52,417 nt of DNA from Vezdaea acicularis (GCA_026025075.1 JAPEUI010000027.1:124001-176417); one strand, 5' to 3'; positions 1 through 52,417 are shown, counted from the first letter of the stretch. Made by a program: numbers and translations. Notes: generated by a model not told the origin, from the letters alone.

Positions 1-537
1 GCCCGTCTTGGTCCGACGCTTGATCTCCTTCTTGTGCCTTCCTCCCGACATGATCCGACTGTCGTTCGGCAATTGGTAGCGCATGCCCTGGTGATGTGGA
101 GAGGACGTGACGTTGGGGTGTTGATGGCCCGGTGGTGGGAGATTCTGGTGTTGCTGTCCGTAGTACGCGGGAACCTGACCGCCCGGCGGTGGCAGTGGCG
201 AGCCCATCCCGACCTGCTGCTGTTGCGGTTGACGAGGGTCGATGGATCGGATGGGAGGGAGATTGAGACTGGGGAGCGAGACGTGTGATCCGGTGGGCGA
301 GGCACGATAGGGTTCGACGTTCTGCTGTTGTTGAGGAGCAGGATAGGCGTAGGCGGACATGGAAGGGGACGGGTACGAGTGCGGCGACGGGTAGGAGGTC
401 GGCTGGCGCGACTGCGAGGTGTTCTGCTGTTGCGACATGCCGGTCATGTAAGGCTGCGCGTAGCCAGGATGAGGCGGCGACGGTGTTGACGGGGCGGAGG
501 GCGGGTTATCCAGATGGGACAGATGATGATGCGACAT
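1..537 (-). CDS. Zn(II)2Cys6 (C6 finger) transcription factor, 5' part (runs off the window edge)
   Basis: Not in the ORF track because there is no stop in the window. Minus strand from ATG at 537 reads MSHHHLSHLDNPP...SYPSPHSYPSPSM...LPSLNLPPIRS...IMSGGRHKKEIKRRTKTG. RRTKTG is the segment that typically precedes CLTCRKRRIKC in fungal C6 fingers; the cysteines themselves lie outside the window. In-frame stop upstream at 619-621. Confidence 0.8.
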   Translation of the reverse strand, partial: MSHHHLSHLDNPPSAPSTPSPPHPGYAQPYMTGMSQQQNTSQSRQPTSYPSPHSYPSPSMSAYAYPAPQQQQNVEPYRASPTGSHVSLPSLNLPPIRSIDPRQPQQQQVGMGSPLPPPGGQVPAYYGQQHQNLPPPGHQHPNVTSSPHHQGMRYQLPNDSRIMSGGRHKKEIKRRTKTG

Positions 538-1642
538 GGAGGCCGACGGAGAAGGGAGAGAAGGAGAGGAGCAGGAGGACGGCGGCGGTCGATGGGATAC
601 GGTCGCCCTTTGGAATTCTCACGGAGAACTCGGTCTGCTTTTGCGTGTGTCGGGGCCCAGTGGCCGCAGTCAGACGAGAATGGCCGAATCAGGCGTGGAT
701 CAACCGCGGGTGATGATCGAAGGCGAGGCAGAAGCGAACCCAAGCGAGATCGCGAAACCGAACGGCGAGGGTCGTCTGGGGGCCGGGTCGTCTGCTGGCG
801 ATGAGACGAGGGCGCGAGCTGCGAGCGAGAACGAGGCTTTGGACTCGAGGTAAAAAGGAATGACGCTGGACGGGTTGCGAGCGGCGGCGGGCTTGTGGCG
901 ATGAGCGTGTCGACGAAGATGAGAGAGAGAGGACAAGGGGCGAGCAGGAAAGAGCTTGGGAGAAAAATGGGAAAATGAGAGAGAAAAAATCGGAGACTGC
1001 GGCACCGTGTCAACTCGACCGTCCGAGCGTGGGCAGCGAGTCAGGCCGCGGGGGAGGGCCACTTGGGCAACTTTCCGTTCCTCTCTGGCCGCCGGATAGG
1101 GAGCTGCTCACGTGTCACCGTCCGCTGCCCGTAACCTGTGACCTGACGTCTTCTCGACGGGCGCCCTCCTTAGGCACCGTGTTGTTGCTGGTGCTCGGTG
1201 GTGCTCTGCGGTGCTTCGCTGCTCGGCCCCGTGCAGTTTCGTCGTGGCGCGCAAAAGAATGTTGTTTGGGCCTTGCCAAGCGCGGGAATGCGCCGAGCCT
1301 GAGCGGAGGCTGATGCGTCTCGTCTGAGCAGCGATTGGTAATGCGCGGACCAGTCCGGTTGGCGAGAGGAAGAAAGAGAGAGCCGCTGGGCGAGTGGAGC
1401 GGGATGGGAGATAGGTGAATCTGGCGTGTCTTCGGCAGCAAGCAGCAACAGACAGCGCGGGCGGCGTCGAGGATTATCGCATTTATTCCCTCGAGATGAA
1501 CCGCCAAAACGAATATCCTGTGAGCAGGGCGGGCTTGGCGAAGGGTCCGGGGCGGCGTCAGATTGGCTGGGGCCGGTGCGACGGGTAAAGTTAGCGAACG
1601 GGGATGGAGGTGGGAGGAGGCGGCGGCGGTAGCGAGACACAG

Positions 1643-1687
1643 CACGCGGGTGACAAAAAAACCGTCACACCAAAATAGTCGAGAGCG
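1643..1687 (+). repeat. Left terminal inverted repeat (45 bp)
   Basis: CACGCGGGTGACAAAAAAACCGTCACACCAAAATAGTCGAGAGCG. The first 32 bp are the exact reverse complement of 2861-2892; the remainder matches with one indel and one mismatch. Confidence 0.95.
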
Positions 1688-1712
1688 ATGAAATTTAATT
1701 GTGAAGAGCTAG

Positions 1713-2828
1713 CTAATATCCAGTCATTCTCCCTTCGCAATTAATGACTTCCTGTAACCTCTGAGGCATTGATAGTACCTGTGCATTAATAAACTCCTGT
1801 GAGACCATAGCCCAGCCCTCGTATATCAGTTCTCGCGTGGTTGTATCATCCCAATGAGGGTATTTGTTGAGATTTTGCTTGGGAATCTGCCAGCAATTTT
1901 CAATTGGTGACAGATCTGGTGATGAAGGGCAATTAAAATAATGCTTTAGGCTATGATTATCCTTCCAATTTCTTACAATATTGGATTTTCCAGGCCCGTG
2001 TCCACTATCATTATCCTCTTCCAGCACAAATTCTTGTTCACATTGCAGCCAAGGCTTAACAATTGGCTCTAATATCTGTTCAATATAGGCTTTCTGTGAC
2101 ATTTTTCCGTTATTATTCCCTTGTATATTGTAGAAATGAATATCTGATTTAAAATTCCATCCCACTGCTGCCCAACAATGCAGTCTTTTCCGGTCATTCT
2201 CTCTTGTCACATTGGTATATTGAAGGCAATCATTGCAGTATCGCATTCCCGGCTTTCGAATTATTTGAAGTTTGCGTTGAGGTCCCCAGCCAAAGTGTAC
2301 CTCGTCAGAAAATCGTACGTGCTTCCAGTCCTCTGCTGAAGGATAGCGTTCCAACATTATCCTTGCCCATTCTAATCTCTTTGTAGCTGTGCGGGAGTTA
2401 ACCCAACCTTTCAAACAGGCTATGCACTTGTGATATTCCATTGTACCCATTGCTCTCTTGATAGTACGTCCATTACAGTCTAATCCTACCTCTGTACCAA
2501 GTTGCTGCCAGGTAAGTGCTCGTGCCTCTATCCCTTCTTGTTCCAAAAGCTGTTCCATCTGTTGGATCTTTTCTGGTGAGACAATTGACTTGCGACCTCT
2601 AGTCTCTCTTGTATTAGGTTTGTTGTGGTGTCGCCGTATAGAATCCTGGCCTTGAAGAATTTCATGTCCCCGTCGGCTTGTCACTCCAAAGTATCGAAAA
2701 ACATCTTCCTTAAAGAAAGGAAGACCTTGGGCTCTGCAAAATTCGACTGCACCCTGTATTTTCGCTTTATTGGGCGTTGAATAGTGGCATTTGGCCTCGC
2801 GGGGCTCAAGAATTGGTGGTGTTGACAT
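1713..2828 (-). CDS. Tc1-like DDE transposase, 371 aa, DD37E
   Basis: First ATG inside the element is at 2828 (MSTPPILEPREAK). N-terminal HTH-like region and GRK linker. Catalytic motifs are WKHVRFSDE, EEDNDSGH and SPDLSPIENCW, with 37 residues between the second D and the E (counted). Confidence 0.93.
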   Translation of the reverse strand: MSTPPILEPREAKCHYSTPNKAKIQGAVEFCRAQGLPFFKEDVFRYFGVTSRRGHEILQGQDSIRRHHNKPNTRETRGRKSIVSPEKIQQMEQLLEQEGIEARALTWQQLGTEVGLDCNGRTIKRAMGTMEYHKCIACLKGWVNSRTATKRLEWARIMLERYPSAEDWKHVRFSDEVHFGWGPQRKLQIIRKPGMRYCNDCLQYTNVTRENDRKRLHCWAAVGWNFKSDIHFYNIQGNNNGKMSQKAYIEQILEPIVKPWLQCEQEFVLEEDNDSGHGPGKSNIVRNWKDNHSLKHYFNCPSSPDLSPIENCWQIPKQNLNKYPHWDDTTTRELIYEGWAMVSQEFINAQVLSMPQRLQEVINCEGRMTGY

Positions 2829-2848
2829 TGAATTTGTTGTGGTGTTAC

Positions 2849-2892
2849 CGCTCTCGATTATTTGGTGTGACGGTTTTTTTGTCACCCGCGTG
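2849..2892 (-). repeat. Right terminal inverted repeat (44 bp)
   Basis: CGCTCTCGATTATTTGGTGTGACGGTTTTTTTGTCACCCGCGTG, the reverse complement of the left TIR. Confidence 0.95.
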
Positions 2893-5800
2893 ACAGAAGA
2901 AGGCGACGCGAAACTTCGAAAATACGAAAGCAGCGGGAAGGGCTGGGGGCCCGGGGTGAGCAGCGACAAAGCAGCGAGCACGCCTCGCGTTCGGCAAGCT
3001 GACTTCCGACCTGCCGCAAACCCGCAAAGCCCGCCAAGCGGCGAAGAGCCGTCCGAGGGGGGCCTGCTCCTTGCGCGCAGCCGACCAGGCACCGATACGC
3101 GCTCGAGCCTGAGGGTCAAGGGAGAGAGGGTGGGAGACGGCTGAGGAGATGGACGACGAGTGCACGGTTGTTGTTTCTTGTCCTGGACGCGCGACTGCCT
3201 CTTTGTTCATTGCCGTCTGCCGCGACAGGGAAAGAGCCTTCACTTGTCTACGAAAAGGAAGAGCGACGGGGAATGGCGACTTGGCGCTAGCCTCGAGCGG
3301 GAAGGTCGCCGTTGCGGAGACGGGCGCGCATGCCTTCCCAACGCGGAAGGGGCCTCAGGAGGAGAGGGGAGATGCCGCGGGGAGAAGGCGCAGAGTGCTG
3401 CTGCAGGGTAATAGAGCAGCTCCAGTGGCAAACAAGGCGCTCGTCTCTGCCAGGATATGGTGTTGGATTCGTGTGGGCATGGCGACAAACTAGGAGTGCA
3501 CGATGCTCATAAACACGTCCAGCATGATGGGGCTGCCCTTCTCGTCGGAGGGCTTCAGCCGACGTATAGGTCAGCCTTTCGGTGGCTTGAACATGGATGG
3601 AATGCCAATGCAGACTCGCCAAAGCCATTGCGCCATCGCTTGGCTACGGCTTCGCCTTGGCAACACAGCAGATATCAAGAGGCCAGCATGCCCGACAGAA
3701 CGAAGGCAGATAGCGTAAGGCTCTATAGACATGATACGATGGGGAAGGACTAGGACGAGTATCACATGAGCGATGGTTGAAGCGCACAAGACGGGCTACC
3801 TTGCCTCGGCATTCGTCCCTGGGAGGAAGGCACGTTTTGAGTGAGGTATTCAATCTCTTAGGAAGGCACGCGGCACGGATTTGGGGCCCCACGATCTGGC
3901 TCGGCTTTGAACAGCAGCAGACGATGCGGTCGACGGCAACGAAAGATTAGATTCAAACCAGAACGTGGACGTGCGCCGAGCTGTGGATACTACACTGCTG
4001 AGTACAGACCGTGCTCGGTGATAGCAGTCGCTTCAACGTTTGGGTTTCAGCTCGTTTAGCTTGCAGTCCACGTTTGAGAGAGAGCGGCAAGCCAGCTTGA
4101 GCTCTGTTTCGCGTCATATTAGCGGGCGTTGCACGTGTCGATTGCGAGGGTCGACTGGGCTGGGGACTAAAACCTTTCATCATACACCTTGGCTCTGGTC
4201 GACTGCAGATTGCTCGCAGCAGGATACTGGCTAGTCCTGTTTTGAGAGAATTGCAATCCGGTAAGAGTGATTGGTTCGGCTCCGTAAGGAAGAAGACGGG
4301 ATCGGACGTCACGTAAACCGACATGGGAGAGCTTCAAGGGAGATGACGCGATACCGGAGAAGGTTTGACCTGTTCCTTGGAGATAGACTCGAAGCTGCCC
4401 GTTCAGAGAAGGCCAGCGATGCGCAGCGTCCAGGGTTAGAAAACCCTAATGTTGGTCTGGAAGCGGCGAGCATTCTAGAAGCTTGCCTGTTGCGTCGATG
4501 CCAAGACCTCTAGGGCTGCGAAAACGCTCGTCTCCTGGAAACCGCACGCATCTCCCATTGCACACTTATCGAAGACACCAAAATCAACAGACACAAAGCT
4601 CGTGTATCTCTAAAGTTCTTGGAGCTTCACACATGACGACAGTGGCATTTGACTCCCCATGTCAATTGGCTGGCAAATACTGCCCGGACCACAACGACCA
4701 AACCAGGACAATCTTTGAGGCAGACGCGGTAACGGACGAGGTAATATCGCCCGATCGCCTTCTCGATGGGGGCCTGCCTTTCGCACGCATATTCCTCATA
4801 TGTCTTTTGCTTTTTCCCATCATAATTTCTCATGCTCCTCTCGGTGGGTCCTTGTTCTCTCCCCGAGCCTCGGTGTTTCAAGCAAGGTCCGCGCAGTCCT
4901 GCGCATGGGCCGCTCGTTGGGCTCCTTCTATGGTCAATGAGAAAAAACGTGGCAAGCGGCGACCGTCTCCTGGCTCAGATCCTACTCCTGCTTCATTTTC
5001 ACGCAGCTTTGACCAAGGAATGAGGACGACGCTAGCAATCAGATTCGAATGTCTCTTGCCGACGCACCATGAGATGTACTTACCTAATGCAATCGTCAGT
5101 CCATCGCTGCGCTAAGCTATGTGGATTTGCCCTTGTACCTCTCACAGGGATTCTCACCTCGGAGCGGCAATCAAACCAGCTCCATCGATGACAGCATAGA
5201 GTATGAGCCGGCAATCGGCCTTCACCCAAATCGGCGGTTTTGCTTCAACGATGTTTTGTCATATTCCAACAGGTTAATCAATCAAACTATCCTGCAAAAT
5301 GATCAGATCTTTTTAGTTACGGAAGGCCAAATATATCCTTGCTTAGGCCCACGTGAGACTCTGGGCAACAGCCATTCTCAGCTTACTTTCGTTTTATCTC
5401 TTATACTAAAGCTCACGCTTGTTATGTTGGCGTATATCAACTTTGACCCGACTCGGTCACAGTCTGTTCTCTAGTATACGATCATTATATGTGATCAAAT
5501 GCGCATCCAATCCTGCATTGATAAAGACGTAAGAATTGTCTTTTCAGATATCTAAACAGATCTCGGCATACCAGGCAAATATGCAATCCCCAAGCTACCT
5601 AGCCTTGGTATCGTCAAAAAACAAAAGGGCATAGGTCTCGCTCAGCTATAAATTACTCCCTCAACCATGCTCTGTATCGATATGTACACTGCGCCGTGCA
5701 TCTTCACCGAATGACATATATACGGTCAGCTCCAATTACTCTTTCAGCCTAGATTCTCTAAGTTCTCTTAGAGGAAGTTGGTCCTAGAGTCATTAGGCCG

Positions 5801-6026
5801 CCCATGGACCCCCAGATTGTTGGCAAACTGGACTTTCTGACCAAGGTTTGCTGCTGTCTGAAGCTCTGATAGGTGTGTCGACAGATCTGTACAAGTTCTC
5901 GGATGGTGGTCGAGACTGATCAACCTCCTTGACTCCGTCAACCCCATGTCTAGCCGTCCCTGCCCGCTTTCTTCTTAAATGTTCCCGCACAGAATTTTGT
6001 GCTGTCTTTTCTGCGTAAGTGTGCTA

Positions 6027-6763
6027 TCATCTTGCAGCTAAGATACTGGACGTCTCCGATCCTCCCCCATTTGAATTTCCGCTTGAAGATGAAGTCGTGG
6101 ACGCGCTCGCTGTTTGTACTGACCCTATAGGAGTCGTCATTTCTATCCCAGTGAAGGTCTGATTCATCGCCGTTATTGGCGAGAGAAAGCTCAAACCATT
6201 GGTGGCGAGAGGCGGACATTGAACCGATAATGGAATTCCACTTCCCCCATTCGTGTCCATGCAGGCTTTGCAAGCATTGAAAGTTACCCAACACCTAGTA
6301 TTGGCTAAGGTATGACTCCCGCATCTGCCACATTTTGCTTTCCCATATACGATTGCAAAGCTATCGTCGAGGAAATGTTAGCTAACGATCTGTGCCCTGC
6401 AAGTACCACGGCTTTACAGTGGATGAACACTGCTTACGCTTCTTTCAGTTCCTTTCCCGTCAACCCAGCCCCGAAGTCACTTGGACTGACACACTTATAC
6501 ATTGCAGCACAGCCGTAACCAAAGGCGTTGTTCCCGTCAGTGAAGCTCGTATACCGGTTGTATACAGTGTTGTTGTCGTATAGGCTCACTGCAGTAATGC
6601 AGTATGCTTGTTTGATCATGTCGCAATTCCCAGAGCCTTTACAATTGCTACTTTGATTCGGACCCCACGCTGGCTCTACTGTTGAGTTTTGCGCGACGAT
6701 GAGCAGCACCTGCGCTATGCAGAAGAACGAAACTATGCTCCGAAGGTATGAACATCGCGCCAT
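6027..6763 (-). CDS. Secreted cysteine-rich KP4 killer-toxin-like protein with Ser/Thr-rich tail (219 aa, 2 exons)
   Basis: Exon 6763-6438, intron 6437-6361 (GTAAGC...GCTAAC...TAG), exon 6360-6027; the join is in frame (660 nt). Hydrophobic signal peptide, then NCKGSGNC...YDNNTVY...GCAAMYKC...GLTGKELK...KCGRCGSH...WVTFNAC. This matches the order of KP4-family motifs (NCRGSxxC, GCxxCGS, LTxNYV). Confidence 0.7.
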
Positions 6764-8499
6764 ATTGAAGGTGGGAGGAGATGGCAAGAGGGAGGTTTCG
6801 TGTCGGAGGAGAAGGAAAAGGCGATTCCCTCTGCTGCTGACCAGAACCAGCACGCGCAATCTTGAAATGCAACGCAAGATTCTATTTCGAAGGTCTGCAG
6901 CACCTTCGTTCTCGGAAGGTTGATCACTTCGTCAATGCTTCGTTTGCATTCTCATCGATCGATCGGTTTTCCACCCATATCGCTTGGACTTCAAAGCTTT
7001 GAAGAGCTGCACCAGCGGACAGTCATTTTAAATGAGCGCATATACCGCGAGATCACACGAAGGATTTCAGCGACTTTCATTTTCGCCCTCATGCGACAAG
7101 CGTCATGATTGGTGGGTCGTAGGAGCACGGACCTGATTGTCTTATTCGCATCAAGTGAAACACGGCACCACAAAACAACGGTACCGAGCCCACGTCTCAA
7201 TCATTTGCCTTTGGTGCGAAGCTGGCACTATTTCTGCCTACTACTGCTGAGCAGGTGGCGCAATGGCGATTCGTTGTTTAATTGGCTCGGAGCAGGATTG
7301 GGTTTCTGATGCAAGATACACGTGGCTTTGGGGATGTGCTTTCCCGGATATGGTATGGCCTTCCAGCTGAGTATCATTCCATACCGCGGCAATGGAATCA
7401 AGACTTGGAGAAGCTTTTGCTAGGCAGGGTTCAAGATGATACCATTTCCCCATGTTATCGCGCATGTTCCACTCGCATCGCTACTGCTTCTTCATCAACA
7501 ACGTCATCTTGTCTAACCACTAAATCAACGGCCATTTCTCATGACTTGCCAAACACGAGTTCGTGATGATCTCACCAGTTCGCAAGTAATACGCCACCCC
7601 TCCCCTACAGCCAGTCGCCATTGCCTGTCTCAAACCGCACCAGTCAGTCACACTCGAAGCCAGTTTCGGATCGTGTTATGGCAGCGCTAGGGCCAAGCCC
7701 TGACCTAAGCGTCTCGTAGCCAGCACAGCACAGCATCGCTCGCGCACTGTATTCTTACCAGCTCAGCCGGTTTCTGCCATACCTCGGTCTGGACCGACAG
7801 TTGGGTTGAAGGGGTGTAGAGGGGGTTGTGCGTTGATAGCACCGGTCACCTGCGAAAGTCTGATACAGCCAGCGCCCGAACAAGCAGCCAGCCAGCCAGC
7901 CAGCTAGAGCACACCGGCAACACCAAGCCGAAAAAGCGAGCACGGTACAGACCAGCGCTCGGACAGCAGGGAGTGGTCGGGTTGCAATTTTCTTATCTAC
8001 GGACTAACATCCGCGCGTGCTGGACGGCGAGGCTTTGTCTGGCCTCCCTCGCCGTGGGGCCGATAAGCGTGCGTGGGCCTGATCTGCCACCTTGCTCTGT
8101 TGGACGGGTTGTATAGAGAAAGGCTGGTGGGCGTCGATCTTGGTGATGCTGCTGGGGAGCTTGGTCGCTGCGTTCGCCGTCCAACCCCCAACAGTTTCCC
8201 ATGTGTTGCCGATGCAACGCTCTGGCTGCCAAGGCGTGCTCGACCCCGTTCTCCCTGTGATTCTTGCTGAGATCTTCGCGTTGAGGCTTGTTCCGATTTG
8301 TGGGACCTCAATCGCCTTCTTTCTCGACAAGGCTGCTTGTATCGTTGTACCTATTCTTGCCAGCAGATCTCCACACATCGCACCACTCCTCCCGTCCACT
8401 ACTCCTATCCGCTCTCCCCCTTCCAACTCAGGGCCGCCTTCAACCGTCATTCCCTTCACTCGGCCCTCATCGGGGTAAACAAGCCATTCGAACAAACCC

Positions 8500-9010
8500 A
8501 CCTCCTCCCCTTACCCCCGCTTCCCCAATGCCCCAAAACAGTCCACTCAGCACCCACCCCCCCCCCCCCTCCCTTCTCACCCACGCGCTAGCACCACCCC
8601 AGTCTTCCTCCCCTTCCTCAAGAAAATTAGAACCGTTGAGTAGGCCGAGAAGTCTCGAGATGAATACTAATACCAATATCCACGGGGAGTGTGCCTTAAG
8701 CTTGATGAAAAGCTTCATGGGTTCACGCTGAAAGAGGATCCCTTGCTATTTTCTGCTTCTGGAGGTTTGGGTGGGGGGATGGAGGGGTTGACATCGTGGG
8801 ATGCGGGGGGGCGGGGGTTCTTGTTGTGGTCCAGGGGGGGAGGGAGAGGGGAGGGGAGGTCTTGGATGGCTTGCTGAGGGGGTGAGGGTGGGGAAAGGAG
8901 GGGGTGTGTGTTCCTTAAAATGGGGGGGGGGGGTTCGGTTTTTTTGGGAGTTAGTCGCTGGTTAGAGGGAGGGGGAAGGTCAGGGGTGGATTGCGTGTGG
9001 TGCGGACTCG
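8500..9010. repeat. Low-complexity C-rich then G-rich tract with C13 (8557-8569) and G12 (8922-8933) homopolymers
   Basis: Read directly from the sequence; many G3+ runs in 8760-8990 (G-quadruplex potential). Confidence 0.7.
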
Positions 9011-9212
9011 GTTGGTTATGGAGGTTATTCAAACTCTATGTATTGCGCTCTATAAAATACATCTCAAGCCCCTGCCCCCTCACCAGCCCCAACCCGTAAA
9101 AGGAGCCGGTGAATTCGCTAACCCCAGACCAAGGGCAGAGCCACATATAGGACTCAACGCGCCCCCCATCCACACCTTCAAGCGCCTCCCATCTCGTTCC
9201 CCCATCCACCCC

Positions 9213-11369
9213 CTACCCACCCTCAGCATCCAACAACACCTTCGTCCAATCCCACTGATCCCACCCCTCCCTAAACTGGACCACTCTCTTCCGATCCTCC
9301 GGACCCCACCTGCCCCTCGCCCTCACAACATCCGGCTCGCGCGCACACATACCACCCAAGACCTCTCTCGCAAAGCCATCACCCCTCGGCCAGCCGGGCT
9401 CATCAACCACATGGGCCACCCCCTCATCAAGGCCGTACCAGACATGAAAATAGGGCATTTCCCGCGCGATCGCTTTTCGGAGGCCACTCCCGCCTTTCCC
9501 ACTAGTCTTGATGAGCGGGCGATGCTGGCTCCAGTCGCCGGAGCGGGCGAGAATGGCCTCTTTGAAGAACGCGGGGGCCTGCTCGACGAGATGGGGCGGG
9601 AGCGCGACGACGTGCATGGCGGCGTGTTGGTGGGTTTGCGGCGACGCGGCGTTCTCGTAGAAGAGGGGGGAGAGGTTGAGCGCGGCGTAGTGCCGGACGA
9701 GCGATTTCTGGAAGTTGCGCAGCTCGGCCCAGGTGTCCTCGTCGGCGGCGAGGAGGTTGGTGTGGTGCTGGATGGGGACGATGAGGGCGCCGCCGTAGGT
9801 GGATATGGTGGGGAGGGTGGGGAGGGTGAGGTAGGTTCGGGTGGCGAGACTGACGATGGGGGCGACGGGGGGGCGGCCGGTGTCTTCGTGGTGGCAGAGG
9901 GGACAGGCGTCGAGGATGCGGTTTGTCCTTGCGAAGTCCGAGATGGCGGCGCTGCGTAGGTTGAGGGATGACGCCTCGACTCGGGCGGCGAGCTTGCTGG
10001 CGTTCTCGTCCATGTAGTCGAGGTTGTCGGCGAAGGCGGAGTCTTTCGCGATACTGGATGCGAGCCGGCGCGCTTCACCGCTGGGGGCACCGCGCGTGCG
10101 GCGCTCTTCGCGGACCATGTCCTCTATGGACATGTCTTGGTTTGAGGCGACTAGCCCCCGTTCGATGCCACGCTTGTTCGTGAGGGGGATGACTTCGCCC
10201 TTGCGGCCGCCGACGAGCATGCGATTCTCCATGGGATGAAGCGTTATAACGTTGTTCGCGGTAGAGGTGGTAGTGGAGTTGGCGGCCAGCGCGTCGTACT
10301 CGCTTTCGAGCTGGGCGGCGTTAGGGGCGTTGCGGAGTTTGGCTTTGAGCATGGTGGCTTTAAGCTTGTTGAGTGCAGTCTGGTCTAGTGGTGCGGCGGC
10401 GTTGCTTGGAGCTCCATCTTGCTGGATGACTTCCCCTTGTGGGAGCTCTTCCCTTTCGCGCTTTTCTACATGAGACTCCTGACTTCGCCGCATGCCCAAC
10501 TCCATCTTCCGCTCCTGAAAGAGCTCTCCGCTAGGCTTCTCTTTGCCCACGTACCCCTCCCCATAGGTATCTCGGCGCTCTAGCTCTGTCTGCTCCTCTC
10601 TTGCATCATCGAAGGCCCGAAGGTCCCCGTAACGTTCTAGGGCTATGTCGTCTACGCCTCGGCCTGATTCGGTAGCTTGTGTAAAGACTGCCTTCAGCTT
10701 AGTCATACGCCATTGTGAGCCCGCGTCGCCGAAGGTATAGTCGACTTTGTGCTGAGCGGGCTCAGTACCTATATCTTGCGATGCAGGTTGAGGTCCAGTG
10801 CCATCAGCGAGAGCGCGCAGGTCCGGGTTCAGCTCGTTCTTGTGGATATGCAACGTCATGTCTGTTGCTAGCTGCTGCCGGTTTGCGGGCGGAGAGACCT
10901 TGCGAGCACCACGCTGCGTATAGTCTATATCCAGTGCAGAAGGCATCTCCATCCACGAGTCGCGCTTCAGATGAGGGTTTGCTTTGGCTTGGAGGGGGCC
11001 TAGGGGGTCGATAGCGGGAGTAGGAGGAGCGGAGTCCTTCTCAACCCATTCGTCCTCCTCATCCTCTCCGCGTGCTTCTTCCTGCAGACGAGGAGTATCA
11101 AGCTCTTCCCGCCGACGCTTTCGACGCTCTTCACCATCACCATTCTCATAGCGAGGTCTTTTGTGTCTGTGATGCCGGTCAGCTTCCTCGCCGTCGGAGC
11201 CGTGCTTTCGTGATGAGCGGTGCCGGTGATGGTGTCGATGTTCACCGTGTTTTTCTCGTGGTCTTTCTCTATCTCTATCCCTGGCACTATGCTTATCTCG
11301 GCCTTTCCTCTCTTCTCTGACCTTGTGGTCCACGTCCCGCATGGACTTCGTGAGCTCTTCAAATGTCAT
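9213..11369 (-). CDS. CWF19: Spliceosome/cell-cycle control protein Cwf19 (CWF19L2-like, CwfJ C-terminal domains)
   Basis: Motifs LKRDSWM, YTFGDAGSQWRMTKL, LDACPLCHHED, IVPIQHHTN, FYENAA, APAFFKEAIL, EMPYFHVW, WDWTKVL. Likely start MTFEEL at 11369; no introns needed. Confidence 0.9.
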   Translation of the reverse strand: MTFEELTKSMRDVDHKVREERKGRDKHSARDRDRERPREKHGEHRHHHRHRSSRKHGSDGEEADRHHRHKRPRYENGDGEERRKRRREELDTPRLQEEARGEDEEDEWVEKDSAPPTPAIDPLGPLQAKANPHLKRDSWMEMPSALDIDYTQRGARKVSPPANRQQLATDMTLHIHKNELNPDLRALADGTGPQPASQDIGTEPAQHKVDYTFGDAGSQWRMTKLKAVFTQATESGRGVDDIALERYGDLRAFDDAREEQTELERRDTYGEGYVGKEKPSGELFQERKMELGMRRSQESHVEKREREELPQGEVIQQDGAPSNAAAPLDQTALNKLKATMLKAKLRNAPNAAQLESEYDALAANSTTTSTANNVITLHPMENRMLVGGRKGEVIPLTNKRGIERGLVASNQDMSIEDMVREERRTRGAPSGEARRLASSIAKDSAFADNLDYMDENASKLAARVEASSLNLRSAAISDFARTNRILDACPLCHHEDTGRPPVAPIVSLATRTYLTLPTLPTISTYGGALIVPIQHHTNLLAADEDTWAELRNFQKSLVRHYAALNLSPLFYENAASPQTHQHAAMHVVALPPHLVEQAPAFFKEAILARSGDWSQHRPLIKTSGKGGSGLRKAIAREMPYFHVWYGLDEGVAHVVDEPGWPRGDGFAREVLGGMCAREPDVVRARGRWGPEDRKRVVQFREGWDQWDWTKVLLDAEGG

Positions 11370-11550
11370 GTTGTTGGTTATAAGTCTAAATTCGAGTTTC
11401 GCGACGTTCTTCGGCTCGCGCAAATAATTTCTGGAGCTCCCCGCCCCCTCCATATCCTGTCGCATATCTTCATGTTTGAGTGTAGCTCACAAACCACTCA
11501 AGCTTTGGGTCATAAATTACGGGTCCGATCGTAGACTCTACAAAAGCTCC

Positions 11551-12870
11551 ATGAGCATGGCTTCTCCAGTGTGCGTAGTATGCGTTGGCATGGCCGGTGA
11601 GTGACCATCTATACTGGAACAATGGTCCCCTACACAACGGTCAAGTATAGTAGCGCTAACATCTCCCTCTTCACATAGGTTCTGGCAAGACAACTTTTTT
11701 GCAACGGATAAATGCCCATCTTCACGCTCAAAATCAGCCACCATATGTAATCAACTTAGACCCTGCTGTGCTTAGTGTTCCCTTTGATACCAAGATTGAT
11801 ATTCGGGACTCGGTGGACTACAAGGAAGTCATGAAACAGTACGTGCAAAACAAATCTGTGGAATATAGCCAGCTATGTGTTGACATGCTTCTCATAGGTA
11901 CAATCTTGGCCCAAATGGCGGTATTCTGACATCTCTAAACCTGTTCGCAACAAAGATCGACCAAATTCTAGGTCTCCTAGAGAAGCGCACAAGGATAGAC
12001 CCTGAGAAACCCACTGTCAAGCCATTCGAAAATATTCTTATAGATACTCCAGGCCAGATAGAAGTTTTTGTCTGGAGCGCATCAGGTTCAATACTCCTCG
12101 ACTCACTCGCATCGTCATTCCCGACAGTGCTCGCATACATCATTGACACTCCACGGACGAGTTCTACAAGCACTTTCATGAGCAACATGCTTTATGCTTG
12201 TAGTATCTTGTACAAGACAAAGCTTCCAATGATTTTAGTATTCAACAAGACTGATATCCAGGACGCGGAGTTTGCCAAGGAATGGATGACCGACTTCGAA
12301 GCGTTTCAAGGAGCATTGAGGCGGGAGGAAGAGTCCGGTAGCTTTGGAGGCATGGAACGCGGCCAAAGTGGTATAGGCGGAGGGAGCGGATACATGGGCT
12401 CGCTACTCAACAGCATGAGCCTTATGTTAGAAGAGTTCTACCGGCATTTAAGTGTTGTCGGAGTAAGCTCGATAACAGGCCACGGGGTCGACGAATTCTT
12501 TGAGGCTGTGGCAGAAAAGGCAAAAGAGTTTGAGCGAGATTACAGGCCAGAGCTAGAGCGAAGAAAAGCAGAGAGAGCGAAAGACAAAGATGAGAAAAAG
12601 AACACTGAACTCGAAAAGCTTCTTAAAGACATGAATGTAGGGGCAGGAAAGTCGAAGAAGCCAGCAAAGCCGGAGCCGGAGACTATGAGCGACCTGGAAG
12701 ATATGGATGAGGACGATGAAGATGCAGATGATATTCCAGATTCCGATGAGGATAGTGACGAAGGTCTGACCAAACGATACAAGCAAGCGTTGATGGATGC
12801 GGACGGAGGCACGCTCGAAGACGAAGCTAGCTTTGCAAAATATATCAATGCTACAAATGCCAAGAGATGA
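11551..12870 (+). CDS. GPN1: GPN-loop GTPase 1 (Npa3/XAB1), 3 exons
   Basis: Exons 11551-11596, 11679-11838 and 11898-12870 give [50 protein letters not shown] and an acidic C-terminal tail. Confidence 0.95.
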
Positions 12871-13689
12871 CCATACGTTTGGTCATCCGAACGTCTGCTC
12901 AAACAACTTTATATCATACAGCATTGCGAGGATAGGGCATGTGCATTCATGAGGGGGTAGGCGTAAAGGGTATGGGCATCCTTGAGGTGATCTTGCGTAA
13001 GACAGCTAAGAAATTGCAATGTAGTCATACTATTTGCCATGACCTGGGAGTCCCGCAATCTGGAAAATTACTCTGTGGATAGAATTGAAGCTATTCAGAG
13101 AATTATGAAAGGGTACTGGGAATTGCGTTGCCTCAATTGAGCACGTTTGGATGAGTGTGAGCTCACTACTCCTTCCTCCCCTTTGTTTCCTTCTAGTTTC
13201 ATGTGGCCCTACTACAATAGGTAGACATGGATTTAGTGTTATTACAGTAATATCCTGGTATATACGCCGAGATTGAACCGTGAACCTTTCAAGTGAAGTA
13301 TTTCTCCGTTACAGCCGTAATGGTGTCAACAAAGGTTAGCGCAGGACGTCCAAGCTGATTCGCTTGGGAAGCGCCATGGCTTTCTTCAAAGAGCTCCCAC
13401 TTGGACCTAGCGCAGGTTGGGATCTTGGCCCTTTCCTCGAGAAGAACATTGAACTACAGAAGCGAACCGCAGTTCTGCCTTCATCATCGCCCAATTTCCA
13501 TCCGCAACGCTATCTTGCCCGCTGTTCAATCGATTGGTTTATTCGATGCTCTACATGTCCTAATCCGACCTTTCCAGACTCGCCAAACTTTCAGTCGCGT
13601 GAAGCCAGCTCAAGTGCACGGCTCCAATATTCTCGCCTTTCAGCTGTGAAACCAGGCTTGAACCCCGATATCCCGTTTCATCATTCACC

Positions 13690-15349
13690 TTGTCGTCCCC
13701 ACGAGATTCCAGCGACGGTTCGTCCGTGTCCGCCGCGCTGCCCGAAAATCTCCCACCTAAGGACGAGTCCCTAATATTTTCTCCGTCTGAGCAGCTCCAA
13801 TTGCAGTCCTCTGGGTCCTCTTCGTCCGCAACCCCTTTGCCCTCTCCAAACCCGCCGTCATTCTCATCGCTATATTTCGCACCCCAGACAGAGCAGAGAT
13901 TCAATTCCATCACTGCGGGCGAAGACTTAGCATCATTATCCGTACTCGCTGGACCAGCGCCTCCGTTCGAGGATACCCCCTCCTCTTCAAGAGCGGTCGC
14001 AGAGACCAAAGCTGCGCTTCCCCGTGATACTAAGGACCGACCTCCTGGTAAAGGCTCAGACGACGGAGAACCTCCTCCGCCATACACAGAAGGTTCAAGT
14101 CCATTAGACTCATTCACATATCTAATGGCTGCTGCTGGAGGAGCTGCGAGTATTATCACCCAAGTTCAACAGACTGGGGGGCCGCCAATAAACTCTCTTG
14201 GAGGTGCGTTTTGTGAATCCTCTTCGATGGTATCTATCATTTCGTTAGATCCACCGGAAGCTGGCAAACATTCAGAATATTGACTTTGATGCTGTAGATG
14301 TCGGTTCTGACGAGAACATAACGTTGGATCTCCGGTATAAAGCTCAAATTCAGAGCAGCTATCTATGATACTAACTTTGATACTCCGCGATAGAGGTACT
14401 CGATTCACGCTCTCAAGGGATGAGTTGTTGACATTGCCCGAATTTGTCCTGCTCTCCCTTTTCCCAAATGGCCTACTACCGGATGGACATATGAACTCGT
14501 TCCAAGAGGGAGACATTTATTCAGTTGACGTATGTGTCATTAAATCTATGCTATATAACCCCAACCTATACTTACCAGGCTGTTTTGCCTCACAGTACGA
14601 CCCGCAAAGTCTCAGCTATATGCTAGAGTTCTTCCGGACCGTTGCACAAACAATACCTTCCGGCCCTCCCTCGCCATCCAGTGAAGCTCTAGCCGCGCCA
14701 GTCGAACCACCAGTTGCTGGAAGTGCAAGAGATATGCTTCAAGATCGAGCAGGAATTATCGTGTTACGCGAGGATTTGGACTTCTATGCCATACCTCCAA
14801 GAGCTGATGTCGAGCAGCCAGAGATGATCGAGATCAAAAGGGCAGCAGCGAAGGCATTACTGAAACAGGATGGAATATTCTCAGGGCTAAGAAGAAGCGA
14901 GGAGACTGGCACAACAGAGCAACACTTGATTGAGATGTTGACTGCAGGGTAAGTCAATATCACTTTTCGAAACATTGCCTTATTTAGCTCATCTTATCAC
15001 TCCCAGAGGTTTTAATCACAACGATCAATGGGGTCATCGGGCGGGCGAGCCAAATAAAGCCGTCATATGTAGTCTTGCCCTCGCACGGCTTCGAACCGAC
15101 ATCAAAGGAAATGATCTAGCCAATAGCAACGCGGTAGGCATGGCGCAGAAGCTACTACTTTTCTGGCGGAAGCCTGCAAGAAGATGCTGGTGGGAAGGCG
15201 TAGAACTTGAAGGTGTCGAAGGAGTGCCGGGCAAGCTCAAAGTCTGGATTCGGAGAGTGTGGACCCTAGAGATGGTAACAAACCTTTAGCCCCTCACTCA
15301 TTTTGTTCTAAGCTAATACTTGAGCCAGAGCGTTATCGGCTTACGTTGA
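13690..15349 (+). CDS. WHI2: Whi2 growth-regulation / phosphatase-activator protein, 6 exons; first AUG at 14125, candidate UUG start at 13690
   Basis: Introns 14204-14297, 14335-14393, 14530-14595, 14949-15006 and 15275-15328. Motifs TRFTLSRDELLTLPEFVLLSLFPNGL, IIVLREDLDFY, EQHLIEMLTAGGF, KLLLFWRKPARRCWW, VWIRRVWTLEMSVIGLR. Confidence 0.9.
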
Positions 15350-16037
15350 GCACGTGGATAATTTGGACGATCAGCGGCACATGAAGTGGAAAGACAGAGT
15401 GACTTGTACATGGGCACGGTTTTCACACATATCACATCACGTTACACTTTAGCCTGTTCTCAAGAGCAGGTGCGTGTAATACGCCGTCTTTGTATAATAT
15501 ACTGTTGTAAGCAAGCGTTCTTTGGTCTATGGAATCATTGCAGCAGAGAGTGCTGAAGTATAATAAAAACCTTATTTCGAGCCCTGAAATGTTTGATTTG
15601 CAGGCACAAGCGAACAAGCGGCTGTAGCATATGAGTGTGAGAGGAAAGGGGTGCGCCTTGCATCTGTCTTTGGATTGCAGATTTGAAAAGTTCACCCCGA
15701 TAGCAGCAGCATCGAGACTATGAGGGTCCACTTAGTAAAGGCTGTAAATCACGCTATCCTCATGGCCTACAGTGATAGCATGAATTCTTGGGTGCGGAGG
15801 CTTCCATAGTCTTGTTTATAGTAGATATTGCTCGCGTTCTAGCGTAACGGATCGTATCAAACCGAGCAAATAGGTGGTGCGCAAGCTTCATCCCCAGACT
15901 ATGACGTAATTACGCACCAGCTTCAGTTTTCAGCTTAGCATCTGCATGTAGAACTCCAGAGCTACCATAATCGAGTCTCAGTTCTAGTACACTGACGCTC
16001 TTGAATACTGCTTTTCAAGAAAAGCAACTGCGCATTC

Positions 16038-16682
16038 ATGGACGTATGCTCTCCCTTCAACCCATTCTTGTGTTGTAGTAAATCTGTTAACTCTTCTCCT
16101 CAGGCATTCACGTTCTATACTGCGGGCACCAGCGCCTGGCTCAGCGTGCAAGCAGTCCCGTTACTGCTCTTTCCGCGTCTCCTCCTTCCTATCCTTACAC
16201 AGACAGTCCGCGAACCGACATGTGCGATCTTCCTCTCTCCTCGAGCGCTCTTTAGCTGACAGAACAATACCTCAGCATTAGAAATCTACCTCTCTCGCAG
16301 CTTAGCGTTTACACTACTCGCCTTGGGCGCCATATCACTCATTGTTTCTTCCGCGCCGCTCTCTACGCTCCCAGAGACAGGTACCGAAGAGGATAAGCCG
16401 AACGCGGCGGATAAAGCGCCATATGCCTTTCCAACCCTCCTCATCACATTAACCTACCATGCGAGCTCGGCATTCTACCTATATTCGAGCTATTTGAGAT
16501 ATAAGCAAAGTGGATTTGTCCTTGGCCTGGTAGGGTCGACCCTCTTCGGGGCAATTGGGGCGTGGTGCGTTTTATTCGGGCGAGACGTGGGAAGGACGAG
16601 GAAGGACGGGAAGGACAGAAGGATGAGTGGCTGGCCGTTCAAGAATGTGGAAGCTAAGCAGAGGGGAAAGAAGAAGATATAG
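16038..16682 (+). CDS. Conserved-type fungal multi-pass membrane hypothetical protein, 3 exons
   Basis: ATG GAC, intron 16044-16103, AFTFYTAGTSAWLSVQAVPLLLFP..., intron 16222-16275, SLEIYLSRSLAFTLLALG...MSGWPFKN. About four hydrophobic segments; frames join cleanly. Confidence 0.75.
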
Positions 16683-17558
16683 TGAGCAGTTTATTTGAGA
16701 TTCAAGGCGTGGGAAGGGGGACAACGAAAAGTGGGGTTTGCATAGACATGCTTTGGAGTAGGTAACTCCGCGTTTGAGCACAGTGTATGCGCTAGGAGGT
16801 CAATCTACTTTGATCATGTAGGAAGCGCTGCTCAGACCAAGTCCAGTTGAAGGTATCGTAATCCAATTTTGAGATAATGTTCGAGTCTCTTGTTTTCGCC
16901 ATCTTTTTCGCCGCGATTGCAAATGCAAGACCCGATATCCGATGGCTTTGACCAGTAATGTTATTAATCACTCCGGAATGACCTGAAGTATGCCCCTTTC
17001 TGTGCGCTCCAATGGGTCAAGCCATCGTTGCATATACTACTAGCTTCCAGAAGTATTATAATACATTCTGGAGAGGCCGGTCAACTCAAGTGCCTAGGAC
17101 TTGGCAAAATCCCCTACTACCTGATCCAGTTGACACACCGCAGTTTCATACGCACCCTAAAGCAATGAGCTACAGATACACTGGTAGCGGCTGACATTGG
17201 GATTCGTCCAACTTAAGGGAGACTGGAGATCGATGGTTTTCTCGATCCATTGGTTGATGTTCGGCACGCAGATGTGCTGGCGCAAAGGAGACAGCGGAGA
17301 GTAAAGGGGGAGGAAAGGGTCACCAGGAACCAACATCAGCAATATTAAGATCTAGATGCTCCCTTAGACGGGTGTTTGCGCAGGCGTCGCCGGCGTACGC
17401 TCCTAGATACAGTTCAAAAAGACGACCAGCAGCATAAGAAGAAAGAAATCTTGCGTTCGGACCTCAGAGCCGAATGATACATTGGTCTAATAGCTCATCT
17501 ATTTAAAGCAGTACCTCTTCACGCCTTCAAATGCTAATAATTTCTTAAGTAATACGCC

Positions 17559-18553
17559 TCACACGACGGGCGAGAACCTCTTCATTTGCTACACTCATTT
17601 TATTAGCACCTAATACTCACAGCACTGGACCCAACTTACCGCTGCCATCCGAGGCTCAATATACAATGCAGATGCCTCTGCATATACAACTGGCTCCTGG
17701 CCATCATCCGGGAGTGACTCAATATGTCCCTCAACCCATGCCTTCCTGCCCTCAACCTTTACAGTCTTTGCTCGAAGCACAACGAATGAGCTCGCCGGCG
17801 CAGGTTTCTTGTAGCTTATGCTTAGATTCGCAGTCATGGCGAGCTGATTGGGTAGCGCAGGGAAGCAGCAGCGTGCAAGCCACTCATCCATGATCGTTGC
17901 CAATAGCCCGCCGTGAATGACTGTAGGGTGTCCGCAAAGATCACTTCCAAGGTACATTATAGATACAAGACTCTTCCCGCCAGTCTCATTCCAGAAGTAA
18001 GGCGGCACAACTACCCTTCCAGGCCCAGCCAGAGTGCCACCCGTAAGGCTGTGCGCGCGATACTCGTCAGGAATCTTTAGAAAGGGCCTTGATTCGGTAA
18101 ATGCCTTATCTGCGCGAAGACTTTTAGTGAGAGAGTGGGCATTAATGCGCCTCTCGATCTCGGCTGATACATCATCGGTTGGGCGGAAAAGCTTGAGAGT
18201 TTGGGCATCTGTAGGGGGGTTTGCAATATGCTTAATCGCATTTAAAGGCGGAGCAGATGCCATAATAAATCCTGCGGCGGTAAAGAAAAGGGAGAGGGAG
18301 ACGAAGCGGAAAGCGCGCCCAAATGTGGAGCTATTATTTTGGGGAGTTTTTAGTTCTGTTTCTGGAGGTTTAGCTCAATATAATTCACTAGAAAGCAGAA
18401 GATATTACCCGCCGCCGAATTCAGTTGCCTTCTTAGAACTGATGGAAACCTCCGCGCATTCGAGGCAATATATACGTTAGGCTGAGTCGGAGGTCGGCAC
18501 ATCGGAGAGTTCAAGGGACCTGCCCTAAGGCAACGAAAGGCTTGCGCCCGCAT
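17559..18553 (-). CDS. Hotdog-fold thioesterase (PaaI/THEM4/Fmp10-like), probably mitochondrial, 3 exons
   Basis: Introns 18408-18362 and 17639-17589. Motifs HSLTGGTLAGPG, LCGHPTVIHGGLLATIMDE, TANLSISYKKP, VEGRKAWV. Arg-rich N-terminal presequence. Confidence 0.88.
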
Positions 18554-19638
18554 GGCGGAGCGCCCAAATGCTATATTCCCCCGATTCGATATGCTCTAAG
18601 CTAACGTGGCATGACAAAAGTAAATCCAATTGGCGCGATAGAAGAGAATGACGTCTCGTTGTAGTGGACCAGGGTTGATGAAAATGCTGGCCATAGCGCC
18701 GGAATGAAGCGAAGTCGAACTTTTACCTCGGCATCTCTGCTACAGCTACAACAGTATGTCGGCGTTCAAGTTGTTGAAAAGCCCGATACGAGCCGGTGGC
18801 ATCCATAAATCGGGTTTATGCAGATATTGCTTTTTATTGTGATGGCACGGAGACTGTATTCGCCCGCAGTCCGAATGTGACAGCTCACCGGCCCTCATTC
18901 ACGCGTTATGACCCTCTGGCAGACCGAACTAGGTGCCATCCCTTTTACCGGCCGTGTAATGCCAGCTTTTTGCGCGAAGCTTTATTCTTAGCAGACCTGT
19001 GTTCACTGGTGAACGATTCCAAAGCTTTCAAATTATCAAGATCCGGACGGTATAATGAAGCGTCTCGGCATGCTCTCGCAACCTTCCAACTGGATCAAAT
19101 CACCTCGGTATACATATAGGCTGTCTAGGTCATTGCAGGCCGGTCGAAAGCTAGGCTCGTTGGAAGATAATAGGCATTGCAAAAGATGCTCTAGAGGCAG
19201 GTTCTAGCCACGTTCTTGGCCTGCAGAAAGTATTGGGGAAAAGAAGTGGAAGTTTGACAGGCTTGAGAGCTACCGAATGGTTGGTACTGTTGCTTTTACA
19301 GCGCTGTGGAAAGAACTCTTCCATTGAATTGGCATGATCTTTCGGTGTTTATGGCAACGCTTTTCCTATGGGTTCCACGAGTTTTTGCTACCAGAAATAC
19401 GTGTGGATGGTCCATTGGGATATTCGGCAAGAGCTTTTTAATTCAGACATCTCGCCATGAGTTTATAACAGGACGCCACCTCTAGAAGGCATCACTAATC
19501 TATAGCTGTACTCTCGGCATCATATGTACATACTTGAGAGCCACGTAAAATTGTGTCATCAGAGATCAGGCGACACAGGATAATCCAGCCCGCGTATACT
19601 GATCTATTTGTTTCAATATGTATAATCGCGTCTTAGTC

Positions 19639-22329
19639 CTAGTACATGCCCTCATCTTCTTCACGCAAAAGTGCGGCGTACTCATCAGCAGAGGCAAACG
19701 TTGGTAGATGCTTCAACTTGCGGCGCTTCTTTTTCTTGGACCTATCGTCGTCCTTCGCTTCTTTGCTCAGCTCAAGATCGGCCCCGAAAGCTTCCCCGAG
19801 ATCTGATGGAATCTCGTCATCGCTTGCATACTGACCATCCTCTTCTCTGACAAAATCGAGGTCCCCTGCTTCTTCGGGATCACTGGGCTCGAAGCTATCT
19901 TGACCTTCATTTAGAACTTCCTCTTCTTCTGCGTCAACTTCTATATCTACAACACTGTTATCCTCCTCTGACTCGAGATCTTCAAGCTCTAGGTCGCTAT
20001 CTCCTTCCTCGCTACCTTCTAGCTCAGGACGAGAACCGACAAGAGCTCTCCAGATTTCATTCTCTTGTTCATCGCCCATTCCATCATTGTCCGAGGCTTG
20101 ATCATCAGCAGCGTTAGTCTTGCTTTTCGCTCTCGCCCGTTGGTCCTTGCCAACTTGATTGAAATATTTGTGGAAGAAGACCTCGTCTACTGCGACATCT
20201 TCCCCTCTCATTCTCCAGAATGAATCCGAGTTGAGAGGTCTTTGATTTTTGTTGGTCTGTTTTGATGTAACCAGTAGGGCGCTTGTGTCCCCTCCAGCAA
20301 GCGGCTGCATGATTGACACTCCGCGAGGTCCCTCGGGTTTTGATCGTGCATTGCGGTAAACAAATCGGTCCAGGAAGTGCGTAAGAGTGTGCAAGTTCAA
20401 ATCCGGCTTTCCAGGAAGAGCCTCATCGTTCAAAAGGCGAGTTGCAAAAAGAGATACTGACGGGTGGAAGTGTGCTAAGAAAGGAGTCTGCCTAAATCAG
20501 CTGGTACGAACATTTTCCAATAACCTTACAATCGGAACTAACCAATTCCCAGAGACAAGATTTATCGGCATTGCTGTGATCGGCGTCCCTTTTTCTTCCA
20601 TCATACGCCTGGCCAGGCTTCGCGCCCGTAGACTTCCTTATCGAGTCAGGTCTAGGCGTAGGCGGCTGAGACTTTACAAGAAGAGCGTCGTCAGGTGCAT
20701 CCATGAAGACCTCCTCATCTGAATCGTCAAGTGCTTCTGGTTGGTCGAGCAATGACTTAATGCTGGGAAAGGTCTTTTGCAGCTCCATAATAAGGAACAG
20801 AACACCGCAGACAAATGGAGGCTGATGCAGTGAAACAATCTGCACCAATCGCTTCACAAACCCCTTCACTCTCTTGACGTTAAGGTCTGATCGTAAGGAA
20901 CGAAAGAGGAGGTTGAGATACATGGTTTGCTTAGAAGAATTAATCAATCTTGGGTCAAGTAGAGACTCATACAACGTTCGGTAAAATCGATCCATTGACA
21001 TCTGCTTTAATGAAGTGAGCTGCTGAATAAACATCAGAGCTTGGATACTGGTGTTGAAATTAGACGAATGCGTAATCTTGAAGAGGGTATCTAAATGTGG
21101 TTCAAACCTAATCTCAGAGTCAAAAGGTCTGATGTCGTTCAATTGATTTAGGGTGAAACATACGTAGAATCGCTTGCCTGTGAGAATGGAAACGCTCGGT
21201 TTACACCGGTTAATACTGCTGATATCATTTTGTCCTTTAAATCTTCCTCTGTTTGAGTTTGCTTTTCTTTCCTGTTGGCCTTTTCCTTAGCTTTCTTTCC
21301 CTTCTGTCCACCTCCTCCTTGTTTCTCCCCTTTCTTATTGACTTGTACCTCCGGCGCTACTTCAATCTTTGGCTTCTTCAGCAGGCTAACGAAAAGACCA
21401 AAGTATATCTCTAAAAGCTTGTCAGCGACTTCGACCTCCTGCCGGCTAAGCACTACCTGATTGAGAGTTATGATAGCGTAATAGCGGGCATGCGAGCTCT
21501 GTCCAGGACGGAACAGTAGGTCAGACTCTATTGAAGAGATGATTATCGGCTTCATTAATGGATGAGTAGTCTGCAACTGAAGCAAAAGAAAGGAAGCTTT
21601 GGAGGCAATCTTCTTATTAGGATCTCCAAGCTTGTTTATAAGCAACCGGAGGAGGTTGGCTTCTTGTTCAGGTTTCTCTTTGAGCAGCTCCCATACGTAA
21701 CTCACTGCCCTTGCCCTTGCGTATTCAACCTCATCGTTGCACCAGCTTTCCAGAATCTTTAAAATTTCGAAGTAGCTCGTCTTGAGCCAGTCTTCATAGG
21801 CCCATGAAATCAGGTGAATATCTTGAATTCCACCGGGCAGTGCTTCACCATTCCTCCATGTCTCTCTATTCTGAAAGGCAGCTATGAGGCCGGGTTGACT
21901 CTGGAATGTCTTTAATTTCCGCTCCGAAGGGAGGACCACTCCTTGAGCCAAGAGATCTTTCAATGCCCCAAGAGCACTCACGGCCTGACCGCGACTACGT
22001 TTACGAGCAAGTCCAATCAAGCTCTCAAAGGCTTTTATGTTATGTAGCGGAGATTCTTGCACGACAAGTGTCAGGGCAGAAACTTTGTCAGAGATTGTAC
22101 CTGAGGACACAATTGTGGAAAGGAAACGATGGGATGACGAGGCTGAGAGGTGCTTTGAGGCGTATTTTTCATTATCGGATTCGAGCATAGAGAAGGCATG
22201 TTTGCGGACTCGATCTAACAAGTCTTGCGTCGGTGGATTGTACTTCCACTTTTTTGCGGGCACCTCGATATGGGGTAGGGGCTCTGCATGCCAATCCGGT
22301 CGTGGCCGGAAGATGAGAGTTACGCTCAT
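19639..22329 (-). CDS. MAK21: Ribosome biogenesis protein Mak21/Noc1 (CBF/CEBPZ family), 859 aa, 3 exons
   Basis: Exons 22329-21164, 21107-20543 and 20487-19639 join in frame. Motifs SGTISDKVSALTLVVQESP, KPEQEANLLRLLINKLGD, LTGVNRAFPF, HSSNFNTSIQAL, RFYRTLYESL, YDGRKRD, HFHPSV, FLDRFVYRN, PTFASADEY. Confidence 0.92.
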
Positions 22330-22524
22330 TGTACAGGCTTGCCATAGATTCTTTCGAAAATTTCTGTGTAACCTGGTGTACGTGTTTGAAGGTCCAAAAT
22401 TTTGAGGACCGTCGCGGGGAAAGATTTCGCCGGCACCGACGCGACGGCCTCTTTGGAGTTGGGACCTGCTCCCGCGTAGACTTATTTATTCACAACTACC
22501 ACTAAGAACAATGCGATATCATAG

Positions 22525-24859
22525 ATGCAGAGATTACATTGGGCCAAACGCACAGGGTCCGTAAGATTCGGAGCAGGGTTGCATAGACTCATCCACGTAA
22601 GTCTTACTTCATAACCGGTCTGTAATTTCGAAAAACTAACAAGTTGTCCCAAAGCTTGATCAACGCAGTCGCCTTTCCAAAATATGGATTCCGACCGGCG
22701 GAATTGCGGCACGGCAAGAGGGCCAAGGTGAAAATATACAACAGCCTTCTCAGGAGTTGAAGAGCTAATGTTTGATATAGAGGACTCACAGTCTCTCCTC
22801 TTCCGAGCAGGCTACCTCCGTCAGGTCAATCTCCTACTCCGATTTGTACACAACATACTTATGCAACAGTATTCAGGCTCACTCAGGAATATTCCACCTT
22901 CTTCCACTGGGTTTGCGGGTGCAAGACAAACTGGAACGTACGATCGATGATCATATGAGCAGGCTTGGTACGTTTCGGCGAAATGCTTTTGAGACCCCGC
23001 TTATCTGCTTTAGGCGCCTCCAAAGTGGCTTTATCATCTATAACTTCAGAGGACTTGTGGACGAGATCAGGCAGGCTAGGTCACGGTGCATCGGATGTAG
23101 TTCAATCTATGCCGAAGACTTGGTTTGATCACTAACAGGCATGACCCTGTAGCTTTTTCGGTTCCACGATCGTAAAGGCGGCCATTACCTACTCGGACCA
23201 ACTCATGAGGAAGAGATTACGGCTCTTGTGGCGTCCACCTTGAAGTCTTATAAGGAGCTTCCCCTCCGCCTCTACCAGATATGTAGGTGCAATCCTAGTG
23301 TCGCTTATGAGATGAGATTGATTGAAGGCCACAAACTGACTCCCTTTCTTCAAGCGCGCAAGTACAGGGACGAGCCACGACCTCGGCAAGGTCTTCTCAG
23401 AACACGAGAGTTTCTCATGAAAGATCTGTATACCTTCGACCAAAGCATTGAGCAAGCTCTCGAGAGTTACAATTCAGTTCGCGCAGAATATATTCGATTC
23501 TTCGATCTTTTAAAAGTCAAATACATGGTCGCAGAGGCTAGTTCAGGAGACATGGGAGGCAAATTAAGCCATGAGTTCCACTTTCCAAGTGCAAAGGGTG
23601 AGGATCACATAATCAGTTGCACCCATTGCGCCTACGTTGCAAACGAGGAGGTTGCACAAAGCAGACTGCCAGAAAGGAGGTCATTTGCGTCGATCGAGGT
23701 CGATACCCGAGATTTCACCCCTAGTGCGAAAGACTTAGAAACCAGTCTCGAGTCTGCGCACACAAACATGCGTTCTGAAGAAGACCCCTTCGCATTGGGA
23801 ATACGTGTTTGGTCTGCAGTCTCCAAGGATAGGCTAACACTGGTCAACGTTTTCTATCCATCAAAAGCTCCACATGGTGCCAAAAAGCCAACACCTCGCT
23901 CATACTCTCACGATGTCAATGTACATCGTATCAAATCCATATTCCCTGATCTGGACGCTGGTGTCGGAGATCCTGTCAGCGTCTGGAGGAATAGATTTCG
24001 CTATCAACATGGGAGCCAGACCCCAAGCGATGCTCCCATCCCAGCGAACTCACAGATTATAAACATCTTTGACTACCGAATACCTTCAAAATTCTACACT
24101 GCAACATTCGCAGGCCATGCTGACATTCCGGTCTCCGCGAAGATGTCATCTTACTTCTCCAAAACAATTCCAACAACTTCCATCAGTTTGGACCCTGTGT
24201 CTGGAGCTCCGTTGGACCTACTACGTATAAAAGACGATGATCCATGCCCCAAGTGTTCGCAAGGTCTCCTAAGGGTTCAAAGGGCGATCGAATTGGGGCA
24301 TACCTTCATGCTTGGTACAAGGTATAGCGATCCGTTAAGGGCGATGACGGTTGTACCCTCGGACGGTGCAATCACTACAGGCAACGCCACTACCGCTCAG
24401 GATGCCGAAGTTCCTTTGCAGATGGGCTGTCACGGCATTGGGATATCACGAATGATAGGAGCTATAGCTGACATTATGGCAGATGAGAAAGGTCTGAATT
24501 GGCCTAGGATAATAGCACCATATGACTTAGTCATCATTCCAAGTAAGGGCACCGATAATGATGCATTACAGGTGTATGATGCTCTGATTGAAGTCTCGAA
24601 TGGAGACTTGAAGGGTTCTGGCGCCGTAGAGTCTGGACTACGCCTCTCAATCGATGCTGTTCTTGATGACCGCCCGAAAGACTTTGCATGGAAACTAAAG
24701 GATGCGGATCTATTAGGTTTTCCGGTCGTTGTCATACTTGGCAGGGATTGGAAAAGTAGCCGTCTGTGTGAGGTGCAGTGTCGGCGACTGGGTTTGCGAA
24801 GCTGGGTGGCTGTTGGCGAGTTGCAAGCTCATGTTCAATCTATGTTAGAACAGCTTTAG
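22525..24859 (+). CDS. AIM10: Mitochondrial prolyl-tRNA synthetase (bacterial-type class II), multi-exon
   Basis: Spliced N-terminus MQRLHWAKR...RLSKIWIPTGG...LLFRAGYLRQAHSGIFHLLPLGLRVQDKL...LGPTHEEEIT. Motif 2 RKYRDEPRPRQGLLRTREFLMKD, then IELGHTF, MGCHGIGISR and anticodon domain KLKDADLLGFP. Confidence 0.92.
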
Positions 24860-25188
24860 CTCTTCTTTGATAGAAGCTAAAGTGTCTCACGCTCATTGGA
24901 CATAGTGAGCTTGCGCCGTGCAATGGAAAGGGGGTCTCGGCTCAAGGAGAACGGTAGAAGAGGGCGCGCTTCTTCGAGGGGTTCAATCAGATCTGTATAT
25001 ATTACATGTGAATATCAAAATATCATCTTGTAACTCACTTTTCATTTGAAGTTGAACTCGGTAGGACAATCAATAACACTTCGATATATAGGTTATAAAA
25101 TTGGGCTGTACCTCGTGAAATTTGCGCTTAGGGAAGGTTTAGCTGTCCGAGCTCTTCTACTTCGCATATCTAGCTCAATCCGCACACA

Positions 25189-25885
25189 ATGGCATCAAAA
25201 GAGAAGGGCCAAACAGGTGCGTAAACCCCACTGACAGCCCACATTAGCCTTTAAACCTCCATTCACATCTTCTAGTGGACCTTGCAGCCCTTTCAGTCCA
25301 GCAGCTCAGCCAGGTGAAGAAACAGCTAGACGAGGAGCTCGAGCACCTTACCAATTCCTTCAACAAACTTCGTGCCGCCCAAAACAAGTTCCGAGAATGC
25401 TTACAATCAATTAAAGGTGGCGTAAGCGCGAGTGTAATAGGTAGGAACGGATCTAGCTGATGAGCCATACATTGCTCTGTGCGTTCGACTGATTTGAACA
25501 AGGCAAGCCCATTCTAGTGCCCTTGACAACCTCTCTGTACGTCCCTGGGACTATAGCAGATAGTGAAAACGTCATTGTTGATGTGGGAACCGGGTACTAC
25601 ATTGAAAAGGTTCGTATGACGTGCTAGCATGCTTATGGGTACGGTCTAACTGCGGTTCAGAGCACCACCGACGCGCTGAAGTTTTATAACAGCAAGATCG
25701 ATGAGTTGGGGGCAAATTTAAAAGACTTGGAGAGTATTGTCCAAGGGAAATCGAATAATTTGAGGATTGTGGAAGATGGTCAGCTAGGCTTCTTCCACGA
25801 ATATTTCTAGGTGAACTAATTTGGTCGTACAGTATTGCGCCAGAAAGTCATTTCGGGGTCTACCCTGTCAGATGCCTCCACCTGA
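25189..25885 (+). CDS. GIM5: Prefoldin subunit 5, multi-exon
   Basis: [38 protein letters not shown]...[13 protein letters not shown]...[13 protein letters not shown]...LRQKVI, with four canonical introns. Confidence 0.93.
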
Positions 25886-26854
25886 GCATCTTTCACGTCT
25901 GTTGCAGCGGCATACATCTTTTGTAGTATCTCCGCTACCTCGAAGTACCAGGCATATTGGATAAATCAGATACGCTCTGGGCCAGATTCAAAAAACTAGC
26001 TGATGTGTCCTCAATGGGTCAGCTCATCCATACCAGCCCTCCAAATGGAGACTACTGAAGACACCTCGAAGACTATTTCAGAGATCTCGACATTCGAAGG
26101 ACTACCTGAAAGGTAATCTTAGAAAGGTCGGCTAGACCCTACCTCGCTTCCCGAAGTCTAGCTTTCGCGAAAGGCCCCGGGTAGTGAGTAAAACAGGTAT
26201 TTGCCACCTAACCGCCTGTCCTGGAAGTCATAGTCGGATGGCAAAAATCCTAGCATGGATCTATATATTGCATGAGAGAAAAGAACGTTATTTCCGTAAT
26301 ATAGGGGTTAAATCATTGCAATACGTCACATGGAATACACATTCTCGAACTGGTAATACGTGTATAGAATCATGACGATAAGGGTAACATGGCCCTTTGG
26401 CACTTCGTGATTTTAGCTAGACACTTCTATGCTATACTCAAAGAGCTTACTCCTAAATACATTGGTGGGACATGAATGTCAAGGCAGTAAATACACTCTG
26501 TTTTCTACCTCGGAAGCGTACGCTGCCATTTTTTTCACAAATGTCTCGCTCAACTGAGCAATTGCATCACGATTACTCTCCTCTAGTGGATCTAGGTTTG
26601 GACAAGTTAACCTCCTTTTTCATGGAAAAAGAGAACTCGACAGGTGAACCGAGAAATGCTAAGATCTCGACTATGTACGTAAAACGTATTGGCACACCCA
26701 AGGTGCCCTGTTAGACAGAAAAAAACACCTAAGGACGTAATGAACATTGCCAAACAGAACCCCTTGAAGATTCTCATTGTTCGATCAAGCATGTAGGTCC
26801 ACAGCCCCTTGATATCCTCTCAAATCACTGAGCTCTGCAGGGCCAAGATTACCC

Positions 26855-27930
26855 CCTGAATCCTTGAGTCTCATGGGACTGGAATATCCTATCGAACGAC
26901 TAGGCAGAGCAGACATTTGAAATTCCCGTGGAACATTAAGCTCTGCAGCTCCGCAACATGCAGGGCTTCCCCTAGTTTGTGGCATGATAAGTCCGACAAA
27001 ACGAGCTATTCCAAAGCTGAAGCAGACTGAGTCAATGCCTGATAAGTAGCTCTTGTGGCAAAACACAATTTTTGGAATGGCGGCGAATTCTATGGTCCGC
27101 CCGAGTTGAATTCTCTCTACCTACTGAGCAAATATTTCACAGAATATCCTAAGGACACAGGGAAAGTAGTGATTATAGCAAGGGCGCCCTCAACAGGGAG
27201 ACCAAAAACTCCTAACGTTAGCGCAGAAGGCGTACGTTGCAGCTTCGGTTACTGCATTAAGGTCCTTGGCGGCAGGAAGAAGATCCACAGCTGCGAATGC
27301 GATGAGGTTGATCCAAAAGCACCTGTCGAGACCAGTAACGGCGAGAAAGTAGAACAAGGTAAAGCGTGCAAGGTAAACAGCCTTAACCTCTCAGAGGCGC
27401 GCGCCGAAACTATCAGAAGTGCGGCTATGGTCCATGCGAATGCTAGAGTAGAAATTAGGATATCTCTCTAGGCTACAGATCCCTCAAAATAACAGTATTT
27501 TGGCTATTCACGCCGAACTTTCAATCCCAACAGTGACATATTCGCCTCTGAGTCAAGGATTCCTGAAAGGGCGAATCAAGAAGCTCTAAGACATTCCAAG
27601 GTATGGCTATAGACTTACCCAACCTCTTTTCAGCCTGGCAGATTAGACCAGAAATTATTTCGTATTCACAAGCTTGAGAAGAAAGGAAAGGAGAAAGGGT
27701 GTATGCTAGAAGAGCTCGATATGACCGCTGTCATGGTTCACTGGAGATGGCCCCGGAAACGCCAATGGTCGTCCCCAATTTGCCTACATCAACACCTGCA
27801 TGCCTCGAGTGGATTATGAAGAGCTCGGCCTTGATTAAGAAGACCTTGAAGAGATCCAGAGTCCCAGGCGGAGCCGAATTCGTTCGCAGTAACTATTATA
27901 GACCCATTGCCGTGCTATCAGATGGCTAAG
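26855..27930 (+). pseudogene. Degenerate aldo-keto reductase (pyridoxal reductase Plr1-like) pseudogene
   Basis: Remnants LMGL, NFWNGGEFYGPP, KYFTEYP, VDPKAPVETS, LSEARAETIR, SL*ATDP (premature TAG at 27469-27471), TYSPLSQGFLKG, KKL*DIP and EEDLEEI, spread across frameshifts. Boundaries are approximate. Confidence 0.8.
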
Positions 27931-28596
27931 CGTGAGACATGGCTGGTGCAAGTTAGCCTAAATATTCTACCCATATTAATCATTTTCGTCGGGAGCTATC
28001 CGTCCCATTGTGTTGGCAATACGATCAGATCAAGTGTAAATTAAAAGGGTCGGCTTGTGGTTATGAACAAGTGACAAAACCATCCGCATTGCAGAACTCT
28101 TTGGCTTGTTCATCATTTTGATGTTCCATTCAGAGGTTGAGATGAGGAGATATGAGGAGAAAGAACATACCTTTGCATTGATAGTTAGAGCAAACCTTCT
28201 ATCTGGTGCAAGCCCGTTGTAAAAGTAGTGGTCCACCGCTTGCTACTGTCACGCGAAACGCGCCACTCATATCACTAGTTTAGAAAGCCATCGCTTGACG
28301 ATCTTGCAGGTTCTCACGTCTTCTCGTAACAACGCGACACCTTTTGAAAGCGCCCCCTTGATTGGAAACCGCCTATTAACCCATCTGCTAGTCAGACTTT
28401 CAAGATCTAGAGTCGCGGCGTTCTACAACTTCTCATTATTGTGTCACATACTCGCCGGAGGCCTTTGCGTTACGTACAGCGACACGCAAAAGCTGCTCCA
28501 GGACTCGCTCTTAAAACCTTGGCCGGGGAGAACATACTCTGATCATTCACCAAGGAATGGTCGCAACGCAGAACTTGCGATCAACTTATCGCTGCC

Positions 28597-30516
28597 ATGG
28601 GCCCACCGCAAGCTTTCCTTTCTAGCTATGCTCCACGCCTTAGAACATATGGCAATGCACTCCTTACTCCAGTCATCCAGCCGACCACCCAAGTTGTGCC
28701 CTCTTCTCGAACAACGAAACGCGGTACAACTGCCGTTAATTATGCAGATGATTTTGATGATGATGATTTCGAGGATGGTGAAAGTCGGCGGCGACCGACT
28801 GGCCTTCGAAGTCTACGAAGGGAAGACCTAGCTGAAGATAGAACATCAGCAGCAGACAAAATAGGGAAAGAATTGGACGCTCCGGTAGAGGTACAAGGAA
28901 TTTGGAGGGACTATATGGGTATAGCCAAGGAGGGCAAGTACGTAATTAATGGACAGATCCAAGTCGTTCTCGCACTAATTCGTGTGTCACTCTTCAGGAC
29001 CGATCGGCAATTACATGCGCAAACTACTCTCCCTCTGACATTGATACCTATTCGCATCGACCTTGACATTCCATCATTCATCCCATCAGCCCCATTTCCT
29101 CTGCCGCCCAATGTGCACGAACTAAATCTTAACCCGTCGCTGCCTGTCTACAAAACGGGAGAAGCGACTCCTCCCTATCGGCTGAAAGATGTGTTTCTCT
29201 GGAACCTACATGAAACCCTCATCACCCCAGATCAATTCGCCTTAGCCCTAGTCAACGACTTGGACCTACCAAACTCCACTGTCATGGCCATCAATATTAG
29301 CAACCAGATACGGACACAGCTAGAGGAGTACGCAGGTGTTGCACTGCACCCACTGTTCCATTCTTCGCAGAGCATGGCAGGGAATGGTAGTATAGCGAAG
29401 CCCACGCGGTCGCTGCTGTCGAGAGAAGCTTCTGCAGCAGCTACCCCGGGACCCTTAAATGCCTCTACGCCCTTAAGCAACAATCTTCATCATCCAAATG
29501 GAGACGCATCTCCGTTGAAGGCAGCCAATGGCGTAACTGCCTCTGCTGCTACGATTTCACTTAGTGCTTCAGAAGATCTCAATCCTGATGATGCTTACCG
29601 GTGCATCATAACTTTAAACATCAATCTTCTTAATCAGCTTTACACCGACAAGTTTGAATGGTCATTATTACATCCTCCTGGCCTCGCCGAGACGTTTGCC
29701 AAACATACCTGTGCCGATCTAGGCCTTGCTGGAGAATGGGTTCCTTCCATAACACATGCAATCTATGAAGCAGTATTACGTTTAAAGAAAGAAGCCTGCG
29801 AGGCAGGCGGCTTGTTTGGAGGAAACATGTACGGTGGCGAGATTGAGAATCAAGCCGCTGATGGCAAAGAAGCTGGATGGCGCTTCGATATGGAACAATT
29901 AGCGGACGAGTGGGAGCCGAAAGTAGAGATCTTGTCAAAAGAGGAGATCGAGAAGCGAGAAGGAGATCGAGAGCGCCAGATTAGGCGAATGAGGCGAGAG
30001 ACGGCAAGATTCTCGACTAACACTACTGTGCAGGGGGCGACTCCAGGAGGCTACTTCGATCAGGCACCCGAATCGGAGACGCCGATGGGAAGGGGGGAAA
30101 GAAGTAAGAAGAGGCGGCGTTTCAGAAGCTTGAGTCCTACTGGAAGGGCAGGAAGCCCTGGAGGAAGGGGTACGCCAGATCAAGGTGTTGCGGGCTATGG
30201 TGGACAAGGTGGCTCACTGACTGAATGGTATATCGAAGCCCTCGCTTGATTTATGAAGACAAGAATAACATATAGAGCAGGGAACGACAACGATGGAGAT
30301 GTTCCCATTGCAAGGTCTGGGGTAGTGCGATCTGGTCTGCTCGTGATGGTCCAAACGGGCAAAAGGTTCGTTTCCCGATCATGCGCGTCAAATTGTGCTA
30401 ACCCCCCCAACAAGACTTTATGCAACAACTGTGGTCTTCTCTATGAAAGAGACAAGCAACTCCCGCCTTGGTCCAAGGATATCCATTTGCATGATAAGCA
30501 GCTTGGAATGCGATAA
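28597..30516 (+). CDS. SFH1: RSC chromatin-remodelling subunit Sfh1 (SNF5 family) with C-terminal GATA-like zinc finger
   Basis: PQAFLSSYAPRLR N-terminus. SNF5 repeats LIPIRIDLD, KDVFLWNLHE and DKFEWSL...FAKHTCADLGL. LSKEEIEKREGDRERQIRR. Spliced C-terminal exons give CSHC-x20-CNNC. Confidence 0.9.
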
Positions 30517-30812
30517 TGATTTCCTAAGCTCATCTTTGCGGGTGCTTTAGGATTATTTGAAAAGAGTTGTATCAGTGTCTTGGACTTGAAAATTGGAGCA
30601 CCATGTCAAGCAACTCTTCTCAGCTCATCTTCGGTCACAGGCGTACGTTGATTGCATGGTCAATAAATGCATAGGGCTTACGTGGGAGGAATGATAGGTA
30701 GCACAGGCCACTGTTTACTTTGAGAAGTCAGACGAACTTAGTCACATCTAAGATGGATGTTATTGGAACTGGTCATTATATTCAGACTGTTTTCGCTAAT
30801 AATTCCTCCACC

Positions 30813-31361
30813 TCATGCCTTGATATCTGGCTGGTCCTTATCGGTACAGACGGCTCTGCGCTTCACTTCGGACGAACTTGGTGGTTCCTAAGGCAATCAT
30901 TAGAGTCTTCTAGAGCGGATCGGATCGGATCATAGTGGACTTACCGAGGAGGCTCTTCTCTTCCTCCCGACCATCGAAGGGGGAGCAGCTGCGGGCCTTC
31001 CGACTCTTCCTACTACATTACGGCTCCCAGCGACTGTCACGCCGCTGTGCACATTTAATGTTATGGGCCTTGCACGCCCGTTCTCGTCAAACATTGCGGT
31101 GTCCCGCAGCGCTGTGACGACTGCGCCAATCAGCGCCGACGTGTTCGAGGTATTATCCAAGTGTATGAAGTTCCCATGTCCGACTATTTTCGTTGGATTG
31201 GATATTGAGACATTGATAGGTGCAACCTCGTTCTCCTCCTCGTGGGAATCGGACAAGTCTGGGGAGGGCAACGATGTATGGAGATTAGAGGCCTTTTGGC
31301 TTGACGAGAGGAAGGATGCAATCAGGGGTTTAAAGGGGATCTGGTGCTCAGGAATAGCCAT
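30813..31361 (-). CDS. Hypothetical fungal protein, 2 exons
   Basis: 143-codon exon (...DENGRARPITLNVHSGVTVAGSRNVVG...GRKRRASS), then a GTAAGT...CTAAT...TAG intron, then EPPSSSEVKRR...DIKA*. Contains a basic NLS-like motif. Confidence 0.65.
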
Positions 31362-32079
31362 CTTAGTGGAGGCACAGATTAAGAAATGATAATAATATTA
31401 GGGTGTGAGATCGAGGCTAAGAACAGGTGATAATCAAGATAATGGCGGATTGAAGATGCTCTGATGATGTGGATTGGAGTAGACTGGGCGTGAGCAGGTA
31501 CACTTATAGTCTACGGTGGCTCTGCTGTAGGATCACACACTGCGTTTCCGCCCAATATCCCATCACTGCATCGCTATTGTCCTGCGGTCCACCTGCTGTG
31601 GTATTTTGCTATTGACGCATGTTAACTCAAGCCAACAGGCATCCACACCCAGTTATTTGGCAGGGGTGCGTTTGGTCTATTGTTGATGAGACCGGGTCGC
31701 TACCAGGGGGCTGGGAGTTGCTATTGTTCCTCAATAAGATTCGGCTAGCGTGATGACAGGGGATTCCCCATTGTCATTCACACGCATGCCGCAATAGCAC
31801 GAGGTTACGATGCGCAAGGTCAGAATTCTAGAATAGTAAAACAAATAGCGCTAGTTTCCAATGATTAGTCCCTACGTCAGGTGGCAAACAGATTTCCGTG
31901 TTTTTGATGCATCTCAGAGGCTGCAACACCAAGCGCCAAGATTTTGCACGCTAGGCGGGTTGAGCCCTCGCTTGCGACGAGCCCACGTAAATTCCGCGAC
32001 GTCGGAATTGGAGATAACTATTGTGTCAATTTGACTACAACTCAATTCTCACAATCTTCACGTTCCGCAAGTCTTCAAA

Positions 32080-32981
32080 ATGAAGTACATTCATTCGGAG
32101 CAGTCGTTGGAGATTCCCGAGAAAGGTGAATTTCCCCCAATTCCTCGATGAGGGCGCTATGGCTGCTTGAGCATATGTCGTATAGTGAAATATATAGCAA
32201 CTATCTTCAAGAGCCCGTTCAGAGGACCACAATCTAGGGATATTCATATTGCTGACCTTATTCTCCTTCACAGTCAAGGTCTCCATCAAGTCAAGGATAG
32301 TGACTGTTGAGGGTCCTCGAGGTTCATCATCCTGCCCCACTGAACTCTCTAGCGGTTGATCCTGATATCCAGTTAGGGAAGCTCGTCAAGAACCTTTCCC
32401 ACCTCAACGTTAACTTCACCCACCCCAAAAAGAATGTCGTAAATATCGAGTTACACCATGGACAACGCAAGAACGTCGCTACCCTCCGAACAGTTCGGTC
32501 GATAATAAACAACTTGATCATTGGTGTCACGAAGGGTTTCAAGTACAAAATGCGATACGTGTACGCTCATTTCCCCATCAACGTCAACATCGAGAAGAAC
32601 AAGGAGTCGGACCTATATGAGGTTGATATTCGGTCAGTTTTGGAAGAATGTGGAGCTGGAGAGAAGTCTTCAGGGCTAACCACAATACCCCCAGAAATTT
32701 TCTTGGCGAGAAGATCGTGCGGAAAGTAACCTTGCAACCTGGTGTTGACGTTGAGATTTCAAAGAACGTGAAGGATGAGATTCAATTGACTGGCAACTCC
32801 CTTGAGAACGTCTCGCAGAGTGCGGCGGATATCCAACAAATCTGTAGAGTCCGAAACAAGGATATTCGAAAGGTACAAGCCCACTTCTGAATCTTGTTTT
32901 TGGCCTCTGGCTAATATCTCCTTTTCCTCACAGTTCCTGGACGGTCTTTACGTGTCGGAGAAGGGTAACATTCAGGAGTAG
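32080..32981 (+). CDS. RPL9: 60S ribosomal protein L9 (uL6), 5 exons
   Basis: [31 protein letters not shown]|...[16 protein letters not shown]...RNFLGEK...[31 protein letters not shown]. Confidence 0.97.
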
Positions 32982-33534
32982 AGCGAGGACCTAGACAGGT
33001 TGTGAGGCGATTCTATTGCATACTCGGACAATTCACTGGGTTTGCATTTGTCATAGGTAGATTCCAATAAGACAAAGCTGTAGGCATCCATCCCCCAATC
33101 CACAGATGCTGGTTTTCTCTATGTGCCACTATGGCCTCCGCGCTAGAGGATTGGTAAATTTGAGTAAGGCCAACTCGTCCATCGCCCCCAAAAACCGCAA
33201 ATACTGGGACGGAGAGCCGCGTGCTTATTCCGAAGAGCATATTTGCTATCTTGCTTTACGAGCAACTCGAGCCATACTGAAGAGTCTATTCAGATACGTA
33301 CCCAACATTTTCATTCTACAGATGCCCTTAGTGTGTAGCCAACATCTCCTTGATCTACATTAATTTTGACTTGTACTTCAAGTCTTGACTTCCTTTGCCA
33401 TCTACCTTCGATATAGCCTGGATAATCACGACGAGCACATACACCCTGCGTTAAGCCACGAGCGTACAAAAATCCCAGGTCTGTATGCGAGGTTCATCAA
33501 AGCCACTCGGATCAAGCGTTGCGACAACTGCCAA

Positions 33535-34658
33535 CTAATACCCCCTCAACCCGTATATCCTCCTCACCTCCCCAGTACTCGGATCTAGGATAACCTTGTA
33601 TCGTGGCTTTTTCGACCCAGGAGGCCCGCAGTACTCTCTCCGTACCGGACCAGTATCAACACGGCCCTCCATCTCCCATGGCATGCCATCCTCTACCTCC
33701 CAACTAGAGAAGCCCTCCAGCTCACGTTCTGTTCCAATATCATCCAGGAATTCTTGCTGCTCTTGGGGTCCCTGCGATACTTGTGGCGATGGACAGTCCT
33801 TCTCATAAAACTCAGGATACTCGTGAAGGTCAAGGCTTTCGGATTGAGGGATTAGAGTGTGCTTTCCGCCTCGTTGCTGCTTGTGAGCGCGATGTCGCAA
33901 GAAGAAATATAGTGCCAGAGACATAAATAAGGAGCCTAGGAGGACACCGATAGCGACACCCGGGAGCCAGTTTGGTATGTCGGTATGTTGGGACGGTGAG
34001 ATCGATGCAGTGGGCGGGAAATTTGTGGTTGCAGTGTGGACTGTAGTCGCCATGTCAGTCGTACCGGTGGCTGTCTCTTAAGATATCAGTTGGGAAACAT
34101 TGCCGAAGGGTTAAAGTAGGTTGTCAAAGACGCACCTTGAACGCTGGAACTACTTGGCTGTTCCACGGACGACACCCAGATGAGGGAAGGTGGATCAGTA
34201 GTAATGATCATTGTTTGGAGCTTCGAAGATGCCGCAGAAGCTGCAAAGATGGTCTCGGTCAAGCTAGGGCTTGAGTGCACCGCCGACGAGAGTTCTTGCG
34301 CATCCGTGGTCAATATCAGGGACGATGAAGTCGTTGTGGCTGACGAAGGCAAGCTTGGTGCCGCGTGAGCTACTGCGGAGCTTAGCTGTGGGAAAGACAT
34401 CTTGAATACAACTGGCGATATTGGCACCGCGAAGGCAGAGCAGAGGGGACATAAAAAAGGCACTGCAATGGCATGCCCTAAAGCACTCGAAGATACAAAG
34501 ATCCCAGAGGCTAGAGCGACCACAAGGGCAGACGCCAGTGTGTATGAAGTGGCTATATTTGCGATGCACGGCTGGCCGAACAAAGACGAGACTCGCTGGT
34601 AGGAACAGAGCAAATTCATCTCAAGAGAAGTTGGGATAAATTCTTGGGAGCCCAGCAT
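33535..34658 (-). CDS. Ser/Thr-rich single-pass membrane protein (Mid2/Wsc-like architecture), 2 exons; start uncertain (34658, 34619 or 34400)
   Basis: Intron 34135-34077 (GTGCGT...CTGAT...AAG) joins the S/T-rich ORF in frame to the ORF carrying TM helix GVAIGVLLGSLFMSLALYFFL, a basic stop-transfer RHRAHK and an acidic ELEG/EMEG tail. Confidence 0.65.
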
Positions 34659-36072
34659 AACTGGTGTGGCTAGCTAAATCGGGCATAGGGAGGTTGTGGC
34701 CTATTTAATTTTCTTTAGGCCGTCCCCTTCCATATGTCAGGCACCGTGTCGTAGTGGGTAAGGGGCCGCATCAATTGGAATCATACGTGTAGTCGTCGTC
34801 ACCATTGTAAGTCGAAGATTGTCTCGCTGTCCGGGGCGAGATGATTCAGAGCGCCCTTTTTCGGCACTACACACTGTGGGGCTTCTAAGCTCAGTTGAAT
34901 TCCCACCATACTACGGGGTGGCGAGTAAACTTGATTCGCGATTTCGATAGGGCTGTCCTGATAGAAGATACTTTTTTTGCAGATTCTGTCTAGCTATCTT
35001 CTCTTTTGCTGGTGGCGTGGGGAGAGGGAGATTTGGGAAAAGATACCTGCTGGGTACCTTCAAGAAGAACACCAGTACTTCCCTGAATGTGTTGCGTGAG
35101 ACGCCAGCTCAATGCGGTAAGTTCTGAGTCCGATTCAGTGATTTGGGTCCAGAAGATCTGGGTTCAATTCCAGCCCCGAACATTTTTCTCTGGTATTTCT
35201 CATCCTTTGGCTATACTCATTGAGTACTTTTTTGATAGTCCTAGGTCCGTTGTAGATCCTTCGCGTTGCACGGCAGACCGCTATTTAGGTTAAGTTGCGT
35301 CCTTACGGGCAAGCATGATCATGCGGAGTTGGGCCATTGGGTGCAAATATTACACGTCCAAGCCCAAACCTGTTAATTGTGAGCGAGATCTATTGAAAGC
35401 ACTAAGGCATGGGAACGAGCTGTCCATCAAAGCATGGCTTAGTCGCACTTTAATGGACACCAGGCTGGCTTTGTGGCGTACGACGCCCATTACTTTAAGG
35501 TCTGCTGGAGTTCGTTTTATCTCAAAAGGGGGGCGGGAAAAGGGGTCCTACGGACCTATTACTTCAAGAGATGGGTTGCTGTAGCTCAGCAGCTTGAACC
35601 ACAATAAGTTCAAGAAAAGTCGTGCCTTTTATTGCAAACTTATGAAAGGAAAACACAGATGGAAAAGACAAATGGGATGGACCACTAATCCAGTCTGCCA
35701 GCAAATACATTGGTGACCTTCAGTTGTGGTTGTACCGCACGATCCGCACTACAAAATATAGGTGTGTACACAGTGTTTCTATGTATTGAGATCAGGCAAC
35801 AGGTAGATCGACTACCTAAGGTCGATGTCACAAATCAGATCCGTAAAAAGGGTCACTCCAGTTGCGACGGCAAGGAAAGCCAAAGTCTGAATACATTAAG
35901 ACGCGCAGGCGAGTACGTATTGAGACTTTGACCCCGACACTGTTATCCAAATGCGGGTGTCCCCGCTCGCCAAGGATATCAACCAGTCAGCCTTCGTGAA
36001 AGCCAAATCTCGCGCTTCTTTAATGATTCCCTCCGCAATACCATAGCGTCGTACTGTAGCGTGACCGTCACG

Positions 36073-37297
36073 ATGCCTTCACTGAACATTACGACCGCCG
36101 CCTCGCTTTTCCTACTCCTCCTCTCTGGCTTTGGATACTACAGCACATGGAAACTCGCAGAGAACACTGGCGTCTTCACAATCATTCAAGGCCTCGGCCA
36201 TAAACACCCACAGCTACTCCCAGGGACCGATGTACCACTTAGAGATCTCACCGGCCTCACCAGTCTCGATCAGTTTATTAACGTCTTGGCCGTAGCCTTC
36301 TGGAGTTTACTTGATGGGAAAAATCCAGCGTTCAGCTCGCAGGCAGTGCACTTCGCAGGTCAGGCTGGAGCAATATGGATAGTGACCTTAATTGAGGGGG
36401 CTCGGCGTGGAAACTGGTGGAGGATCGCATCATTGTACCTCCCCCTCAACATATACCCCATCGTCTGGGCATCAAGTGATTGTTACCAATAGCACTACCA
36501 TTTGGGGAATCTTAGTCCAGACTATCGCCGCAGCAATTGCCTACCCCATCTGGACTGCCATTCACCTCCTTACCTCACCCTGTGCTCTATCACCCCAGGC
36601 CCGCTCGCCAATCGATAGTGCCACAAACCTCTTCGTCCCACCATCCTATCTCCGCACCCTCCCTCTAACCACCCTACTTGGCTTTGCTATTCCCACCGTT
36701 CTGACAGCCCTTCCCAGCCCGCGTATCATAGACCACCAAACCCACCAGCTCTTCCTAGCCATCTGGCAAGCCTGGCCTATCTGGACAGGGCTACTTCAAT
36801 TCGTCCTCCCGGCCTTGGTCGACCTCGTGCTGCCGCCAAAGAAGGCCTTTGTGTCTGCCTCAGCGCGCAATGCGGCCTCGTTACGTTGGTTGAACATCAA
36901 CTACGCTTTTGCCCTTGCGATTGCCACAATCTCGCACCTCGCGCCCCTCATCCTCTCAACTACCACTCTCTTTTTCCCTTCCATCTTCGCAGAAGGTATT
37001 CCCGCTGCGCTGCACCCGGCACTCATCTTTCTCCCGCCCAGCCCTTTGAAGACGAGTCCGACCACACTCTCGCAAGGCATGCAAGCGCTCTTCCTATGGG
37101 ACGAGATCACAATGTGTGCTGCAGCAGTGTTGTGGTCGGCGGTGCTGGAGCACAACAGTAGTGGGTGGCAGGCGGGCAAGTTGCTTGCAAGCATACTTGT
37201 CACAGGACCAGCGGGTGCAGCAGTGCTGGCTATCTGGGGAAGGGATAGAGCGGTGCTTGGGGGAGGAGATGAGTTGCTAACGAAGAAGCTGATTTAG
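36073..37297 (+). CDS. Integral membrane protein of the CtvD/AurD/AtmA(PaxA)-like family, 2 exons
   Basis: Intron 36435-36492. Motifs LPGTDVPLR..TG...D, FWSLLDGKNPAFS.QA.HFAG, IEGARRGN, WGILVQ, PIWTAIHLLTSP, LGFAIPTVL and LAIWQAWPIW. Recognised by motif memory only. Confidence 0.65.
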
Positions 37298-37549
37298 ATC
37301 TCACGTGTGATCATGTGTGATAAGTATAAAGTCGTATCTAAGGAAAAGACCAAGAAAAGGCCGTCTCAGATGTATCCCGCAGATGTAAGCGAAGATACGA
37401 GGACTAAAATCCCTATATATGCTCCGCCCAATGTTTCGTATCAGCGTAGCTCATTACCATATATGCTAGCCAAATTTTCCTTAAAGGAAGAAATATCAAG
37501 AAAATTTGAAGCGATTGTAGACTGTCTCATCAAGTTTGGTGCTGGATCT

Positions 37550-40230
37550 CTAAGCTTTGAGTCTGCGCTCTTCGCATCCAACGCATACGGGATTTTCGTC
37601 CTCGCCACGAGTGAAGAACTTTCCATCTTCAAAAGGGCCACCGCACTCCTGAACTACTATTAGCAGAACGCCACTTCTAGAAAGAAGGCAGACGAAACTC
37701 ACCATACAGGAGAAACACCCTTCATGCCATTCCGCCCCAAGTGCCTTTACCACCATCTCTGTGACAGGCTTGCGACACTTCTTACAACGAGTCGAGTACC
37801 GATTAGTATGGCAGCCGACACACCACGCATACCCATCCTTTTCCACAAATGGCGTGGTAGACTCAAATGGCTAGTTTTGCGTCAGCTATACACCCTTTAG
37901 AATCCCAGATAGACAGGTAGACAACTCACATCCCCACACTCCGCACAAAAAAAGTGCCCCTTATGCCACGTTCCTCCACATGCCACCACCACCTCGCCCT
38001 CGATTGGCGTCTTGCAACTTCTGCACCGCGGACTATACAACTCGTGGAAGTCCAAGTGGCAGTAAAACCTGAGTTTCTCGTCTCCATCCTCGGCTTCAGT
38101 CATGCCCTCCGCTTCTTCGACAGGAACACCTTGAGCGCGCAATCGGATTCGCCCGATGCGCTCGTCGCGCTTTTGGTCGGGTTCGGGGTAGAAGGCGACG
38201 CATTCGAGGCCCTCGCCACAGTTGAAGCAGATAAAACATTCAGAATGGAAGCGCTCCCCTGCGGCGCTGACAACACGACCGGCGATGGGAAGGGAGCACT
38301 GCGTGCAGCTAGCAGTTGGGCGCCGGCCAGAGAGAGAGTAATGAGGTGTTGACATGGCTGCTGGGGCCGAAGAGATGTGTGCTGGTAGAGGACGTCCCGT
38401 GTTTGCTTTTGTAGAAGGGAGTGGCCGTGTAGTCTTCTTCGAGGAGGTATCTGAAGGGACTTCAATGGAGATGGAGGGAGGTTCGGGCAGGTTGATGGAG
38501 GGTAGTGCGTTGACTTGTATTGAAGGAGTCTCCATAGCTCTGACCTTCGGCACGCTGGCTCGGGCGGACGATGCTTTCAGCACTGTAGCGCTCGGAACAG
38601 TCTTCGTCCTTGCGAAAGGGCTCTTTGGCTGCCATGGAGTCTTCTTCTTCTGCTCTTCCGCTGCATTTTCCTTTGGTCGCCAGTTCGGATCAAAACTCAC
38701 GATTGGACGGCCAGGCTTGTCACTCATGACTGTCGGTACCGGCAGCCGTGGACTCCTGTCTTTCAATCGCATGCTTGTAGCTTGCCGAATTTCATCGTTA
38801 CGTATCTCAATGCCGTTCTTGAAACGAGGGGTCTCATCACCATCGGTCCTTGCCTCAGAATCACTGGCATCGGCAGAATCGGGTGGTGTTGGATGTAGAC
38901 TATTTGTAATGTACCCTGCAGCGCGGGGTTGTCCTGGTACGTTGGTAATGTCTTTGCTCGGCGGGACTCGTTCGAAGGCCACAATTGGAAGCGTATTAGC
39001 CCTTACTGGAGGTTCTTGAGTTGGAGGAAACGCCGTTACTGAGTTTCTGTGTTTGACGCTCAACGGTGCTGGCATCGCGACTTCTGTTTGAGACGGATGT
39101 CCTTCGATCTCTTTCTCAGGCTCTTCATAAATTTGATCGTGTGGGTTTCTGAATAAGCTAGGTCCACTTTCGCCGCTAACATTCCTAGAGCGTGGCCCAC
39201 TGCTACGCCTTCGCTCTTGGGAATGCGCACGATTAGGATTCTTCGTCAATTTTAGATAAGCCTTCTTCTCCGGCGAGTCCCACAGCTCATGGATCTTTGG
39301 GGTTACCGCCAATCCTGGCCCCTTGCATTTAGGCTGAGCAGATGCGCCCGATGACCCGCTCGAAACACGTGAACTGTTGTTACTGCTGTTCTGGCTCTGC
39401 GTCATGAGTGCGCTTGCATACCGAGTCGCGCTCTGGGTCCTTGCATGGCTTCCCTTTTTGAGGTGCTGCCTATAACTATAAGGCTTATCATGCTTTGCAT
39501 TGGGTACACCAGGATTTTGATGCTTCCACACCAGCATGGCAGCTTCATCCAGAGCAGCAGCGTGTAGACTTGCTTCTTGTTGTAGGTCCATGTCATGGAG
39601 AGCACTTGAGAGGGACCGCGCTTCTTGCTTCTCCATCCACCGCTGGCCATTTTCTAAGTATATAGCGCTTGGCAGAACCTTTGTTGTCTTCGCAACCGGG
39701 GGGAAATCGTCTATATCAGGTACAAGAGGCGGTTTCACTAGTGCGCGGCCAGGACCGACATCCAGTACCGTACCAGGAGCTGCTGAGTACCGCCTATGGG
39801 AATTCACACTAGAGCTTCGACCAGTCACGTCATACTGGAAATTATGAGAGTATCTCGATCTCGCAGAGGCTCTTGGTGCTGGTGGCGGAACTTTTGTCGA
39901 GGGTATGAAGTCGTTCGGAGTACCATTTCGCAAGGCAGCGCTCGCTGCCGGTTGTGGTCTTGACCCTGTTGGACGTTGCAGTGGATTGGCTCGAAGTTCA
40001 GTAAGGTATGCAGCTGTCGGGTACTGGTGTGAGTCGGAATTGCCACCTGCTTGGGGCATGACATAAGGAAATATCACATTCTTCAACGGTGAAGAACGCA
40101 CAGATTGGTCTAAGGATCGAACGCTAGAAGGAAATAAAGGTTGCTGACCGACTTGAACTTTCGACATGAACGTCGGACCTGGCGTGCCCATACTGTGTGG
40201 TCTCTCTCTGCTTTTTGATCTATGAAGCAT
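37550..40230 (-). CDS. LIM-domain protein (paxillin/Pxl1-like) with three C-terminal LIM domains
   Basis: CTQCSLPI...FHSECFICFNC...YCHLDF; CRSCKTPI...WHKGHFFCAEC...WCVGC; CKKCRKPV...WHEGCFSC.EC...VCVGC. Introns 37929-37871 and 37702-37649. Confidence 0.88.
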
Positions 40231-40856
40231 CTTGAGTAATGGTATTTATTTATGATACAAGCTAGTGGGAGAGGTTGATAGCCTTAATAAGAATTGGCGG
40301 GTGGCTACAGTCAGCGTGCTGGGCTCTAAAAATCGTCTAAAGAAAGCAGCCTCAAAGAATGTAAGAACATATTAGATAGTGAAAGGATACAAGGAATGAT
40401 TGAGGGTTCGGCTTGCGAATTGGAGTCGAGGTCTCGGTGTTCGCTATGACACCTTCGTCGGCCCAGCGTTGGCACAGCAACACGTCGCTCCACACATCTG
40501 TCCCCCGCATCGCGAAGTTATACGTTATGCACGCACATTTAAATATCCACTTTGTCCGGTCGCCGAAGACAGCTAGCAACTTTCTCAAAAAGACGAACCC
40601 CGGTTTAAGCAGGTCTCAATGTCAGGTTCCTTTGTCCAACATGCTCAGGCACCCGTCTCTGTTCGCGGCGGCGGCGATACTTCCGATCGGCTGGTCGGCA
40701 TTGCGGCAAACATCAACGGCTGATGATGTAGCTGGATGCCGATACCGCACTCTAGATCAACCCACGATCTGTGCGCTTATACTAGAAATTCTCGAACATG
40801 TTCTCTTGCAATTGGCAAATTCATAGATGCAATTGGGGAGCTCAAGTAATACTGTC

Positions 40857-42475
40857 ATGAATGGATATTATTCAACCGCATCTACCCGACTTTCGAGGGA
40901 CCAATCCCATGACGAAATTGACCACTTGCCACCTCCCAGCGATTCCGAAAAGAGCAGTGAGGTCTTGGATGGAGGGGAGTTTCATAATCCAATTCAACAA
41001 GAGGACATACCACCTAACGGTGGCTATGGCTGGGTCTGCGTGATATGCGTCTTTTGGATCAACGCGCATACTTGGGGCCTGAACAGTGTATAACATTCAC
41101 CAATATCAAAGACTCCAGAGACCTTGATGACTGACACAGACTGCAGTCGTATGGTGTTTTTCTTGCTCACTACCTCTCCGCCAACACTTTTCCCGAAGCC
41201 TCCTCCCTTGATTATGCTTTCGTTGGTGGTCTTTCCATCTCCCAAGCTCTTCTAGTATCTCCAATTGCAACAATTGTAACTCGAAAATATGGCACTCGGG
41301 CTACATTGCTTACAGGGGTGTTTTTGGAAATGATCTCCCTTGTTGGTGCAAGCTTTGCAACGCGAATATGGCAACTCTTTCTCAGCCAAGGCATTTGCTT
41401 TGGGTGGGGCATGGGTTTCTTGTTCGTTGGCTCTGTCGGCATTATTCCACAATGGTTCACCACAAGGCGGAGCATCGCCAACGGAATTGCTACCGGGGGT
41501 AGTGGATTAGGAGGCATGATGTACAGCCTGGCAGCAAACGTAATCATACAAAAGCACGGACTGGCATGGGCATTCAGGATCCTCGCCATTCTCGCATTCG
41601 TCGTCAATCTTTCATGCTCTGTCCTTGTCAGGGATCGGAACAAACAGATCGAACCGAGCCAACTCGCATTCGACTATCAGCTCTTCAAGAAGTTCAAATT
41701 CTGGTTGTTGTTAGGCTGGGGGTTTTTCTCTATGTTAGGTTATATTGTCCTTCTATTCTCGCTACCAGATTATGCAATCAGTATTGGGCTCACTGCGCAG
41801 CAAGGCTCGGTGGTTGCTGCTGTGTTGAACCTAGGGCAAGGTTTGGGACGACCCGTAGTGGGTTATTTTAGTGATGCGGCTGGCCGTATCAATATGGCTG
41901 GGTTCATGACTTTCTTCTGCGGTCTCATCTGTTTCATAATCTGGATATTTGCAAAAACATATGGAGTTCTTATATTCTTTGCCTTCCTTGTGGGTACCAT
42001 CGCTGGTACGTTTTGGACGGTAAGTCATCATTGGGGTGGGAGTGGTACTGAGCCTTATTAATATCCCGATCTAGACCATCGCACCTATTGGAGCTGAAGT
42101 ATGCGGCTTGAAGGAGCTCCCCTCTGCGCTCTCTATTACCTGGCTAGTTCTTGTTTTGCCAACAACATGTATGACTTCCTTGACAAGCTTGACCTGGGTT
42201 GTGCTGACATTCGCCTAGTCTCTGAGGCAATTGGGCTAAAATTGCGCCAGAAAAGCGGAAATATTTACCTACATGCCCAGGTTTTCACCGGATTCATGTA
42301 TGTTGCCGCCGCGATATGCATGTGGCTCTTACGAGCTTGGAAGATCGCAGAAGTAGATGAACTCGCACCGCATAATGAGAAAAAACCTCCCGTTCTAAAT
42401 CTTGGGGGCAGACATGTTGATTGCGAACCAAAGTCGCCTCTAATGAGGCGGCTTTTGTTGTGGAAACGAGTATAA
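40857..42475 (+). CDS. MFS monocarboxylate-transporter-like (MCT/Mch family) permease, multi-exon
   Basis: PPNGGYGWVCV...NAHTWGLNS|SYGVFLAHY, WQLFLSQGICFGWGMG, PQWFTTRRSIANGIATGGSGLGG, YFSDAAGRIN. Alternative ATG at 40827. Confidence 0.9.
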
Positions 42476-42862
42476 AGACATGAACATGATGAAGTACGAG
42501 ACAAGAGTTTGGGTTCAGCTACATAGAGAATACGATGCAGTTTGACGAACTTCCCATAGTCGGGAGATTACAATAATCATCCTTCTCAGAGCTTTGCGAG
42601 AGGAATTTCACAAGGGGGCGCAAGAATACGGTGCCATATACTCAGATTCTACACCGCTGGCTTATGTGCTCTTCGAGTGATTTACGACCTTCCAACGAGG
42701 TCTTGGGAACTATGGGGCTTCGTGGGCATATGAAGGCTCCAAATAGGTTCAATGTCATGCATTTCTCCCGTCAACCCCCAGAGCTTTTCGTGCAGAGATC
42801 ACATAATGCCGGTCTGTTTTTCCACACGATATTCTACTATGAAAGCTCCCAAAAGTCTATCC

Positions 42863-43687
42863 TTACAGCCTCCTAGGCGCCCTACTCCTACAGCCCCCAA
42901 ACTTCAAGCGACTCGCATCTGTAACCCTGATGACTCTTCCCCGAATAGATCGTCCCTCCACTCCGGTCAACGCCTTCACAACGGCGTCTCGTCCCTTCCC
43001 AAAACCCCTAAACACAACTTCTAATTTCTGTATCTCCGCCACCAAGCCTCTATCCTGGATAGTACGAAAGACCCAACCTGCTAGCTGGTATGCGGCGTCG
43101 TACTCGCCGCGCTTGCTCTTGCGAAATCCGATGTTACCTGTAGATACCGATATGAGAGGTTGCCGTTTGGGTGTTGTTAAGGTAAGGTGCGTGTTATGCT
43201 TGTGCGAGTAGATGTGGAGGTGGTGTGGTGGGATGATTACTGGGGTTAGGGATGCCACAGGGGCGAAGCTGGAGGTGCGATTCAGGGAGGCAAATGCAGG
43301 AGGCCCTCCCCTGGATGCCATACGAGAACTAAGGGAGCCAGAGAGGGAGCCGAGGGTTGAGGATGTTGTAGAGCGTGGTGGTGTTGATTCTTTCGAAGAG
43401 AGGAGGTCGCCCAGAAGAACCTGGGTAGCGGATGACTTTTCAGATGTCGAGGGTAGAGCGATAGAGATATCGGATTTAGGTTTGGAGGATTTTTTCTCAC
43501 TCGGTGATGATGACCAGCCTAATGGCTTGGGAGGGTTCGTGGGTGTTGTGGTACTATATTCTGAGCTATTGAGCGATGTCCGCGCGATAATTTTCCGACG
43601 GGTTTTCGGTCGAATATTCGGTGGTGATGGCCGAACGCGAAGGCATAGCCGTGCCGAGAAAGAGCGATTGAGCAGCTCTTTGCTCAT
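42863..43687 (-). CDS. MRPS18: Mitochondrial small ribosomal subunit protein uS11m
   Basis: Presequence followed by an S11 domain: HLHIYSHKHNTHLTLT, STGNIGFRKSKRGEYDAAYQL, LEVVFRGFGKGR, DASRLKFGGCRSRAPRRL. Confidence 0.9.
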   Translation of the reverse strand: MSKELLNRSFSARLCLRVRPSPPNIRPKTRRKIIARTSLNSSEYSTTTPTNPPKPLGWSSSPSEKKSSKPKSDISIALPSTSEKSSATQVLLGDLLSSKESTPPRSTTSSTLGSLSGSLSSRMASRGGPPAFASLNRTSSFAPVASLTPVIIPPHHLHIYSHKHNTHLTLTTPKRQPLISVSTGNIGFRKSKRGEYDAAYQLAGWVFRTIQDRGLVAEIQKLEVVFRGFGKGRDAVVKALTGVEGRSIRGRVIRVTDASRLKFGGCRSRAPRRL

Positions 43688-43933
43688 GATAGCTAGATTG
43701 ATAAGAACCTATTGCTAGATTATCATGTCTTGATCCGTGAGTTCAAAGGTCACTCCCTGGGGTCAAGGATTTAGATGGCCAAGACGGGAATAGCCGAGGC
43801 GAGACGATCAGCTTTCCGTCCTCGAGATTTTCCACTCCGAGTCCGTACGCCACAGAGCATCGCCAACTCCACAATCATTCTACGTGTCGGCGATCCCATC
43901 CTGTGGGAACCAGACGTTTGCTGAGGTCTTATT

Positions 43934-45716
43934 ATGAACGCTCTGCACCAGGTGAGATCCCTGGGGGGGTCTGCGTCTATTGTCGCACAGATCCCATTCG
44001 CAGCCGCAACAAGGCATACATATGGAAGATCAGCAGCGTATAGGCGGTTACATGCCATTCCAGGACATTCCAGTGACCTTCAACAGACACAATTATTGTT
44101 TAGTTCAATATATCGTACTCCAGACACATATCCACCTTTCGCCTTAACCTCATCATTCCTTCCCTCGAAGCTAAGGGAACGGACCCTGAGATCACAGCAA
44201 AATCTTCAATTTCACTCTGCTTCTCGGGCACTACAGCAGGCACAGAGGAAAGAAGAGGAACCTACAGACAGGCCTGAGAAAGAAGACGCTACGAGAGCAG
44301 CGGAAAAGGGAGATACCGCTAAGGGGCCTTCAGGTGAGGAGAAGACAGCAGGAGGCTCGTCCTCTAAGAGCCAGGAGGAAAATAGCGAGAGTAGCGAGGG
44401 CAAGTCAGAAGGAGAAGGTGAAGGAGAACGAGAGGAGAAGAAAAGCAAGGAGCCTCCTCCACCTCCACCGCCACATGGCGACAAGTCCCCTTGGCAGGTC
44501 TTTACCGAGACGTTACAGACCGAGTTCAAAGCTTCAAAGGAATGGAACGAGTCGACCAAGCAACTTGCATCATCCGCGCATCAGTTCACGGAGAATGAGT
44601 CGGTTCGCAAGGCAAGAGCTGCATATTCTGCTGCAACAGGGGCGGCAACGTCAACCACTGCTCAAGCTCTCAAGGGAACGGGCAAGGTCATAGGAAAGAC
44701 CGCGGCATGGACATGGGAAACACCCGTAGTGAAGGGGGTGAGAGCTGGTGTGACAATAACTGGAGATATTATCGAAAAAACCACTAGACCGGTCAGAGAA
44801 ACGGAGGCATATAAGAAAACTGTCGGCGGAGTCAAGGACGTAATTGACGATGGGAGCAGCTCGAGATATGGCGGCTGGACGGAAAAGGAAGAGAGGAAGA
44901 GGAGACGTGAGCTTCGAGAAGCGGAGGAAGCCAGGTTAAGTGGTAGGCCAGGCCTGAGGGCCGAGAAAATAGAAGAAGACCCCAAGTGAGTTCAAGCTCA
45001 ATTCAACTCAGATGGCCTCAGCTAACGTATGGCCCTTAAGTGCTGGTACGAATGTAACGCTCCATAAAGACGCCAAGTGGAAAGAATCCTGGAAAGAGTT
45101 CCGCGACTCCTCCCGCGTAATGCAATCTCTCTTCTCTCTCAAATCCTCCTACAACGAGTCCGAAAATCCCTTCGTCGCCACCGCCCGCAGCATCTCCGAC
45201 CGCGTCGCCGGCTTCTTCGCCGAGAACGAAACGGCGATGGTGATCAAGAAGTTCCGTGAGATGGACCCGAATTTCCAGATCGAGCCCTTCCTGCGAGAGA
45301 TGCGCGAGTACATCCTGCCGGAGGTGCTCGATGCGTATGTCAAGGGCGACACCGAGACGCTGAAGCTCTGGCTGAGCACTCCGCAGTTCCAGGTCTACTC
45401 GGCCCTGGCGCAGCAGTATACTACCGCGGGCCTAAAGTCGGATGGAAGGATATTGGATATCAGACATGTCGACATCCTATCGGCGCGTATGCTAGATCCT
45501 GGCGAGATACCAGTCTTCATCATCACCTGCCGCACGCAAGAAGTACACGTCTACCGCAATGCAAAGACCAATGAGTTGGCCGCCGGGATGGAGGATCGGG
45601 TGCAGCTGGTCACCTATGCAATCGGTGTCACGAGAGTTCCCGAAGATGTAAATAACGCTGAGACGAGAGGCTGGAGGTTGATCGAGCTGCAGAAAAGCGG
45701 GAGAGATTACATCTAA
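43934..45716 (+). CDS. TIM44: Mitochondrial import inner membrane translocase subunit Tim44
   Basis: HGDKSPWQVFTETL..EFKASKEWNES, SSRYGGW, intron 44986-45040, NAGTNVTLHKD, FFAENETA, YILPEVLDAYVKGD, GRILDIR, CRTQEVH, GWRLIE. Confidence 0.95.
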
Positions 45717-46056
45717 CAAGTCTCCGCCTCAATGGCTCGAGTTTTTTCTATTTTGTAGTTGGCCAATTTGGACGTCAGGCATTTTGCCGACGTCGGTCAA
45801 TCTGGGACGGTTTCTGGGAGGCTTCACGGCGCGCCCCGCACTTTCTTCTCTGTACCACTCCTGTCGCCCGGGCTTTGGGGCGTTTTTGCATCTGCATGGC
45901 TCGGCGCATTGTACATTTGAACGCTACACGCCACTCTGACCTAGTTAATACAAGCTTTGACCCGCCCGTTCCCCACTCCGCCTAGCAGGCCAACTCCTTC
46001 CCAAAAATGATATACAACGAAAGTAAGCCCCAACGCCAGCCCCCAACGCCACATGC

Positions 46057-49000
46057 CTAAAGCGAGTCCTCCCTCACCTCCACGACGCCCCTAACCGCCC
46101 TCTTCATGGCCTCCAGGCGCGCCCGCTCGCGAATCACCATTCCCCTGGCGAACTCCCGCAAGGCCGCCCGTCCGCGCTTCTCATGCCCATCCTGCCAGCC
46201 CGCCAGCTCGCCCGCGACGGTCTGCTGCGTATACCGGAGTTCCTTGCCCAGAGTCTGGAGCTGCTCTTCGGCCTTCTCGACTTTCTCGGCGGCGGCGACT
46301 TGGACTTTGGCGCGGGTGTCGTCGAGGAGGCCGAGGGGCCAGCGGTCCGAGCGGCGCAGCGAGGAGTGGTGTTTGCGGATGCTGGCTTGGGTGGTGGCGA
46401 TTGAGGAGATGAGGGCGGTGGGGCGGGCGAGCGAGGTGAGGAGGGCGGTCAGGGTGCTGGAGATGGAGAGGAAGGAGAAGTGGAGGTGGGCTAGGGGCGG
46501 GTGCTCGGTTGGGGCGAGGCAGAGCGAGAATCGTGTGAATGCGTTGAGGTGGGTGGTTGGGATGAAAGGGAAGGTGGAGAGGGCGTTAGAGGTTAGTCGT
46601 TGGGCGTCGAAGAGATCTATAGTCTAAGTGTTATTGATGTGAAAAGGCACCAGTTAAGGGGGGGGGGGGTTGGCATACCAGTCGAGATGTTCTTGATCTG
46701 GTTGATTCGACGCAGGACGCTTCTGGTACTATGGCTTACGCCTCGGACCATATCTTTGGCGTATCCTACGAAAGTCTCGACATCTCGCACATCTTCGATT
46801 GGCGAGTACTCATCTCTTAGCTTTTCCAGCCTTGTCTCTGCCTTCTTCTGGCTTCGTTCAGCCATCATTTCGGGTTGAATATCCGGAACGAGAAGGAACT
46901 CCCAGAGTAGCTCGTGTTTTGAGAATGTTGAGTGTGATAGCAGGACCTTCAAGAAGTTATCAAGGCGGATTTGAATGTCGCGTAGCACTGCCCGAGATGG
47001 TCGTGAAGGAATCTGGAAAGGCGTCCGGAAGCTATTGATCGCAGGGAGCCAGGAAGCTGGGTATTCGACTGAAAGCCACTTTGCAAGGTTCTCAAAGTCC
47101 GCAAGAGAGCGTCGGCAGGTCGTCACGGTATACATCGACACACCTGAAAGAACGGCAGATTTGAGCACGAGTCGTACAGTGGCGTCTTCAACGAAGTATG
47201 ATCGTACTACTGCCGTCACCCGGTTGTCCTCGTCCAGCGGATTGGCCAATAGAACGAGATCGTCGATGCGATTCCGAACTTCATCGTCTTTGGCAAGCTC
47301 AACGGCTGTGAAGCCTCTGAGTTCTTTCGCCCACATATCGACGCGTGGGTCATCGAAGAAGCATCGAACCATGTCAGTCCGGCCGTACTTGCTTGCCACC
47401 ATCAGCGGCGTGAAGCGTTTGTCGTTGGTAGCGTTCACGTCCGAATCGCAGTCGCGAAGTAAACGTTGTGCGAGGTGAGGATCGCTGACAACGTGCAAGA
47501 GAGTATTGCCTTTCCCGTCCACATGGTCATCCAGATGCAAAGGTTTTCCATCATTTTGAGCAGCGACTGCCGCCGCGACGCCTTTTTCGACCATTTCCAC
47601 ATAGTCTGGGTGATCGTACGATCGGCAGAGGGCAAACAGGGGTGTTTGTCCGTTGCGATCCTTGCATGTCCAGGAAATCATATGTCCGATCTTGGATATT
47701 AGATGGGGGGCGTTGAAGAGATAGTGGCCGATGGTCCTGCCGCGGTGGTCCGTACGAGCGAAGTAGCTGAGAATTGGCTGCTCGTCGTGCACATGAGAAG
47801 AAAGAAATTCAAGTATTATCTCGATCATTTCGGTATGGCCAAGCTGGATGGCTGCACTGAGCAGAGTGGTGCCCTCATTGTTGGCATCTTCCAGGACTGT
47901 CTCAAGGCTGAAGTATTCGTTGAGGTTGATGAGATAATTCAAAGCGTGCGGTTGTTGATTTTCAACCGCCATCATGAGGACTGAGTCACCAGAAGAGTCT
48001 TGCGTTTTCGAGAGTCTCTCAATCGAAGTGTCGCCTTCGATGCCACTACCTCTCGAATCCAGCGTATTAGTTCCAGATTGGAATGAATGAGCGGATGAGC
48101 TGGAAAGACTACGCATGTCCATGGCCACTTTCTTGCCCTTGCGTATTGGTATAAGGTCGATCTCTACATCGTTTTCTGAGAAGGAACTTTGCCTATTTTG
48201 GAAAGGAAAGACATGGTTCAACGTCGAAGCATCTGAGGTGCTGAGATATGCATGCTCCGAATCGTTGGCATATGTCTGACTGGTCGATGCATATGAGCGA
48301 GGACTAGATCGCCCATCAAGGGTTTCACTACCGTCAATAACTGCTTCTTCGTTATTTTCCATGCTCGATGGCTCATCGCTCAGCTCCTTAAGGTTCAGTA
48401 ATTGCTGCTCTGGCTCCAATATCTCTCGAATGGCCGATATATCGCCCTCTTTTGTCGCCTGCCAAAGATGTCTATTCCTCCGACTTGATCTGCGTAAGCC
48501 GCCGGCATCCTTGGCAAGATACGAGAGGACAGCTTCGAAGGTACTCAGCGCATATCCAAGTTCGCCTGATTCGACGTCATCAATGAAGATGAAATTTCTC
48601 ATGTAGCTAAGCCGTGCTTGTAAGTGGCGAACTTGGGAACGTATGACTACTACCAACAGGAGAGACACAAGAGTGTCTGCGTTGACTGTAAGCACTGAAT
48701 TAGGCTTCTCTGGCTCAACTCCATTTATACGAGGTGACTTTTCGTTCTCTCCCGGTGGCACGGCCATCGCAACAGTCTTTTCGGTGGCAAGGAGAATCTC
48801 GAGCATCTCTTGAGGACTACCAGCAACTCCAAGTTTTCGGAACTGCTCGACTCCCTTCTCGAGCCTGCGGATCACTTCCATCTTGCCCGCACGACCACCG
48901 GTGATGTGTATACCGACCTGCGAAACGTCTACGTATTCCATTTGTCGTATGCTCGATTCCAATTCGTGATCTTCTGCTCTTTTGATGGCACGAAGCCTGG

Positions 49001-50144
49001 GAAAGAGGATGGAGTCGTGAACCTGCTCGGTCACATATTGCTCGATGAGACGCTCCACCAATGAACCTGTCAGATCTGTTGTTGCGCCCAGATGAGATAG
49101 TTGCTGCTTATCCACCAATTGAAAAAGGTCGATCGCTGCGGTCACCGCGGTCTCTAAAGCTTTCCTCATCTCGTCCTCCTCATCTTCTGCGTAGTCGGCT
49201 ACTCTCATTGGCGAAATACTACGGCCATTTGAAAGCTCACTTGAGGAAGAGCTCATGTTCGATGGCACCTTTGCTGGCGTGTGCGTCTCTTCGGACGGTC
49301 CAGGATTTGGCGGATCGATTGGAGGATTGGGTAGAGGCTTCTCTACAGCTTGACTGAACTCTTTGAAAACTCGCTCGAGGCCTGGCTGCATTTGCCTAGC
49401 AATCATGGGAAAATTATTTAACAGGTCGCTGAAAGAGCTGATATCTTTCTTTCGAGGCGATATCGGCGAACCATTTGGCTCCCTGGTTCGTACAGCACGA
49501 CTTGGTGTATGCTGCGCAGGGCTGCCCGGATCTAAAGCCGTGGCGATCACAACTGGCTCGAAAGACCCTATGAGAGGTCGTGAAATGAAGTATATCAGCC
49601 ATTGCTGCCCGTCGAGACTATCAGGATACCACACGATGTCGTTTAGGAGCTGGGCTTGATTAAGCATCTTAAACCCTATTGTCCGTCAACCACCTGGGTC
49701 TCGAATAAAGAGCCTTGCCGCTATGTTTGACTGACCTTTATTACTATACACAAACCCTTCCTTGACCACCACAGTCCGCCCGTTCACCGTCGTAAATTGC
49801 TTTGCCTTGTTCCGGGTATCCCGCATATTTGCGCCATGCTTCTCGCTATCAGGCGCCTTTCCTCCCGGTAGTCGTAAGACATGGCTGCCAAGAAACTCTT
49901 CCGAACCCGCGAGATCTGAGTATAGGGTGTTGGAGTCCCTGTCCTTGGAGGACAGGAGGACCTCGGTAGTCGGTACAAGGAGAATCTATTTTCTGAATCA
50001 GCAAGGAAACGACCGGAAGTGTTGTGATCTCAGAACCTCTGAGATAGGGGTTTTGTATGTACATACATGATGTGATACTGGAGTGCACTGCGCGGGAAGA
50101 GTGCTCCTGAAGAACGCGCGCAAGAAAGGGTTTAAAGGGTGCAT
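46057..50144 (-). CDS. VRL1: VPS9 GEF + ankyrin repeats + PX domain protein (Vrl1/VARP-like), multi-exon
   Basis: Start MHPLNPFLRAFFRS at 50144, then ILLVPTTEVLLSS. VPS9 motif NADTLVSLLLVVVIRS...GELGYALSTFEAV. Ankyrin motifs GQTPLFALC and FTPLMVASKYGR. PX-like RRSLADFENL...HELLWEFL. Last exon RWPLGLLDD...YTQQTVAGELAGWQ to TAG at 46057. Confidence 0.85.
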
Positions 50145-51432
50145 TCATTCCACATCTGAGAGACCTCTGAACGATGTTGGTGTGACTGGAGGGTGAGAAT
50201 TGTGGAGCATTAAGAATCTCAGTCCAGAGCGACTCTAGTGATAAGGAATTTTTTCGAAAGCCAAGAAGAGCCCTGTGCTCGTGTGCCTATTGCGCAAAAG
50301 CGCGAGAGCTCTCAGACCCCAGATTGGCGCGGGCGGGTTTCTGAACAGGGTCCTAAGGTTAAAAGCTAGATCTAGACGTTGAAGGCTCTACACCAAAATA
50401 TGGCAGTTCTGGCTATTCGATGCTCTCTCTGAGTCAAGTCTCTTGCGTGCGATGTTGAATGAGCTTGTCTAAAAGCTATCTCCAATCGGCTTGTGAAAGT
50501 GAAAGTGTCCGGAAGCGGAAGCGAAGCCGCGAGCTTGGACAAGCATCGATCGGGCGCAAACATCAACGAACGCAAGGTTTGTCGAGGAGGGAAAATCGCT
50601 AGTAAAATGCACTTCATTTCTCGATATTTTCTACAATCTAATGCTATCTCTTGTAACAAAAAGGCGGCGAGGAAACTGGATTTCGAATTTTTCCGAACTA
50701 TTATGAGCCGTAACTTCGGACCGAACGTAACGTGCGATTCCCGAGCGAGCGCATGCGCCAGATTAACTGGCCATCTGAATAATATTGGCAGGGTCGTCGT
50801 AAATTGAAAACGAAATGGTAAAGTCATATGACCTCAACCTATCCGTTCCTATCAAACGCTATCGCAAAGCCCCAGCCTTATGATCGTAGAGACATCTCGC
50901 TGTATCTCTGGTTCCGAATCACGTTTCAGGGTCTCGGCAAATTCTTCAGCGAACGGGCAAGAGCAGGCCAAACAGACCTAAAAACTAAATATAGGTGTCC
51001 CACGCGGATCCATCCAGTGCCTGCTTGCGCCGTCCAATCGAGCCATGCGATCGCCGGCCCGTCACCTCGAAATGCCCGCCGTCAATGGCGCATGCTAAAT
51101 CTCTGTTTCCCCCGCGGCCGTCTTGCCCGCCACACACACATCCGATTGTGCTCACCTCGCCTTGGGTCCCACTATCGATATCGCCCAGGAGCTCTGACAC
51201 GAGTGGCGCGACACGTCAAGAGACCAGCAGCGTAAGCGGCTTCAGGCCGTGTTTCGTAGCTTGAGCCTTTCCACAGAGACGGGTTCTCGGTGCATAAACC
51301 GTCACCGTCCGGTGCTGTGTGTTTTAACACCCCAGTTCAGATCCGTGAACCGGGTCCTTTCAGATATTATCGAGCAGCGCCCTTTGTATCCTCGGAGCTT
51401 TCAGAGACGGTGACAGTCAACTTTGGACCGTG

Positions 51433-52417
51433 ATGGAGGTTGTGACTCGACCGGTGTTTGAACCTGACGGTGCTTCAGTCGAAGCAACGGCCGTCCAGGA
51501 CCAAGCTTCACCCATCAACAACTCGACCGCAATAGCACGCTTTGAGTTTGAAGCTGGACGCGGAAACGAGGGGTCCAAGGTGCTGATGGTAGAGTGGGAG
51601 GACGACGATACGACACGCGGGAAGAAAGGAGACTGGCACGTCTCGTGGGAAGGCAAGAAGAAGGCGGTCCTGACGGTGGGAGACGAGTCCGTCGAGGAGA
51701 CACATCGAGTCTATTTCTTCATCCCGCCACGGGTGCATGTTCCGCCAGCAATCACGCTGATATACCGCCCATCCAACGGCGGAGAGGAGATGCGCTGGGA
51801 AGTCAAGACGCTACCCGCGATCTTCCCACCCGAGCTAGGCGCCTCGGCGCGGACAGCAGGAAAGAAGGGCGTTCTCCACACCATCTGGGCCAAGCAGCGC
51901 CTGTCCGTGCTGCAGAAGGAGATCGAAGCGGAAAGTAAGAACGACTTTGACGGCATCGGCTTGGACCTGGTGTTGAAGGAGAAAGCGTGGATCGAGGCCA
52001 ACTTCGGCGTCGGCAACCGCCCCAGCATCGTCATCCCCTCCGGCATCAACCCCGCCAGCCCCAGCAGCCCAACCAGCCCCCGCAGCCCCGGCGGAAGCCG
52101 CCTCTCCGAGAAACTCAAGGGACTGCGCCTAGGCACGAGCGACCAGGCGTTGACCCCGCGCCCCGGCAACCTCAGGCAAGCCTAGCTCTCCACCTCCTCC
52201 ATATATCATACAACTAACCCCTCCCCAGTGCCCGCCCCTACAACCCCCTCTCCCCGCAAACCAGCGACGTGGCCGTCTCCTCCTTCGCCGCCATCAATGG
52301 CGGCCGCCCCACCGGCGGCGTCGTCCCCACCCAACGCCCCTTCGCCGCCGCGCAACCCCCCGCCTCCCTCCTCGCCCAACAAGCCGCCCAATCCTCCCGC
52401 ACCGGCTCGTCCTCTAT
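51433..52417 (+). CDS. Conserved-type fungal hypothetical protein, runs off the 3' edge; contains a GC-AG intron
   Basis: MEVVTRP...AIARFEFEAGRGNEGSKVLMVEWED...WHVSWEGK...LPAIFPPELG...GKKGVLHTIWAK. Intron 52176-52228 bypasses the TAG at 52183-52185 and continues as ...NPLSPQTSDVAVSSFAA. Confidence 0.75.

Follow-up and report, generated by a model that had tools for sequence, protein, structure and literature searches.

The 52,417-nt stretch of Vezdaea acicularis DNA analyzed here (the window) carries a 1250-bp transposon at positions 1643-2892, with ends CAC...GTG. This element probably represents a Tc1-type lineage that has impala-like ends and generates a 5-bp, non-TA duplication at a palindromic target, with the window copy being a polymorphic 4-bp insertion. 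The lineage is widespread in filamentous ascomycetes, and homologues occur in, among others, Pyrenophora tritici-repentis, Bimuria novae-zelandiae, Clathrospora elynae, Colletotrichum sublineola, Orbilia and Geopyxis. Insertion at TA is treated as a hallmark of the IS630/Tc1/mariner elements, and is relied on by repeat classifiers and by structural models of how Mos1 and Sleeping Beauty capture their target. Here a large natural lineage keeps the Tc1 fold and impala-like ends, yet produces 5-bp duplications at a CCWGG-centered palindrome. Its transposase makes it a Tc1 relative by descent, but it is atypical of IS630/Tc1/mariner when judged by the classical TA hallmark.

The element is bounded by two terminal inverted repeats, one at 1643-1674 (plus strand), which starts CACGCGGG and adjoins the 3' end of the transposase gene, and one at 2861-2892 (minus strand), which lies upstream of the gene and ends CCCGCGTG on the plus strand. 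These 32-nt arms are 100% complementary. Imperfect pairing runs on to approximately 45 nt, to about position 1687 on the left, and a second pair is formed by 1673-1687 and 2849-2863 (93%). G1642 and A2893, located directly outside the ends, are unable to pair, which agrees with a first-pass annotation that had placed the termini at CAC (1643) and GTG (2892), where pairing stops. Direct reading also bore out its statement that ACAG is present at both flanks (1639-1642 on the left and 2893-2896 on the right) and that TA is found at neither junction. A 5-bp duplication fails at this copy (CACAG versus ACAGA). Even when as many as 3 mismatches were tolerated, a 29-nt end probe found only two sites in the 52,417 bases, the element's own ends (0.00 expected), and a degenerate end motif matched within the window at 1643 and 2877-2892 only. 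No further copies were detected in the window, where tblastn returned the element alone. A single gene lies between the inverted repeats, and the total length is within the 1-2.5 kb range of IS630/Tc1/mariner elements.

The gene is encoded on the minus strand (2828 to 1713) as an open frame of 371 codons plus a stop, for which no intron is needed. The encoded protein is, as had been proposed, a Tc1-fold DD37E transposase, and its catalytic domain is RNase-H-like. The catalytic residues D176, D273 and E311 correspond to window codons 2306-2304, 2015-2013 and 1901-1899, respectively, and the second Asp and the Glu (D273-E311) are spaced by 37 residues. The protein matched the Pfam family DDE_3 above its cut-off (E=1.1e-09; 38.7 bits, cut-off 28.6). 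HTH_Tnp_Tc3_2 matched below its cut-off (E=9e-05; 23.1 bits, cut-off 31.5), and is a precomputed annotation on many homologues. A profile built from 35 relatives detected the Sleeping Beauty SB100X catalytic domain (5cr4) at E=2.9e-17, and Mos1 at only about E=0.1. The motifs fsDEvhf, leEDgDsgh and spDLspiENcW aligned with the catalytic motifs of Sleeping Beauty in this profile, with a 3-residue insertion after the second Asp. The AlphaFold model of the transposase (mean pLDDT 74) contained helix bundles at residues 21-59 and 86-128. Its best Foldseek matches were the Sleeping Beauty and Mos1 transposases (E=2.4e-09 to 1e-08), with a TM of 0.73 to Sleeping Beauty over the target, and the Tc3 DNA-binding domain (1u78) was matched weakly (E=1.4). 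The ESM Atlas returned generic DDE_3 or Tc1-like clusters only, and 449 cluster representatives of the lineage were obtained at E<=1e-30.

The ACAG repeat was read by the first-pass annotation as a target duplication, and the empty site on which that reading turned was recovered. A 2342-nt metagenome contig from the same population (run X1) spans 1200-1638 and 2893-3400 unbroken, which provides 439 and 508 nt on either side, and joins 1638 to 2893 with ACAG present once. It skips 1254 bases, with 4 letters that fit either side, which corresponds to the 1250-bp element plus one ACAG. The same empty junction was present in a 173-nt contig from run X2, in which the 17 letters before 2893 equal window positions 1622-1638. 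Because the empty allele carries a single ACAG, the duplication is real, and because this uninterrupted site occurs in the same fungal population, the insertion is polymorphic. The flanks of the empty allele differed from the window at 3/439 and 0/508 positions, so the insertion also looks young. No filled junction of the window insertion was seen in runs X1, X2, X3 and X5; since contigs break at repeats, this says nothing about absence. Judged from its sequence, the window element is probably an autonomous cut-and-paste DNA transposon that was active recently. Loose contig ends were also noted at 1640 (flank ...CCTTTGGG) and 2896 (flank CAGGCCGAAC...), from which no duplication could be read.

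Relatives of the element were collected from metagenome contigs of unknown organisms. A total of 273 were found and 80 loci were kept; 56 of the 80 had a terminal inverted-repeat pair. After three loci at contig ends were dropped and duplicates collapsed, 47 flank-distinct groups entered an automatic scan, and an exact duplication of at least 5 bp was present in 25. When left and right flanks were taken from different loci, the mean was 1.3 matches and the maximum 5 (200 permutations). For a refined count of 42 distinct related insertions (42-66% protein identity), the terminus was fixed at the invariant first C, which was C in 50/50 aligned arms of the lineage. Alignment to the end consensus set the termini, apart from those of L018, L063 and L068, whose indel-bearing arms called for placement by eye. 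Of the 42 insertions, 24 had a duplication of exactly 5 bp that was not TA and that extended to 6 bp in none of the 24, and TA/TA was found at the fixed terminus in none of the related loci. Every main branch of the transposase tree contained such 5-bp duplications, across pairwise identities down to 35%, and they were present in each of the nearest tree relatives of the window element (L001, L003, L005 and L018).

The remaining 18 of the 42 insertions lacked a clean 5-bp duplication. The duplication of L044 could be taken as either 4 or 6 bp and that of L074 as 7 bp, L009 matched at 5/6 bases and L016 at 4/5, and L030 and L061 gave 5 bp only if 2 extra bases were permitted at one end. No duplication was found in the other 12 (L008, L015, L019, L020, L022, L031, L032, L039, L060, L070, L071 and L077), among which L060 and L071 have uncertain termini. 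A second copy with identical 30-nt ends was present in the same metagenomes; its flanks (...CTACCCCTC and CCCTCTACC..., on separate short contigs assumed to flank one insertion) gave the 5-bp duplication CCCTC. The 24 exact cases and the CCCTC copy indicate that the usual stagger of the lineage, as read from these sequences, is 5 bp and that the window copy, with 4 bp at a poor target, is an exception. The earlier suggestion that a fungal lineage has an altered, non-TA target choice was thus upheld, whereas a 4-nt stagger as the trait of that lineage was not.

The 24 exact sites yielded a palindromic 11-bp target consensus, TAS|CCWGG|STA. A was present at position -2 in 16 sites, C at the first and second duplicated positions in 17 and 16 sites, respectively, and A or T at the third in 20; on the right side, T at +2 and A at +3 each occurred in 16 (binomial p of 3e-6 to 2e-5 for the logo positions). 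Some of the related target sites may lie in similar repeats. The window target, gac|ACAG|aag, fits this consensus poorly. The expectation that insertion is not restricted to TA held in that TA is not used, but the palindromic preference means that targeting is altered rather than free.

Impala and mimp of Fusarium oxysporum (Tc1 family) provided the closest comparison for triad, ends and size, which were compared in place of protein sequence. Impala is listed as DD37E by Dupeyron et al. (PMC7325037), and the window element has the same triad. It is likewise a small single-gene element, with 371 aa compared to 340 aa for the impala transposase (PMC5579170). The end consensus of the lineage is CACGCGGGTGACAAAAAAAGCC; aligned in the same register, CACGCGGGTGACAAAA agreed with the impala/mimp end motif at 11/16 positions and the L011 end (CACGCGGGTGCAATAA) at 13/16. 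Positions 3-5 differ (CGC versus GT[GA]). On reinsertion, impala and mimp enter at TA, which is duplicated (PMC5579170), unlike the window lineage, in which the duplication is 5 bp (4 bp in the window copy) and not TA. Tc1 and Sleeping Beauty (DD34E) have a homologous catalytic domain, inverted ends, one gene and a helix-turn-helix N-terminus, for which the Pfam match here was below cut-off. The lineage differs from them in being DD37E through the 3-residue insertion, which lies right after D-x-D-S-G-H; the strict Tc1 family needs 34 residues from the second Asp to the Glu, whereas the window transposase has 37. Sleeping Beauty also has P247-K248 and TA where the lineage has Ser-Gly and a 5-bp duplication.

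In the mechanism that we propose, the transposase would attach the two 3' ends to the target strands with a 5-bp offset, and gap repair would therefore leave a 5-bp duplication. It would prefer the palindromic 11-bp site and not TA; the window copy entered a poorly fitting site and has a 4-bp duplication. By analogy with Mos1 and Sleeping Beauty, the transposase may act as a two-fold symmetric complex. The changed stagger could stem from the segment after the second catalytic Asp, D-x-D-S-G-H-G-x-G, in which Ser-Gly replaces P247-K248 of Sleeping Beauty and three extra residues are present; the AlphaFold model is poor in this region (pLDDT under 50 at 272-281). P247 and K248 of Sleeping Beauty lie 3 and 4 residues past the second Asp and are predicted to be near target DNA, and the P247S substitution is described as slightly shifting the target consensus (PMC8934666). 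It is possible, though we hold this at somewhat less than even confidence, that an impala-related lineage widened its stagger, originally 2 bp at TA, to 5 bp, and gained an 11-bp palindrome in which a TA flanks the duplication on either side at a distance of one base, through this rebuilt post-Asp segment (Ser-Gly for Pro-Lys plus a Gly-x-Gly insertion).

Other explanations of the 4-bp duplication were weighed. The lineage could be strictly 5 bp, with the window copy having begun as CACAG or ACAGA (plus strand) and lost one junction base, either when the gap was imprecisely repaired or in a subsequent 1-bp deletion. We regard this as unlikely, though it is the strongest of the alternatives. 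It is favored by the 5-bp rule elsewhere, in the 24 exact cases and the CCCTC duplication of the same-ended copy, and by irregular junctions in relatives (the 2 extra bases in L030, L061 and the L050 miniature element, and the 4/5 match in L016). It requires, however, an extra event exactly at the junction, in an element whose ends are intact and perfectly paired and whose insertion looks young. That the window's subfamily makes 4-bp duplications as a rule, with 5 bp confined to remoter relatives, would suit the 4-bp duplication of the sole subfamily insertion whose empty site is proven, and a 4-bp reading is also available for L044. Nevertheless, the copy from these metagenomes whose 30-nt ends are identical to those of the window element gave CCCTC, and the nearest tree relatives are all 5 bp, which makes a 4-bp rule improbable.

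The flanking repeats and the target consensus might also reflect insertion into one host repeat type and microhomology-guided repair, rather than the transposase itself, since strings similar to ggtagg/cctacc are present in several flanks (for example L027, L050, L051 and L069). This appears very improbable: the palindrome is centered exactly on the middle of the duplication, as predicted for a two-fold symmetric transposase complex and not for a host repeat, the flanks are otherwise unrelated, and the rule spans contigs and transposases that are only 35% identical. Least credible, and hardly to be entertained, is an ordinary TA-duplicating Tc1/impala element with an ACAG repeat by chance. A 4-bp chance match is expected about once in 256, and TA is the superfamily rule (PMC7325037 and PMC5579170). 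Such an element is contradicted by the empty allele, which lacks exactly the element and one ACAG, by the lack of TA at both junctions and by the related insertions, none of which has TA/TA at its terminus. The preferred reading thus remains a lineage with a usual 5-bp stagger and a 4-bp exception in the window.

Literature searches, which covered sources other than Repbase, Dfam and most subscription journals, found no fungal element of the Tc1/mariner type described as making a duplication of 5 bp or of any other non-TA kind. Nothing was found for TcMar-Sagan together with TSD, and the end string CACGCGGGT returned unrelated papers only. The lineage may already have been described, for example in Repbase or Dfam. 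Its elements may be misclassified or misdelimited in fungal genomes. The lineage provides a comparative handle on the determinants of stagger in DDE transposases and a candidate start for Tc1-type tools with another target rule, and since the window copy is intact and polymorphic, it may still be mobile. If the stagger did shift as suggested above, the lineage would represent a natural experiment in the spacing of DDE transposase active sites on target DNA, and would supply Tc1-type vectors with no requirement for TA.

Departures from TA have precedents. The C. elegans elements Tc4 and Tc5, and also Zator, belong or are related to IS630/Tc1/mariner and duplicate 3 bp (TNA for Tc4/Tc5) instead of TA, but they fall in pogo-like and ISAzo13-like branches in other hosts, and are not known to us to have a palindromic core of the CCWGG type. 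Transib and RAG produce 5-bp duplications and have ends that begin with CAC. A Transib/RAG identity, considered because of the CAC ends and the 5-bp duplication, was rejected on the Tc1-like homology of the transposase (Pfam, profile and Foldseek). Only the general RNase-H fold is common to the Transib/RAG transposase and the window protein, and the resemblance is convergent because the latter is clearly Tc1-like. Sublineages defined by duplication length are also found in a different superfamily, in which hAT5, hAT6 and hAT7 have 5, 6 or 7 bp compared to the usual 8 bp of hAT (PMC12730594).

The element occupies window positions 1643-2892 (1250 bp), starting with CAC and finishing with GTG. 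Its TIR arms, 1643-1674 on the plus strand and 2861-2892 on the minus strand, pair perfectly over 32 nt, and a second pair of arms (1673-1687 and 2849-2863) extends the pairing to about 45 nt with one mismatch. G1642 and A2893, just outside the ends, are unpairable. ACAG was read directly on both sides (1639-1642 and 2893-2896); a 5-bp reading of the same flanks gave no match (CACAG and ACAGA), and TA was absent at both junctions. The ends, the ACAG flanks and the lack of TA, all reported in the first-pass annotation, were exact. A 29-nt arm probe allowing up to 3 mismatches detected only the two ends in the 52,417-base window (0.00 expected), which contains no second copy of the element.

The transposase is encoded on the minus strand by an ORF of 371 codons, from an ATG at 2828 to a stop at 1715-1713. 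In Pfam searches it matched DDE_3 above the curated cut-off (E=1.1e-09) and HTH_Tnp_Tc3_2 short of the cut-off (E=9e-05). A word-indexed search returned 413 relatives among 805 candidates at E<=0.001, with a top identity of 68%, and the named relatives were exclusively ascomycetes (Pyrenophora, Bimuria, Clathrospora, Colletotrichum, Rutstroemia, Orbilia and Geopyxis). D176, D273 and E311 (numbered with one extra residue before the Met) were invariant or nearly so in an alignment of 35 relatives. The profile of this alignment matched the Sleeping Beauty catalytic domain 5cr4 at E=2.9e-17 with the three catalytic motifs aligned, and Mos1 only at E of about 0.1. Relative to Sleeping Beauty, the family carries three more residues directly after the D-x-D-S-G-H segment, which turn DD34E into DD37E. 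The AlphaFold model (mean pLDDT 74, pTM 0.55) was structurally most similar to the Sleeping Beauty and Mos1 transposases (E=2.4e-09 to 1e-08), and other DDE enzymes appeared only at E>0.03. An exhaustive profile search of cluster representatives returned 449 at E<=1e-30, 3890 at E<=1e-10 and 14,113 at E<=0.001. The protein is therefore a Tc1-type DD37E transposase belonging to a sizeable fungal lineage.

The element (G+C about 41-46%) lies in a block of about 62% G+C, roughly window 1-3600, in which the plus strand is much richer in G than in C (GC skew 0.1-0.44) and whose long open frames gave no Pfam matches. The remainder of the window has a G+C of about 45-55% and carries ordinary fungal housekeeping genes, for CwfJ, a GPN-type ATP-binding protein, a class II tRNA synthetase, SNF5, a LIM protein, an MFS transporter, mitochondrial S11, Tim44 and a VPS9-ankyrin protein. 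A second A+T-rich dip a few kb from the element, at 5250-5700 (G+C 0.39-0.42), showed no similarity to the transposase.

The window stretch was sought in public runs and was represented in three moss-metagenome runs of one study, with 0.71, 0.67 and 0.33 of the sampled words present; contigs of the runs were compared with window 1200-3400. A 2342-nt contig of run X1 joined 1200-1638 to 2893-3400 without a break, skipping 1254 bases, with four letters fitting either side. Since 1254 is 1250 plus 4, this contig is the unoccupied site with one ACAG. Relative to the window, its flanks carried 3 differences over 439 positions on one side and none over 508 on the other, indicating that it comes from the same population, in which the insertion is polymorphic. 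The same junction was found in a 173-nt contig of run X2 that starts from 2893, although its further side is short (17 letters, equal to window 1622-1638). An excision product is expected to retain both ACAG copies, usually with a footprint, and the single ACAG in X1 and X2 is best read as the pre-insertion site. The unoccupied allele thus upheld the earlier proposal that ACAG is a genuine duplication. The filled junction was not seen in the contigs of four runs, which is uninformative because contigs break at repeats. A separate X1 contig (record 6) carries the element itself and differs from window 1645-2890 at 19 of 1246 positions, mostly by transitions; from these sequences, two or more element variants are in circulation in this population.

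Related insertions were sampled by scanning metagenome contigs with the transposase alignment. The best 80 loci of 273 relatives (42-66% identical to the window protein) were kept, and a script found a TIR pair around the gene in 56; the other 24 were truncated by contig ends or too decayed. All arms fit one consensus, and the first base was C in 50 of 50 arms. Three loci whose contig end was too near (L046, L047 and L048) were left out, and the remaining 53 formed 47 flank-distinct groups. Inspection by eye showed that L013 and L059 repeat L005 and that L024 repeats L016, while L007, L028, L029 and L043 had the right flank of L005 without its left end; after this collapse, 42 distinct two-ended insertions remained. 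The right flank of L005, ...CGTGGgtagtag, is common to seven contigs from different assemblies (L005, L007, L013, L028, L029, L043 and L059). Three have a complete element; in the other four, a truncated left end is joined to other DNA, which marks them as rearranged or mis-assembled versions of a single insertion.

An automatic scan that let the terminus move symmetrically between -12 and +3 detected exact flanking repeats of at least 5 bp in 25 of 47 groups, compared with a mean of 1.3 and a maximum of 5 for left flanks paired with right flanks of other loci (200 permutations). With the terminus fixed at the conserved first C, 24 of the 42 distinct insertions had an exact 5-bp repeat, and none of these also matched at 6 bp. 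The repeats were CCTGC, ACCCC, CGTGG, CCAGC, CCTGC, GCTGG, CCAGT, CCTGT, GTGGT, CGAGG, CTTAT, CTACC, CCGAG, CCGTG, GTACG, CCTAC, CCAGC, ACAAG, CCTGG, CCACC, AGAGC, GGTGA, CCTAG and CCTCT; three of the 24 (L018, L063 and L068) have arms with indels, and their termini were set by eye. The other 18 insertions lacked a clean 5-bp repeat. L044 reads as 4 or 6 bp, L074 as 7 bp, or as 5 bp if each end is allowed a single unpaired base, L009 as a 5/6 match and L016 as a 4/5 match, and 5 bp is obtained for L030 (GACCC) and L061 (AAGGC) only with two extra bases (CA and GT, respectively) allowed at one end. No repeat was found at L008, L015, L019, L020, L022, L031, L032, L039, L060, L070, L071 and L077, the termini of L060 and L071 being uncertain. 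The irregular junctions of L030, L061 and L074 hint at occasional imprecision of end processing or gap repair in the lineage. At the conserved terminus, none of the loci had TA on both sides. Eight showed TA/TA when the terminus was shifted symmetrically, in most cases corresponding to the outer TA of the target consensus. In a tree of 21 intact transposases, some only 35% identical to one another, 5-bp repeats were present in every main branch, and the nearest relatives of the window element (L001, L003, L005 and L018) all had 5 bp. A 79-bp miniature element with lineage ends (L050:240-318) lies 60 bp upstream of the full L050 element, flanked on both sides by CCATG; on the left, an additional CA separates the repeat from the element end.

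Unoccupied sites were rebuilt from the 24 exact 5-bp insertions. Outside the duplication, T at -3 (12/24), A at -2 (16/24), C or G at +1 (20/24), T at +2 (16/24) and A at +3 (16/24) were preferred, and within it C at positions 1 (17/24) and 2 (16/24), A or T at 3 (20/24) and G at 4 (13/24), with binomial p of 3e-6 to 2e-5 at the strongest positions. The consensus, TAS-CCWGG-STA (hyphens mark the edges of the duplication; S, C or G; W, A or T), is palindromic about the central base of the duplication, and symmetrised counts over 48 half-sites were T 28, A 32, S 35, C 26, C 29 and W 40. Shared flanking bases would also arise if the flanks merely derived from one host repeat, but palindromic symmetry about the duplication, as expected from a transposase complex with two-fold symmetry, argues against such an origin. 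Oriented by the transposase gene, 13 duplications start with CC and 4 end with GG, one doing both; this bias (12 against 3 exclusive cases) is not predicted by symmetric ends and is marginal.

Duplications other than TA have precedents in the wider group, namely TNA in Tc4/Tc5 and 3 bp in Zator. CAC ends with 5-bp duplications are also the pattern of Transib/RAG, which the lineage resembles in both respects; membership is excluded by its Tc1-type transposase. Among named elements, impala of Fusarium oxysporum, from which the mimp miniatures derive, is the closest. Aligned in the same register, the impala/mimp end motif agrees with the lineage consensus CACGCGGGTGACAAAA at 11/16 positions and with CACGCGGGTGCAATAA of locus L011 at 13/16. 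Given these matches, the ends look homologous and the cut position is conserved, whereas the target rule is different, impala and mimp duplicating TA (PMC5579170). Impala is placed as DD37E within the Tc1 family by Dupeyron et al. (PMC7325037). In hAT, sublineages defined by duplication length are known (PMC12730594). A search of the full-text literature, with Repbase Reports and Dfam outside its scope, gave no description of a Tc1/mariner-type fungal lineage with 5-bp or other non-TA duplications. Repbase Reports or Dfam is the likeliest place for a prior description, and there is a real chance that curators have already noticed the lineage.

By homology with Mos1 and Sleeping Beauty, the transposase would bind the two ends via its helix-turn-helix region, pair them and excise the element, after which the two 3' hydroxyls would attack the two target strands. 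The attacks would fall 5 bp apart, not 2, after TAS on each strand, and gap repair would yield the 5-bp duplication, which is the observed part of this pathway. Miskey et al. (PMC8934666) place Sleeping Beauty P247 and K248 three and four residues past the second catalytic Asp, within a stretch whose predicted position is near the target DNA. According to the same paper, almost every substitution of K248 abolishes transposition and P247S causes a slight shift in the target consensus; it also cites a bend of 147 degrees that Mos1 imposes on its target at the TA. At the P247 and K248 positions the lineage has a nearly invariant Ser-Gly (S276, G277), and the three extra DD37E residues come two positions later. 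Ser-Gly together with the insertion is a plausible candidate seat of the changed target geometry, in a segment where the structural model is unreliable (pLDDT <50 at 272-281).

Copies sharing the window element's own ends were also found in the moss runs. At one X1 junction with the 30-nt end, the flank reads ...CTCTCTACCCCTC up to the end, and at another, found in an X3 contig that includes 203 nt of the element's interior and also, in reverse complement, in X1, the flank begins CCCTCTACCGACC... right after the end. If these flanks, which are on separate contigs, border one insertion, the duplication would be CCCTC, a 5-bp match with a chance of about 1 in 1000. Because of this copy, the window's subfamily is taken usually to make 5 bp, with the 4-bp ACAG as the exception. 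Of the 4-nt-stagger, non-TA lineage first proposed, the non-TA part stands (no terminus with TA/TA), and the usual stagger is revised to 5 bp (24/42 insertions and CCCTC). The ACAG duplication may reflect a genuinely variable stagger, or a base may have been lost at the junction. The window site (gac-ACAG-aag) is a poor fit to the target consensus, and it is speculation that this may be connected with the odd length. Contigs of 660-896 nt from X1, X2 and X3 share the outer 29-32 nt of the end (window 1640-1671), with unrelated sequence (CGTACAACCAAAATTGCAGG...) behind 1671 and a flank of their own (...CCTTTGGG) before 1640, and resemble either a second subfamily or a non-autonomous derivative that uses these ends.
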